Of a stretch of DNA of 64,000 nucleotides, positions 1 through 64,000 are shown piece by piece. The position numbers and the translations under genes were made by a program. Each line of letters starts with the position of its first letter. Within the stretch, counting starts at the first letter, position 1. Under the pieces are notes generated by a model, which ran no database searches, was not told the DNA's origin, and worked only from the letters and a program-made list of their open reading frames with translations. Origin of the DNA: Alphaproteobacteria bacterium (lineage in GTDB: Bacteria; Pseudomonadota; Alphaproteobacteria; UBA828); assembly GCA_965214705.1 (NCBI GenBank), contig OZ243972.1, positions 1,632,001 to 1,696,000 on the forward strand, in the 5' to 3' direction.

Positions 1-628
1 GGCACTACGAGATCACGGTCGAGAAGGCGGACACCGGCCCCAATGCCACCGCCGTGCGCTTCAAGCGCAGGCCGCGATACGACGAGGCCGATGAGGGCGC
101 GGGCGCCTATGTGCTGCGCACCAGCCACGTCGACTGGGATATCGAGACGGTCCTGCGGACGTACTGGCGGATCACGGATATCGAGGCGACATTCCGAAGC
201 CTGAAATCCGAACTCGGCCTTCGCCCGATCTGGCACCAGCTCGACCGGCGCATCGCGGCCCACCTGCTGATCGCCGTGCTGGCCTACCACGCCGTGCATC
301 TGATCCGTACCCGGCTGGCCGCGCGGGACATCCACAAGTGCTGGGCATCGATCCGCGAGAGCATGCGGACCTGGGTGCGGATCACCACGCGCCTGCGCCA
401 GACCGACGGCACCTTGATCGTCAATCGACAGGACACGCGCCCGGCCGCTGAGGTTGCCGCAATCTCCTCGGCGGCGGGCGTGGAACCCGCCATCCACCGC
501 ACGAGGACCCGCCTGCCGAACTGACAGAATCCAACAAAATGTAGTGCCATGTTGGAACCGGCCGAGAGAAATATCGCGTTACATCAACACGATAAAGGAC
601 ATGGGTAGGACAAAAGTGCCAACTTGGG
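1..628 (+). mobile_element. IS1634-family element, right part (runs off window start)
   Basis: Transposase C-terminus, then GTAGTGCCAT (541-550) and terminal AAAAGTGCCAACTTGGG ending at 628, resembling the IR of the complete IS1634 at 8251-10346. Confidence 0.85.
3..524 (+). CDS. IS1634-family DDE transposase, C-terminal part
   Basis: YW..IEATFRSLKSELGLRP.WH...RIAAHL motif; clear paralog of 8421-10247. Confidence 0.9.
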   Translation, partial: HYEITVEKADTGPNATAVRFKRRPRYDEADEGAGAYVLRTSHVDWDIETVLRTYWRITDIEATFRSLKSELGLRPIWHQLDRRIAAHLLIAVLAYHAVHLIRTRLAARDIHKCWASIRESMRTWVRITTRLRQTDGTLIVNRQDTRPAAEVAAISSAAGVEPAIHRTRTRLPN

Positions 629-1547
629 ACTCGCGGATGGCGGTGCGCCCCCCTTGCGGGTCGGCCAGCAGCATCTGGGTCACCACGAGCGTCATGACGT
701 CGATCAGCGCAGCACCCCGCTCGTGCCGCTCCTGCGCCGGGAACTCCGCCAGCAGGCGGCGGATGGCGGCGGCGACGCCGATGGTGTGGGCGGTGGCGAA
801 CACGGCGATGCCGAAGTCGGCGGCGCGCACCGCTGCCTCCACCGTCTCCCGGTCCCGCGCCTCGCCCACCACCACCGCCGCAGGCCGCCGCCTCAGGCTC
901 GCGCGCAGTCCCTCCGCAAAGCTCGGGAAGTGGCGCGGAATCTCCGACGACGACATCAGCGCGCCGTCGCCGCCGATGCCGTCGAAGACGAACTCGATCG
1001 GCGCCTCGTATGACTGCACACGCCCCGCGCCACTCTCGAGCAGGCGCCGTGTGCCCGCAGCCAGCAGGGTCGACTTGCCGGAGCCCGGCACTCCGGTTAC
1101 CAGCGTGAGGCCCCGGCAGAGGTCCCAGGCGGCGGCGATCTCCGCCTCGATGCCCAACTCCTCCAGGGTGGGTGGTGCGTCGGGCAAAACCCGCATGGTG
1201 AGGTTGATGCCGAATCGCTGGTCCGCCAGCACCGGCGAGAGGTTGCAGCGGAAGCGGCGGAACCACCGCTTGCCCGAGGCCACCGCATAGGAGCAGTCGA
1301 TGGCTTTTCCCGAGCGCAGGATGCCTTCGCCCGTGTCGTCGAAGACCCTGGCACAGAGCCGGCCCATGACGACGCCGTCGAGGACGGCCCCGCTGGCCCG
1401 GCGAAGCACGCCGTCCACCTCGATGAATGCCGGCGCGCCAGTCTGAAAGGCGATGTCGGAGGCCCCGAGTTCCGCTGCCCAGAGCAGGAAGGAGTCCAGA
1501 CCCGCGGTGGGAAAGGCGAAGGCCGCATCCTCCCAGAGGCCACTCAT
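629..1547 (-). pseudogene. dotB: DotB/TraJ (PilT-like) ATPase, 3'-truncated by IS1634
   Basis: Walker A GVPGSGKST, YEAPIE, VVGEARD, TAH; homology stops at ..RTAIRES where the IS end begins; follows dotD-dotC. Confidence 0.85.
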
Positions 1548-2365
1548 CGCCCGTCTCCCGCCGGCAGGGGTATCCAGTTTCCGGGTTTGAGCTCGAACCG
1601 GGCCTCTTCACCCAGGCTCGCGACCGTCTCGTCGATGCGCACGAGCCGTCGGTGGCCGCTCGTGGCGATACGGCCGGTCTCGAGCGTCGGGGCCGAGACC
1701 ATCCCCGCCAGGTTGCTGCGCCGCCAGAGCACCAGGCCCTCGAACGCCCGGTTGAGCCGCTCCAGGTCGTCCGCGAAGATGTCGTCGGCGAGCGCAGTCC
1801 CCCGTGCCCAGCCTTGCCGCAGCCAGCGTTGCCATGAACGCCCCTCCGCCTCGTCGCGGGGGAACAGGATCGCGGGCGGCGACACGGCCTCCGGCCACTC
1901 CCGCACCAGGAAGTCGCGCCAGTCCGGGGCGGCGCTCACGATCCTCCCAGTCTCGACGATCCGCATCACGCGGCGCGCGCTCGCCGCACGCGTGCCGCCC
2001 CGGTCGAGCCTGAAGGCATCGTCCGTCGCTGCCAGCACAGGCGGCATAACGGTGAATTCGCCGTCCTCAATCATCAGGTCGCGAAAGCGGTAGATGCCGG
2101 ACAGGTGTTTGGCGTGCCGCTCCAGCATGCGCGCGATTTCCCAGCCCCGCCGCGCCAGACCGCCCTGCGCTCCGAAGGCCAGTCCGGCCTCCCGCATTGC
2201 CGATCGTCGCGCCTCGCCGGCGAAGCCGCCGCCGTCTCCGTCTGCGAGCTCGGCCTCCGGCGGCTCGGTTTCCAGCACAGCCTCGAGCGTCGGCGGCTCT
2301 TCTCCACCGAAGGCGATGTCGGCGCCGAGACAGAGCAGCGCGATCAGCAGAATGCAGAAACGCAT
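1544..2365 (-). CDS. dotC: DotC/TraI type IVB secretion protein
   Basis: Signal peptide; GAQGGLARR, PPVL, PDWRDFL, W..GW..G motifs; sits between dotD and dotB. Confidence 0.85.
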   Translation of the reverse strand: MRFCILLIALLCLGADIAFGGEEPPTLEAVLETEPPEAELADGDGGGFAGEARRSAMREAGLAFGAQGGLARRGWEIARMLERHAKHLSGIYRFRDLMIEDGEFTVMPPVLAATDDAFRLDRGGTRAASARRVMRIVETGRIVSAAPDWRDFLVREWPEAVSPPAILFPRDEAEGRSWQRWLRQGWARGTALADDIFADDLERLNRAFEGLVLWRRSNLAGMVSAPTLETGRIATSGHRRLVRIDETVASLGEEARFELKPGNWIPLPAGDGR

Positions 2366-2910
2366 CACGAGCCTTCCCTCTGCGGCTCCGACCAATCGAG
2401 GCGTACCGCGCGGCGCGAGGCGTCCACGACGAGAGTCGCTGCACTGCCGGCCTGCATTCCGGCGTCCCGCAGGACTTCCACGAGAGGGGCGTTGCGTGCC
2501 GCGACCGTCACCATCACCGGGCGTACCGGAGGCGGGCCCGCCGCCACGAAGCGGTAGCCGGCATGTCCTGCCAGGGTCTCCGCCAGGGCCTCCACCGGAC
2601 CGATCCAGTCAATGGTCACCGGGCGCCGCAGCGCCTGCGGCACAGGCGAACGCTCCGGTACGTCGAGAGGGAGGCCGGCAGGAGGTGGTGGAGTTTCCGC
2701 CGACTGGATCCGCGCCAGCATCGTCAGCGCCGCCTCGGCCCGCTCCGCAGCTTCCGCCAGCCGCAGCTCGGCAGGGTCCGGCCGACCCTCAACGCTCTCC
2801 TGGGGTCCCTCGCTGTTCCTGCCGGGCTCAATGCCCAGGGCGGCGCAGCCGCCCGCAAGCGACGCCATCAGGCCGACCGCAACGAGGGACACGATGCGCC
2901 GCCCGCTCAT
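2365..2910 (-). CDS. dotD: DotD/TraH lipoprotein
   Basis: Lipobox LAGGC; VTIDWIGPVE and LRDAGMQAG motifs. Confidence 0.85.
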   Translation of the reverse strand: MSGRRIVSLVAVGLMASLAGGCAALGIEPGRNSEGPQESVEGRPDPAELRLAEAAERAEAALTMLARIQSAETPPPPAGLPLDVPERSPVPQALRRPVTIDWIGPVEALAETLAGHAGYRFVAAGPPPVRPVMVTVAARNAPLVEVLRDAGMQAGSAATLVVDASRRAVRLDWSEPQREGS

Positions 2911-2919
2911 CGCACCGCG

Positions 2920-2956
2920 CCCCTCATCGGAGGGCTCCCCTCATTGGAGGGCTCCC
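2920..2956. repeat. 17-bp tandem duplication CCCCTCATYGGAGGGCT x2
   Basis: Read directly; spans the stop codon of the upstream gene. Confidence 0.8.
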
Positions 2957-4143
2957 GCCGCTTCGATCACCAGATGCCGGTTGGGCGCGTATGCGAGCGC
3001 CACCAGGGAGCGGCGCGTGGCCGGGCCGGCCAGCAGCAGGTCCACGGCGTCGAGGAAGCCGCCCCCGAACGACGCGTCGGCTCCGATCCGGTAGCTGCGT
3101 CCTGCCTTCCACACCACCGACCAGCCCGCCCGCGCAGCCCAGTCCTCGAGCACGTCGTGCAGGGTCGTGTGCCGCGCGCGGTCGACGAGCCACGGCCCGA
3201 CTGTCCCGCCGTGCCTCCCCGTCGCCCCTTCGACCGGGTTACCGGCCGGGGCAGCCGCCTCTGGCGCGCGCTGCTCGATGTCCCAATGGCGGTAGAAGAC
3301 GATGGTGCCGTCGGCCCAGGTCCAGTCGTAGCCCGCGCGGGCCGCCACCAGGTTGAGCAGTCCCGGCAAGTCTCCCTCGAATGCGAACGCGATGTCCGGG
3401 GGATCGGGCAGGGGCAAAGCCCCGCCGGCGACGCGTGAGGGCCGTTCCTCGACCTCGACCGGCGCCCCGGCCAGCGTGGCGATGCGCTCCGTGACATGCG
3501 CGAACGGGAGTGCGCCGGGTTCGTCGACCGAGATCTCCCTTGAGTCCAGCGGAGAGGGAAGGGGCAGGCGGACCGGCGCCATCTCGGTCGCCGCCAGCGA
3601 ATCCGTTCCGCCGGCCTTCTCGATCGCATCGTCAGGCGGTGTCGTCGTCTCCGCACGCTCCGCCGCCAGCGCGCCGCCGGCATTGACGAACACGAACACC
3701 GCCATGGCGCCGGCCACCATGCCGGGGCCGAGAGGGCAATAGCCGCGGCGGAATGAGCGGCCCCGGCGGCGCTGGAGCCAGACGCGATGCAACAGGGAGA
3801 GGAATGCGCCCACCAGCAGCGACCACCCCAGCCCGAGGGGGCCGAGAACGAAGCCGAGGCCGCCCAGCATCATCGCATCCCCGGGGAAGAGCGGCCAGCG
3901 GTGCCCGCACCAGTGCGCCACTGCGATGGGCACCGCGACCACGACCATCCCAAGCGCGGCGCCCGCGCCTGCGTTCCAGAGCGATCCAGTGTCCACCGGC
4001 CCGTACAGCCGCCAGAACAGACCCGCGCCCACCAGAACCAGCACCAGGCGCGGATCCACGATCATGCGCCGGGCGTCGACCACCGCGATCGCCGCCATGG
4101 CGATCAGCACCAGGCCTGCGAGAAGAACATCAATTGCGCTCAT
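2941..4143 (-). CDS. Prepilin peptidase (A24) fused to a periplasmic TcpQ-like domain
   Basis: N-terminal multi-TM region with VVDARR and PGDAMM aspartates; C-terminal TLHDVLEDWAARAGWSVVW...FLDAVDLL resembles TcpQ. Confidence 0.75.
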   Translation of the reverse strand: MSAIDVLLAGLVLIAMAAIAVVDARRMIVDPRLVLVLVGAGLFWRLYGPVDTGSLWNAGAGAALGMVVVAVPIAVAHWCGHRWPLFPGDAMMLGGLGFVLGPLGLGWSLLVGAFLSLLHRVWLQRRRGRSFRRGYCPLGPGMVAGAMAVFVFVNAGGALAAERAETTTPPDDAIEKAGGTDSLAATEMAPVRLPLPSPLDSREISVDEPGALPFAHVTERIATLAGAPVEVEERPSRVAGGALPLPDPPDIAFAFEGDLPGLLNLVAARAGYDWTWADGTIVFYRHWDIEQRAPEAAAPAGNPVEGATGRHGGTVGPWLVDRARHTTLHDVLEDWAARAGWSVVWKAGRSYRIGADASFGGGFLDAVDLLLAGPATRRSLVALAYAPNRHLVIEAAGALQ

Positions 4144-4573
4144 GGCCGTTCTTCCCCGACGCGATCCCGAAGGTCGCCGGCAGCAGCCGGCACCAGGCCG
4201 CCAGCGCCGGCTCTTCGCAAAGCGTGCCCGGCAGGCTCCTGGACGCCGCACCCGTCTTCGCGCTTTCGAGGTTCCACGCGAGAAGCGCCGTCTGCGCCTC
4301 CCTGAGGGCCGTCAGCGTCACGATCTCCTCGCGCAGCATCTCCATCGCGTCCAACGCCCGTCGCCGGAGCTGCGCGGCGGAATCGTCCCCGGTCTTGTCC
4401 GAGGATTGCGCCGCTGCATCCCTGCCCGCGCCGGTCGGCGCCGGCGACCGGCCGTCCTCCGACGCATTCCCTGGCGGCACCGCTACCTGCGCGATGGCGC
4501 CGGCGACCCAGGGCCCGGCAGCCAGGGTCGCCGCCAGCGCCAGCGCAATCGCGGAGTCTCTCAACCTCAGCAT
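4130..4573 (-). CDS. Secreted coiled-coil hypothetical protein of the pil operon
   Basis: Signal peptide, overlaps both neighbours, C-terminal Cys pair. Confidence 0.6.
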   Translation of the reverse strand: MLRLRDSAIALALAATLAAGPWVAGAIAQVAVPPGNASEDGRSPAPTGAGRDAAAQSSDKTGDDSAAQLRRRALDAMEMLREEIVTLTALREAQTALLAWNLESAKTGAASRSLPGTLCEEPALAAWCRLLPATFGIASGKNGHERN

Positions 4574-5823
4574 CCCGAGCAGCTCCCGACGGTGAGCCGG
4601 CTGAAGCCCGCCTCCGCCGCGTCGGCGCGGCTCGTCGCCCGCACTGCTCGCGCCGTCACGCCGGCGGCAGACACCGACGTCGCCGTCACGCTGCGCGCCG
4701 TGATGCCGTCGCTCTGCAGATCGGCGAGGGAGGCGCTGCCTGCCGCCACCGTGCCGCGCACGCCCACGGAGCCCGCCGTTACCGCGCCCCGCGCCGTCAG
4801 GCTGGCGGCCCTCAGATCGTGCGCGACCGCCATCGAGGCGGCGGAAGCCGCTCCCGCGACAGTCGCGGTCGCAGCCGTCACGCTCTCCGCGACCTCGGCC
4901 GGACCGGAGACGTTCAGCGCCCGGCCCACCATCAGATCTCCGCTGACCGTCAGGCCGCCGCCCACCGCAAAGTCGCTCTCCAGCGTCAAGGTCTCGGCCT
5001 CGACGGCGCCCGCGCCGATCAGGTCGTTGCCGCCCAGATCGAGACCGGTCTCCATGCGATTGGCGTCGGCAAATCCCTGCACCGCCACGCGGTAGAGCTG
5101 ATCGCCGTAAACGGCGTGGTGATCCAGACGCCGGATCGTGGCCAGAGCCCCCGCTGCGGGCGCACCGCCGAAGGCCGCCTGGAAGGCGCTCATGTCGGCG
5201 TCCACCGCAGGTCCCATGAGCCGGCGCGGCAGATCGGGAGCCACGATGCCCATCCTCGAGTCGCCCTGCGCCGTGAGCAGGGCGGCGGCCGGTACGGCGG
5301 TATCGCGGGCCGGCACGGTCTGGGTCACCAGCAGGTCCATCGCGTCTGCGCCGGCGCCCAGCAGCAGCACCCGATAGCCGCGCCCCATTGCGCTCACGTC
5401 CGAGAAGCCGGCAGGCAGGGCGCCGGAAGCACGCAGCGTCGCCAGGGTAAGCTCCGCCGAGCCGTTGCCGACCAGAGTCACCAACGCCGGAAAGCGGCCG
5501 CTCACATGACTCGCCGCCGCATCGGACAGCACGGTGAGCTGGCCGGCCGCCAGCCTGGCACGCTTCTCCAGCATCCAGGTGTCGAAGAACAGCGCCGCGG
5601 CCAGCACCATCATGCCCAGCAGCCCCAGCGCCAGCAGCGACCCGAAGAGACTCAGTCCCCGACTCAGCCCCCGCCTGAGCCGCAGGCTCCGTCCCCGACT
5701 GAGCCCGAGGCTCCGTCCCAGAGTGAGCCGAAGTTTCCTTCGCCGGCTCAGTCCTCGCCTCGGACCCGGGCCACGCCACGGTCCATGCGCCGTCAATGCG
5801 TGCACGGTCAGCATCCGCCGCAA
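4567..5823 (-). CDS. PilV-like minor pilin/adhesin (paralog 1)
   Basis: RG|LSLFGSLL prepilin-type N-terminus, LYR....ANRMET.LDLGGN motif, Ala/Thr/Val-rich repeats, ends SCSGC; start could be ATG 5814. Confidence 0.75.
   Translation of the reverse strand: MRRMLTVHALTAHGPWRGPGPRRGLSRRRKLRLTLGRSLGLSRGRSLRLRRGLSRGLSLFGSLLALGLLGMMVLAAALFFDTWMLEKRARLAAGQLTVLSDAAASHVSGRFPALVTLVGNGSAELTLATLRASGALPAGFSDVSAMGRGYRVLLLGAGADAMDLLVTQTVPARDTAVPAAALLTAQGDSRMGIVAPDLPRRLMGPAVDADMSAFQAAFGGAPAAGALATIRRLDHHAVYGDQLYRVAVQGFADANRMETGLDLGGNDLIGAGAVEAETLTLESDFAVGGGLTVSGDLMVGRALNVSGPAEVAESVTAATATVAGAASAASMAVAHDLRAASLTARGAVTAGSVGVRGTVAAGSASLADLQSDGITARSVTATSVSAAGVTARAVRATSRADAAEAGFSRLTVGSCSGC
5649..5732. repeat. Degenerate 12-bp tandem repeat x7 in the pilV-like leader
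   Basis: GACTCAGTCCCC/GACTCAGCCCCC/GCCTGAGCCGCA/GGCTCCGTCCCC/GACTGAGCCCGA/GGCTCCGTCCCA/GAGTGAGCCGAA. Confidence 0.75.
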
Positions 5824-7043
5824 CTCCCGACACTGAGCGAGCCGATGGTCGCATCGGGGCCGTGGAGCCCGGTGGACTCGATCCGCTGCGCGCGCGCTTC
5901 CCCCTTCACGTCGACCATCTCGCCCGCCAGCGAGCGCGCGGAGGAGGCGCCGGTGATCACGGCCGTGCTCGCTACAGCCAACGTCTGCGCGGTCAGGGCA
6001 CCAGCAGCGGTCATCGCGGTCCCTTCGAGACGGCCGCTCACCAATGCTGTTTCCGTCGTGACAGGTCCCGCCGCCGCGCGCCCGACCACCAGTTCCATCG
6101 ATACGGAGAGGGAGGCCGCCGCCAGAGCGCCGGCTTCGAGCGATTCCGCTTCGAGGCGCGCCGCGCGCGCATCGCCCGTCACGGTCCCACCGCCCCCTGC
6201 CGTTCCGTCTTCCGACAGCGATGCCGTGAAGCCTTCCGCCGCAGCCACGCCCGTCACGTCGTTGCCGCCGGCATCCAGGACCGTCTCCATCCGGTTGAGG
6301 CCGGGACGGCCGGGCTGGGCACGGCGGTAGAGGGCCTGGTCGCGGTAGCGCAGCCCCGCATCGGCGGTCACGTAGAGCGCGGGCGCTGCCAGCGGCCGTC
6401 CCAGCCCCCTCTCAATGCCGGGAACGTGGGCCGCCATCACGGTGGCGGCGCTGCCCGCCTCCGCCAGCGCGGCAAGCCCGGCAGATATGGCGCCCTGCCT
6501 GAGCGCTGCTCCCGCCTCCGGGCCCGCAGGCTCCAGCACGCCGAAGGCCATCGCCACGGGGGAACGCCCCGGAATAGCGGTGCCGTCATCCATGATGCCG
6601 ACAGTGAAGGAGACGTCTCTGCCGACATTCTCCGGCAAGCCCGGAGGCACCGCGCCGAGGCCCCGCAGCGCCCCAGGGGTCAGCACGAACGACGGCTCGA
6701 CCGTGAGACGCGCCCCGAATTCTTGCTCCTGGCTCGCCCGGTGCGCCGCGAGCACCCAGGCGGCAAACACGCGGCCGGCCTGGAAGGCCATCGCCGTCTG
6801 CCGGGCCGCGTGCTGCGCCGCATAGTGGGCCGCAAGCCCGGTGCCGGCGATCGCCGCCAGCAGCAGCACCGCCAGGAGGGCCCCAGCGCCAAGCCGGTAC
6901 CGGCGCCTCGGCCACACCGGGAAACTCCCCGGCGCAGGGGAACGCCCCGGTACGCCGGGCGCGCAGATGCCGAGCCTGCCCACGCCGTGTGCATTCATGC
7001 CGAGCACGATCGTCCGAAGCGGCCTCATCCGAAGCGGACTCAT
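5808..7043 (-). CDS. PilV-like minor pilin/adhesin (paralog 2)
   Basis: Hydrophobic N-terminal helix, LYRR....LNRMETVLDAGGN, ends SCGGC; paralogous to 4567-5823. Confidence 0.7.
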   Translation of the reverse strand: MSPLRMRPLRTIVLGMNAHGVGRLGICAPGVPGRSPAPGSFPVWPRRRYRLGAGALLAVLLLAAIAGTGLAAHYAAQHAARQTAMAFQAGRVFAAWVLAAHRASQEQEFGARLTVEPSFVLTPGALRGLGAVPPGLPENVGRDVSFTVGIMDDGTAIPGRSPVAMAFGVLEPAGPEAGAALRQGAISAGLAALAEAGSAATVMAAHVPGIERGLGRPLAAPALYVTADAGLRYRDQALYRRAQPGRPGLNRMETVLDAGGNDVTGVAAAEGFTASLSEDGTAGGGGTVTGDARAARLEAESLEAGALAAASLSVSMELVVGRAAAGPVTTETALVSGRLEGTAMTAAGALTAQTLAVASTAVITGASSARSLAGEMVDVKGEARAQRIESTGLHGPDATIGSLSVGSCGGC

Positions 7044-7048
7044 CCGAA
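7013..7048. repeat. 15-bp tandem duplication TCCGAAGCGGMCTCA x2.4
   Basis: Read directly at the pilS/pilV junction. Confidence 0.75.
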
Positions 7049-7708
7049 CGTGAACCCGATATCGTTGGCGCCGGCGCCGTCGTCGCAGTTGGCAGTCACC
7101 TGCGCCACGGTGACCGGCGACGCCAGTACTGTGCCGTTCACGGTGATCGAGACGATCCCCGCCCGTGCCCGGGTGCGCCCGGCATAGGCGTCGCCCATCG
7201 CGGCGCAGACCTCGTCATCCACGTCGTTGAAGGCGATGCGGAACCGGTTGGTGGCTCCGCCCGGCCCACCGGTGACCGTCACCAGGCCGCCGAAGGGATG
7301 GCGAATCTGCACGGTTCTCCCGTTCACCACGCGCGCGCCGTCGGGGATGCCGCCCCGGCGGTCGACGGTGGCGATCAGGTCGGTGTCGTTGCCGTAGGAG
7401 GCAGCACCGGCGAAAACGCTTTCGACGTTTGCACGAAGCTGGTTGAGCAGGGTGAGCGCCTGGGAGCGGTTGGCCGACTCCCGGGCGGCGTTGTAGAGGC
7501 TGACGGCGCCCACTATGGTCACCGCCGCAAGAGTCAGCGCCAGCAGCACCCCGAACAGGCTGAACCCCCGCCGGTAGCGTTTCTGGCGCAGACGCTGCCA
7601 AGACCCTGTCGGCACAGCCTCGACCACCGCGCCGGTAACGGAGCCGTCCCCTTGCCGCAGGCTGCTCGCAGCGTCGATGCGCGTCGCATCACCAATGTGT
7701 CCGTCCAT
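7040..7708 (-). CDS. pilS: Type IVb major prepilin, PilS-like
   Basis: RBS AGAGGA, long leader, RRG|FSLFGVLL, HPFGG.V motif, two C-terminal Cys. Confidence 0.8.
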   Translation of the reverse strand: MDGHIGDATRIDAASSLRQGDGSVTGAVVEAVPTGSWQRLRQKRYRRGFSLFGVLLALTLAAVTIVGAVSLYNAARESANRSQALTLLNQLRANVESVFAGAASYGNDTDLIATVDRRGGIPDGARVVNGRTVQIRHPFGGLVTVTGGPGGATNRFRIAFNDVDDEVCAAMGDAYAGRTRARAGIVSITVNGTVLASPVTVAQVTANCDDGAGANDIGFTFG

Positions 7709-7722
7709 GAGTTGTCCTCTCG

Positions 7723-8250
7723 TCACGGTCCTGCCGCACGCTCCAGGATCGAGAACATCGCGTCGATGCCCGACGCCATGACCACGGCCACAACGATCAG
7801 CAGGGTCCCGTTCAGCATCGCCGCGCGGGCGCGCAGCAGCGCCTCCGAACGCCCGACCCAGCGCTCCACGAAGCGCGCGAGCTTCCGCTCCCATCCCTGC
7901 GCCCCGTCGAGCGCCGCCACCACCGGCACCAGCGAAGGGTCCGGGAAGCCGTGTCCGGCCAGCACCATGCTCCGCCCGAGACCCGCGCCCCGCGCCATGA
8001 ACCCCTGAATCGATCCGATCCGGTGGCGAACGTAGGGCGAGGCCGCGCGCTTCAACGCCTCGAAGGCGCGGTCGTTCACGTCGATGCCTGCCACCAGGAA
8101 CTCCATCACCACGAACAGGAACGCCGAGCCGGAGAGGGTCCGGTAGAGCGAAAAGGGAGCGATACGGTCGAGCAGGACCCGCCCCGGCCCGGTCCAGGCC
8201 ACTACCGCCCAGCCCGTGACGGCCATGAGGCCCGCGAGGATCGCACCGAA
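7723..8250 (-). pseudogene. pilR: PilR/GspF platform protein, 3' part
   Basis: Rejoins 10347-10872 in frame (NSILF|GAILAGLM) once the IS and one target copy are removed. Confidence 0.85.
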
Positions 8251-10346
8251 CCCATCTTTGCCACTTTTCGGTCCCGAAGGCCTGATTTTGGGTAGCCTTT
8301 GGGATCTAAGGCACTGATTTTGTTGGATTGTGTTTTGGGAAGTCCATTGTAGTGCCATAATCTTTGGTCTGTGGGCCGGCGCTCCTTGACAGTCCGCAAA
8401 CTGTCCGTGACCCTGCCGCCATGTTCATTCGCAAAACCCTCACCGGTCGCGGAGACGGTGGCGAGCGCTATGCCACCTACCGCCTCGTGCGCAGCGAACG
8501 CATCGGCGGAAGGGTGCGCCAGGTCACGCTCCTCAATCTCGGCGCCGACTTCGGTGTGCCCGAGGAGCAATGGCGCGAATTGGCGCTTCTGATCGAAACC
8601 CTTCTCGCCGGCAGCGAGCCGCTGCTGGAGCCGGATGCCGCCTTGCGCCCCGTCGCCGAGGACGTCGTACGGCGGCTTCACGCCCGCGATCTCGGCGCGT
8701 CGCGGCCCGGGGACGAGAGCGACCTGGCCACGGTCCGTCTCGATAGCCTCTCCCACGAACAGGTCCGCTCGGTGGGCTGCGAGCGCCTGGCTCTCGCCGC
8801 GCTTGACGACCTTCGCTTCATCGAGACGCTGGAGAGGCTGGGCGCAAGTGAGCGCGACGCACGCATCGCGGCGGCACTGGTGGTCGCGCGCATGATCCAT
8901 CCCTCCAGCGAGCGCGAGGCCTTCCGCTGGCTGAGCGCGAACAGCGCGACCCTGGAGTTGCTCGATGTCGACAGCGGCAAGTCGCTCACGCTCAGCAAGC
9001 TCTACCGCATCGGCGACCTCTTGTGGCGTCACCGCGCGGCGCTTGAAGAGGCGCTGTGCGCCCGGGAGCGCGATCTCTTCGGCATCCCCGACACCATCGT
9101 CTTCTTCGACCTGACCAACACCCATATGACCGGACGGCCCAGCTCCGCGCTGGCCCGCTTCGGGCGCTCGAAGCAGAGGCGTGACGATTGTCCGATCGTG
9201 ACCCTGGCCCTGTCGCTGAACCAGGCCGGCTTTCCGCAGCACAGCGAGATCCTGCCCGGCAACATCTCCGAGCCGGCCACTCTCGCCGACGCCATCGGGC
9301 GGCTGGAATGCCAAGCGCGCGGCAGCAACGCCCCCAGGCCCACGGTCATCATGGACGCCGGCATCTCCACCGAGGCCAACCTCGCCTGGCTGCGGGCGGG
9401 CGGCTATCACTGGATCACCGTTCGCCGCGGCGTCTCGGCGCCGCCCGGGCGCGAAGCCGATGCCGCCTTCGAAACCCGGGCCGGCCACGATGCCCGCGCC
9501 TGGCGTCTCGCGGCAGGGGACGACGAAGCGCACCTGTGCGTCTGGAGCCATGAGCGCCAGCAGAAGGACGAGGCCGTGCTCGCCCGTCAGCGTCACAACT
9601 TCGAGGACGCCCTGCGCGCCCTGCATGGCGGGCTGTCGAAGAAGAACCACATCAAGCAGTTCACCAAGGTGATGGAGAAGCTGGGCCGGCTGAAGGAAAG
9701 GTACAGGCGCGTCCACCGTCAGTACGACATCGAGGTCGAGCCCGGAGAGAAGGGGCGGGCCAGTGCGGTCCGCTGGAGGCGCAACGCTCTCCATGCCGAG
9801 CGCGACCGCCAAGCGGGCATCTATGTGCTGCGCACCAGCCACGTCGAGTGGGATCTTGAAACCGTGGTCCGAACCTACTGGAAGCTCACAGAGCTCGAGG
9901 CCACCTTCCGCAGCCTGAAATCCGAAATCGGCCTGCGCCCGGTCTGGCACTCCAAGACCTCGCGCATCGCCGCCCACCTGTTCATCGCCGTCCTCGCCTA
10001 CCACGCGGTTCATCTGCTGCGAACCCGTCTGGCGGCGCACGGCTTGCATGACCGCTGGAGTACGATCCGCGACAAGCTCGCGGGCTGGGTGCGTCTCACC
10101 TCCACCATCCGGGAGGTGGACGGAAACCGCATCGTCATCCGCCAGGATGCTCAACCCGACGCCGAGGCGCGCGTCATCGCGCAGGCGGCGGGCCTCACGG
10201 TGGATCCCCACAGGCGCCGGGCGGTGCTCCCGGGAGTGTCGCGATGAGCGCACAAACGTAGTGCCATAATCCCAGATGGGCCAGAAAATCAGCCCATCAT
10301 CGCAACTACTTAGGTCGCAGGCGCGCGCCAAAATGGCAAAGATGGG
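8251..10346 (+). mobile_element. Complete IS1634-family element inserted in pilR
   Basis: IRs CCCATCTTTGCCA / TGGCAAAGATGGG; CGAA duplicated at 8247-8250 and 10347-10350. Confidence 0.92.
8421..10247 (+). CDS. IS1634-family DDE transposase
   Basis: YRLVRSER N-terminus, FFDLTN, FGRSK, VIMDAG, LEATFRSLK. Confidence 0.93.
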   Translation: MFIRKTLTGRGDGGERYATYRLVRSERIGGRVRQVTLLNLGADFGVPEEQWRELALLIETLLAGSEPLLEPDAALRPVAEDVVRRLHARDLGASRPGDESDLATVRLDSLSHEQVRSVGCERLALAALDDLRFIETLERLGASERDARIAAALVVARMIHPSSEREAFRWLSANSATLELLDVDSGKSLTLSKLYRIGDLLWRHRAALEEALCARERDLFGIPDTIVFFDLTNTHMTGRPSSALARFGRSKQRRDDCPIVTLALSLNQAGFPQHSEILPGNISEPATLADAIGRLECQARGSNAPRPTVIMDAGISTEANLAWLRAGGYHWITVRRGVSAPPGREADAAFETRAGHDARAWRLAAGDDEAHLCVWSHERQQKDEAVLARQRHNFEDALRALHGGLSKKNHIKQFTKVMEKLGRLKERYRRVHRQYDIEVEPGEKGRASAVRWRRNALHAERDRQAGIYVLRTSHVEWDLETVVRTYWKLTELEATFRSLKSEIGLRPVWHSKTSRIAAHLFIAVLAYHAVHLLRTRLAAHGLHDRWSTIRDKLAGWVRLTSTIREVDGNRIVIRQDAQPDAEARVIAQAAGLTVDPHRRRAVLPGVSR

Positions 10347-10872
10347 CGAACAGAATGCTGTTGCCGTAGAGCCAGAGGCAGACGCTGCGGAACACCTGTG
10401 CGCCCATGCTCCACTGCTCGGGCGGACTCACGGTCTCGATCACGGGAATGAAGTGGCCGCCCGCAGCCCAGAGCATCAGCACCAGACCCGCCGCCAGCAC
10501 CAGCGGCACGGCCAGCGCCTTCCACACCGCATTCAGCTGCCGCTCGCGCATCTCGGCCACCCGCGCGGCCGCGGCGAACAGCACACCGGCGTCAACCTTC
10601 CCGTAGGCGTGGAAGATCATCGCCTCGGAGGCCGGCAGCGCGTCAGCCGCGGTCTCGGCGAAGCGGTCCTCCAGCAGCGCCCGCCGCCACGAGCGGATCA
10701 CGCCTGCCCGCATGCTCTGGCCCTGCTCCTTCGCCGCCTGGGCCGCGACGCTCAGCGCGCGTTCCAGCGAGAACCCCGCTTCGAGCAGATCGGCGATCAT
10801 GCGAAAGACGTCCACCCGTGCCTTGCGCCCAAGCACCAGCCCCGCCGCCAGCCGTTGCACGAGCCCGGTCAT
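10347..10872 (-). pseudogene. pilR: PilR/GspF platform protein, 5' part
   Basis: ADLLEAGFSLERAL GspF-type motif; coupled to the pilQ stop. Confidence 0.85.
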
Positions 10873-12575
10873 GCCAAAGCCTCGCGGTCGTCCCGGATCG
10901 TTGCCGGATCGATCGAAGACGCCTGGTCGACCCGTGCCCCCTTGCGCAGCGCATCGAAAGGGTCGGCCTTGCCCGCCGCCACCAGCGCCCAGATGCGCTC
11001 GCCGATGGGCCTGCCGCCCATGTTGTCGAGCCAATGCTCCCAGGCCCCTGCCGGGTCGCGCTGGCGCACGAACGAGAGATACGCTGCGTCCGGGCGGATG
11101 GCCTCGGCGATCGCCGTCTGGCGCGCATAGCCGTTCCAGGCCTTGCCTGCGACGGCGGAACGCGGGAATCCCCCGGCCCGCCCCGGCACCGCGCTCGGCT
11201 CATCGCGCTTGCAGGCCTCGCAACCCTCCGGGTTGCGAAAGCGCACCAGGGGCCAGTCGCCGAGATGCCGCGCCAGCCACGCCGGCACAGGGGAACGCCC
11301 TGACACAGGCGAATCACCTGCTGCCGTGCCTCCGCCCGCCGGCCTTTCGAGCGCGCATGCCTCGCACAGCCTGGACAGCAGGGTCTGCTTCATCAGCAGC
11401 TCGATGTTGCCGGGCTTGCACACCTCGGCCGTGCCCACCCCCATGTCTAACAACCGAAAGAGGATGGCGTTGGCGGAGTGGACGTGGATCGTGGTCCACA
11501 CCTGGTGGCCGGTGTCGATGAACTGCAGCACCTGGCGGGCCGCATCGGCGTCCCTGATCTCCGAGACCATGCCCGAGGCGGGATGCACCCGGCAGAAGTG
11601 CATCAGCGCGTCCCTGAAGTGTTTGCCGCGCTCCTCGCCGGAGCCCGTGGTCGGCACTGCGATCTGCACCGCGCCAGGAATGGGGTACTCCACCGGATCC
11701 TCGATGGTGACCACGTTGAGCTGGCCTTGCGCTTCCTCCATCTGCAGCGCGAGGTTGGTGGCCAGCGTGGTGGACTTGCCGTCCCCCGCCGTGCCGCCCA
11801 GGAAGATGCCGCCTCTCAGCGACATGCGGATCTCGGAGAAGACCGCCGCCTCCTCCGCAGAGAATCCGAGGCTCTCCAGGGTCGTGCCTTTCTCAATGCG
11901 GTCGCGGTAGAAGAGGCGGGCGAAGAGGTGGTCCCCGTCGGGCTCGTGCGGGCCGCGCTGGCAGCGCAGCGCCGAGACCGTTGCGGGCAGCGGCACCTGG
12001 CCGCCGGCACGGACGGAGAACCCCTGGAAGGCGCTTCGCTGGTACGAGGTCTGGGCCGATCCCTCGTCCTTGCAGTGGAACAGGAACCCCATGGCCTCGC
12101 GGCCCTCGTCGGCCGGCAGGGGATCCGCCAGCTGGAGCTTTCGGTCGTTGACGATGGCGTGGACCCGGCAGAAGCCGCCATCGTTCTCGAACACGACGTC
12201 GCTGGCCCTGGCCGCCGCCGCCTCCTCGAACAGCATGCGCACCTTGCGCGCCGCCGGCGCCTCGCCGCTTTCCTCGAGATCGGCTGTCCGCCAGCATTCC
12301 GCGATCTCCTCGAGGCTGGCCGTCCGTTCGATCAGCCGCCCCGGCGCGCTACCGTGCCAGGAAGTTCCCTTGTCGCGGCGCAGCGCCAGAAGGGCCGCCC
12401 GCAATCGGCGATCGCTCTCGTAGCCTTCCGCGATCAGGCAGCGCCCGTCGGCATGGACCGCGCAGACGCGGCGCACCCACTCGTCCATGGCCGGATGGCG
12501 GATCAGAGCGCCGCTCCCCTCCGCGAGTGGAGGGCGGGAGCCCAGCTTCAGCCACGATGCCGCGGAACGATTCAC
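10869..12575 (-). CDS. pilQ: PilQ/GspE-type pilus assembly ATPase
   Basis: GTAGDGKST, TIEDPVEY, SEIRD, TGHQVWTTIH, two CxxC. Confidence 0.9.
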   Translation of the reverse strand: MNRSAASWLKLGSRPPLAEGSGALIRHPAMDEWVRRVCAVHADGRCLIAEGYESDRRLRAALLALRRDKGTSWHGSAPGRLIERTASLEEIAECWRTADLEESGEAPAARKVRMLFEEAAAARASDVVFENDGGFCRVHAIVNDRKLQLADPLPADEGREAMGFLFHCKDEGSAQTSYQRSAFQGFSVRAGGQVPLPATVSALRCQRGPHEPDGDHLFARLFYRDRIEKGTTLESLGFSAEEAAVFSEIRMSLRGGIFLGGTAGDGKSTTLATNLALQMEEAQGQLNVVTIEDPVEYPIPGAVQIAVPTTGSGEERGKHFRDALMHFCRVHPASGMVSEIRDADAARQVLQFIDTGHQVWTTIHVHSANAILFRLLDMGVGTAEVCKPGNIELLMKQTLLSRLCEACALERPAGGGTAAGDSPVSGRSPVPAWLARHLGDWPLVRFRNPEGCEACKRDEPSAVPGRAGGFPRSAVAGKAWNGYARQTAIAEAIRPDAAYLSFVRQRDPAGAWEHWLDNMGGRPIGERIWALVAAGKADPFDALRKGARVDQASSIDPATIRDDREALA

Positions 12576-13609
12576 CGTTCCTCTCCCGCACGGATTGCGT
12601 CGGCAGGCCGCACGCGGTACGGCAGCGACGCTTCCCCGGCGCCTCCAGCCAGCACGTCCCTTTGGGCGGCGACACCCCCTTGGGTGGTCACACCCCTTCG
12701 GGTGGTTACACCCCTTCGGGTGGTTACACCGGGGGGTCTCGCCGTGATCTCCTCGATGAGCACCGCGCCGGGGAGGCGGTCTCCCTCCCGCACGAACCAG
12801 ATGAGCTCACCGTCGCTGACGCCGGCCTGCAGCGCGCCTGCCATGCCGATGATCGAGAACCACGAATAGTCCGGAGGCGTCGCCGCGGGCGCCGGCTCGT
12901 GCTTCGGCGACGCCGCCTGCGATGAAGCACCGCTACCCTCTTCGGGCATAGGCATCCGCCTGACCACGCGGACGGGCGCGGACTCCTTAACTATAGGGAG
13001 ACTGGCGACGCCTGCCGCCGCGCCCCGGATCCCGGCAGCGTCGCCGCGCCATTCGCCGAGCAGCGCCCTGAGCTCGCCCTCCAGCGTCACGATGCCGGTG
13101 ACGATTTCCTGGCGCTCGCGGCAGAGCGCCAGAGTCTCGCGCTCGATCGCCAGCGCCGAGACGGCGTCGTCGGTCTCCACCGCGCCCGTGAGCAGCTTAT
13201 TCAGCAACTCTCGGGGGCAGCCATGCAAGACAGGGGAACGCCCTGCTGCAGGGGAATGCTCAGGAACGCCGCTAACCGCTCCACCGGCCGCGCCCGCACT
13301 GCGTTCCGAAGACCGGGCCACCGTCGTCGACGGCCGGACCGAAGCCGGCTGACCGCCACGCCCACTCAGGCTCCGTAGCAGGCGGCTGAGCGGCCGTGCT
13401 TCCGCTCCTGCATTCATCCCGACACCCGAACGCACCTCTGCCGGACCTTCCTCCCCGCCGGCGCCCTCGGGCACCCCCGCAACCGTGTCGGCGATCTCCA
13501 TCACCGCATCGGGCAGGGGAGCAGGTTCGCCGGCAGCGGGGGAATCGCCCGCCAGCGCCGCGACCAGAATGACCGCGAGGGAAGCCGGACTGCGAACCGG
13601 GGTCTTCAT
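12572..13609 (-). CDS. PilP-like pilus biogenesis protein
   Basis: Signal peptide, coiled coil, C-terminal VREGDRLPG..IEEI motif; sits before pilQ. Confidence 0.6.
   Translation of the reverse strand: MKTPVRSPASLAVILVAALAGDSPAAGEPAPLPDAVMEIADTVAGVPEGAGGEEGPAEVRSGVGMNAGAEARPLSRLLRSLSGRGGQPASVRPSTTVARSSERSAGAAGGAVSGVPEHSPAAGRSPVLHGCPRELLNKLLTGAVETDDAVSALAIERETLALCRERQEIVTGIVTLEGELRALLGEWRGDAAGIRGAAAGVASLPIVKESAPVRVVRRMPMPEEGSGASSQAASPKHEPAPAATPPDYSWFSIIGMAGALQAGVSDGELIWFVREGDRLPGAVLIEEITARPPGVTTRRGVTTRRGVTTQGGVAAQRDVLAGGAGEASLPYRVRPADAIRAGEER
12672..12730. repeat. 18-bp tandem repeat ACACCCCTTCGGGTGGTT x3.3 (encodes GVTTRR)
   Basis: Read directly; each unit contains the inverted repeat CACCC-N4-GGGTG. 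Confidence 0.9.
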
Positions 13610-13616
13610 TGCCCGC

Positions 13617-14858
13617 TCACTCCGCCTCCCTCCCGGTGCCGGGAACGTCAGCATTCATGCCGACGAACCCGGCCAGGGCCCGCCAGGGATACGCGCTGGT
13701 CTCGGGGATGCCGTCGAGTGCAACGTGAAGGTGGCCGCGCGACCACCACCAGCGGCCGCCCACGTCTCCGTCCACGGCGGCCGCCGACAGCGCGCCGCCT
13801 CCGCGGAAACGCACCGCGAACTCGCCGTGCCCGCCGAAGGGAAGAAGAACCGTGTCCTGCGCAGCGACGAGCCGGTCCGTCAGCAGAAAAGCCGCATGCC
13901 GCTCGCCCGTCGGGCGCAGCGGGAAGGGATCGCCTACCCGGTAGTCCTGCCGGCGCGGCAGACGCTCCCACTGCACGGAGATGCCGGCTCCGTCCGCCGC
14001 GGGCATCAGCGCCGCGGTGTCCGCCACCGCGCCGTCCGCATCCAACCGCCAGAGCTCGTCCCGCTCTGGCCCGAGCGCCAGCACCAGGCGCACCCCCGCC
14101 GGACTCTCAAGCACGAATCCGTCGTTGGCCATGAGGAAATGCGCGAGCTCGTCCCCCGTCACTGTCGGCGCGCCCGCCGCCAGCGCCAGTCCCGTGGAGC
14201 CCGGCGCCCGTAGCTCGGGACCCTGGACAGGAAAACTCCCTTGTCCAGGGGAAGGACGCGGCGCGGCGCGGAGCGCCGCCTCCGGGTCCTGCGCGACGGC
14301 CTCCTCCATGACCGTCGCGGTTTGCTTCTCGTTGACCGCAAGCCCCGCCGGAAGCTCGAGATCCGGACAAGCCTCCTTCAGCGCGCGCGGCCAGCTCTCC
14401 TGTACCCAGCCGAGCGAAAGAACGACCCAGTTACCCGCTGCGACACTTTCGCTGTGCAGCCGCCCGGTGCCGGGGTCGTAGAAGATGGGCACATGGCCCT
14501 TCTCGTTGCCCGGATCGGGCTCGCTGCCGGCCTTCTGGTAGTTGTAGAGGGCCCGGAAGCGGGGAGAGGGGACCACCCTCCAGCGACCCTCTCCGGTCTG
14601 CCAGGTATCGTCGAAATGAAAGCACGCGCGCGCGCTTCCGTCCGCCGCGTGATGAACGCCCCAGACCAAGCCCCGGTCCCCGGCCCGCGACGAGTTCGGT
14701 CGCTCGTAGAGCCAGACCCGGTCCGACAGCAGCCCGGCGAAGAACGTTGCGTCGTGGGAGCTGTAGTTGGCGGGCCCGGCCACAGTCGTGCCGCCGCCTG
14801 CGGCGGCCGCCACTACGATTGCGGCGAGGGCGCCCTCGATGATCCTTCGGATCCTCAT
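13617..14858 (-). CDS. Exported hypothetical protein of the pil operon
   Basis: Signal-like N-terminus, ATGA overlap with upstream gene, Trp-rich globular composition. Confidence 0.65.
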   Translation of the reverse strand: MRIRRIIEGALAAIVVAAAAGGGTTVAGPANYSSHDATFFAGLLSDRVWLYERPNSSRAGDRGLVWGVHHAADGSARACFHFDDTWQTGEGRWRVVPSPRFRALYNYQKAGSEPDPGNEKGHVPIFYDPGTGRLHSESVAAGNWVVLSLGWVQESWPRALKEACPDLELPAGLAVNEKQTATVMEEAVAQDPEAALRAAPRPSPGQGSFPVQGPELRAPGSTGLALAAGAPTVTGDELAHFLMANDGFVLESPAGVRLVLALGPERDELWRLDADGAVADTAALMPAADGAGISVQWERLPRRQDYRVGDPFPLRPTGERHAAFLLTDRLVAAQDTVLLPFGGHGEFAVRFRGGGALSAAAVDGDVGGRWWWSRGHLHVALDGIPETSAYPWRALAGFVGMNADVPGTGREAE

Positions 14859-16486
14859 GAGGCGGCTGCCGACGCAGCTGCGAGCCAGCGCCCCTCGAGC
14901 CGCCGCACCATATCCACGTAGATGTCGAAAGCCCGGTCGTTCTCGCCCACGCCGATCGAAGCGACCGCAGCTTCCACCCGCGCGCGGATCCACGCCCACT
15001 CGGCGTGGTCGCGGGGAATCGCGGCCACGATCCGGGGTGCGATCTCGTAGTAGCGCTCGACCAGCGCACGCCTCTCCGGGGTCTTCTGCATGTAGCCGTC
15101 CCGGAACGTGCGGAGCGCCGTCAGCGTCGGGCCGTCGTCGGCCTCGATGCCGCGATGGCCCACCACCGCCTCGGTGAGGAAGCAGCCGCCACCGTCTCCG
15201 CCGCCTGCGCCGGGACCGACCCCCGGTCCCGAGCAGGTGCCCTCGCCCGGACCATCGCCGCCGCCGTCTGAGCCATCGCCGGGCGTACCGCACGCCCCGT
15301 CGCCCGGGCCGGTCCCGATGCCGGTCGGGCCGCCCGGTGTGAACTTGTCGATGTGGATGATGGGGCGCACCACCCGCTGGCACCCGCCCTCATCGGCGAT
15401 CCAGCTGCCGGGGATGTCCTGTACGGTCGGCTGCGCATCCCAGGGCCAGAGCGTGGAGCGCTCCGTCACCGTCCGCGTCAGCACCGCCGTGCCGCTGTGC
15501 CCCGGCGGACAGGCGCCCGTCGTGGACTCCGTCCGCACTGTCTCCGATATCTCGGCCTCGGGCAGCGCCGGCGTCCGACCTTCCCAGCAGCTCGTCGAGA
15601 CAAACTCGGGCGTCCCCCACTCGGTGCCGTCTGCCGTTACCGTCTTCTCGCGCCGCCAGATCTCCTGCCCGGTCATCTCCCGGTCATGAGGCGGGCCCGC
15701 GAACCAGCTGCACTCCAGCGTGTAGTGCTCCCACTCCGTGTAATCGTCGCGACAGTCGTCGATCAGCACCTGCCAGGGGCCCTCGACGGGATTGCCAACC
15801 GGATCGCCGCGCCCGTCGTGCTCCTGGCGCACCTCGCGCGTCATGGTGCGTCCGTCGCCATGGGTTCCGGTCGGACAAGTCTCCACCGTGCGCTCGTGGG
15901 AGACTCGCTCGCTGAGCCGGAGGTGCGGGTCCCGCACCGTGCCCGCGAGCGCCACCCGCCCGGAGAGAAGGGGGCCGCCGAAAGAGGCATCCGACAAACA
16001 GGCGGGCAGGCTGACTGAGGCCCGCCCCGCCGTGCCCGTGGCCGAGTCTCCTTCCAGCCAGTGGAGCGCCGCGAGCTCCCCCGGCGCGTAGAGGTGCGGC
16101 GCCACCTGCACCGAACGCTGGTCGCGCCCCACCCCCTTGAGCTCCGCAGGCTCCATGTAGACCAGAAGCGTGTCGTCGCAGTAGCGCGCCCGCACGCCCC
16201 GCCCCGTCCAGGCAGCCAGCCAGCCCGTCGCCGCCGGCGGGATCGAGCCCGTCCAGACCGTCGCCGCGGCAGAGCGGCGCAGAATATGGCCTTCCAGCCG
16301 CCGCCAGGCTTCGGAGATGGCCCTCGCATGGGCCAGCGCCTCCTGGCGATAGACCCGCTCGGCCTCCAATTCCTGCGCTGCCACAGGCGATGCCGCCGGA
16401 ATACCGGCAGGCACGACCGCGGCGGCCATGGCCAGCGCGCTCGCACCGGCCATGATGCGGGCGCGCAAACGTTGTCCTCTACCCAT
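14855..16486 (-). CDS. Secreted Cys-rich protein with C-terminal CFI-box-CTERM-like domain
   Basis: Signal peptide, CP.G repeats, Gly-rich linker, GGCFLTEAV...LRTFRD..M......LVERYY..AP. Confidence 0.7.
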   Translation of the reverse strand: MGRGQRLRARIMAGASALAMAAAVVPAGIPAASPVAAQELEAERVYRQEALAHARAISEAWRRLEGHILRRSAAATVWTGSIPPAATGWLAAWTGRGVRARYCDDTLLVYMEPAELKGVGRDQRSVQVAPHLYAPGELAALHWLEGDSATGTAGRASVSLPACLSDASFGGPLLSGRVALAGTVRDPHLRLSERVSHERTVETCPTGTHGDGRTMTREVRQEHDGRGDPVGNPVEGPWQVLIDDCRDDYTEWEHYTLECSWFAGPPHDREMTGQEIWRREKTVTADGTEWGTPEFVSTSCWEGRTPALPEAEISETVRTESTTGACPPGHSGTAVLTRTVTERSTLWPWDAQPTVQDIPGSWIADEGGCQRVVRPIIHIDKFTPGGPTGIGTGPGDGACGTPGDGSDGGGDGPGEGTCSGPGVGPGAGGGDGGGCFLTEAVVGHRGIEADDGPTLTALRTFRDGYMQKTPERRALVERYYEIAPRIVAAIPRDHAEWAWIRARVEAAVASIGVGENDRAFDIYVDMVRRLEGRWLAAASAAAS

Positions 16487-17756
16487 GATCCGAACTCCCT
16501 GTCTCCGAATGTGTGGCTGGCTGCGCCGCTGACGTAGTCGCTGGCCCTGCCAGTTCCTCGAAGCGCTCGCGCGGCATCGCCACCGGCGACACCCGGCGCC
16601 CTTCCAGCCGCCACTCGCCGGCGGCGCCCTGCCAAAGCCGCACCAGCTCCAGCCCCGGCACGGCGGCCACGGCGTCGGCAAGCCACGCCGGCGGGCGCAG
16701 CGTCGCGATGATCACCTCGATCCCGTCCGCACTCTGCGACGGGTATTCCAGGCGGCCGCCGTGCGTCCCGAAGTTGCGGTCCACCGCCTCGCGGAACTCC
16801 AGCAACGATGGAGGGGCGGCGTCGGAAAGCCACAGCACGGGCTCGAGCGGCGCCACCGCCCAGGCCCGCGTCCCGGTGACCGAGGCCGCGTACCATGCCG
16901 ACAGATGCGCCTCGGCGATGCGCCGGTGCGGCGGCGCCAGGCGTCCCGTCTCGAGCCGCCAGCGCACCACCAGCACGGCGCGGCCCTCCAATTCCGGGCG
17001 GGCAGCGGCAAGCGCAGGGTCGTCGAAGCGCCCCTCGCAGGAGACCCGCTCCGTGCGCCATGCCGGCAGGTACGGCGGACGGTCTTCCAGCGCCCGCCGG
17101 CAGCCCGCGATCAGTGCGCCCGGGTCCAGCGCCGCCGACACCGGCGGCTCCACCGGAACTTCGGTCTCCGCCACAGGCTCGGGGCCCGTGACCAGACGCC
17201 ACAGGCTCTCGCGGTACGACCACACAAGGGCCACGACCGCGACGCCCCCAGCCACGGCAAGCACCCGCGCGACGTTGGGCAGCTTCAGCCCGGCCAGAGG
17301 CGCGGCCACAAGCCGCATCGCGGGGTCGTCGGCGAGGGCCAACGGATCGATCTCGGAGACCCCTCCTTCGATCAGGCCCGGCGTCGCGTACAGCTCCCAG
17401 CCCACGTCACGGGACCGTTCGAACGCTTCCAGCGCCGAGGCCCGGTCGGGGAACACCTCGTCGCCGTCCGCCAGGAAGGCGCCGTCGCGCGCCTTCACCA
17501 GGGCCAGGCGCCCGTCGTCCGCCTCGACCAGCGCCATCCAGAACGGCGCGCCGATATGCACCTGCAACGACGCCGCGAGGCTCGGGCAGCCTTGCGGGTC
17601 CTCTTCGTCCGCCGCGTAGCCGGTCTGCTCGCCCCGGTGCACGTGCCACGGCCGGCCGAAGGATCGCGCGTTCCGCGCCACCGTGGCCGCGCCGCCCCGC
17701 TCCAGCCAGTAGAGCCCGGCCGCGAAGCGCCGCCCGCTCACGGTCACCACGCTCAC
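16479..17756 (-). CDS. pilO: PilO-like (PAP_PilO) pilus accessory protein
   Basis: RFAAGLYW N-terminus, central TM helix, GTGA overlap with pilN. Confidence 0.75.
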   Translation of the reverse strand: MSVVTVSGRRFAAGLYWLERGGAATVARNARSFGRPWHVHRGEQTGYAADEEDPQGCPSLAASLQVHIGAPFWMALVEADDGRLALVKARDGAFLADGDEVFPDRASALEAFERSRDVGWELYATPGLIEGGVSEIDPLALADDPAMRLVAAPLAGLKLPNVARVLAVAGGVAVVALVWSYRESLWRLVTGPEPVAETEVPVEPPVSAALDPGALIAGCRRALEDRPPYLPAWRTERVSCEGRFDDPALAAARPELEGRAVLVVRWRLETGRLAPPHRRIAEAHLSAWYAASVTGTRAWAVAPLEPVLWLSDAAPPSLLEFREAVDRNFGTHGGRLEYPSQSADGIEVIIATLRPPAWLADAVAAVPGLELVRLWQGAAGEWRLEGRRVSPVAMPRERFEELAGPATTSAAQPATHSETGSSDHG

Positions 17757-19369
17757 AGGGGAACTCCCTGGTGCAGGGGAACTCCCCGATGCAGATCGAC
17801 CCCGTGCAATTCGGCGATGCCGAGCGGCGCCCCGATCTCGGCGGCGATCAGCAGCACGCGCTCCTCGCGCACCAGCCGCGCGCTGCGGCCGCCGAAGGGC
17901 GCGGGAACGTCGGCATCGACGCTCCCCTCCCGGCTCGATACCGCGCCCCGATCGCTGAACCCGGTCACCACCAGGGTCTCGCCGCGCCCGATCCTGCGCG
18001 TCACCTGCACCGCGCGGCCGCCATATGCCGGTAGCTGGATGGTGTGTCCTGAAGAGGTGAAGGTGGTGAAGCGCGGCCGGTCCCTGAGACTCGCACTGAG
18101 GAGCACCAGGACCTCGTCCGGACCCGTGATGCGCGCGAGATAGCTCAGCGCGAACCCCGACGACACGGTGCCGGGCACCAGCTCGGTCTGCGCCAGGCCC
18201 TCGCCCGCCGTGGTCCGGACCTCCTTCAGGTAGGCCTGGTTGATAAGCTCCAGGAACTGTGCCGGCTTGCCGTTGAGACTCGGGATGTCGGCGCTCAGCA
18301 CTCTCGATACAGTTCCCGCCCGGCTCAGCGCCCGCACCGTCGCCGCCAGCGTGTCTCCGGCGCCCCCGGCGTCCTCCGCGCCCCACGGCCTGACCAGCGA
18401 CACCGTGTCCCCCGCCACGGCGACGCCGACGGAAGAGCCGAGGAGCTCGGACACGGAAAGATCCAACCCGTGATCGGTTTCGCGCTCGAAGCGCACCGCG
18501 TAGAGGTGCACCGAAAGCGTCACCGGGCGCAGCACCTCGCGGTTGAGCCAGCCGAGGAAGCCCCGCACCCTGTGCACGTCCTCGGGCCGGCCGCTCACCG
18601 TCACCGAGGCGCTGGAAGGGGAGACCGTGATCCTGGTCTCTTCTCCCACCAGCCCCGCGAGCTGCGCCTCGATTTCCGGCCAGGGGTCGTACTCGGTCTC
18701 GCTCTCGATCGACTGTTCGCTGAGGCTGCTCGATCCCTCCTCGCCGGCCTGGTCCTGGGTCGACGATGCAGTGCCGTGGCGCTCTGTGCCGGCCAGCGCG
18801 TTGACCCGGAACACCGCCGTGAGCGAACGCACAATCTCGATGCGGCCCTCCGCCTCGGCGTCGTACCGGGGAACTCCCCTGTAGCGCCATTCGTGGCCCG
18901 CGGCCTGCGCCCAGGCGTCCAGCAGACGATCCAGCGGGCCGGTCCAGACGGCGCCCGTCGGCGATAGTCCGTCCGGGACCCGGAACACCGCACCATCCCG
19001 CGCAGGTGCTGTGCCGATGAAGCGCACGGCAAGTCCCGTCGCCGCCTCGATTCGCGCAGCCAGCACCGCCTCGTCCTCTGCCCCGGCGAGCGGCAGGGTC
19101 ACCGCGTCGCCCGTCAGGAAGCGTTCGGGCAGCGCGCCCCGCCGGTCCTCCTCCACGAGCGCCAGCCCCACATAGGGCAGGTCCACCCGGCGCACCGTTA
19201 CGTAGCCGGAACCGGATACGCTCTCCCGTTGCGCCGCTGCCTCCCGCGCCACACGGTGCGCCTCGTCGCGCGCGTCCTCGACCGCCGTGAGTCCGCAGCC
19301 GGACAGCGTCACCAGCGCGGAAAGCGCGACCGCCGGCAGCTGCAGGCCAAGCGCCGGGTTCCGGGTCAC
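17753..19369 (-). CDS. pilN: PilN/BfpB-type lipoprotein secretin
   Basis: Lipobox LSGC; SLNGKPA, PGTVSSGF, IQLP, GETLVVTG secretin motifs. Confidence 0.85.
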   Translation of the reverse strand: MTRNPALGLQLPAVALSALVTLSGCGLTAVEDARDEAHRVAREAAAQRESVSGSGYVTVRRVDLPYVGLALVEEDRRGALPERFLTGDAVTLPLAGAEDEAVLAARIEAATGLAVRFIGTAPARDGAVFRVPDGLSPTGAVWTGPLDRLLDAWAQAAGHEWRYRGVPRYDAEAEGRIEIVRSLTAVFRVNALAGTERHGTASSTQDQAGEEGSSSLSEQSIESETEYDPWPEIEAQLAGLVGEETRITVSPSSASVTVSGRPEDVHRVRGFLGWLNREVLRPVTLSVHLYAVRFERETDHGLDLSVSELLGSSVGVAVAGDTVSLVRPWGAEDAGGAGDTLAATVRALSRAGTVSRVLSADIPSLNGKPAQFLELINQAYLKEVRTTAGEGLAQTELVPGTVSSGFALSYLARITGPDEVLVLLSASLRDRPRFTTFTSSGHTIQLPAYGGRAVQVTRRIGRGETLVVTGFSDRGAVSSREGSVDADVPAPFGGRSARLVREERVLLIAAEIGAPLGIAELHGVDLHRGVPLHQGVPL

Positions 19370-19983
19370 TGATCGCCCTCCTCGAAGCCCGACGAGGGCT
19401 CCGGGCCGCATTCGTCCACGCTGCTGTCGGAAGCCGGTGTGCCGCCGCTTGCCGGACCGGAATCCCGCCGGCCCGATGCGATCCACACCTCCACGTCCGC
19501 GCGGGCGTACAGCACCTGGCCGTCCACCTTCTCGAAGGCAGGCCCGATTCCCTTGGCCCGGTAGCGGTCGAGCGTCCGCCGGCTCACATGCAGCAGCGCC
19601 GCCAGCTCGCGCACGCTCAAGTGGCCCGTTGCGATCCCATTGGTCTTGCCGCCAGGTGCGGCAGCCTGTGGAGCCTTGCCGTTCGCTCCCGCCGACCGCC
19701 GGGACTTGCGCCTTCCCCGTCGCGGGCCGATGATTCGGTCAACCTGCTCTGGCCGCCCCTGCCGCGTGCTGCCGCCGACGCCTTCGTCGGAAGTCGAGCG
19801 CCGCCGCCGGGCAATCGCCCAGTCGTCCAGGTCGCTGCGCAGATAGTGCACGCGGTTGCAGTAGGTCAGGAACGGCGGACCCCCACCCGTCACCCGGTAA
19901 GTCTCCAGGGTGCGGGGGCTCAGCCCCAGGATCGCCGCTGCCTGCAGCGTGTTCAGATAGCAGGCGGGCGTCTTCTCGCCCAT
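19366..19983 (-). CDS. RdfS/excisionase-like protein with two tandem HTH_17-type domains
   Basis: YLNTLQAAAILGLSPRTLE...GGGPPF...DLDDW and LSVRELAALLHVSRRTLDRYR..GIGPAF...DVEVW. Confidence 0.85.
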   Translation of the reverse strand: MGEKTPACYLNTLQAAAILGLSPRTLETYRVTGGGPPFLTYCNRVHYLRSDLDDWAIARRRRSTSDEGVGGSTRQGRPEQVDRIIGPRRGRRKSRRSAGANGKAPQAAAPGGKTNGIATGHLSVRELAALLHVSRRTLDRYRAKGIGPAFEKVDGQVLYARADVEVWIASGRRDSGPASGGTPASDSSVDECGPEPSSGFEEGDQ

Positions 19984-20050
19984 GACGGTGTCTCTCCCTT
20001 GCATCCGACGATCGCGGTGCATTGGAGCGACATCCCGGTCCCCCGGGGAT

Positions 20051-20080
20051 GGTCGATCTGCTCTGCAGAGCAAGTCGACC
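20051..20080. promoter_or_regulatory. 30-bp imperfect palindrome upstream of the rdfS-pil operon, candidate operator
   Basis: GGTCGATCTGCTCTGCAGAGCAAGTCGACC, 13 of 15 pairs complementary, about 70 bp before ATG 19983. Confidence 0.5.
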
Positions 20081-20287
20081 ACTTACAAACCGGGAACATC
20101 GGCGCCTGGAAATCCCCGCCGCGGCCGCCCCGCTGCCATCCGCCGGGACGGCACCGGTCGGCATGGTCAAGAGCTCGCGGCAACGGCCGCCACAGCCTCG
20201 CGGCTGCAGCCAGCCGACGCGAACCGTCCGGTCTTCCAGGCCCGGCCAGCCGACCCCTCGGGCGGATGAAGGCGCCGGCCAGTCCGC

Positions 20288-21006
20288 CTACCCTGCCGTC
20301 ACAAGGTCGCGGTAATCGCCCTCCATCAGGGCGACAGCCCGGCCGATGCGTCGGCGCACCAGGGATCTGAGTCCGCCGTCCGCATGCCACTCCGCCGCCA
20401 CCTTCGCGGCACCCCGAAGATCCCTCGCGATCTCGCGCGGCTTCTTGCCGGAAAGGTGCCCATCGAGAGCCACGAGAAGCTCGCTGTCGGGCACGCTCCG
20501 CCTCAGGGGCGTTTTTTCCCCCGTGAGCCGAGCGGCCAGAGATCGGCCGCCCGGCGCAGCCGGAGCCTGAGGTCCAGCCCCGCCGGAATGCGCAGCGCGA
20601 TGCCGCCGGCGGGATCGAACGCGTCTCCGTTGACGATCCGCAACTGCACCGCTCTCTTGCCTTCTTCGATCTTCAGGATCACGGCGCCGCTCTGCAGACG
20701 CAGACCCCGCAGCCGGCAGTCCGGGGCCGCCAGAAGCTCGGACAGCAGCGGAGCGTCGGGCGCCGGAAACGCCTCCAGCATCTCCGCCTCCGCCCAGAAC
20801 GGCGACGCCGGGCCGTCGTCCGCCAGCGGGTCCTCCCACGCAAGAAGTCCCCACTCGGCAGCCGCGCCGTCCGCCTCTGTTTGTTTCCTCAACAGGAACG
20901 GCGCCGGCTCAACCGGCGCCGCCGTCTCGGTCTTCCGCCAGGCCTCGATGTAGGCCGGGTTGTGTCGCAGGAACTGCCAGGCGCGTATGCCTCCTTTGTT
21001 GCTCAT
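20288..21006 (-). CDS. FseA-like activator (DUF6499 + DUF2285) split by a -1 frame change near 20515
   Basis: Frame 1 has AWQFLRHNPAY and EWGL and stops at 20503; the -1 frame has ALDGHLSGKKPREIA...LRSLVRRRI..A.ALM..DYR. Confidence 0.75.
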
Positions 21007-21573
21007 CAGGCTCCTCCTCCCTCCGGTCCGGCGGCAACGCCGATGACGCGCGTTGCCGCGCTCATGGCATCGAAACCGTCGTTGGGGAGAAGGACCGGCA
21101 CCCGCCGGCTGCCCTCGCCCGTGCCCGGGGACGAACCCCCGGATCACTCCCTGACTGCGCGCACATGCGCGCAGCGTTTCGCTTTCCCGATAGTCACCAC
21201 CAAGCCGAGACCCTCATGCCGGTCGTGTCGAAGGAATCGCCGTCGACATTGGTCGCAATTCGGTGCAAGCCTTCGAAGCGGAACTCGAAGGCGTTCTGTT
21301 CCGCGCCTTCCGGAAGCCAAGCCTGAGCCTGTGGGCGGGTGCCGCTGGTCCGGGCTTGCCGGCTTACCGTATCCGCTCCGCCAACATCCGTCGGATGGAT
21401 CCTGTCCGTCGAGGCTCTCAGGAAAATGTTGCCTTAGGAGTGTGTCGAGGGCCGGAACAGTCGCCCGCCGTGCATGGAGCATCGTCGAAGGCTGTTGGAC
21501 GGGTGTCGCCGACGCGGCGCGAGGCGGGTGAGGCCGTCTGTCCCCGACCTCGCCCCGCGCCCACGCTTTCCCC

Positions 21574-21879
21574 TTACCACCGGGCGATGAGGCCGACGCC
21601 GATGCAGTGCTCGGGCGCGCCTACCCCGGAATTGTTCGCGGCCTCGCGCCGGGCGCCGTCGAGATGGACCTCGAAGCCCCCGGCGTCGCCCTGCCGCGCC
21701 GACCTCAGCCGCCAGCGCATGCGGTACTCCCGCACCTTGTCCGGCAGTCCGAACCCGACATGGGACGTGCCCGTGAAGTCGCCACCGAACATCGCGATTG
21801 CGAAGCCCAGTTCCCCATCGAGCCAGCTCGACAGCTGCGCGTCCTCGTTCGCCGCTGGCCCGGACGCGCCCGGCAGCAT
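21574..21879 (-). pseudogene. Relic C-terminus of an autotransporter-like beta-barrel protein
   Basis: LDGELGF...FGG.FTGT.HVGFGL...WRL...RREAAN...PEH.IG...RW with terminal Trp and no N-terminal part. Confidence 0.5.
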
Positions 21880-22121
21880 CCAAAGCCGCCCGGGTCCGCC
21901 CCGTAAGGCGGCGTGAGCGACTCAGACAGGCCGCGCCCCGCGGGGAGCACGCCTTGGGCGAGCAGCGCCGCCGCAGCCCGGCGAGGCGCCCTCGGGGCTG
22001 AAAGCGCAGGTTGGCGCTTGGGCGCAGGGACTCTAGCGGGGCCACGGTTCGACTCATTTTCCGCACACGCCTTGCCGCCCGGCAATCCAGACCGACTCGT
22101 TCGCATCGCCCAATTCCCCGT

Positions 22122-22285
22122 GAACCCGTTTCCACCTGAACCCGATCTCGTATCATATGCATAATGTAATCAATAGCAAGACTGCATGGGAAGACGTTGC
22201 GTAATACGATGAAATAAAGCTGTATGAGCCGATAGACTTTCGACAAATACCTCTTTATAATATCCATATTGTGTCATAAAGTATC
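22122..22285. promoter_or_regulatory. AT-rich intergenic module, copy 1
   Basis: Colinear similarity to 39642-39795; lies upstream of the hybrid kinase. Confidence 0.55.
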
Positions 22286-22347
22286 CTGAGAGTGACATTC
22301 GGTCTGCATCCACAGGCGATGCGGCCGTTACCGGGGAGGACGGTGCC

Positions 22348-24651
22348 TTGACGGAACACGACGAAACGGCACGGCAGGAGGATGACGGCGGGCATCCGTC
22401 CGCGCTCAGCGCAGCGGTGCTGCGCATCGGCGCGAGCCTCGACCTCGACACCGTGCTCACCGAGGTGGTCGACGCCGCCCGCGCGCTCACCGGTGCGGGC
22501 TGCGGCGCCATCGCCACCGTCGACGAGTTGGGGCGCCCCGGCGATTTCGTCACCTCCGGCCTGACGGAGGACGAGCACCGGGCGCTGGAGGGCTGGCCCG
22601 ACGGGCCGGATCTCTTCGCCCATCTCGCCGGCCTCGCCGCGCCGCTCCGGCTGGCCGACCTGGCGGAGTTCGTGAATGCGCTGATCCCCTCGCCCTGCCC
22701 GATCGACTGCGGCGCCTTCCAGGGCACGCCGATGCGCCACCGGGGCGTCCATGTCGGCAGCTTCTTCCTCGGCACCAAGGAGGGCGGGTTCACCGATTCC
22801 GACGAGGAGGTGCTGGTGCTGCTCTCCGCCCAGGCCGCCGCCGCGGTCGCCAACGCGCGGGCCCATCGCGAGGAGCGGCGCGCCCGCGCCGACCTCGAGG
22901 CGCTGGTCGAGACCTGCCCGGTCGGCGTGGTGGTGCTCGACGCCGCCACCGGCGCGCTCGCCTCGCTCAACCGAGAGGCAAGGCGCATTACGGCGGGGCT
23001 GGTCTCGCCCGAGCTCCCGGTCGAGCGGCTGGCCGGCGCGATGACCTGCCGGCGCGGCGACGGCCGCGCGGTCACCCTCGACGATCTCGGGCGCGGCGAA
23101 ACGGTGCGCGCCGAGGAGGTGGAGCTCTCGGTGCCGGGCGGGGCGAGCGTGCGCACCCTGCTCGACGCCACCCCGATCCGCGCCGAGGACGGCGCGGTGG
23201 AGCGGCTGGTGGTGATCTTGCAGGACCTCGAACCGTTCGAGGCCCTGGCGCGATCTCGCGCCGAGTTCCTCTCCACGGTGAGCCACGAGCTGCGCGCGCC
23301 GCTGGCGGCGATCAAGGGCTCGGCCGCGGCGGCGCTGGAGGGCGCGCGCGAACCCGACCGCTCGGAGTTGCGCCAGTTCCTGCGCATCGTCGGCGAGCAG
23401 GCCGACCGCATGAACGGACTGATCGGCGACCTGCTCGATGCCGGGCGCATCGGCGCCGGGGTGATGCTGGTCGATCCGGAGGCGCAGGATCTGGCCGGGC
23501 TGGTCGAGCGGGCGAGGACCGCGTTCGCGGGCGCCGGCGGCAGGCACGTCGTCGTCGTCGACCTGCCCCCGGACCTGCCGCGCGTGATGGCGGACCCGCG
23601 CCGCATCGTGCAGGTGCTGGACAACCTGCTGGCCAATGCCGCGCGGCATTCCCCGGAGGCCGCTCCCATCCGGGTGGCGGCGGAGCGCGACGGCGCGCAC
23701 GTAGCGGTCTCGGTCGCCGACGACGGCGAGGGAGTTGCGCCGGAGCGGCTGGTACACCTCTTCCGCCGCCACGCCGGCATCGACGGGGGCGTGGGCGGCG
23801 GATCCGGCCTCGGACTGGTCATCTGCCGAGGCCTGGTGGAGGCGCATGGCGGGCGCATCCGGGCCGAGAGCGCCGGGACGGGCCGCGGCACCACGGTCAC
23901 CTTCACCCTGCCCGCCGCGGAGGACGCTCCCGCCGCTGCCGTCCCCGCGTCCGTCTTCCCGGACCGGCGGGGCGGGACCGCCATCCTGGTGGTGGACGAC
24001 GACCCGCACGCGCTGCGCGGGATGCGCGACGCGCTGGCGGCGGCGGGCTACGAACCCGCGATCGCCGCCGGGCCGGGCGAAGTGGCACGCCTGGTCGAGA
24101 CCCGGCGGCCCGCGCTCGCGGTGCTCGACCTGGTGCTGCCCGGGGCCGACGGCATCGAGCTGATGCGGACCCTCCCGGCGCTCGCCGACCTGCCGGTGAT
24201 CTTCGTCTCGGCCTACGGAAGGGGCGAGACCATCGCGCGGGCGCTGGAGGCGGGCGCCGCCGACTACATCGTCAAGCCCTTCTCGCCGGCCGAGCTGGTG
24301 GCGCGGGTGGGCGTGGCGCTCAACCGCCATGCTGCGCCCGGGCCCTTCGTGCTCGGCGACCTCGCCATCGACCGCGCGACGCGGCGCGTCACCGTCGCGG
24401 GCCTGGCGGTGCGGCTCACCGCGATCGAGTACAGGATCCTGCACACGCTCTCGCTCGACGCCGGCGGGGCGACGACCTACGAGACGCTGCGGCGCCGGGT
24501 GTGGGGAGACCGGGGCGGCGCCAACCGGGAGACCATACGGAACGCCATCCGCAAGCTCCGCAGCAAGCTCGGCGACGACGCCCGGAACCCCAGGTACATC
24601 CTCAGCGAGCGCGGCTTCGGCTACCGCATGCCCGGGCCGGATGACGGATGA
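22348..24651 (+). CDS. Hybrid GAF-PAS histidine kinase fused to receiver and OmpR-type wHTH
   Basis: SHELRAPL H-box, NLLANA, DDGEG, GSGLGL, VVDDD/LDL/KPF receiver, IRKLRSKL...ERGFGY. Confidence 0.9.
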   Translation: MTEHDETARQEDDGGHPSALSAAVLRIGASLDLDTVLTEVVDAARALTGAGCGAIATVDELGRPGDFVTSGLTEDEHRALEGWPDGPDLFAHLAGLAAPLRLADLAEFVNALIPSPCPIDCGAFQGTPMRHRGVHVGSFFLGTKEGGFTDSDEEVLVLLSAQAAAAVANARAHREERRARADLEALVETCPVGVVVLDAATGALASLNREARRITAGLVSPELPVERLAGAMTCRRGDGRAVTLDDLGRGETVRAEEVELSVPGGASVRTLLDATPIRAEDGAVERLVVILQDLEPFEALARSRAEFLSTVSHELRAPLAAIKGSAAAALEGAREPDRSELRQFLRIVGEQADRMNGLIGDLLDAGRIGAGVMLVDPEAQDLAGLVERARTAFAGAGGRHVVVVDLPPDLPRVMADPRRIVQVLDNLLANAARHSPEAAPIRVAAERDGAHVAVSVADDGEGVAPERLVHLFRRHAGIDGGVGGGSGLGLVICRGLVEAHGGRIRAESAGTGRGTTVTFTLPAAEDAPAAAVPASVFPDRRGGTAILVVDDDPHALRGMRDALAAAGYEPAIAAGPGEVARLVETRRPALAVLDLVLPGADGIELMRTLPALADLPVIFVSAYGRGETIARALEAGAADYIVKPFSPAELVARVGVALNRHAAPGPFVLGDLAIDRATRRVTVAGLAVRLTAIEYRILHTLSLDAGGATTYETLRRRVWGDRGGANRETIRNAIRKLRSKLGDDARNPRYILSERGFGYRMPGPDDG

Positions 24652-24796
24652 CCGGCCGCATCCCCGCATCAGGCAGCGCGACTCCCGTGGCCCGCCGAAG
24701 CCGGGGCGCGGGGACGGAGTCGATCGAGTGGACGCCGCCACTCCGGAACGGTCGCGTTATCCGCCGCTCCGACGATTGGGCGTCCAGGGATCCGGG

Positions 24797-25615
24797 ATAA
24801 GCGAAGACCGATCCCCCCATCCCTTCGACTTCGACGCCTACGCGCCGGCGGAGATCGCGCGGCGCGTCGAGTCCTCCGGCGTCGCCAAGGCCAACCTGCC
24901 GCTCCTGCAGACCCTGGCTCTCGCCGTGCTGGCCGGCGCCTTCATCGCGTTCGGCGGGACGAGCTACACCGTCGTCGTCACCGGCTCCGAGCTCGGCTTC
25001 GGCCCGACCCGCCTTCTCGGAGGCGTCGTGTTTTCCCTCGAATTGGTCCTGGTGGTGATCGGCGGCGCCGAGCTCTTCAACGGCAACAACCTGATCGCGA
25101 TGGCCTGGGCCGACCGGCGGGTGACGACGGGCCAGCTGCTGTGGAACTGGCTGCTCGTCTATGCCGGCAACGTCGTCGGCGCGCTCGGGAGCGCGGCCGC
25201 CGTCCTCCTGTCGGGCATCCTGGATACCGGCGGGAGCCTCCACGAGACCGCCGCCGCCATCGCGCAGGCCAGGATCGCGCCGGGCGCCTCGGAGGCCTTC
25301 TTCCGCGGCATCCTGTGCAACGTGCTGGTCTGCCTCGCCGTCTGGCCGTGCTTCGCCGCCCACACCGTCACCGGCAAGATGCTGGCGATCGTCTTTCCAG
25401 TCTCGGCCTTCGTGGTGCTTGGCTTCGAGCACTCCATCGCCAACATGTACCTGATCCCGGTCGGCCTGTTCGCGGGCGGCGCGGCGCCCGCTGCCGCCGA
25501 CCTGGCGGCGATGGCGCAGAACATCGCCGTCGTCACCCTCGGCAACATCGTCGGCGGCACTCTGCTGGTGGCACTCGTCTACTGGCTCGTCTACCTGCGC
25601 CACCGGCGGGACTGA
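24797..25615 (+). CDS. Formate/nitrite transporter (FNT), possibly degenerate; start uncertain
   Basis: LAGAFIAFG, GAELFNGN, GILCNVLVCLAVW, GFEHSIANM, GNIVGG; apparent start is ATA (24797), alternative ATG at 24641. Confidence 0.8.
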   Translation: MSEDRSPHPFDFDAYAPAEIARRVESSGVAKANLPLLQTLALAVLAGAFIAFGGTSYTVVVTGSELGFGPTRLLGGVVFSLELVLVVIGGAELFNGNNLIAMAWADRRVTTGQLLWNWLLVYAGNVVGALGSAAAVLLSGILDTGGSLHETAAAIAQARIAPGASEAFFRGILCNVLVCLAVWPCFAAHTVTGKMLAIVFPVSAFVVLGFEHSIANMYLIPVGLFAGGAAPAAADLAAMAQNIAVVTLGNIVGGTLLVALVYWLVYLRHRRD

Positions 25616-25694
25616 ACCACATGCCGCGGCGCACGGCGGCCGAGAGCGGCCTTCGTCGCAGCCGGATGCGGCAATGCCGGTTCGCCCGCGCGCC

Positions 25695-26913
25695 ATGATC
25701 GTCGAGGACTAGGCCGAGGTCGTGGACTTCCTGTCGACGGCGGTAGCCCACGGCACCGGCGAGGCGGTGCGCCGGATCGAGACCCACCGGGCGATCGTGT
25801 TCCTTTCGGGAGCGAGCGCGATCAAGCTCAAGCGCGCGGTTCGCTTCGACTACATGGACTACTCCACCGTGGCCCGGCGCCGCGCCGCCTGCGAGGCGGA
25901 AGTCCGCATCAACCGCCGCACGGCGCCCTCGATCCACCAGCGCGCGCGGGCGGTCGTGCGCCGGCCCGACGGACGGATCGGCTGGGACGGGCCGGGCGAT
26001 GTCCTCGACTGGGTCGTCTGCATGGTGCGGTTCGACGAGAGCAACGTCTTCGACGAACTCGCGCGCCGCTGCGAGCTCACGGCCGACCTGGTCGACGGCA
26101 GGCCGACCCTGTTCGATGCGATCAAATTCAGCGAGAGCTTCGCCTGTATCGACGTCTTCTACGACTGGCCTTCCTGCTCATGGATCTCCGGCATCGCGGG
26201 CTGCGGTAGGAAGCCGACCGGGTGCTCAACAGCTCAACAGGTATCTGTGGTGGCGCGACGACCTCGACGGGCTCGGGGCGTTGCCGCTCTTTCTCTCCTG
26301 CCGTGCGGCCATTCGCGCCCACGTGATTGCCGCCGCGCGCGCGAGCTCGTCCCGGCCGGTTCGCAAGGCCGATAGGCAGCGCGACGAAGCGTGCGACTAT
26401 CTCGACCTCGCAAGGGCTTGCCTCGAACCGCGGCCGCCATGTCTGATCGCCATCGGCGGCCTGTCGGTCACCGGCAAGTCGACTGTCGCCAGGCTGCTTG
26501 CGCCGCAACTGGACGCCGTGCCGGGCACGCTCCGGTTCCAGAGCGACGTCGTGCGCAAGCGGCTGTTCGGCGTCGACTCGGAATCCCGCCTGCCCGACAG
26601 CGCGTACTCCCCTTCGGCGAGCCGGCGGACCTACGCCGCGCTTCGCGACGGCGCCCGTTCGGCGCTCGCCGCCAGCGCCACCGACGTCGTCGATGCGGTG
26701 CACGCCCGCCCCGAGGAGCGTAGGGAGATCGAGGCGGTCGCGACCGGGGCCGGCGCCTCCTTCGCCGGTTTCTGGCTCGATGCGCCCCGGCAGACGCTCC
26801 GGGACCGGATTGCGCTCGGCGAAATCTCCTGGCGGCGTTTCGACTCCCGCCGCGAAGCCGCAACCCTCGCGGAGCGCGTGCGCGAAACTGCCATCGACAC
26901 CGCCTGTTTGTAG
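25695..26913 (+). pseudogene. Phosphotransferase/AAA_33 kinase bifunctional protein, degraded
   Basis: TAG at codon 6 (25710), IETH and CEAEVRINRRTAP motifs, apparent internal deletion, frameshift near 26165, GGLSVTGKST P-loop. Confidence 0.85.
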
Positions 26914-27243
26914 ACGCCCCCGATGCCACCGGCTGTCTGCGCGACGATGGGGGTCAGCACTTGTCGGAGGAGCGGCGCGGGACAGAGCGAGAGGGGCGCC
27001 CGCGCTGAACCATGCCGACGGACTTGTCGTCTGCGACCGCCTCGACCGGGAGCTCGGACTCGACCGCGACGCCTGGACCCCGCTGGCCGGGCGCTGCCTG
27101 CCTGCCCGCGGGATGACGATGTTGGAACCGGCCCTACCCCGCGTTATCGTTTGGCCGGGCGCCTCCTGGTTCCGCGTCGTCCCTGTTGTCGGGGCGGATC
27201 CGCCGCCGCGCCCGCGACCGGGCGGTTTCTCGGGGAAGTGGAC

Positions 27244-28038
27244 ATGCGAAAGCCTCTTGCGACGTTGTTCATTCTGGCCATCTCGATGAGCCTGGCGGCC
27301 TGCGCCGACAACGACCGGATCACCGTCCGGGAGCTCGGAGACCGGGCCGGGCTGTCGGCGCCGGTCGAGTCGGCGGCGGAACAGGCCCTGCGGGCAACGG
27401 GCATCGTCGAGCGAAGCGACTCACTGATTATGTCCACGCACTTTGTGGAAACCGACAACCCCGACATTCCGCCATCCCGGATCTGGACGGATTGCAGCGG
27501 AGACAGCTGCACGCTGACCGATTCCCTGTCCGGCGCATCCCATACGGTCAGCCTCACCGATCTCGAGATCATGGCCGACGCCTCCGAAGCCCTCGGCACC
27601 AGGCACGGCGTCACCCTGACATGGGACGAATCTCGCCACGATGGCGCCGACGCGACGGCGCTCGGCGCTTGGATGGATCACGGCGCGTTCCTGCTCCAGA
27701 CGAACATCGCGCGCACCGAGGAAGCCGACCTCGACATCCGCTCCGCGATAGTCGTAGGCAATGCGACGGACATGCCGCTCACCGGCAGCGCGACGTGGCT
27801 CGGCCTCATGGCCGGCACGCCGGTTGCCGGCGAGGCCCGCGGCAACCGGCTGATAGGGACTGCGGCCCTGAACTACGACATGGACGCCGGCGGCGGGCTT
27901 GATGTCGCCTTCAGCGCAATCACGGATGTCGACCGGAATCGGCCGCACACGACCGCGACGATCCTGTTCCCCGACGTGCCGCTCGTCCCGGGCGGGACGT
28001 TCGAGACCGGCCGCACCGGCGACCGCATCCACGGCGCA
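27244..28038 (+). pseudogene. TbpB-like beta-barrel lipoprotein, 5' part
   Basis: Lipobox LAAC, GSATWLG motif; ends IHGA at the element boundary. Confidence 0.8.
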
Positions 28039-28269
28039 TTGAACGAAGCCGCTACGCGGAGTTAGCGGCGTAGAGTTCATTCATTTCCGAGGCGTCGCGG
28101 GTGCCGTTTGTTCTGTGCGTTCGCTTCCCGGTTGCGTCAGTGGCGCTCCGCCCGTCGGGTGGCGGATCCCCAGCAGCCTCCCGATCACCAGTGGTTAGTA
28201 TCGACCCCTGCGACGGACCGTCGCCGGATCGGTCCGGCGGCGCGCCGTCGCGATCCAGGGAGATCGATA

Positions 28270-29148
28270 ATGACCGGGACCGCGTGCGACACGAACACCG
28301 TCACCCCTCTTCGCCAGCGCATGGAGGAGCAGCTCCGCATCGCCAATCTGGCCGCGAGCACGTCCAAGGCCTACATCTGCGAGATCAAGAACCTGGCCAG
28401 GTACTACGACGCCTCGCCGGACGAGCTCGACGCCGAGCAGGTGCGCCAGTGGTACCTGGGGCGGATCGACAAGGGGCTCAGTCCGGGCACGACCAACGTC
28501 TCCTTCGCCGCGCTGAACTTCCTCTACATCGACACACTCGGCTGGCCTGACCATGTCGCCGGCCTGCGCTCCCGCAAGAAGCCCGGCAAGCTGCCGCGCT
28601 ACATGTCGGAGCAGGAGGTCGAGCACCTCATCCTTGCGACACCCGACCTCCGCCACCGTGCTGCCATTGTCACCGGCTATGGCGGCGGGCTCCGCATCTC
28701 CGAGACCTTGGCCATCAAGGTCGGCGACATCCTGTCGGAGAAGAAGCTGCTGCACATCCCCTCCGGCAAAGGCGGCACCGAGAGAATGGCACCGTTGCCG
28801 GACATCGTCATCCACTACTTGCGCGTCTACTACAGGAACATCTGGCCGCGTCCGACGAGCTGGCTCTTCTACGGCGTCTCGCTCGACAGGCCCATCGCAA
28901 CGGAGACCTTGCAGGCCGCCTTCAGGAGGGCGCGCGACATTGCCGAGCTCGACCGCAGCTACACCTTCCATTGCCTGCGCCATTCGGCGGCGACCCATCT
29001 CCTCGAGCGCGGCGGCGATATCGAGGTGATCCGGGACATGCTCGGCCATCGAAGCGCGAACACGACCCGTCACTACGCCCGCGTCACCGGCAAGATGTTC
29101 GAGGGCCTCGACCACCCGATCTCAGGCTTCGCAGCGTTGCGCAACTGA
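28270..29148 (+). CDS. Tyrosine recombinase (XerD-like)
   Basis: GLRISE, GKG, HCLRHSAATHL, LGH, Y catalytic set. Confidence 0.93.
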   Translation: MTGTACDTNTVTPLRQRMEEQLRIANLAASTSKAYICEIKNLARYYDASPDELDAEQVRQWYLGRIDKGLSPGTTNVSFAALNFLYIDTLGWPDHVAGLRSRKKPGKLPRYMSEQEVEHLILATPDLRHRAAIVTGYGGGLRISETLAIKVGDILSEKKLLHIPSGKGGTERMAPLPDIVIHYLRVYYRNIWPRPTSWLFYGVSLDRPIATETLQAAFRRARDIAELDRSYTFHCLRHSAATHLLERGGDIEVIRDMLGHRSANTTRHYARVTGKMFEGLDHPISGFAALRN

Positions 29149-29154
29149 CGGCGC

Positions 29155-29343
29155 GTGGAGGCCGAACGCGCGGGCGTGGCGGAGATCTTCCGCCGCGCCG
29201 GCGCCGCTTTCCGTGAGCGCCACAAAGGGCGCATCGACGCCGCCCGGCTCAAGGTCATGGGCGCCATCGAGGCGTGCCGCACCGCCGTGCTCGGCGGCCA
29301 CATGTACGCCTGCGAGGGCTGCGGGCGCGAGCATCCGCTCTTC
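29155..29343 (+). pseudogene. IS91-type transposase, 5' part
   Basis: Same as the N-terminus of 56412-57653 up to HPLF. Confidence 0.9.
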
Positions 29344-29451
29344 AGATACCATGAGCACGGTGGCACCGAATCGATTCTGGCGGTTAGACAAGCTCGGAGA
29401 GAAGGCCAGCACCTTCTCTCCGAGCGGAATCGTCAACAACGGAGTGGACGG

Positions 29452-30648
29452 ATGTCGGATGGTCCAGACACGACCGCGCTGACAGGCGCAAGTAGTAGCA
29501 CGATTTATGTCGCGGTGGAGATCAGCCTCAAATCGTGGATCGTTGGCGTGCATTGCCCGGATGCCTCGGGTGGCAGCATCAGCATCCACACACTGGCTGC
29601 TGCCGACACGGCGGGACTGTTGGATCTCGTCGGGTCGGTGCGGGAACGGGTGGCGAGGGAGCTCGGCGCCCGTCCTCGGGTGATGCTGACCTACGAGGCG
29701 GGCTACGAGGGGTTCTGGCTTGCCCGCGATATCGAGCGCCGTGACGCGGAGATCGATATCTTCATGAACGATCCGGCGAGCCTGCGGGTGAACCGGCGCG
29801 CCAAGAAGAAAAAGACCGACCGTATCGACGCGAGGAGGATGGTTCGGGCTCTGAAGGCATGGGACCAAGGCGATTCGGAGGCCATGTCCTGGGTGCGCGT
29901 GCCCGATGTGGACCAGGAGGATGCCAAGCGCCTGCTGCGCGAGAGGGACACGCTGATCAGCGAGCGTACCCGCGTCAACAACCGGATCAAAGGGCTCTTG
30001 CAGTTGCACGGCATCTTCGATCTGGCGCCGCGCAAGCCGGACTTCCTCGAACGCCTCGCGACCGCGCGGACGGGCTATGGGGCGCCGTTGCCGCCGCGTG
30101 CGCGGGCAGAGATTGAGAGGGCGGTGGGGATGCTTCGCCTGGTTGAGGAGCATATCGAGATGATCGAGGCCGAGAAGAGGGCCCTGCTGAAGGCTGGCCG
30201 GAAAGCCCAGGACGCGACCAATCGTGACGGGACGGCGATGATCGCGGCGCTTACGCGCATCCATGGCATCGGCCTCAATGACGCCACACTGCTGGCTGGC
30301 GAGGTGTTCTATCGGGACTTCCGCAATCGCCGGGAGTTGGGCAGCTGGGCCGGGTTGACGTCGGTGCCGTGGGCGAGCGGAGATGTCGACCACGATCTTG
30401 GCATCAGCAAGGCCGGCCCCTCGCATGTCAGGAAGCACATGATCCAGATGGCTTGGCGCTGGCTGAAGCTGCAACCGGAAAGCGCGATCACGAAGTGGTT
30501 CCACGCCTACGTCGCCAGGGATGCCGGTGGCGGGAGGGACCGGCGAGCGAGGAAGCGGGCGATCGTGGGGGTCGCGCGCAAGCTGCTGATCGCGCTGTGG
30601 CGCTATGCCACCCAAGGACTGGTGCCTGAGGGCGCCATCGTCTCCTGA
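29452..30648 (+). CDS. IS110 recombinase
   Basis: VAVEIS, YEAG, KTDRID, GIG, GLT...ASG motifs; GGAG RBS. Confidence 0.93.
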   Translation: MSDGPDTTALTGASSSTIYVAVEISLKSWIVGVHCPDASGGSISIHTLAAADTAGLLDLVGSVRERVARELGARPRVMLTYEAGYEGFWLARDIERRDAEIDIFMNDPASLRVNRRAKKKKTDRIDARRMVRALKAWDQGDSEAMSWVRVPDVDQEDAKRLLRERDTLISERTRVNNRIKGLLQLHGIFDLAPRKPDFLERLATARTGYGAPLPPRARAEIERAVGMLRLVEEHIEMIEAEKRALLKAGRKAQDATNRDGTAMIAALTRIHGIGLNDATLLAGEVFYRDFRNRRELGSWAGLTSVPWASGDVDHDLGISKAGPSHVRKHMIQMAWRWLKLQPESAITKWFHAYVARDAGGGRDRRARKRAIVGVARKLLIALWRYATQGLVPEGAIVS

Positions 30649-30980
30649 GGGCACCGGCCGAACGAACGGGAAAATACAGGAGGTTCCGACGTGGTCGGAC
30701 GCGGCCGCGGAGGATGCCGGGCAAGGCGTGTGACCGGGCAAGAGTTGGGTCGCCGCTTGGCACCGTTCTACAGATGGGTCCCGCCTCCCGGAACGTCACC
30801 ACCGCTTGGATGCGGTATTGGGGTCACGGAGCCGGCAAGCGCCGGAGTTCCGAACCGGATAAGAGCTGAGCAGCGTGGCGGATCGCTGCGTGGAAACGAC
30901 GTTCTGCCTGGACATCGGCCGCGGATTCGAGTGGAGAGATTGCGAATGCCATTGACGTAGATGAAGCCGGGCCTTGCGGA
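30649..30980 (+). ncRNA. Candidate bridge/seek RNA in the IS1111 right end
   Basis: Four short segments match target and donor halves in parallel order (see finding); boundaries approximate. Confidence 0.7.
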
Positions 30981-30993
30981 GAGAGCTCATAAG

Positions 30994-32046
30994 AACTCCT
31001 GCCGCAACCGCCACTGCCCCACCTGCCAGGGTCTCGCCGCCAACCTCTGGAGCGAGGAGCGCGCCGGGGACATCCTGCCGGTGCCCTACTTCCATGTGGT
31101 CTTCACCCTGCCCAAGGAGGTTGCCGCCATTGCCTTCTGCAACCGCAGGGTGGTGTTCGACATCCTCTTCCGGGCCGTCGCCGAGACCCTGCGCACCATC
31201 GCCGCCGATCCCCGCCACGGCGGCATGCGCATCGGCGGCACCGCGGTCCTCCATACCTGGGATCAGAAGCTCCGCTTCCACCCGCACCTGCACGTGGTCG
31301 TGCCCAACGCGGGCTTCGACGTAGACAGTGGCGAGTGGAAGACGGGGAGCACCACCTTCCTCGCCCCCGTCAAGGTCCTCGGCAGCCTGTTCCGCCGCCT
31401 CTTCCTCGAGGAGCTCGCCCGCGCCCACGGCCGGGGGGACCTGGAGTTCCACGGCACCCTCGCCCACCTCGCCAATCCCGGCGAGTTCCACGCCACGCTT
31501 GCCGCCGCCCGGGCCAGGGACTGGGTGGTCTACGCCAAGCGGCCCTTCCGCGGGCCTGAGCAGGTCTTCCGGTACCTCTCGCACTACACGCACAGGATCG
31601 CCATCTCCGACAGCCGCATCGTCTCCTTCGACGGCGAGACGGTCTCCTTCCGCCACCGAAAGCCCAAGGCGCCGGGGCAGAGAAAGCCGCGCTACGGCAT
31701 CGCCACCGTGAGCGCCGACGAGTTCATCCGCCGCTTCCTGAGGCACGTCCTGCCGGACGGCATGCACCGCATTCGCTACTTCGGCATCCTCGCCAACGGC
31801 TGCCGCGCCAGCACGCTGGAGAGAGCACGCCAGGCTCTCGGCGCCCTCGGCTGCGCCGCCCCCGAGGGAAGCGTGGACGGCGCTCGGGCCGAGCCCGACG
31901 AAGAGCCCGAGATCGGCACCGCGCCCGTGGCCTGCCCCCACTGCGGCGGCGTCATGCGCCTCGTCCGCGAAATCCGCCGCCGCCATGAGCCCCGCTCGAC
32001 GCGCGGCCCGCCGGCGCTGCCGCCGACCCACAGGGGGAAACCGTGA
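30994..32046 (+). pseudogene. IS91-type Y2 transposase, 3' part
   Basis: SCRNRHCPTC, HVVFT, HPHLH (HUH), YLSHY. Confidence 0.9.
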
Positions 32047-32308
32047 GACGCCCGCTCGCTTCGGCCCCGCGCAACGGCGCCAAAGCGCCGACGCACGACC
32101 GAACCTGTCTCCGCTTGAGCCGGGCTGACAGCCCTCGGCTCACACCCCGCTCAGTCCTCGCAGCGTGCGCCCGCATGCCTGCCGAAAGACCGGCGCGAGC
32201 GTCGATTTTATGCGCAACTCTGCTGCCGGTGGATGCCGCCTGACGCTGACATCAGCGCACTTTCCACATAGCTCAACTTCGCCTCTCGTGGCCCGCGGCT
32301 TCGTTCAA

Positions 32309-32350
32309 AAGGGTTGGGCAGGCTCTCGAGAGAGAGCCTGCCCAACCCTT
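32309..32350. repeat. Perfect 19-bp-stem hairpin at the element end
   Basis: AAGGGTTGGGCAGGCTCTC-GAGA-GAGAGCCTGCCCAACCCTT. Confidence 0.95.
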
Positions 32351-32354
32351 AACC

Positions 32355-32438
32355 TTCTACGGCCCCGGCCACGCCGAGGCGGCCGGCGTTTTCGAGCGCT
32401 CCGGCATCGTCGGCGCATTCGGTGCGAAGCGGCAGTAA
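32355..32438 (+). pseudogene. TbpB-like lipoprotein, 3' part
   Basis: FYGPGHAEAAGVFERSGIVGAFGAKRQ*, in frame with IHGA. Confidence 0.88.
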
Positions 32439-32537
32439 GGGGCCGATGCAGGGACGCCGGAAGGGCAGGCGCGTCCGGTTCGGAGGATGGGCCTGTCCCT
32501 CGGAAAAGACTCGGGGCGAACTCTCAGCCGGTGACAT

Positions 32538-32847
32538 CATGCCCTTCCGTCACCGCGTGACCGAACGAAATCCCGTCCACGCCGTAACCGCTCGGGTCCC
32601 GGGGGACGGAACACACGCGGTCGCTACCAAGGTGACGCAGTCCCGAGGGAACCCGACCGCCGGCGATTCCGTCTCGATTCCCGCCGACCTCGCGCCCCTG
32701 ATCGAGCGAACATTCCGCTACACCTACATGCTCGCCACCAGGATGCGCGACGAAATGGTCGACAACGGACAGGCCGAGGAGCTCGACAAGCTGGTGAACG
32801 AGGCGCGTGCGTCGCAGGCCGACCTCCGCGCGGCCGACACCGACTGA
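32538..32847 (+). CDS. Small hypothetical protein or fragment; start uncertain
   Basis: Protein-like C-terminal half (ADLAPLIERTFRYTYMLAT). Confidence 0.4.
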
Positions 32848-32930
32848 GCCTGCCGACCGGAACCCGGTTCGCCGCCGCGTCCAAGCCGAACTCCCGCCCG
32901 CTTACCGAACCTCCCGACGGAATCCAGGCC

Positions 32931-33533
32931 ATGCCCCCTCTCGTAGACCGTGAGCGCTTGCCGGAAGAGTGGCCCACGAACGCCGGTTCTCCCGCGTTCT
33001 GGGAAGAGCTCGGAAGAACGGTCGCCGCCTTCGGCCACCTCGAAGACATGCTGGCGCGGGCCTTCTTCGGCCTTACCGGGAGCCGCGAATTCGCTGACAT
33101 GGAAGAGGCGGAGGCGGCATATCCCCAATGGGAGAAAGCCCTCAAGGAGACGTTGACCGACACCCTTCACGCGCTCACCGCAAGACTCGAGAAGGCATTC
33201 AAGGACGACGACCGCGTGTCCGACGACATCGCCGAGCCAGTCGTCGCCCGCCTGAAGGCCCTCCGGGTCTGGCGCAATGCCCTGTGTCATGGGGCATGGC
33301 AGGGATTCGCGGCAGACGGAACCTCCTCGCTCCGCTACTTCAGAAAGTCCGCCGTCGGACCCGAGCTCCTGGAAAACAGTCTGACCATCGACGACAACTC
33401 TTCCATTCGCGCCGAGACTGCCGCCCTCACGCTCGACGTCGTGGACATCGTATCCGGCCCTGGCGTCCGCTTTCCGGGCACCGCGCTGCCCGGCATTGAC
33501 CTGGCCGAGTACATAAGAGAGTCGCGAGACTGA
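32931..33533 (+). CDS. Hypothetical helical protein, possibly HEPN-like
   Basis: Protein-like composition; WRNALCH fits Rx4H. Confidence 0.6.
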   Translation: MPPLVDRERLPEEWPTNAGSPAFWEELGRTVAAFGHLEDMLARAFFGLTGSREFADMEEAEAAYPQWEKALKETLTDTLHALTARLEKAFKDDDRVSDDIAEPVVARLKALRVWRNALCHGAWQGFAADGTSSLRYFRKSAVGPELLENSLTIDDNSSIRAETAALTLDVVDIVSGPGVRFPGTALPGIDLAEYIRESRD

Positions 33534-33681
33534 TCTCTACACTTCCGGCTGTCGATAAGTTCGCTGTCCCGACGAGATCGGGATACGCGTACGGCCGGCC
33601 CAAATGGCCACCGTCTATCGACAATACGGCCTTCGATTGAACGGAACGGCGAGCATCCACACGCCTTCAGCGCCTTCCCCA

Positions 33682-34596
33682 TCAATCCCGCTCGTCGGAC
33701 TCCGGGTCGCCTCGCACATCCATCACCAGCATCCGCGACAGGCGCAGTGCCCGAAGCCGTTCCGCGTCCCGACGCGCCATCTCCCTTCCGTTTTCCGTAT
33801 CCGGCTCCACCCGCGCCCGGTCTTCCTCGGTCGTCTCTCCGACGCCGATCCGATCGAACTGCCGGCCCGTGTCTCCGTTCAGATCATCGACCGTGGGCGC
33901 CTTCCATCCCGAACCGTCCGCCGGCTCTTCCAACCCCTCGATCACGACCGCATACGATCGCGGTTGCCTGATTCCCACAAACTCGATGAGATCACCCGCA
34001 TCCACTTCGAAGTACTCGAATTCTCCAAGCGTCAGAATGCCCGGCAAGAACAGATGGTGCCAGGGCTTGCACTTCTCCTCGATCTCGATGAGCCTTTTCG
34101 TATCCTGGGGCACATCCTCAGCACCGGCCAGCAAGCACCCGGTCTCGAGACTTCTGAAGCCTGGCAACGCCTTGTCCTGCTTCCAGAACTCCCGCTGACC
34201 CTCCGTACAGTAGATGCAGTAGACGGGTTTCATTCCGGCCGCGAGCGCGCCGGCTCTCAGCAGCTGGCGCTGCTGCTCGCCGGAAGACTTCACTTCGTGC
34301 TTGATTTTCAAGACCTCGTCGCGCTGAACCCGCTTCGCCTGCACCCGCATCTTGAGGGTCCGCCTTCGCCCGACGATGTGCCATTCCCAGTCGGCGCCGT
34401 TCCGGGACTCGGCGTGCTTGGAGAAGGTGTGAAGATGGACGTGCTCCGGATGCCGCCGCCTGATTTCCAGAAGATTGGTCTCCGTGATGGTCTCTTCGCC
34501 GTAGCTCACCCCGACGCCTTCCCCTTGCGAATACGCCAGGTTGCGCGATGTCGCGTCGCCCAATTCGACGAAGGTGGCGGCCATATCGAACTTCAA
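33682..34596 (-). CDS. DUF6615-like putative PD-(D/E)XK nuclease
   Basis: GEETIT, E..NGADWEW, VQAKR, P.YC.Y; TTGA overlap with the upstream gene. Confidence 0.7.
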   Translation of the reverse strand: MKFDMAATFVELGDATSRNLAYSQGEGVGVSYGEETITETNLLEIRRRHPEHVHLHTFSKHAESRNGADWEWHIVGRRRTLKMRVQAKRVQRDEVLKIKHEVKSSGEQQRQLLRAGALAAGMKPVYCIYCTEGQREFWKQDKALPGFRSLETGCLLAGAEDVPQDTKRLIEIEEKCKPWHHLFLPGILTLGEFEYFEVDAGDLIEFVGIRQPRSYAVVIEGLEEPADGSGWKAPTVDDLNGDTGRQFDRIGVGETTEEDRARVEPDTENGREMARRDAERLRALRLSRMLVMDVRGDPESDERD

Positions 34597-36074
34597 CGGG
34601 CGTCCTCCCTTCCACCGGTCTCTCTTTGCGACCGGGCAGCGGCACCGGGTTCGGCGCGCCTTGCGCTCGGGTTCCCGGCGTCCGCCGCCGCACCCCATTC
34701 ACCTGGCGGACCCTCGCGCAGCAGCTTGAACAGCGACTGCCGCGCAATGTCGAAGCCGTTGACGAACGCCGAATGAACTCTATCCGGGGTCAGCTTGTGC
34801 AACCGGTTGTGAATGATGTCCGATCGCACGCCATGGAGCTCCCGCACGTCGTCACGGATTCTGTTCTCGCTCACCGCATCCGTTCCCAGAAAGCGCGCCG
34901 CGCGGTTGCGCAACTTGCGTCCGATGTTGTTCTCATCCAGCACATACATCCGCTCCAGCGACATCGCCACATCCAGCAACCTGTCAGCGACCGCGAACCG
35001 CCCGCTCCGGGAAAGCGCCTCCGACAGGCGCGTGACGATCGGCGCCATCCTCTGGTAATGTGCACTCTTGCGGCCGCGGAAGGCCTCCTGCGCTACCGCC
35101 AGCGCCGCCGGATCTATCGCCGGGCACTCGTCGAATCCGCTGACGCCCTCCGCCGACCAGCTCCGATAGAAGCCCCGGCTTTGGGTCTCCCGGCCCAGGA
35201 GCCGTCCGGCCGAACCGTCGATGCGGTTGGACAATGTCGCGAGCGGTGCGACCCGCGTTGCGTGACTCACCGCCAGCAAGTCCAGGAACACTGCTGCCTC
35301 CTGGAAGAACGGCGGGGGCGGCGGCCCCAGCGAACCGTTCAATCTGCCCCTTCGGCGGAATTCAGGCCGCCACCGGAACGGCCGGGCCACCGCTCCCACC
35401 GCCCGCCAGCCGTGGAATCCCGCACCTGACGGAGCAAAATCCCCGACCAGGTCCTCATCCGCGAATCGCAGCACTTCTTTGTACGGCAGCAGTACAATGC
35501 CGTCCGCTACCTCGATCCTCTCGGACAGGGCGAGGCCATGGAACAGGAACATGTCGCAAGCCTCGTAGAGACTGCCGAGCGCCTCTGCCGCCGCCCCGTC
35601 TCCCGCAGGCGAAAGGAATGCGTTCAGCTCCCGCAAGGGCCTGCGAATGCGGTCATCCGGCAGCTCCGCGGCGCGCGCCATCAGCCCCGCAATCAAGGTC
35701 CCCGCGTAGATATCCCCGCCGGAACCGGGGATCTCCATCGAGAATCGGTTGTCGCCGATCAAGCGGCCCGTTACGGCCACCCGTTCGAGCACCGGGTGGG
35801 CCAGCAGCGCGTAACGCGCGAGATTGAGAGCCGCGCGCAAGGGCGCGTAGTACGCTTCCAGGCCCCAGCGCCTGGCGTTGCGAACCTCGTCGTAGAGCAG
35901 GCGAAGATCGTCCAGCGGGAAGGGCGGCGGTTTGCCGTCCCTCAGGTCGATCACGCTCGCATGCCGTTCCTGGTATTCGCGAAGATAGGGCTCCTGCACC
36001 TCCGCCAGCGGGGGGAGCAATCGCGCCAGGCGCTCGATCCAGTCCTCGACGTCGAATTCCCGATCGGCCGGCAT
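34593..36074 (-). CDS. ApeA-like HEPN domain protein
   Basis: C-terminal SLERMY...KLRNRAARFLG...VRSDIIH (Rx4H). Confidence 0.75.
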   Translation of the reverse strand: MPADREFDVEDWIERLARLLPPLAEVQEPYLREYQERHASVIDLRDGKPPPFPLDDLRLLYDEVRNARRWGLEAYYAPLRAALNLARYALLAHPVLERVAVTGRLIGDNRFSMEIPGSGGDIYAGTLIAGLMARAAELPDDRIRRPLRELNAFLSPAGDGAAAEALGSLYEACDMFLFHGLALSERIEVADGIVLLPYKEVLRFADEDLVGDFAPSGAGFHGWRAVGAVARPFRWRPEFRRRGRLNGSLGPPPPPFFQEAAVFLDLLAVSHATRVAPLATLSNRIDGSAGRLLGRETQSRGFYRSWSAEGVSGFDECPAIDPAALAVAQEAFRGRKSAHYQRMAPIVTRLSEALSRSGRFAVADRLLDVAMSLERMYVLDENNIGRKLRNRAARFLGTDAVSENRIRDDVRELHGVRSDIIHNRLHKLTPDRVHSAFVNGFDIARQSLFKLLREGPPGEWGAAADAGNPSARRAEPGAAARSQRETGGREDAR

Positions 36075-36147
36075 CGCCGCCCCCTTCCGCGCTCTCCCTG
36101 CGCACGCACGCACCTGCGCGCTGCGCCCGGACGCAGGGCATGCTTAA

Positions 36148-36226
36148 GGGTTTCGCATCGGTGACGCCATGGCCCGGCGCAACCCGGGCAACCTTCCGTG
36201 CAGCCTTTCGCAGCCGGGCTTCTCTC
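36148..36226. repeat. 79-bp direct repeat, copy 1
   Basis: 74/79 identical to 39888-39966. Confidence 0.9.
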
Positions 36227-36399
36227 TCCCGATGCACTGTCAGCGCTTCGCGTGTCGCTTCCACGCGGGATCGAACGCACGCGTCCGAATTCCCGGCGCG
36301 GCGCGTCCTCGCACAAGAGCCATCCCCGCTCGTGGAATGCTTCGAGATTCACGCCGCCAGCGCAGGCCGGTTTATGGACGCGCCGACAATCCAGACTTA

Positions 36400-36890
36400 C
36401 ACCGTCGAGGACTATGTCGTGGGATGGAAGCTCGAAATGCCGAAGGCTGCATAGAAGAACGACACTCGCCATATACCTTGACGGCCTGATTGCCTCGCTC
36501 CGTCCGCTGGCCGAACGGTGTTGGCTGCGCGAACGCACCTCCTCGGCCGGGCGCTGCCGCCCCCACCGAGGGGATGGCGAATAGTACGCGCGCCCGCCTA
36601 AGCCGGCTCCCCGAAGAGGGCGATCCTATCAACGCAATTGGCTACCGCGTCGCCGACTTCTCCTGGGCCACGCTCAAGAGCCGGAGCCGTGAGCGCCGGG
36701 TCGTCGCCAAAGTCGAGTGGATGCCGGGCCGGGACGCCAACCCCCGCTTCGTCGTCGCCTTGCTCGTGCCCGGCCGGATCGGGCCACAGGACCTCTACAA
36801 GCAGCTCTACTGCGCCCGCGGAGACATGGAGAACCGCATCAAGGAGTGCCAGCTCGACCTCTTCGCAGACCGCACCTCGGCGGCCACCAA
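36400..36890 (+). pseudogene. IS1380-family transposase fragment
   Basis: RRVVAKVE, NPRFVV, YCARGDMENRIKECQLDLFADRTS; broken frame. Confidence 0.85.
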
Positions 36891-36928
36891 ACAACACAAC
36901 AACGGGCGCTCGTGAGAAGTTCGGCTTG

Positions 36929-37008
36929 GCATCGATCCCTTTGAGGGTCTGTTGGCGGATCGGTCCGGCGGCGCGCCTTCACGATCGAGGAGATCGATGA
37001 TGACCGGA
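36929..37008 (+). mobile_element. Relic of a related recombinase/IS91 element leader
   Basis: GGATCGGTCCGGCGGCGCGCC...GGAGATCGATRATGACCGG shared with about 28198-28278. Confidence 0.65.
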
Positions 37009-37058
37009 TAACCGGCCGGCGCCGCGAAGGACAGACTTATGTGCGCGCACTCTCGGTT

Positions 37059-38087
37059 TCATCGGAACGGCGGCGAGTAGAGGATGCCACCGTCTCGGTA
37101 AAGCGCATTCAGCCCGCGCGGCAGACCGATTGCCGTTTCCGGTCCAATGAATCGGTCGTAGATCTCGCCATAGTTCCCTTCTGCCGCAATCGCCCGAACG
37201 GCCCACCGGAAATCGAGGCCCAGCATGTCGCCGAGCGAACCTTCGGTGCCGAGCATCCGGTTGATCTCCGGATGATCCGTCCCCTCGGCCATCTCCATGA
37301 CACTAGCCTGGGTTACGCCGAGCTCTTCCGCCGTGATCAAAGCGTTCAGCACCCAGCGTGCGATATCCGCCCACTGGTCGTCACCCTGGCGCACCAGAGG
37401 TGCCAACGGTTCCTTCGAAATGATCTCGGGAAACAGCATGTGTGCATCCGGGTCGGCGAACGACGCCCGGGTTGCCGCCAGGCCGGACGCGTCGGTCGTG
37501 TAGATATCGCAACGGTCCGCTTCATAGGCAGCCCGAGCCTCGGCATTGGTTTCGATCGGCACCGGCTCGTACGACATGCGGTTGACGCGGAAGAAATCCG
37601 CGAGGTTGAGCTCGGTGGTGGTGCCGGTCTGGATGCAGATCGAGGCGCCGTCGAGTTCCCTGGCGCTGGAGATGCCGAGCGCCTTGCGCCCCAGAAATCC
37701 CTGACCGTCATAGTAATTGACGCCGACGAAGGTGAAGCCGAGGTCGGTATCGCGCGAGAAGGTCCAGGTGGTGTTCCGCGACAGAATATCGACCTCGCCC
37801 GAAGCCAGCGCCGGGAAGCGGTTCTTCCCAGTCAGGTTCGTGTAGGAAACCTTGTCAGCATCCCCCAGTACGGCGGCCGCCAGCGCCCTGCAATAGGCGA
37901 CGTCGAAGCCGGTCCAGTTGCCATCGTCGTCGGTGAAGGCGAAGCCCACAACGCCGTGGTTGATGCCACAAGAGAGTTCGTCCTTGGCCATCACGTCGTC
38001 GAGGGTCGCTGCCTCGCCCTGCACCGACCCTGCCGCTGCCAGCGCTGCGGCCGCCGCGATTGCACTCGCGATACTCTTCAATCTCAT
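37059..38087 (-). CDS. aapJ: General L-amino acid ABC substrate-binding protein
   Basis: GFDV.YCRA, LSRNTTWT.SRD, YYDGQGF, GTTTE, ISKEPL, GNYGE, YSPPFR. Confidence 0.9.
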   Translation of the reverse strand: MRLKSIASAIAAAAALAAAGSVQGEAATLDDVMAKDELSCGINHGVVGFAFTDDDGNWTGFDVAYCRALAAAVLGDADKVSYTNLTGKNRFPALASGEVDILSRNTTWTFSRDTDLGFTFVGVNYYDGQGFLGRKALGISSARELDGASICIQTGTTTELNLADFFRVNRMSYEPVPIETNAEARAAYEADRCDIYTTDASGLAATRASFADPDAHMLFPEIISKEPLAPLVRQGDDQWADIARWVLNALITAEELGVTQASVMEMAEGTDHPEINRMLGTEGSLGDMLGLDFRWAVRAIAAEGNYGEIYDRFIGPETAIGLPRGLNALYRDGGILYSPPFR

Positions 38088-38755
38088 GGCTGTGCTCCTG
38101 AGCTGTCTGAATGTCGAACCGTTGCGTCTCCCCTGGTCTTGCGTGACGGCGCCCGTCGCTGCTCCATCTTTCGACCGGCTTGGAAGATTGACCCACGGTC
38201 CAAAATCCTGCCGCCGCTGACGCAGAGGAGACCATCGGCATCAACGTCCGGACGCGATCGTACGGCCTCGCGCAGCCGAAGACTCGGCAATCCGTGCTCT
38301 TGAGCCACTTGATTCTCCCCCGTCCGATTGGTCCATTCTTAGGTTGTGAAGCAAGGAGTAGCACGCGGCTGCGCGTGTGCCACCAACTCAAGAAGGAAGG
38401 CGCTGCGGACCTCGTTACATGCCATATGGGTAGCGGGCATGTTGTAGCCGAAAAGCCACATGCCAACGTTGAATTCATTGTTGTCCCAGTCGTAGCTTGC
38501 CCATGCTCACCCACTCTCGGCTCGAGAGCTAATGAATGCCTTTCTCGCCTCCTCTACTCTCATCTCCAATTAATCCATGCCCCTGTCCCACAGGGTGACG
38601 AGCGTAGTCATCAGCCATTGACCGATCGGCCCAGGGTCCGCGCGCACGTCGTCTGCGCTTGAGACCAGCAGCACCGAGGCTGCAGCGACGAACCACTTCC
38701 GAAGCGTCCTCACTGTCGACTCTCCATCCTATGATATCGGGCAAGTCGTCGTCTC

Positions 38756-39073
38756 TCAGTCCAGACAATCGACCAAGGTCGACAGCATGGCGATCGGCAG
38801 GTCGTAGAAATTCCCGAGCCCCTTGGTGTACACTCGGAAATTCCTGCTGCTGCTCGTGGCGTTGTAGGACACGTTGATTACGTCCGCTTTGCGGAAGCTC
38901 CATATCGCCGTCGAGGTGCCGGCGGTCACGAACTCATTGCCGCAGTCGAAAATCGCGTCCGGGCCTCTCAACGCCTCGGGTGTGAGCGGCACGATGGGCG
39001 GTTCGGCTGCCGCCTGCGCCGCAGTTGGAGCCGCCAGCATGATGGTTGTGAGCATGGCGTATAGTGCTCTCAT
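38756..39073 (-). CDS. Small secreted hypothetical protein
   Basis: RBS AGGAG, signal peptide, two Cys. Confidence 0.6.
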   Translation of the reverse strand: MRALYAMLTTIMLAAPTAAQAAAEPPIVPLTPEALRGPDAIFDCGNEFVTAGTSTAIWSFRKADVINVSYNATSSSRNFRVYTKGLGNFYDLPIAMLSTLVDCLD

Positions 39074-39321
39074 CGCGTGCTCCTGATGAGAAAGAAGACC
39101 CGCGCGCCGAAGAAGCCAGGACTGCGCGCGGGTCCAAGTTCATCCCGTTTTTACACATGGGCTCTCGCACTCCATGCGTCGCGCTGCGGGACGGATGTTA
39201 AGGCCCACGTGCGATGCGCGACACACGTGGACCCTGAGGCACCTTGAGCCCGCACAGTAGGGCTCACGAGGACAGGGATCAGGTGCCTCAGCTGCAGCAC
39301 CACTTTCCCTTGCGGTTCCAT

Positions 39322-39594
39322 TCAGACAATCAGATTGGCTGCTACGGCCACGCCGACGATGATGCCGACCACGAGCGCTGCCAGTGTCATCAACACGCGG
39401 TGCTCTGAGCGCCGCAGTTCGTCCTTGGTGGCGTAGTCTGCCCGATTATTCGGCGGCCAGCGCTCCATCTCAATCAGCTTCTTCTCGATGTGCGGGTCGG
39501 GATCGCGGCCCTTGAGGATCTGCTCCTCGCGCCAGCACAGCCAGATGTGGTCCAGAAGGTGCAACCACGGGGGCGAAGGACGATCATCGGTCAT
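39322..39594 (-). CDS. Small hypothetical protein with C-terminal TM helix
   Basis: YATKDEL motif followed by a hydrophobic tail. Confidence 0.5.
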   Translation of the reverse strand: MTDDRPSPPWLHLLDHIWLCWREEQILKGRDPDPHIEKKLIEMERWPPNNRADYATKDELRRSEHRVLMTLAALVVGIIVGVAVAANLIV

Positions 39595-39641
39595 TGGGTG
39601 AAGTCGGCGGCGTCCGTCGTTCCCATCGCCCAGCCCCCAGC

Positions 39642-39795
39642 GAACCCGTTTCCTCTCTATTCGAGCGGTGTATCATATTCATAACGTAATCCATGGCAAG
39701 GAATTGGTGAAATAATCGACGCTTCGAGACAAAAAACTGTATCACACGGCCGAAGAATATCTCTTCAGCATCTCTTATCTTTGAGCTAAAGTATC
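39642..39795. promoter_or_regulatory. AT-rich intergenic module, copy 2
   Basis: Similar to 22122-22285. Confidence 0.55.
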
Positions 39796-39887
39796 TTTGT
39801 AGTAACCTTCTACCAGATCCTCAGGCGGCGCGGCGGCCGACAGGGAGGATCGAGCCTGGACGGAACGCGGCGAAGCGGCGCCGCGAT

Positions 39888-39966
39888 GGGTTTCGCATCC
39901 GCGGCGCCATGGCCCGGCGCAACCCGGGCATCCTTCCGTGCAGCCTGTCGCAGCCGGGCTTCTCTC
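39888..39966. repeat. 79-bp direct repeat, copy 2
   Basis: 74/79 identical to 36148-36226. Confidence 0.9.
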
Positions 39967-39983
39967 CACGGCGGCCCGGTCCA

Positions 39984-40733
39984 TCACCGCCCCAGGTCGA
40001 GTTCCCGGCCCGAACTCCTTTGCCGCGAGAGCAGTTTCGGCTCCCTGGCAGGCGCCTTCGTGCGCTGACGATCCTTCCCCGCGCCGTCCGGGGCGCCGCG
40101 TTTCGGCCCCTTCTCGCGGCGCGGCACGGGCTCCGCCGCCTTGCCGGACGCCGCGCGTTTCATCTCGCCGATGGCTTCGAGCGCCGCGATGCGCTCGCCG
40201 GTGACGGCCTGGAGCTTCGTGCGAAGCTCGGCCGCGTCGTCGGTCACAGCTCCGCGCGGTCGCGCGCGCGGCTGATCTCGACGTAGAAACTCTTCTGCGT
40301 GGTGAGATGGGCATGCCGCGCCTCCATGGCGGCGATCACGTTGTCCACGGTGCGGCCCTGGAAGGCGTGGACGGTGAACGCCCAGGCATGGTCGAGATGG
40401 CGCAGCTGGGGATCGCCCTTGCCGAGTTCCAGCATCTTCCCGTCCTCCAGGCGGAACGCCACCCGCCCGTCTTTGATCGCAACCACCTCCGCCGCCCGGC
40501 TGTTGACCAGGCCGAGGTCGGCGTCGTTGCGGGTCCAGCGGATCCGGTCGCCGGCCCGGAGCACGATACCCTCGGCCCGGTAGACCTCGCTGCCGCCCCT
40601 GCGTCCGCCGATTTCGGTCGGCTTCCAGGCGACCCGACCGCCGTGGCGATCGTCGAGCAGCACCGCGCGGAACCTGTGGTCGACGCCGATCACCCGCCGC
40701 TTGTCGCCCTTCTCGACGCCGACCCTCTTGTAG
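39984..40733 (-). pseudogene. TrwC/TraI-type relaxase-helicase C-terminal fragment
   Basis: GDRIRWTRND, HAWAFTVHAFQGRT, FYVEISRAR; frameshift near 40246 (AEL|VTDD). Confidence 0.85.
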
Positions 40734-40849
40734 GGACATCGGCAGCGCAGTCCAATTCCGGCCGCGCGGTGAGGAACAACTCTTCGACCGTTCGCGGGCC
40801 TGGGAGGGGCTCGGTGTCTACCGGTCGAGAAGGTCGCGCAGCACCCGGG

Positions 40850-41500
40850 CCCGCGTGGGATGCTTGAGCCTCCGCAGCCTTGCCTTCGATCTAGCGGATA
40901 CGCTCCCGCGTCATCGAGAACTGCTCGCCCACTTCCTCGAGTGTGTAGTCACGCTTCGTGCCGATGCCGAAGCGCATGCGCAGCACCCGTTCCTCCCTCG
41001 CTGTCAGGTTGCCCAGCGTGCGGGTGATCGTCTCGCGCAGGTCGGCACCCATCGCCGCGTCCACAGGCTGCTCCGCTGCTTTATCCTCAATCAGATCGCC
41101 CAGACGCAGGTCCCCGTCGATTCCGAGCGGTGTCTCGAGACTCTTCGGCTTTGCGGCCGCCGCAGCCTTCAGTGCCTGGTGCACCGTGTCGAGCGACATG
41201 CCGGTACGTTTGGCGAGCTCCTCCGGTGTTGGGGCACGCCGGAGCTCGCGGCGCAAGAGCCAGGACGCACGCCTCAGCTTCGTGACAGTTTCCACCATGT
41301 GAACCGGAACTCGGACCGTGCTTGCGGTGTCCGCGATCGACTGCCGGATCCACCAGCTGGCGTAGGTCCAGAATTTGAAGCCCTTACGGTAGTCGAACTT
41401 GCCCACCGCCCTCATCAGGCCGGTGTCGCCTTCCTGAATCAGGTCCGGCAGCGCCAGCTCCCGGTTCTGGTTGAGGTACTACCTGCGAGACGACGGCACC
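40850..41500 (-). pseudogene. RpoD-type sigma70 regions 2-4 fragment
   Basis: [21 protein letters not shown]...TRERIR then TAG at 40891-40893; no N-terminus. Confidence 0.85.
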
Positions 41501-41670
41501 AACGTCCAGAAGGACCAAAGCGGGAGGTCTGCTGGTGGCCCGCCGTCGCATCCGCTAGTCATGACGCGTCCTATTCGTAGGCTCGACTGCTGAGTAACCG
41601 TTCGTCGCTTCTTCAAAACCACGCCAGCCAATCCAACACCGGATAGCCGAAGGCTTTCCGGTTCCTGCGG

Positions 41671-42261
41671 CTATTGCCAGCCCTCCACACCCGCCATGTC
41701 CGGAAGGCGATGGGCGATTCCCTTGTGGCAGTCGACGCAGGTCTTCTCGCCCGTGAGCAGGAAGGTCTCGTGCGCCTCGGCGGCCCGCGCGCTCTGGAGG
41801 CTGATGTCCATGGACTCCGACGAGTGGCAGTTGCGGCATTCCAGGGAGTTGTTCGCCTTAAGGCGAGACCACTCGCGGGTGGCCATGGCCAACCTGTGCG
41901 CCTCGAATTCCTCGGGCGTGTCGATGACTCCGAAGATCGTGCCCCAGAGCTCCTTGGTCGCCTGGACCTTGCGGGCGACCTTGTCCGTCCACGCGTGGGG
42001 AACGTGACAGTCCGGGCATGACGCGCGCACGCCGGATGCGTTGGCGTAATGAACGGTCGTCTGAAGCTCGGCGTAGACATTGTCGCGCATCTCGTGGCAC
42101 GAGATGCAGAAGCCCTCGGTATTGGTAAGCTCCAGCGCGGTGTTGAATCCGCCCCAGAAGACGATCCCGGCAACGAACCCGCCGAGCGACAGAAGCCCTA
42201 GGCTGAAATACTTGCTGGGGCGCCGGATGGTCCTCCAATAGGCCCGGAGCGGCTTGAACAT
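41671..42261 (-). CDS. napC: NapC tetraheme cytochrome c
   Basis: Four CxxCH and an N-terminal TM helix. Confidence 0.95.
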
Positions 42262-42265
42262 CCCG

Positions 42266-42730
42266 TCAGTCCGAAGTTTCTTGGGCGCCGGCGCGCAGAA
42301 GGGTATCGATGTCGATGAACTCGTTCTCGATCATGAGCTTCACGTCGCGCTGCGCGACATGGCACTGGGTGCAGAAGTAGCGCTGTGGCGTGATCGCCGC
42401 GCGGAACTGGTTGTCGCGGTCCATGAAGTGGGTGATCGAGACCATCGGCGCGCCGCTTTCGCCGGTGCGGGCGCGGGCGTGGCATGACAGGCACCTGTTG
42501 GAGCGGAGGTCGATCCGGTAGCCCTCAATGTCGTGCGGGATGACCGGGGGCTGCTCGGGATAGTTCCGCACCTCGCGCCGATCGCTCTCGTGGAAGCCGG
42601 TCATGAGCGGGGCCTCGGATTCCGCCGTCAACGGCGTGCCGCCGCGCAGGGTCGCGATCGGATCGGCCGCCCAGACAGCGGGGGTCGACGCGAGCACCGC
42701 AATAGCGGCGAAGGCGAGAAGTCTTCTCAT
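42266..42730 (-). CDS. napB: NapB diheme cytochrome c
   Basis: QPPVIPH, CLSCH, CTQCH. Confidence 0.95.
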
Positions 42731-42743
42731 CTGTCCGCCTCCC

Positions 42744-45248
42744 CTACGCCGCTTCCAGGCGCACGGCGCACTTCTTGAAATCCGTCTGCTTGGAGATCGG
42801 ATCGGTCGCGTCCAGCGTCACCTTGTTGATGAGCTGGCTGGCATCGAACCAGGGGACGAAGACAAGGCCGCGCGGCATCTTGTTGCGGCCGCGCGTCTCG
42901 ACGCGCGTGCGGATCTCTCCCCGCCGGGAGATCACGCGCACCTCGGAGCCGCGCCTCAGGCCCAGCTCCCTCGCGTCGTCCGGGTGCATGAAGCAGACGG
43001 CGTCGGGGAAGGCGCGGTAGAGCTCCGGCACCCGTTCCGTCATCGAGCCGGAATGCCAGTGCTCCAGCACGCGGCCGGTGGTGAGCCAGAAGGGGTATTC
43101 GTCGTCGGGGCTTTCCGCTGCCGGCTCCCAGGGCAGCGCGAATATGCGCGCCTTGCCGTCCGGCTTGCCGTAGAACTCCACGCCGGCGCCGGGGGTGACG
43201 TATGGATCGTAGCCTTCCCGGTAGCGCCAGAGCGTCTCCTTGCCGTCGACCACGGGCCAGCGCAGCCCGCGACTCGCGTGGTAGCTTTCGAACTCGGCGA
43301 GGTCGTGAGCGTGGCCGCGGCCGAAAGCGGCGTATTCCTCGAACAGGCCCTTCTGCACGTAGAAGCCGAAGTACTGGGATTCGTGGTTGGCGTACTCGGC
43401 GCTGGTCTCCTCCAGGGGAAAGGCGTCGACCTGCCCGTTGCGGAACAGCACGTCGAAGAGCGACTTGCCGCGCAGCGCCGGCGCCTTGGCGATCAGCTCC
43501 TCGGGCCAGACGTCTTCCACCGTGAAGCGCCTGGAAAACTCCATCACCTGCCAGAGATCGGAGCGCGACTCGCCGGGCGCGGGGACCATCTCGTGCCAGA
43601 ACTGCATGCGCCGCTCGGCATTGCCGTAGCCGCCCTCCTTCTCCACCCACATCGCCGTCGGCAGGATCAGGTCCGCGGCCTCCGCCGTCACCGTGGGATA
43701 GGCTTCGGAGACGACGATGAAGTTGTCGGGGTGGCGGTAGCCGGGATGGGTCTCCTCATTCATGTTGGCCGCGGCTTGCAGGTTGTTGTTCACCTGAATC
43801 CAGTAAGCGTTGAGTTCACCGTCGCGGAGCTTGCGGTTCTGCAGCACGGCGTGGAAGCCGGGCTTGCCCGGGATCGTGCCCTCGGGGAGCTTCCAGATCT
43901 TCTCCGCGACTGCCCGGTGCTCCGGGTTCTTCACGACCAGGTCGGCAGGCAGCCGGTGCGCGAAGGTGCCGACCTCCCGCGCCGTGCCGCAGGCGGACGG
44001 TTGCCCGGTGAGCGAGAAGGGCGAGTTGCCGGGCTCGGCGATCTTCCCGGTCAGCAGGTGGAGGTTGTAGATCAGGTTGTTGCACCAGACCCCGCGCACG
44101 TGCTGGTTGACCCCCATGGTCCAGAACGAGGTCACCTTGACGTCCGGGTCCGCGTAGAGCGCGGAGAGGGCCTCCAGGCGGTTCTTCGGCACGCCCGAAA
44201 CCTCATGCGCGCGCTCGAGCGTGTAGTCGGCCACGAAGGCGGCATACTCCTCGAAGGACATGTCCTCAGAACCGCCCGCCTTGCCGGCATTGGCAGCCGC
44301 CTGCTCCAGGGGATGGTCCGGCCTGAGCCCGTAGCCGATATCGGTGTTGCCGCGCCGGAACATGGTGTGCCGCGAGACGAAGTCCTCGTTCACGGCGCCG
44401 CTCTGGATGATGCGGTTGGCGATGTAGTTGAGGATCGCCAGGTCGCTCTGCGGCTCGAACACCATCGGGATATCGGCGAGGTCGAAGCAGCGATGCTCGA
44501 AGGTCGACAACACCGCGACCTTCACATGCGGCGCGGAAAGCCGCCGGTCGGTCACCCGCGTCCACAGGATCGGGTGCATCTCGGCCATGTTGGAGCCCCA
44601 GAGCACGAAGGCGTCCGCATGCTCGAGGTCGTCGTAGCAGCCCATCGGCTCGTCCATGCCGAAGGTGCGGATGAAGCCCGCCACTGCGGACGCCATACAG
44701 TGACGCGCGTTGGGCTCGATGTTGTTCGAGCGGAACCCCGCCTTCATCAGCTTGGCGGCGGCGTAGCCTTCCCACACCGTCCACTGGCCGGAGCCGAACA
44801 TGCCCACCGCCGTCGGACCCTTGGCCTTGAGCACGGCCTTCCACTTCTCTGCCATGACGTCGAACGCCTGGTCCCAGGTGACCGGCGTGAACTCGCCCTC
44901 CTTGTGGAACTGCCCGTCCCTCATGCGCAGCAGAGGCGTCGTCAGACGGTCCTCTCCGTAGAAGATCTTGGAGAGGAAGTAGCCCTTGACGCAGTTGAGG
45001 CCGCGATTGACCGGGGAGAGCACGTCGCCATGGGTCGCCACCACCCGGCCGGCCTTGGTCGCGACCATCACCGAGCACCCTGTCCCGCAGAAGCGGCACG
45101 GCGCCTTCGACCACTTGAGCCCGGTGCGGTCGGCTTCGGTCACCAGGTTGGCGGCCTTGGCGGGGAGGGTAATCCCGGCCACCGCCGCGGCCACGCTGGC
45201 CGCCTTGGCCTTCAGAACGTCACGCCGGGTGAACTTTGCCTTCAGCAT
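42744..45248 (-). CDS. napA: Periplasmic nitrate reductase catalytic subunit
   Basis: Tat [32 protein letters not shown]. Confidence 0.97.
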
Positions 45249-45552
45249 CGTGCGTATCCCCTTCGCTCCTCCGGCCAGGATCGGCGACACCTCGTGCCGG
45301 ATCGGAGTGGTGAAAGACGAGATTGACGCTGAGCACGCCGGGAAACGCGCCGATCCGGTCGACGATGCGGACCAGCTCCGCGTCGCTTGGCGTCTCGATC
45401 ACCACGACAATCTTGCCGGCGCCGGTGCTGGCGTGAACCTCGGTCCCCGGGAGAGAGGAGATCGCCTCCTCCAGCCGCCCGTGATCTTCCATGCGCGCCT
45501 GCACCAGAAGGCTGGAGATGGTGAGGCCGTCGGCTTCGCAGTTCGTGGACAC
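45220..45552 (-). CDS. napD: NapD chaperone
   Basis: [24 protein letters not shown]. Confidence 0.9.
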
Positions 45553-45568
45553 CCGCCTTCTTCCCTCG

Positions 45569-45847
45569 CTAGCCCAGTGCGATGGCGTCCGCCGGACAGG
45601 CCCGTACGCAGTCGCCGCATCCGGTGCACCGTCCTGTATCCACGAGGATTCGTGCGCTGCCCCCGAGGGTCGGCGTCGCGCGAAGGGCGGCCGCAGCGCA
45701 GGCATCGGCGCACGAGCGGCAATAGACGCCGCGCGCTGCCAGACAGCTCTCCGATATCGTGGGTGTGGATGCCCCGCTCGGGGCCCGGCGCGCGCCTCCA
45801 AGGAAGCCGCGTCGCGAAATCGACTGTGTGCCGGGCTCGCGCTGCAT
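45569..45847 (-). CDS. napF: Short NapF ferredoxin
   Basis: SRRGFL; CRSCADAC and CTGCGDCVRACP. Confidence 0.85.
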   Translation of the reverse strand: MQREPGTQSISRRGFLGGARRAPSGASTPTISESCLAARGVYCRSCADACAAAALRATPTLGGSARILVDTGRCTGCGDCVRACPADAIALG

Positions 45848-46026
45848 CAGACCGCCGGCCCCTGCGGCCCTCCGAGCAAATCGGCGATCCAGATTCCCAG
45901 CCCGAGGGCGCCCACGATCGCGATTGAGATCGCCGGCAGGAGAACGATCACCAGGAAGAGAAAGGACCGAAGCTCCCGCGCTCGCTCCAGCTTGATATCG
46001 TCAGTCCCGGGTTGATCCGACCCCAC
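45847..46026 (-). CDS. napE: NapE membrane protein
   Basis: ELRSFLFL...P..SI..VG..G..W; GGAGGT RBS with GTG start. Confidence 0.85.
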   Translation of the reverse strand: MGSDQPGTDDIKLERARELRSFLFLVIVLLPAISIAIVGALGLGIWIADLLGGPQGPAV

Positions 46027-46118
46027 GTCACCTCCCAACACGTTCTCTGCATGTCCAAGAGTTGAACGACTTCATCCTCTCGCTGTTGCGGATTGTAGAA
46101 TGAGGCGTGTGGTTCCCT

Positions 46119-46132
46119 TTGACATGCGTCAA
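46119..46132 (-). promoter_or_regulatory. FNR/FixK-type box of the nap promoter
   Basis: TTGAC-ATGC-GTCAA with TACAAT -10 (minus strand, 46097-46092) at class II spacing. Confidence 0.8.
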
Positions 46133-46447
46133 TGCCTGCCCCGGACAATCGGCGTCTCGCCGCTCCGGTGACTCGGGCGGACCCTGGCGTTACACCGCAC
46201 CCACAGCATCGCCTCCAAACGCTAGGTTCTTGTGCAGCGCCGCGCCGGCGGGACGCTCCACTGCCCTGCACGCTCGACGGAGACGAAGTGGGTGTGGGAG
46301 GTGACTGGTCGCACAGCCAGCCCGATAAAATGCGGCGAGGATCGTCGCGAGGCCATTGAGACTCTCCGCGCCATGCGTCGGGTTACGTGGAAAGCGCGCC
46401 TGAATGCTTGCGCCGCCATGACAGGGCCGTGCCGACACTCTCGGAGA

Positions 46448-46461
46448 TTGATCTGTCGCAA
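46448..46461 (+). promoter_or_regulatory. FNR/FixK-like box upstream of usp
   Basis: TTGAT-CTGT-CGCAA. Confidence 0.6.
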
Positions 46462-46548
46462 ACCTGAAGGATCGAGAATTTCATAAAGTAAGTCAGATGG
46501 GGCACCGCTCTAAGATAATCGCCCATGACCCAGATCGGAGAGTGATCG

Positions 46549-46989
46549 ATGTTCAAGACGATTCTCGCAGCGTATGACGGCTCCGACCACGCCGATAAGG
46601 CGGTGACGATGGCGGGAGACCTGGCCGCGAAGTACGGTGCGACGCTCCATCTCGCCAGGGTGGTGGACCACAGCCATGCACCGAGAGAAGTAGCGGAATT
46701 CGCCGCCCAGGAGCATGTCGAGAGTCCCGATCGGGTCGAGGAACACGCCGTGGAAGAGCGCGAGTTCCAACCGCTCGCGGATCGACTGCACTCGGGCGAC
46801 TTGAACGTCGAGTGCGTCGTGCTGAGAGGTGAGCCGGCAAGCGCACTGATCGGATATGCGAACAACGTCGGCGCCGATCTCATCGTCATGGGGCGCCGCG
46901 GCCGCGGCCGCATGGAGGGTCTCGTCATCGGCAGCGTCTCCGCGAAGCTGACGAGCCACGCAAACTGCGCGGTGCTGACAATCAAGTAG
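46549..46989 (+). CDS. Universal stress protein
   Basis: ILAAYDGS, DLIVMGRRG, GSVS. Confidence 0.93.
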   Translation: MFKTILAAYDGSDHADKAVTMAGDLAAKYGATLHLARVVDHSHAPREVAEFAAQEHVESPDRVEEHAVEEREFQPLADRLHSGDLNVECVVLRGEPASALIGYANNVGADLIVMGRRGRGRMEGLVIGSVSAKLTSHANCAVLTIK

Positions 46990-47478
46990 GAAGGGCCGCG
47001 TGACGGATTGGACGGCCGCTCGCGAGCGACAGGAGCGCCGGCGCTCGGAACTGCGCGAATCGCTCGCGCACTATCGGCGCGATCTGCGGACCGCCCGCAG
47101 CGCCGACTGGGAGTAGCGGGCGGTCGAAGCCCAGGGCGATGAGGTCCTCTAAGGTCTGGAACGTCTGCACTGCGCGAGATCGAACAAATCGATGCTGCCA
47201 TCAAGAGAATCGAGCTCGGGACTTGCGGCGAATGCCGGGTCTGAGGTGAGCCCATCGGCAGGCGGCGGCTCGACGCTCTGCCCTATGCCGTAAGCTGCAT
47301 CCGGTGCGCCGGCTCCGCCGCCCGCGGTTGAGCACGAAGCTCGATAGCGCACGTCTTCAGTCCGGGCGGATTGCCACAAGGCGATGAGCGGCTTGCAACG
47401 AGGGCCGTGGAGCTATGCACCGGCGCGGCTGGAGGGGTCGCCGGTCACGACTAGCCATCGCATGGCGGCTCGGCGCTC

Positions 47479-47492
47479 TTGATCGAGGTCAA
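47479..47492 (+). promoter_or_regulatory. FNR box upstream of ccoN
   Basis: TTGAT-CGAG-GTCAA. Confidence 0.8.
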
Positions 47493-47684
47493 CCATCCGA
47501 ACGTTCGATCGGGTAAGAACTTACGCACTGACTGAGATGCCGCCGTGCCCAGGCTTGTCGTGTACTAACGGCACGCGGGTCAAATCCCGATGGAGACGGG
47601 ATCGAGCTTTGGCTAGCATTGACTGGAGTCGGATCGAGACCGCTCGGTTATCAGGTTCCGATCGGCGGACGTGCAGGGGGTAGC

Positions 47685-49151
47685 GTGGCAGACACCGACG
47701 CCATTGCCGGCGAGCGCTACAACGAGACGGTGGTGCGGTGCTGCACCGTCGCCACGGTGTTCTGGGGCGTGGTCGGCTTCCTGGTCGGCCTCTATATCGC
47801 GCTGGAGCTCGCCTTCCCCGTCCTCAACTTCGACCTGCCGTGGCTGAGCTTCGGGCGCCTGCGCCCGGTGCACACGTCTGCGGTGATCTTCGCCTTCGGC
47901 GGCAACGCGCTGCTGGCGACGTCGTTCTACGTGGTCCAGCGCACTTGCCGGGCGCGCCTCTGGGGCGGGCCGCTCGCGATGTTCGTCTTCGTCGGCTACC
48001 AGATCTTCATCTGCCTCGCCGCCAGCGGCTACCTGCTGGGCTACACGCAGAGCAAGGAATACGCCGAGCCCGAGTGGTACACGGACGCCTGGCTCACGCT
48101 GGTCTGGGTGGTCTACCTCGCGGTCTTCCTGGGCACGCTGATCAAGCGCAAGGAGCCGCACATCTACGTCGCGAACTGGTTCTTCCTCGCCTTCATCGTG
48201 ACCGTCGCGATGCTGCATATCGTGAACGGGCTGAGCTGGCCGGTCTCCTTCCTCGGCACCAAGAGCTACTCGATGTTCGCCGGCGTGCAGGATGCGCTGA
48301 CCCAGTGGTGGTACGGCCACAATGCCGTGGGCTTCTTCCTGACTGCAGGCTTCCTCGGCATGATGTACTACTTCGTGCCGAAGCGCGCCGAGCGGCCTGT
48401 CTATTCGTACCGGCTCTCGATCGTCCACTTCTGGTCGCTGATCTTCCTCTACATCTGGGCGGGACCGCACCACCTGCACTACTCGGCGCTGCCGGACTGG
48501 GCGCAGACGCTGGGCATGACCTTCTCGGTCATGCTCTGGATGCCGTCCTGGGGCGGGATGATCAACGGCATCATGACGCTCTCCGGTGCCTGGCATAAGC
48601 TCCGCACCGACCCGGTGCTGCGCATGATGGTCACGGCCGTCGCGTTCTACGGCATGAGCACCTTCGAGGGGCCGCTCATGTCGATCAAGGCGGTCAATGC
48701 GCTCAGCCACTATACCGACTGGACCGTCGGCCACGTGCATTCCGGCGCGCTCGGCTGGGTCGCCTTCATCACCTTCGGCGCGGTCTACATGCTGGTGCCG
48801 GCGCTCTGGAACCGGCCGCGCCTCTACTCGATGAAGCTCGTCAGCGTGCACTTCTGGATCGCCACCATCGGGATCGTCTTCTACATCTCCGCGATGTGGG
48901 TCTCCGGCATCATGCAGGGGCTGATGTGGCGCGCCTACGACAGCCTGGGCTTCCTGCAGTACTCCTTCGCCGAGACCGTGGACGCGATGCACCCCTTCTA
49001 CGTGATCCGTGCGCTGGGCGGGCTGCTCTTCGTGATCGGCGCGCTGGTCATGGTCTACAACCTCTGGCGGACCACGCGCGGCGACATCCGCGCGAGCGAG
49101 CCCCTCGAAGCGCCGCGTCCCGCCCCTGTCGCCGCCGGCGCGCCGGCGTGA
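47685..49151 (+). CDS. ccoN: cbb3 oxidase subunit I
   Basis: [26 protein letters not shown]; GTG start inferred. Confidence 0.97.
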
Positions 49152-49161
49152 GGGGGCGGCG

Positions 49162-49908
49162 ATGAGCCTGCATCGGGTCATCGAGCGCCACTCCTTCCTC
49201 ATGCTCGTGCTGATCCTCGTCACGGTCGCCATCGGGGGGATCGTGGAGATCGTGCCGCTGTTCACGCTTGAGAGCACGGTGCCCAAGGTGAAGGGGGTGC
49301 GCCCCTACTCGCCGCTGGAGCTCGCGGGCCGCAACATCTACGTGCGCGAGGGCTGCTACGTCTGCCACAGCCAGATGATCAGGCCCTTCCGCGACGAGGT
49401 GGAGCGCTACGGCCACTACTCGCTCGCGGCGGAGAGCATGTACGACCATCCGTTCCAGTGGGGATCGAAGCGGACCGGCCCCGATCTCGCGCGCGTCGGC
49501 GGGCGGTACTCCAACGACTGGCACGTCGCGCATTTTCTGGATCCGCGCGCCGTCGTGCCGGAATCGGTCATGCCGGGTTACGGCTATCTCGCGGAGTGGG
49601 AGCTCGGCTACGACGACATCGCCGCGCATCTGGAGACCAACCGCAACGTCGGCGTGCCCTACACCGACGAGATGATCGCGACTGCGGCCGACGACCTCGC
49701 CGCCCAGGCCGATCCCGACGGAGACCACGACGACCTTCTCGAACGCTACCCGAAGGCGGTCGTGGGCGACTTCGACGGCGACCCCGACTTCCTGAGCGAG
49801 ATGGACGCGATCATCGCCTATCTGCAGATGCTCGGCACGCTGGTGGACTTCACCAGCTACCGGCCCGAGTATCTGGACGCGGCGGCCGAGCCGGAGCCGA
49901 ACGAATGA
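49162..49908 (+). CDS. ccoO: cbb3 oxidase subunit II
   Basis: [23 protein letters not shown]. Confidence 0.97.
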
Positions 49909-50057
49909 TCGAGGCCCTGCAGGCTTGGTGGTCGGTCGTCTTGCTGGTGGTTTTTCTGGCCATCATCGGCTGGGTCTTCTGGCCGCGGCACAAGAAGCGG
50001 CTGGAGAATCACGGCACGATCCCGCTGCGCGATGGCGCTCCGCCGGAGGAGCGCTGA
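49905..50057 (+). CDS. ccoQ: cbb3 oxidase subunit CcoQ
   Basis: 50 aa, single TM helix, between ccoO and ccoP. Confidence 0.9.
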
Positions 50058-50060
50058 GCC

Positions 50061-50930
50061 GTGGCGGACGAGCGCGAGAGGGACGAGGTCACCGGGATCG
50101 AGACCACCGGCCACGAGTGGGACGGGATCAAGGAGCTCAACAACCCGCTGCCCCGCTGGTGGCTCTACATCCTCTACGCGACCATCGTCTTCGCGCTGAT
50201 CTGGTGGGTACTGTTCCCCGCCTGGCCCACGGTCGAGACCTATTCCAAGGGCGTGCTCGGCTGGTCGCGCCACCAGCAGTTCGACGAAGAGGTAGCGACG
50301 GCCCGCGCCCGGCAGGCGACCTACCTCAACCGCATCGCCGAGCTGGAGGTCGGCGAGATCGCAGAGACTCCGGAACTCAGGGCCTTCGCGATGGCGGGCG
50401 GGCGCTCGGCCTTCGCCGTCAACTGCTCGCAGTGCCACGGCAGCGGCGCCGCCGGCGCGCCCGGATACCCCAATCTCAACGACGACGACTGGCTCTGGGG
50501 CGGCGAGCTGGAGGCGATCGAAGAGACCATCCGCTACGGCATCCGCTCGGACCATGACGACGCCCGCTTCAACGACATGCCGGCCTTCCTCGTAGACGAG
50601 TGGCTGAGCGAGGAGCAGATCGACGACGTCGCCGAGTACGTCCTGGCTTACACGGAGCGCTCGGGCGATGCCGAGGCGGCCGCGCGCGGTGCGCTTATCT
50701 TCGAGGAGGAATGCTCCCTCTGCCACGGCGAGGAGGGCGGTGGCGATTACGACATGGGCGGGCCCAGGCTGAACGACCACATCTGGCTCTACGGCGGCGA
50801 GAAGGAGGACATCGTGCGCATGGTCTCGTACTCGCGGGGCGGCGTGATGCCGGCCTGGGAGGGCCGCCTCGATGACACCGTGATCAAGCAGCTCGCCGTC
50901 TTCGTGCATGGCCTCGGCGGCGGGGAGTGA
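50061..50930 (+). CDS. ccoP: cbb3 oxidase subunit III
   Basis: TTGHEWDGI, NPLPRWW, two CxxCH. Confidence 0.97.
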   Translation: MADERERDEVTGIETTGHEWDGIKELNNPLPRWWLYILYATIVFALIWWVLFPAWPTVETYSKGVLGWSRHQQFDEEVATARARQATYLNRIAELEVGEIAETPELRAFAMAGGRSAFAVNCSQCHGSGAAGAPGYPNLNDDDWLWGGELEAIEETIRYGIRSDHDDARFNDMPAFLVDEWLSEEQIDDVAEYVLAYTERSGDAEAAARGALIFEEECSLCHGEEGGGDYDMGGPRLNDHIWLYGGEKEDIVRMVSYSRGGVMPAWEGRLDDTVIKQLAVFVHGLGGGE

Positions 50931-50947
50931 GGCCCGGCGGAGCCGCC

Positions 50948-52426
50948 ATGGCTTCCAGCAACCAGGCGCAGATGAGCGCCGTCCCCGTCGAGGATGTTGC
51001 GGCCGTCAACGCGCGTAAGAACCGTCCGCTCTACAAGAAGAGAGAGCGGATCTATCCGCGCATCCCGCGCGGGCGCTACCGCACCGTGAAGTGGATCGCC
51101 ATGGGGGTCACGCTCGCGATCTACTACCTCCTGCCGTGGGTTCGCTGGGAGCGTAGCGCTGGCGCGCCGGACCAGGCGGTGCTGGTCGATATCCCGGCGC
51201 GGAAGTTCTACTTCTTCGCCATCGAGATATGGCCGCAGGAGATCTACTACTGGGCCGGCCTGCTCATTCTCGCGGCGCTCGGGCTCTTTCTCGTCTCGAG
51301 CCTGCTGGGGCGGGTGTGGTGCGGCTACGCCTGCCCGCAGACCGTGTGGACCGACCTCTTCATCCACGTCGAGCGCTGGATCGAGGGCGACCGCAACGCG
51401 CGCATGCGCCTCGACAAGGCGCCCTGGCGGGCGGCGAAGATCGCCCGCAAGGCGGCGAAGCACCTCGTCTGGATCGCCATCGGCGTCGCGACCGGCGGCG
51501 CCTGGGTCTTCTATTTCGCCGACGCGCCCACGCTCTTCTCGCAGCTTCTCAGCTTCGAGGCGCCGATCTCGGCCTATGCCACCATGGCCTTCCTGACGGC
51601 GACGACCTACCTCTTCGCCGGCCACGCGCGCGAGCAGATCTGTACCTACGTCTGCCCCTACGCCCGCTTCCAGGCGGCCATGTTCGACGAGAACACCATG
51701 ATGGTGAGCTACGACACCGCGCGCGGCGAGCCGCGCGGCAAGCACAAGGCGGGCCAGTCGTGGGAGGGCCGGGGCGACTGCGTCGATTGCAAGCTCTGCA
51801 TCGCCGTCTGCCCGGCCGGCATCGACATCCGCGACGGCCAGCAGATGGAGTGCATCAACTGCGCGCTCTGCATCGATGCGTGCAACGGCGTGATGCCCAG
51901 GGTGGGGCGGCCGCGCGGGCTGATCCGCTACGATACCCTGCGCAACCTGGAGGCGCGGGCCGCAGGCGAGGCCGCGCGGGTGCGCCTCTTCCGGCCGCGC
52001 ACGGTCGTCTACGCGGTTTTGCTGGTCGGTGCCGCGGTGTTGATGATGGGCACGCTCTTCACCCGCGCCGACCTCGACGTGGCGGTGCAGCGCGACCGCA
52101 ATCCGTTGTTCGTGCAGCTCTCGGACGGCAGCATCCGGAACGGCTACACTCTCAAGGTCTCCAACAAGTCGCACGATAGTCGCGTGCTAACGCTCTCGCT
52201 TTCCGGCATCGCGGGCGCCCTCATCGACATGCCGGTCGAAGGCGTGGAGGCCGCGGCCCAGGCGCCTCTGACGGTGGCGCCGGACTCGCTCGGCACTTTC
52301 CGCGTCTTCGTTCGTGCGCCGCGCATGGCGCTGGACGGCAGCTCGACCGACCTGGCGTTTTCGGTGGTAGACGAGGGCTCGAAGGCGGCAGTCTACGACA
52401 CGGTGTTCAGGGGGCCGGAGCCGTGA
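50948..52426 (+). CDS. ccoG: CcoG/FixG Fe-S membrane protein
   Basis: GRVWCGYACPQTVW and two ferredoxin motifs. Confidence 0.95.
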   Translation: MASSNQAQMSAVPVEDVAAVNARKNRPLYKKRERIYPRIPRGRYRTVKWIAMGVTLAIYYLLPWVRWERSAGAPDQAVLVDIPARKFYFFAIEIWPQEIYYWAGLLILAALGLFLVSSLLGRVWCGYACPQTVWTDLFIHVERWIEGDRNARMRLDKAPWRAAKIARKAAKHLVWIAIGVATGGAWVFYFADAPTLFSQLLSFEAPISAYATMAFLTATTYLFAGHAREQICTYVCPYARFQAAMFDENTMMVSYDTARGEPRGKHKAGQSWEGRGDCVDCKLCIAVCPAGIDIRDGQQMECINCALCIDACNGVMPRVGRPRGLIRYDTLRNLEARAAGEAARVRLFRPRTVVYAVLLVGAAVLMMGTLFTRADLDVAVQRDRNPLFVQLSDGSIRNGYTLKVSNKSHDSRVLTLSLSGIAGALIDMPVEGVEAAAQAPLTVAPDSLGTFRVFVRAPRMALDGSSTDLAFSVVDEGSKAAVYDTVFRGPEP

Positions 52427-52917
52427 CTGCACAGGAACGGGCGGAGCCCGCCAAGAATTGGTGGCAGTCGGGACGCTGGATTCCGTGGACCTTCGTCGGC
52501 GGATTCGGCGTGGTCTTCGGCGCCAACGTCGCGCTGATCCTATTCTCGCTGGGCAGCTGGACCGGGCTGGAGACCACGGACGCCTATCGCAAGGGGCTGG
52601 CCTACAACGACGTCCTCGCCGCGGCGGAGGCGCAGGCGGCGCGTGGGTGGTCAGCCCAGATTGTCTACGGTGACGGACGCCTGGAGGTCCGCCTGAGCGA
52701 CGCGGACGGGCGCGGGCTGGAGGGGCTTGCCGTGACGGCAACCTTCGTGCGGCCCACGCATGAGGGCGACGATGTCACAGTTCTGCTGGCGGCCGAGGGC
52801 GCCGGGCGCTACGGCGTCCCGGTCGCACTGCCCAACGCCGGCAACTGGGATGTGAGGCTGAGGGCCGAGGGCATCGGCAAGCCGTGGTTCGCCAGCCAGC
52901 GGATATGGGTCCGCTGA
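52423..52917 (+). CDS. ccoH: CcoH/FixH
   Basis: TM helix then Y.KGLAYN, RPT, G.WD. Confidence 0.9.
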   Translation: MTAQERAEPAKNWWQSGRWIPWTFVGGFGVVFGANVALILFSLGSWTGLETTDAYRKGLAYNDVLAAAEAQAARGWSAQIVYGDGRLEVRLSDADGRGLEGLAVTATFVRPTHEGDDVTVLLAAEGAGRYGVPVALPNAGNWDVRLRAEGIGKPWFASQRIWVR

Positions 52918-55133
52918 TGGCGTTCGCCGAATCCCATGCCGCCGCACCCAGCGCCGCTTCCGACGCCGAGGCGAGCGGCGCTTTCGACCCCTACATCGAG
53001 ACGCGGGACGGCCGCCACACGTTGCGCTTCCTCGTTGACGGCATCCACTGTGGCCAGTGCGTGTGGAAGATCGAACAGGCGCTCACGCGTGAGCCGGGCG
53101 TGACTGCCGCACGGGTCAACCTCTCGACCAGGCGGCTCGCGCTCACCTGGCGGGGCGCGGCGAGCGATGCATCGCGCCTCGTCGATGCGGTGGAGCGGCT
53201 CGGCTATCGCCTCGTCGCCTACGACCCCGCTGCGCTCGACAGCGGCACAAGGCAGGAGGAGCGCGCCCTGCTGCGCGCCGTCGCCGTCGCCGGCTTCGCC
53301 ACGGCCAACGTGATGCTGCTCTCCATCGCGGTCTGGGCCGGGGCGGTTCAGGACATGGGTCCGGCGACGCGGGATCTGATGCACTGGATCGCGGCGCTCA
53401 TCGCGCTGCCGGCAGTGGCTTACGCCGGGCGCCCCTTCTTCCGCGCGGCGCTCGCCGCAATCTCGCACCGGCAGCTCACGATGGAGGTGCCGATCTCGCT
53501 CGCGGTGATCGCGGCAGCCGCCATGAGCCTGTTCGAGACCGCGTCCGGCGGCACGCACGTCTACTTCGATTCCGCCTGCGCGCTGCTCTTCTTCCTGCTC
53601 ATCGGGCGTTATCTCGACCGCCGCGCGGTGGGCCGCGCGCGCTCGGCGGCGGAACAGCTTCTCGGGCTGAGAGCGCACGCCGTCACGGTGATCGACGCCG
53701 ACGGGCACGAGCGCCGGGTTGCGCCGGAGCAGGTCCGCCCCGGTATGCAGGTCCTGGTCGCTGCAGGCGAGCGGATCGGGGTGGACGGCACGGTGGAGGG
53801 CGTAGCCGGCACGGTCGACACCAGCCTCATCACCGGCGAGGCCGGGCCCGCAACACTCGCGCATGGCGCCGCCGCTTACGCCGGCATGATCAATCTCGCC
53901 GGGCCGCTCCGGCTCTCGGTGACGGCGGTGGGCAACGATACGCTGTTGGCGGAGATCGTGCGCCTCACCGAGGCGGCCGAGGCGGAGCGCACCCGCTACC
54001 AGGCCCTCTCCGACCGCCTGGCGAGCCTCTACGCACCCATCGTGCACGGGCTCAGCGTGGCGAGCTTCCTCGGCTGGTATCTGATTGGCGGCGTCGACTG
54101 GCAGGCCGCGCTGCTCATCGCCATCGCCGTGCTCATCGTCACCTGCCCCTGCGCCTTTGGGCTGGCCGTGCCCATGGTGCAGGCCGTGACCAGCGGGCGC
54201 CTGATGCGGCGGGGCGTCATCGTGAAGTCCGGCACCGCGCTGGAGCGGCTGGCCCGCATCGACCAGGTGGTCCTCGACAAGACCGGCACGCTGACCTGCG
54301 GCACGCCGGTGCCCGACTTCGACGGTATCAAGACCGCCGACCTCGAGATCGCGGCATCGCTCGCTGCGGCGAGCCGCCATCCCCTGGCCCAAGCGCTCGC
54401 CCGTGCTCACGGCGCCGCGCGTCCGGCGCAGGACGTGACGGAAACTCCGGGGTTCGGACTAGAGGGCACGGTCGCTGGCACCCGCGCGCGCCTCGGCAGC
54501 CGGGCCTGGTGCGGCGTGGCGGAGGACGACGAGGCCGAGGGGCCCGAGCTCTGGCTCGCGCGCGAGGGCCGCGCGCCGGTGCGTATCCCGTTTTCCGACA
54601 CCCTGCGGCCCGACGCCGCTTCTGTGGTCGAGCGGGTGCAGGCGCTGGGCCTGCCGGTCACGCTTCTCTCCGGCGACCGGCCGGCGACGGTCGAGAGGGT
54701 GGCGGCGACACTCGGTCTCGATCGCTTGCGGGCGTCGTGCAAGCCCGACGACAAGGCGGCGACGCTCGCCCGACTCACGCGCGAGGGCCATCGCCCCCTC
54801 ATGGTCGGCGACGGGATCAACGACGCGCCGGCGCTGGCAACGGCCTTCGTCTCCATGTCGCCGGCGAGCGGCGCGGACGTGAGCCAGGCAGCCGCCGATC
54901 TGGTGTTCCAGGGCGAGAGGCTTGCGCCCGTGGCCGAGACCATCGCGCTTGCCCGGCGCGCGGCGAGGGTGGTGTTTCAGAACTTCGCGCTCGCCTTTTC
55001 CTACAATGTCATCACCATTCCGCTGGCGATGGCGGGGCTGGTGTCGCCGCTGGTCGCGGCGATCGCGATGTCCGCGTCTTCGCTCGCGGTCGTGCTGAAC
55101 GCCTTGCGCCTCGGACGGGAGGGCGCCGCATGA
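52917..55133 (+). CDS. ccoI: CcoI/FixI copper P1B-ATPase
   Basis: HCGQC, TGE, CPC, DKTGT, GDGIND. Confidence 0.95.
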   Translation: MAFAESHAAAPSAASDAEASGAFDPYIETRDGRHTLRFLVDGIHCGQCVWKIEQALTREPGVTAARVNLSTRRLALTWRGAASDASRLVDAVERLGYRLVAYDPAALDSGTRQEERALLRAVAVAGFATANVMLLSIAVWAGAVQDMGPATRDLMHWIAALIALPAVAYAGRPFFRAALAAISHRQLTMEVPISLAVIAAAAMSLFETASGGTHVYFDSACALLFFLLIGRYLDRRAVGRARSAAEQLLGLRAHAVTVIDADGHERRVAPEQVRPGMQVLVAAGERIGVDGTVEGVAGTVDTSLITGEAGPATLAHGAAAYAGMINLAGPLRLSVTAVGNDTLLAEIVRLTEAAEAERTRYQALSDRLASLYAPIVHGLSVASFLGWYLIGGVDWQAALLIAIAVLIVTCPCAFGLAVPMVQAVTSGRLMRRGVIVKSGTALERLARIDQVVLDKTGTLTCGTPVPDFDGIKTADLEIAASLAAASRHPLAQALARAHGAARPAQDVTETPGFGLEGTVAGTRARLGSRAWCGVAEDDEAEGPELWLAREGRAPVRIPFSDTLRPDAASVVERVQALGLPVTLLSGDRPATVERVAATLGLDRLRASCKPDDKAATLARLTREGHRPLMVGDGINDAPALATAFVSMSPASGADVSQAAADLVFQGERLAPVAETIALARRAARVVFQNFALAFSYNVITIPLAMAGLVSPLVAAIAMSASSLAVVLNALRLGREGAA

Positions 55134-55300
55134 GCATGCTCCTCTATCTTATCCCCGCCGCGGTGTTTCTCGGCCTCCTCGGCCTCGGCGCCTTTCTGTG
55201 GTCCGTGCGCTCGGGCCAGTACGACGACCTCGACGGCGCGGCGCACCGCATCCTCTTCGACGACGAGACGCGCGAGGAGCGCGAGGAAGATCAGCCATGA
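55130..55300 (+). CDS. ccoS: CcoS/FixS
   Basis: FLWSVRSGQYDDLDGAAHRIL. Confidence 0.93.
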   Translation: MSMLLYLIPAAVFLGLLGLGAFLWSVRSGQYDDLDGAAHRILFDDETREEREEDQP

Positions 55301-56070
55301 CGACGGATCAGACGGCGACGGGATTCGGGCTCCCGTCCGAGAAGCGGATCGGCTTCGACCATCCGTGGGCCTGGCTCGCGGCCGGCTACCGCGACATGAA
55401 GAAGTCCCCCCACGTGAGCCTCAGCTACGGCGCGCTCTTCGCCGCCATGGGGTGCCTGCTGACCTACGGCCTCTACGAGCTGGACGCGGTCTACGTCGCG
55501 CTGCCGCTGGCGGCGGGCTTCATGCTGATGGGGCCGCTGCTCGCCGTCGGGCTCTACGAGGTGAGCCGCCGCCATGCTGCGGGCGAGAAGGTGACGCTGG
55601 GAGCGGCGTTCGGCGCCTGGCGGCGCGATCCCGGCGGCGTGTTCGCGCTCGGCTTCGTGCTGATGCTGGTGTTCCTGCTCTGGATCCGCATCGCGACGCT
55701 GCTCTTCGCGCTCTTCTACGGTGTCGGCGAGTTCCACGCCGAAGCGTTCGTCTCCGAGACCTTCTTCTCGTTCAAGACAATCTGGTTCCTGATCACGGGC
55801 ATCGGCATCGGCGCCGTGTTCGCGACCATCGTCTTCTCGATGAGCGCGATCGCCTTCCCCATGATCATCGACCGGAAGTCGGGCGCGACGGTGGCCATCC
55901 TCTGCAGCCTGCGCGCGGTCGCCCACAACTGGCGCCCGCTGGTCCTCTGGGCCGGCCTGATCGTCGCCTTCTCGATCGCAGGCCTCGTGGTCGTCTATAT
56001 CGGCCTGATCGTCACCCTGCCGCTGATCGGCCACGCGAGCTATCACGCCTACCGCGACCTGGTCGAGTAG
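55297..56070 (+). CDS. DUF2189-type membrane protein
   Basis: PWAWLAAG.RD, GP..AVGLYEVSR, GHASYHAYR. Confidence 0.85.
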   Translation: MTTDQTATGFGLPSEKRIGFDHPWAWLAAGYRDMKKSPHVSLSYGALFAAMGCLLTYGLYELDAVYVALPLAAGFMLMGPLLAVGLYEVSRRHAAGEKVTLGAAFGAWRRDPGGVFALGFVLMLVFLLWIRIATLLFALFYGVGEFHAEAFVSETFFSFKTIWFLITGIGIGAVFATIVFSMSAIAFPMIIDRKSGATVAILCSLRAVAHNWRPLVLWAGLIVAFSIAGLVVVYIGLIVTLPLIGHASYHAYRDLVE

Positions 56071-56411
56071 CGGCGACAGTCAGACCGGGCACGGACCGGA
56101 CAAGGTTAAGGGTTGGGCAGGCTCTCGAGAGAGAGCCTGCCCAACCCTTTTGAACGAAGCCGCGGGCCACGAGAGGCGAAGTTGAGCTATGTGGAAAGTG
56201 CGCTGATGTCAGCGTCAGGCGGCATCCACCGGCAGCAGAGTTGCGCATAAAATCGACGCTCGCGCCGGTCTTTCGGCAGGCATGCGGGCGCACGCTGCGA
56301 GGACTGAGCGGGGTGTGAGCCGAGGGCTGTCAGCCCGGCTCAAGCGGAGACAGGTTCGGTCGTGCGTCGGCGCTTTGGCGCCGTTGCGCGGGGCCGAAGC
56401 GAGCGGGCGTC

Positions 56412-57653
56412 TCACGGTTTCCCCCTGTGGGTCGGCGGCAGCGCCGGCGGGCCGCGCGTCGAGCGGGGCTCATGGCGGCGGCGGATTTCGCGGACGAGGC
56501 GCATGACGCCGCCGCAGTGGGGGCAGGCCACGGGCGCGGTGCCGATCTCGGGCTCTTCGTCGGGCTCGGCCCGAGCGCCGTCCACGCTTCCCTCGGGGGC
56601 GGCGCAGCCGAGGGCGCCGAGAGCCTGGCGTGCTCTCTCCAGCGTGCTGGCGCGGCAGCCGTTGGCGAGGATGCCGAAGTAGCGAATGCGGTGCATGCCG
56701 TCCGGCAGGACGTGCCTCAGGAAGCGGCGGATGAACTCGTCGGCGCTCACGGTGGCGATGCCGTAGCGCGGCTTTCTCTGCCCCGGCGCCTTGGGCTTTC
56801 GGTGGCGGAAGGAGACCGTCTCGCCGTCGAAGGAGACGATGCGGCTGTCGGAGATGGCGATCCTGTGCGTGTAGTGCGAGAGGTACCGGAAGACCTGCTC
56901 AGGCCCGCGGAAGGGCCGCTTGGCGTAGACCACCCAGTCCCTGGCCCGGGCGGCGGCAAGCGTGGCGTGGAACTCGCCGGGATTGGCGAGGTGGGCGAGG
57001 GTGCCGTGGAACTCCAGGTCCCCCCGGCCGTGGGCGCGGGCGAGCTCCTCGAGGAAGAGGCGGCGGAACAGGCTGCCGAGGACCTTGACGGGGGCGAGGA
57101 AGGTGGTGCTCCCCGTCTTCCACTCGCCACTGTCTACGTCGAAGCCCGCGTTGGGCACGACCACGTGCAGGTGCGGGTGGAAGCGGAGCTTCTGATCCCA
57201 GGTATGGAGGACCGCGGTGCCGCCGATGCGCATGCCGCCGTGGCGGGGATCGGCGGCGATGGTGCGCAGGGTCTCGGCGACGGCCCGGAAGAGGATGTCG
57301 AACACCACCCTGCGGTTGCAGAAGGCAATGGCGGCAACCTCCTTGGGCAGGGTGAAGACCACATGGAAGTAGGGCACCGGCAGGATGTCCCCGGCGCGCT
57401 CCTCGCTCCAGAGGTTGGCGGCGAGACCCTGGCAGGTGGGGCAGTGGCGGTTGCGGCAGGAGTTGAAGAGCGGATGCTCGCGCCCGCAGCCCTCGCAGGC
57501 GTACATGTGGCCGCCGAGCACGGCGGTGCGGCACGCCTCGATGGCGCCCATGACCTTGAGCCGGGCGGCGTCGATGCGCCCTTTGTGGCGCTCACGGAAA
57601 GCGGCGCCGGCGCGGCGGAAGATCTCCGCCACGCCCGCGCGTTCGGCCTCCAC
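56412..57653 (-). CDS. IS91-family Y2 transposase
   Basis: Zn-finger CRNRHCPTC, HUH HPHLH, YLSHY. Confidence 0.93.
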   Translation of the reverse strand: MEAERAGVAEIFRRAGAAFRERHKGRIDAARLKVMGAIEACRTAVLGGHMYACEGCGREHPLFNSCRNRHCPTCQGLAANLWSEERAGDILPVPYFHVVFTLPKEVAAIAFCNRRVVFDILFRAVAETLRTIAADPRHGGMRIGGTAVLHTWDQKLRFHPHLHVVVPNAGFDVDSGEWKTGSTTFLAPVKVLGSLFRRLFLEELARAHGRGDLEFHGTLAHLANPGEFHATLAAARARDWVVYAKRPFRGPEQVFRYLSHYTHRIAISDSRIVSFDGETVSFRHRKPKAPGQRKPRYGIATVSADEFIRRFLRHVLPDGMHRIRYFGILANGCRASTLERARQALGALGCAAPEGSVDGARAEPDEEPEIGTAPVACPHCGGVMRLVREIRRRHEPRSTRGPPALPPTHRGKP

Positions 57654-57659
57654 GCGCCG

Positions 57660-58538
57660 TCAGTTGCGCAACGCTGCGAAGCCTGAGATCGGGTGGTCGA
57701 GGCCCTCGAACATCTTGCCGGTGACGCGGGCGTAGTGACGGGTCGTGTTCGCGCTTCGATGGCCGAGCATGTCCCGGATCACCTCGATATCGCCGCCGCG
57801 CTCGAGGAGATGGGTCGCCGCCGAATGGCGCAGGCAATGGAAGGTGTAGCTGCGGTCGAGCTCGGCAATGTCGCGCGCCCTCCTGAAGGCGGCCTGCAAG
57901 GTCTCCGTTGCGATGGGCCTGTCGAGCGAGACGCCGTAGAAGAGCCAGCTCGTCGGACGCGGCCAGATGTTCCTGTAGTAGACGCGCAAGTAGTGGATGA
58001 CGATGTCCGGCAACGGTGCCATTCTCTCGGTGCCGCCTTTGCCGGAGGGGATGTGCAGCAGCTTCTTCTCCGACAGGATGTCGCCGACCTTGATGGCCAA
58101 GGTCTCGGAGATGCGGAGCCCGCCGCCATAGCCGGTGACAATGGCAGCACGGTGGCGGAGGTCGGGTGTCGCAAGGATGAGGTGCTCGACCTCCTGCTCC
58201 GACATGTAGCGCGGCAGCTTGCCGGGCTTCTTGCGGGAGCGCAGGCCGGCGACATGGTCAGGCCAGCCGAGTGTGTCGATGTAGAGGAAGTTCAGCGCGG
58301 CGAAGGAGACGTTGGTCGTGCCCGGACTGAGCCCCTTGTCGATCCGCCCCAGGTACCACTGGCGCACCTGCTCGGCGTCGAGCTCGTCCGGCGAGGCGTC
58401 GTAGTACCTGGCCAGGTTCTTGATCTCGCAGATGTAGGCCTTGGACGTGCTCGCGGCCAGATTGGCGATGCGGAGCTGCTCCTCCATGCGCTGGCGAAGA
58501 GGGGTGACGGTGTTCGTGTCGCACGCGGTCCCGGTCAT
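57660..58538 (-). CDS. Tyrosine recombinase
   Basis: Same translated sequence as 28270-29148. Confidence 0.93.
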   Translation of the reverse strand: MTGTACDTNTVTPLRQRMEEQLRIANLAASTSKAYICEIKNLARYYDASPDELDAEQVRQWYLGRIDKGLSPGTTNVSFAALNFLYIDTLGWPDHVAGLRSRKKPGKLPRYMSEQEVEHLILATPDLRHRAAIVTGYGGGLRISETLAIKVGDILSEKKLLHIPSGKGGTERMAPLPDIVIHYLRVYYRNIWPRPTSWLFYGVSLDRPIATETLQAAFRRARDIAELDRSYTFHCLRHSAATHLLERGGDIEVIRDMLGHRSANTTRHYARVTGKMFEGLDHPISGFAALRN

Positions 58539-59109
58539 TATCGATCTCCCTGGATCGCGACGGCGCGCCGCCGGACCGATCCGGCGACGGTCCGTCGCAG
58601 GGGTCGATACTAACCACTGGTGATCGGGAGGCTGCTGGGGATCCGCCACCCGACGGGCGGAGCGCCACTGACGCAACCGGGAAGCGAACGCACAGAACAA
58701 ACGGCACCCGCGACGCCTCGGAAATGAATGAACTCTACGCCGCTAACTCCGCGTAGCGGCTTCGTTCAAACACATCTGCAGTTGGGCGCGTCGATCCAGC
58801 CGATGAAGGCGCGCTGGACAGGTTCACCGTTCGTGTCTTGGGAGTCGCTATTGCGCAACCGACAACACCGCACGTCGAAGGCGACCAGATCAGGGACGAA
58901 GGCATGTCCCCCAATCCGTTCGAGATCGACGCCTACCCGCCGTCACAGGTGGCGCGGAACTCCTCACTCGAAACAATCTCATCACCGTGGCCTGGGTGTT
59001 GTTCGGCACGCAGTTAGGGCGCCGATCGGCGTTATAAGGTGTTGATGTGCTTCGATTCAGAGGGGTCAAACGGCGATGCTTAACAACAGATTACCCGCGC
59101 CGAACAACA

Positions 59110-60483
59110 TCAGAGCCGGGCGACGGTCTCGGAGAAGCGGTCCCGCTTGAGCAGCCGGCCGCGGCCGGGCTGACCCAGCACTCGACCGCGGTCCACCACA
59201 ACCTCGCCGCGCGAGAGTGTCAGGCGCGGCCAGCCTTCGACCTCCCAGCCCTCGAAGGGGTCCCAGTCGGCCGCTGAGTGCATGTCTTCCGCGCGGATGG
59301 TCCTTTTGGCCTTGGGGTCGAACGCCACGATGTCCGCATCGGCGCCGATGGAAATGGTACCCTTGCGCGGATAAAGCCCGAAGAGCCGCGCCGGGTTGGT
59401 CGCCGTGACCTCGACCATGCGGTTGAAGCTGAGCCGCCGCCTCAGCACGCCCTGCGAATAGAGCAGCGGGACCATGGTCTCCAGTCCGGCCATGCCGGCA
59501 AGAATCTCGTCAACCTTGTCGAAGGTCTTCTTCTGCTGAAACGACCAGCCGTCATGGTCCGTGGCGACGGTCTGCAGGACCCCGCTCTCCAGCCCCTGCC
59601 ACAGGATATCCATCTGGTCCGCCTCGCGGAGCGGCGGCCAGCCGGCATAGAGAATGCCGTCCTCTTCCTCCATCCGGGCGTGCGAGAAGTGGAGGTAACA
59701 GGGCCGGGTTTCGCCGTAGACGGTGTGGCCCCTGCCGCGCGCAATGGCGAGGCTCTCCAGGCTCTCCTCACAGGAGAGATGGACCAGGTAGGCCGGGACC
59801 TCCGCCACCTGCGCCATGCCGATGCCCCGCATGGCGGCGATGCCTTCCGCAGCGCGCGGCCGCGAATCGGCGAAGTACCGGGCGCCGTATTTCCCGTCCG
59901 CGTTGAAGAGCCGCGCCAGGTACTCGAGGCAGCAGGCGTCCTCGACGTGGAGATTGACCAGCCCGCCGTGGCGGCCGACCTGCGCCATCATCCGCATGAA
60001 GCCGTCGATGTGGTGCTCGAACGTCCCCATCATGAAAATCTTGAAACTGGTGTGGCCGTCGGCGATGACATCCGGGATCTGCTGGATCGCGGCGTCGTCG
60101 GGCTCGAAGACGGCGACATGAAAGCCGTAGTCGATGACGGCCTTGTCGCGGGCCTTGCCGTGCCAGGCCTGGATCGTCTCCTGCGGCGTCTGGCCGGGGC
60201 CAGGCAAGGCATAGTCGATGAGCGTGGTGACGCCGCCGCAGGCCGCCGCGACGGTGCCGCTATGAAAATCCTCGACCGATTGCAGGCCCTGGAACTCCAC
60301 GTCGACGTGGGTGTGCACGTCGACGGCGCCCGGCAGCAGGTAGAGGCCCGAGACGTCGAGTGTCCGCTGCGCCGGGCCGAGGTCGAAACCTAGGCGTGCG
60401 ATCCTGCCGCCCTCGATGCCGATGTCGGCGTCGAAGGTGTCGCCGGCCGTCACCACCCTGCCGCCGCGCAGGATCAGGTCCAT
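59110..60483 (-). CDS. Dihydropyrimidinase/hydantoinase-family amidohydrolase
   Basis: DVHTH, SFKIFM, HVE, VHLS, ATDH, KGTI..GADAD. Confidence 0.88.
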   Translation of the reverse strand: MDLILRGGRVVTAGDTFDADIGIEGGRIARLGFDLGPAQRTLDVSGLYLLPGAVDVHTHVDVEFQGLQSVEDFHSGTVAAACGGVTTLIDYALPGPGQTPQETIQAWHGKARDKAVIDYGFHVAVFEPDDAAIQQIPDVIADGHTSFKIFMMGTFEHHIDGFMRMMAQVGRHGGLVNLHVEDACCLEYLARLFNADGKYGARYFADSRPRAAEGIAAMRGIGMAQVAEVPAYLVHLSCEESLESLAIARGRGHTVYGETRPCYLHFSHARMEEEDGILYAGWPPLREADQMDILWQGLESGVLQTVATDHDGWSFQQKKTFDKVDEILAGMAGLETMVPLLYSQGVLRRRLSFNRMVEVTATNPARLFGLYPRKGTISIGADADIVAFDPKAKRTIRAEDMHSAADWDPFEGWEVEGWPRLTLSRGEVVVDRGRVLGQPGRGRLLKRDRFSETVARL

Positions 60484-60512
60484 CTCAGGCCCTCCCTTCC
60501 GGCGGTTTCCGT

Positions 60513-61502
60513 TCAGGGGTCGAGGCGGACGACACCGTTCTCCACCAGCACGCGGTCATCGAGGCGGACGGTCGGGCAGTAGATGACCATGTCGAGATGG
60601 ACGGGACAGCGCACCGTGCCGCCGTAATAGATATTATCGCCGAAGGCGATGTGGACGTTGCCGCGCGCCTTCTTCTCTTCCTGGAAGCTGCCGTTACGGA
60701 GGCACACGCCGTTGAGGCCGATGCCGAACTCGGCGATGTTGTCGGCATCGGGCACCGTCTCCAGTATGTGGCGCAGATGCGCAGCCTCGGGCCCCTCGCC
60801 GCTCACGCTCACGGCCCGACCGCCCCGCACCTCAACCCGAATCGGGGTTGCGGGCCGGGCGATGCCGGTGCCCGGCCCGTCAATCACGATTACGCCCTCG
60901 GCCTCGCCCTCCAGCGGGCGAGAGGAGACCTCGCCGTCGGAGAAGGCGGCGTTCTTCCCCGGCGCGGTCGCGTAGCCGCACTCTACGACTACGGTGTCGG
61001 AGCCGATGGGCGCGGCGATATCGGTACCGGCTTCCGTCGTGATGCGCATGGTATGCCCGGCGGCCCAGAGTGCCGCCAGCGCCTGTCCTTCGGCGTAGAG
61101 CGCTCGGTAGTCGGCCAGCGCGCCGCCGCCGGTGAAGTTCGAGAGCTCGCGCATGACCATGGACATGGTGCGGATGCGCTTCTCCGTCAGCAGCTCCTTG
61201 ACGCGGGCGGCATAGGCCGGCGCGCCGCCGGAGCCGGTCAGGCTGATCAGCACGTCGGTCTTCTCGAACGCGGCCTCGACCATCGGGCTCAGCTGGTTCT
61301 TTCGCTCCGGCGGGCGCGAAGGCTGATGGAGGATGGCCCACTCCGCGTCGGCCGAGGCCGCGACGTTGGCAAGCGCTCGGACCATCTCCATCGCGCTGTG
61401 ATCGTCGACGACGATTGCCACGGTCTCGCCGGGCCTAATGGCGAGCAGCTCGCGCCCGACGAGGCGGGCGCTCTCGGCCACGTCGATGGTCGCCGGCGCC
61501 AT
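60513..61502 (-). CDS. Aminopeptidase T-like (M29-related) metalloprotein
   Basis: DGEV..P, IAEFGIG.N, EEKK..G.VH.AFG, VHLD. Confidence 0.7.
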   Translation of the reverse strand: MAPATIDVAESARLVGRELLAIRPGETVAIVVDDHSAMEMVRALANVAASADAEWAILHQPSRPPERKNQLSPMVEAAFEKTDVLISLTGSGGAPAYAARVKELLTEKRIRTMSMVMRELSNFTGGGALADYRALYAEGQALAALWAAGHTMRITTEAGTDIAAPIGSDTVVVECGYATAPGKNAAFSDGEVSSRPLEGEAEGVIVIDGPGTGIARPATPIRVEVRGGRAVSVSGEGPEAAHLRHILETVPDADNIAEFGIGLNGVCLRNGSFQEEKKARGNVHIAFGDNIYYGGTVRCPVHLDMVIYCPTVRLDDRVLVENGVVRLDP

Positions 61503-62282
61503 GAACCTTCTCTCTTGCCCCTACCCGCCATTTCGGAGGGCATTAGTCGATTTGACTCGAGATTTCTGTTGCCTAGGCTGCACAAAGTGGCACGAGGCAC
61601 AACACTTGTCCGTCGCACCGGCGGAAGAAATAAACCATATGTTGAAATGCTCGGAGCATCCCACCTCGCGGACATTTGGGCGGTCCCGGCTACATCATCC
61701 GCGCTGGACCACAGGATAGACCGAAAGCCCAAAATCAGAATCTCTGCCTGTCAGGTTGAGGTTCCCTCAACCACCACCGCCGCAGAGTGGGACGGGCATC
61801 TGGATCGCGTAGCCGCGAAGATTCGGATGTACCTGGAGCGCGAGCACCACGAGAGCGACGACCACGTGGCGCTTGCCGTTGCGGTTTTGCAGCAGGCGGG
61901 GCGATGGACGCGGTCTTCAGACCCTTTGTCGCTGCTCACTCCGATATGGATGATGATCCAAGCCCCAGCCCGTACGTAACCGTTCGCTCAAACCATGGAG
62001 AACCGGATTGGGAGAGACAAGAAACAGCCGCGATTTCAGCGAACCAAGCGGCTGCGCGCGCCTACGTCACTCGTCGACGGGTCGGGTCCACGGTCTGAGC
62101 AAACGGTTACGCCCGTACCGGCTTGGCCGAACCTTTACCTCCCTGCGTCGACCAGAGTACGCATCAGATCGAAATGAATCGGTACCTATTTGGTATCTGG
62201 AGATTGAGGCTGAAGCCAAATATGGAAAGAGGGTGATACATAACATGCTGCCAAATAACGATTAATCGGATCAGCCTATAGT

Positions 62283-64000
62283 GTGTGCTGGGCAGCGCCC
62301 AGATCAGGTGGGTTCAAGTCCCACTGGCGCTCGGGTAAGGGGCGCCATATCCAAAAGTGGGGGTAATTCCTCACTGGCCGGAGTGAGCCGATAAGCGAAA
62401 CTCTAAACGGGCACGAAGCCGGAAACGGCGGAGACAGCCAAGGGAGGAGCTAAGTTGGTCCACTGTCGAAAGACAACCGGAAGGCAGGGTGTCCACCGCG
62501 AGGTGGAATCTGAAGGGCTTGCGGAGAAGTACCGGGCCGTAATCGAGGGGGCCACCCCATGATGAATCGGTCGGCCAAAGACGGGGCAAGGTCGAGCCGG
62601 CACTATGGCGGCGAAGGCGTTCTTACCCACCCGTCGCACCAAGGTGTTTGCGAGCGGCACGGTACGGAAGATCTGGACGTGACCCCAGGAGGGCTCGCCG
62701 CGTTCCCGGGTGGCACCGGGATAACGGACCCTATAAGCCGAAAGGCGAAATGGGAAAGGATGCGCGGCGAGCAATCGGACAACCGAATAGTACCTGAAGC
62801 CCGGCGAAAGCCGGGTGACCGCGCGAGCGGCGGCCGTGTGGGCCGGGGAAGGCGGTTGGCAGAGGTGGTCGGCGAGAGACAGCGATGAGTGAGTAAGGAC
62901 CATGACGCGGACAAGTTCCTTGAGCGAAAGACCCGGACATCATGGCCCGAGGAGACTCATCGACTGGATCAACCCGGCGGGTGACAGGAAGGTCCACTCA
63001 CTGGTGGACAAGGTGTACAAGCGGAAGAACCTTGAGGTGGCCTGGGAAAAGGTGAAGCGCAACCGGGGTGCCGGTGGCGTGGACGGAGAGGATTTAGCGG
63101 CGTTCGAGGCATCGCTGGATGCAAATCTCGATCGCCTGCACCGGGAGTTGCGGGACGGTGAGTATCACCCGCAGCCGGTTCTCCAATGCCTGATCCCCAA
63201 GGCGGGCCAGCCGGGGAAGTTCCGCCCGCTCGGCATCCCGACAATCTACGACCGGGTGTGCCAGCAGGCGCTGCTGAACCGGCTGGAACCGATCTTCGAG
63301 CCGGTGTTCGACGATGCCAACTACGGGTACCGGCAAGGAAGGTCTGCCCATGGAGCGTTACGCAAGATATGGAGGGAACTGGACGAGGGCAACGAGTGGG
63401 TTCTCGATGCGGATTTGAAAGACTTTTTCGGGTCCGTGGACCACGAAAAGCTCCTCGAACTCGTCAACCAGCGAGTCTCGGATGGCCGGGTATTAGGTCT
63501 GCTCAGGCAGATGCTCACGGCCGGGGTGGTGGCCGACGGTAAGAGGCTGCCGACCGAACAGGGCACTCCGCAGGGCGGCATCGTTTCACCGCTGCTCAGC
63601 AATATCTTGCTGACCCCGTTCGATTGGGAAATGCGTCGTCGCGGCTATCGACTAACGCGATACGCCGATGATTGGCTGATCACGTGCCGCACACGCGGGG
63701 AAGCCCGCGCAGCACTGGAGACGGCCAGGCGGATTCTGGCAAAGCTGGGTGTGTCCCTCAACGCCGGGAAGACCCGCATTGTCCATGTCAGGCACGGGTT
63801 TGAGTTCCTCGGCTACAAGATCAAGCAGGGCGAGCGGCCTCTCCGGCTGTCGTCCTCCAAGATCAAGAGCGGGGTTCGCGGGGGAGCGCGCTACGCGGTT
63901 CCGCGTGAGAAATCCATCCGGCACTTCAAGGACCAGATTCGCCAGCGTACCCGGCGCAAGGCTCCTGTCAGCACGCAGGAGCTGATTGACGAGATCAACC
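62283..64000 (+). mobile_element. Group II intron, 5' part (runs off window end)
   Basis: GTGTG 5' end (62281 or 62283), about 620 nt hairpin-rich leader, then an RT ORF. Confidence 0.88.
62902..64000 (+). CDS. ltrA: Group II intron reverse transcriptase/maturase (partial; not in the ORF track)
   Basis: GAGGVDG, RPLGIPT..DR, GTPQGG..SPLLSN, YADD at 63661, FLGY. Confidence 0.95.
   Translation, partial: MTRTSSLSERPGHHGPRRLIDWINPAGDRKVHSLVDKVYKRKNLEVAWEKVKRNRGAGGVDGEDLAAFEASLDANLDRLHRELRDGEYHPQPVLQCLIPKAGQPGKFRPLGIPTIYDRVCQQALLNRLEPIFEPVFDDANYGYRQGRSAHGALRKIWRELDEGNEWVLDADLKDFFGSVDHEKLLELVNQRVSDGRVLGLLRQMLTAGVVADGKRLPTEQGTPQGGIVSPLLSNILLTPFDWEMRRRGYRLTRYADDWLITCRTRGEARAALETARRILAKLGVSLNAGKTRIVHVRHGFEFLGYKIKQGERPLRLSSSKIKSGVRGGARYAVPREKSIRHFKDQIRQRTRRKAPVSTQELIDEIN

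Follow-up and report, generated by a model that had tools for sequence, protein, structure and literature searches.

An IS110-family insertion sequence that very probably uses its own right-end guide RNA to enter an IS91 transposase gene

Introduction

What brings an insertion sequence (IS) to one exact point inside the transposase gene of another IS? We address this question for a 1650-bp element in the window, the whole 64-kb stretch of DNA analysed here, where a sequence-only reading had proposed an RNA-guided parasite of IS91-type elements. We observed directly the anatomy of the element, the covariation of its RNA structure, the covariation of guides with targets, and repeated insertions at one site. 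On these grounds it is very likely an IS whose own right-end guide RNA aims it at the IS91 transposase gene, and which spreads through the copies of that gene.

Element anatomy and target site

Comparison of the occupied with an empty site sets the boundaries of the element to within a one-base 'A' ambiguity and indicates insertion without target duplication. The insertion point falls between TTC (Phe) and AAC (Asn) of an IS91-family transposase gene, which is split as PLF|NSCRNRHCP, just before the SCRNRHCP codons as had been proposed. The empty site, CCGCTCTTCAACTCCTGCC, was likewise found as described, in an uninterrupted IS91-type copy that also carries an upstream tyrosine-recombinase gene. 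The main features are as follows.

29344..30993, + strand: whole IS110-family element, 1650 bp (occupied versus empty site)
29344..29350, + strand: left terminal extension AGATACC, 7 nt, the first two bases AG being the family-wide core
29351..29356, + strand: left subterminal inverted repeat ATGAGC, reverse complement of GCTCAT at 30985-30990
29393..29424, + strand: left-end hairpin, 13 bp, perfect
29452..30648, + strand: recombinase gene, 398 aa (Pfam PF01548 and PF02371, NCBIfam NF033542)
30691..30708, + strand: conserved hairpin immediately 5' of the guide RNA scaffold (RNAalifold, 15 relatives)
30985..30993, + strand: right subterminal repeat GCTCAT and 3-nt extension AAG
29155..29343, + strand: IS91-family transposase, N-terminal piece (Pfam Zn_Tnp_IS91 positions 1-48)
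30994..32046, + strand: IS91-family transposase, remainder (Pfam Zn_Tnp_IS91 52-90 and Y2_Tnp)
57455..57473, - strand: empty target site inside the intact second IS91-type copy

The element is built of a 108-nt left end, the recombinase gene and a non-coding right end of 345 nt. The left extension and AG core are based on the left junctions of relatives, which read left flank-AG-AT(C/A)C(C/T)ATG. The subterminal repeat ATGAGC/GCTCAT is 6 bp long if perfect, or 7 bp with one mismatch, and relatives carry repeats of 8 bp at the matching positions (TATGGGGC/GCCCCATA or TATGAGGC/GCCTCATA). The left-end hairpin is kept in a variant of 86% identity via a compensatory double change from U-A to C-G.

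A single open frame of 497 aa (29155..30648) runs from the N-terminal 63 codons of IS91 through the left end, which has no stop codon, into the recombinase, and an insertion into istB described below is likewise fused in frame (open frame of 748 aa). Such fusion may allow expression from the promoter of the victim or may be chance, two cases being too few to argue for design.

Right-end RNA scaffold and target guides

Two matches to the target had been pointed out in the right end: GGCAAGAGTTG at 30737-30747, which agrees at 10/11 with the reverse complement of C|AACTCCTGCC, and CCGTTCTACA at 30763-30772, which agrees at 8/10 with CCGCTCTTCA. Both are present, as is every other motif listed in the sequence-only reading at the place it gave, and both first guides lead into (T)GGG(G)TC. 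Chance alone would produce the 11-mer with at most one mismatch 1.16 times over both strands of the whole 64-kb window, and about 0.003 times in the 345-nt right end. The second match needs revision, however: its CCG is an invariant scaffold triplet, the 3' strand of helix P3, and the variable guide, TTCTAC, matches at 4/6.

The scaffold structure was drawn by eye on a right-end alignment that takes 17 relatives with 50-93% protein identity from this genome, from genus mates and from metagenomes, and that resolves into a constant scaffold and variable blocks. Paired cells amount to 95.8%, versus 38-49% with partners slid by 1-3 columns, a control that is flattered by the structure having been derived partly from the very sequences scored. 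Ten of the 28 pairs have changes on both sides. The covariance model of right ends that had been suggested as a check (R1) gave 74 matches in 86 further loci and placed the scaffold in 70 of 80 metagenomic loci (relatives at 39-56%), every match lying on the coding strand just 3' of the open reading frame (ORF). Rfam 15 at E<=1 returned two chance-level matches only, neither of them to a bridge RNA family. Folded as single sequences, the right-end RNAs do not exceed shuffles in stability (z of -1.2 and -1.1); in the minimum-energy fold, guide 1 is partly paired and the target module takes a different shape.

30725..30785, + strand: target-binding module with P1, P2 and the P3 hairpin (covariation, alignment A2)
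30725-28/30782-85, + strand: helix P1 (GGCG/CGCC), 100% of cells paired, double changes present
30732-35/30777-80, + strand: helix P2 (GACC/GGUC), 100% of cells paired, double changes present
30748-30764, + strand: P3 hairpin, 97% of cells paired, double changes present
30737..30746, + strand: guide 1, GGCAAGAGTT, complement of the top strand
30766..30773, + strand: guide 2, TTCTAC and invariant AG, same sense as the left flank CTCTTC (4/6) and core

The target guides sit in an internal loop bounded by covarying helices, with guide 1 (10 nt) on its 5' side and guide 2 (6-7 nt), followed by the invariant AG, on its 3' side. Guide 1, the top-strand match, comes first in the RNA, and it faces the IS91 site with one A.C mismatch.

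Covariation of guides with insertion sites

Individual guide matches are short and single-sequence folding is non-significant, which would fit a site chosen by protein or DNA structure with coincidental matches in the right end. The guides were compared with the sites of relatives: 89 scaffold instances yielded 58 with a distinct 10-nt guide 1 and enough downstream DNA. The reverse complement of guide 1 occurs at 9/10 or better within 330 nt downstream in 18 of the 58, versus 1.1% of 3306 cross-pairings, and the best matches directly follow the right tip CATxxx-AG. On the element's own junction (three registers), guide 1 matches at 8/10 or better in 35 of 58, versus 0.8% of 3290 cross-pairings. 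For guide 2, the left end is placeable via the subterminal repeat in only 21 elements; there it matches the 6 nt left of AG at a mean of 4.38/6 (n=21), versus 1.65 for cross-pairings, and reaches at least 4/6 in 17 of 21 elements (4.8% of cross-pairings). Complementarity between guide and flank is thus element-specific across the 58 elements and shifts with the target in close variants, so that coincidence is extremely unlikely, and guides covary with targets across the subfamily as an RNA-guided choice of site predicts.

Donor-binding module, core and junction promoter

30790..30905, + strand: donor-binding module, a multiloop closed by P4, with hairpins P5, P6/P7 and P8
30790-97/30898-905, + strand: helix P4, 8 bp, closing the donor multiloop
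30814..30819, + strand: donor guide GGTATT, complementary to left-end GATACC (29345-29350)
30859..30865, + strand: donor guide ATAAG and AG, equal to the right-end tip and core
30974..30979, + strand: -35-like TTGCGG, outward-facing, with a 17-nt spacer to TACCAT (29347-29352) once circular

GGTAT (30814-30818) and ATAAGAG (30859-30865) had been matched to the circle junction, and this match stands. GGTAT is only partly in a loop, since its G, G and T lie within the covarying hairpin stem P5. GGTATT pairs with the left end through a U.G wobble at the core G, and in relatives this guide covaries with the end (GGTAT, GGAT, GAAT and GCAT with ATACC, ATCC, ATTC and ATGC). The right-tip guide covaries as well (ATAAA, ATATA, ATGTG, ATACG), donor guides GGATAAGAG, GGATAAAAG, GGATATAAG and GGATGTGAG pairing off with tips CATAAG, CATAAA, CATATA and CATGTG. 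This agreement is partly circular, because the right tip was located with help of the donor guide; the AG and the guide 1 match beyond the tip are independent of that placement. By sequence and covariation, the right end is predicted to encode a non-coding RNA with loops complementary to target and donor.

AG stands at both junctions family-wide. The window lineage has AG in the donor and AA in all four targets, with AG at the left and AA at the right junction. The end of guide 1, UU, may pair with this AA, and the G of the AG in guide 2 may face T as a wobble.

Across the joined ends, TTGCGG-N17-TACCAT reads as the putative promoter that had been proposed, and TTGAC is conserved at the -35-like position in relatives. 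A promoter and terminator scan found no sigma-70-like promoter or terminator-like site inside the integrated element. In four public runs, the contigs include the IS91 element both empty and occupied, and those of three of the four contain a joint skipping exactly 1650 bases. The end-to-end circle junction is absent from these contigs, which cannot show rare forms, and its absence is therefore uninformative on circles.

One full copy elsewhere in the genome (L009, G000:C1:1873054-1874866) has its last 165 nt repeated immediately behind it; the joint, CATAAG|AGCCGG, falls inside the donor module.

Recombinase with a glutamate at the first catalytic position

The recombinase contains DEDD_Tnp_IS110 (PF01548) and Transposase_20 (PF02371), both above the Pfam cut-off, and scores 174 bits against NCBIfam NF033542 'IS110 family RNA-guided transposase' (cut-off 140). 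Its key residues are E23, E82, D123, D126 and S309-G310, the last pair being invariant among aligned relatives. The protein departs from the D-E-D-D tetrad of the IS110 family in its first acid, with E82, D123 and D126 present. The sequence-only reading had taken this first acid to be Glu (VAVEIS), and indeed E23 aligns with an Asp of ISSso6 and is invariant in 40/40 aligned homologues and in 87/87 loci where the position aligns. As judged from the alignment, this is a conservative acid swap, not a loss.

In an AF2 model (pLDDT 82.8), E23 ends strand 1, E82 ends strand 4, and D123 and D126 precede helix 127, the usual places of catalytic acids in an RNase H-like fold. The best structural matches of the model are the ISCro4 and IS621 recombinases (PDB 8wt6, 8wt9 and 9t56; TM 0.51-0.68), which share its overall fold. 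With phmmer the recombinase matched no PDB sequence, and a profile matched only the C-terminal domain of IS621 and ISCro4, the one region in which sequence similarity to them is detectable.

A DNA search of 48 further genomes from the order did not find a close copy of the element; at the protein level, a search of the family gave relatives at 40-55% only, and a scan of genome contigs just 3 loci.

Repeated insertion into IS91 copies

The assembly (3 contigs, 7.9 Mb) contains 21 whole or split copies of the element: 14 full copies at 99.9-100% identity, 3 split copies and 4 diverged ones (97, 96, 92 and 86%). Two right-end fragments are present in addition. Nineteen of the 21 lie exactly at CCGCTCTTC|AACTCCTGCC. 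A 319-nt probe around this site matched 18 left halves, 19 right halves and 80 spanning (empty) sites, 73 of which are at least 97.8% identical; by these counts about one-fifth of approximately 92 near-identical IS91 copies are occupied.

Such a pattern could also arise from a single insertion, if the composite of IS91 and IS were then copied by IS91 rolling-circle transposition in trans with no repeated targeting. IS91 copies with a broken transposase can in principle be mobilised by intact ones, of which there are about 70 here, and the inserted elements are 100% identical. Yet the 14 occupied copies with pairable halves represent 11 IS91 haplotypes that are also found among empty copies, which largely refutes this explanation, and the 96% and 92% element variants, as well as an 85%-diverged IS91 copy, have the insertion at the identical point. 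We consider a single insertion very unlikely: the occupied copies are repeated independent insertions, not one composite copied around, and the parasite reading gains accordingly.

The IS91-family element itself, about 2.67 kb with its tyrosine-recombinase gene, has about 100 copies and makes up approximately 3% of the genome; the copies in the window span about 28000-32100 (+) and 56250-58760 (-). The 62 near-identical empty copies vary at 19 positions, of which 5 lie no further than 10 nt from the insertion point: T>C in 2 copies, G>A in 2 copies, +GA giving CTCTTCAgaACTCC, and an AAC deletion (alignment starts G000:C1:3006936, C2:16664, C3:1696389, C3:1743958, C3:1752243 and C3:294721). These clustered changes may be excision scars or escape alleles.

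Variants with other targets

Close variants of the element occupy other IS genes. The 86% copy has guide 1 AATAGGCGTT and guide 2 TTCCAT and occupies GTCCAC|AACGCCTAT, close to the C-terminal end of an IstB_IS21 gene, and an empty istB counterpart of its site is present elsewhere in the genome. In a MAG record, an 85%-identical element (L051) with guide 1 ACCACCAGTT occupies AACTGGTGG, where a DDE_Tnp_1 gene ends. The 97% copy has the same guides as the window element and has entered the P-loop codons (GTGKS|W) of another istB in antisense orientation, so one guide set has used two targets. The right junction of the 86% copy (L134, G000:C3:483685-485333) is one A short relative to the empty istB site.

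This second use of the window guides raises the question of which target came first. The istB P-loop site (IS21 family), which encodes GTGKS|W inside IstB_IS21, matches guide 1 and adjacent scaffold bases at 14 contiguous positions, where the IS91 site has one mismatch, and the 97%/96% sub-lineage with identical guides occupies both. The istB site could on this basis be the true, ancestral target and IS91 a tolerated near-match that is dominant by copy number. We regard this as unlikely, because guide 2 matches the istB site at only 2/6 versus 4/6 for IS91, and because the P-loop site has only 2 copies with 1 occupied, compared to 19 insertions in IS91. The two-target use also recalls the 'half-match' off-target insertions that 10.64898/2026.08.31.748434 reports for IS621, and such insertion would equally make the istB copy the off-target. 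In a genome scan with the idealised 16-base target, two single-copy sites fit better, with 2 mismatches, and about 20 others fit just as well, with 3 mismatches, all of them unoccupied; matched-base count alone does not predict site use.

Proposed mechanism

For RNA expression, circle formation and chemistry, the following scheme is borrowed from the family. The element would excise as a circle whose joined ends create a promoter, and transcription from this junction would produce the recombinase and the right-end bridge/seek RNA. Guide 1 would then pair with the top strand right of the crossover and guide 2 (TTCTAC and AG) with the bottom strand left of it, while GGTATT and ATAAGAG of the donor module would hold the left and right tips of the element itself. 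The recombinase, with its predicted E-E-D-D RuvC-like and Ser-Gly domains, would exchange strands at the two-base core, AG in the donor and AA in the targets of the window lineage. The site specified in this way would be the zinc-finger codons of the IS91-family transposase gene. As this site lies in a gene with about 100 genome copies, the element would spread through the IS91 copies, inactivating each one entered.

Comparison with known systems

Siddiquee et al. 2024 (PMC11187229) and Durrant et al. 2024 (PMC11208160) describe IS1111-group elements such as ISEc11, ISKpn4 and ISPa11, which resemble the present element in having a non-coding region downstream of the gene, with the RNA in the right end. 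The likeness extends to the guide order, with the top-strand match 5' of the bottom-strand match (PMC11187229), and to the extensions beyond the subterminal repeats, which in that group measure 7 (or 6) bp at the left end and 3 bp at the right end (PMC11187229) and here 7 nt (AGATACC) and 3 nt (AAG). It also includes donor-binding bases in a multiloop, often the case in that group (PMC11208160, where pairing rules are given), the lack of target duplication, and a junction promoter (PMC11187229), whose -35/-10 arrangement is here read from the sequence. Unlike the IS1111 group, the element has a recombinase of 398 aa versus 330-350 aa (PMC11187229), a subterminal repeat of 6 bp versus a usual 11-13 bp (PMC11187229; 7-17 bp in PMC11208160), and Glu, not Asp, as first catalytic residue. 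The label 'IS1111-type' given in the sequence-only reading suits the architecture, but less clearly the 6-bp repeat and the length of the recombinase. Judged by its DNA, the element is an intact, well-preserved RNA-guided IS of the IS110 family with IS1111-group architecture, and it is probably active or recently active.

IS621 and ISCro4 share, besides the fold, the two-loop guide logic with the core within the pairings (PMC11208160); they differ from the element in a left-end guide RNA, a CT core and DEDD acids. ISSso6 (25% identity over 85% of the protein length) is without match to the RNA model. The nearest named relative is the ISRel9 family (Rhizobium plasmid NZ_CP013598.1; 38% identity over 95% of the protein), which has Glu at the first acid, the same right-end scaffold (41.8 bits) and AG-flanked junctions, with other guides and another target. 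The end of the annotated ISRel9-family element (L160, 1370-2930) and that of an ISRel26 (ISNCY-like) transposase gene are about 25 nt apart.

The targeting idea is not new, since ISEc21 (IS110 type), according to PMC11187229, targets the codons that surround the second D of DDE in transposase genes of the IS3 family. ISEc21 and the present element are both RNA-guided, and both enter a conserved coding motif in the transposase gene of a different IS family; ISEc21 differs in having its guide RNA upstream of the gene, a reversed guide order, and IS3 rather than IS91 or IS21 as victim. Our literature search, with the supplementary target tables of PMC11187229 and PMC11208160 outside its scope, brought up no paper in which IS91 is the target of an IS110/IS1111 element. 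The element is a clear natural example of the mechanism described in 2024 and not a new mechanism; its novelty is limited to a new member, a new victim and instructive natural variation.

That variation has some value of its own. One genome holds a natural reprogramming series of close variants with changed guides and matching targets, including empty sites for three targets, which is useful for the pairing rules of right-end (IS1111-type) bridge RNAs, less studied than that of IS621. IS91 and IS21 are added to the mobile elements preyed on by RNA-guided IS, and the predicted Glu-for-Asp catalytic variant and the AG core could matter for engineering.

Targets of the wider subfamily

To survey the insertion sites of relatives, ORF pieces abutting the junctions of 53 elements were scanned, and 21 had a Pfam match. 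Fifteen of these 21 are IS genes, a count biased by kinship of the elements, contig ends and IS-rich neighbourhoods: IS91, IstB (twice), DDE_Tnp_1 (twice), rve, rve_3, Transposase_20, DUF4096, DDE_Tnp_IS240, DUF772, HTH_21, DDE_3 (twice) and an HTH_29-type gene. One more is an integrase N-terminus, and five are ordinary genes. The sequence-only reading had suggested such a survey. It is possible, if rather doubtful, that a large unnamed subfamily of E-E-D-D bridge recombinases (AG core, right-end guide RNA; ISRel9 the only named member here) specialises in the conserved motif codons of other IS (IS91, IS21, IS3, IS4/5, IS6, IS630, IS110) and that in this genome it and IS91 are locked in an arms race.

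This genome also carries two more families of the subfamily (53-55% identity), with 3 copies (G000:C1:1327134, C1:2642223, C3:618310) and 4 copies (C3:533389, C3:526355, C1:4108028, C3:1762712), and one of these families sits beside or within another IS110-family transposase gene. The three split copies of the element (G000:C2:520096-522847, C3:1715128-1717879 and C3:687936-690687) are themselves interrupted by an insertion of about 2.75 kb with ends GTAAGCGGTA... and an 8-bp target duplication, a candidate IS66-family member by the resemblance of its ends.
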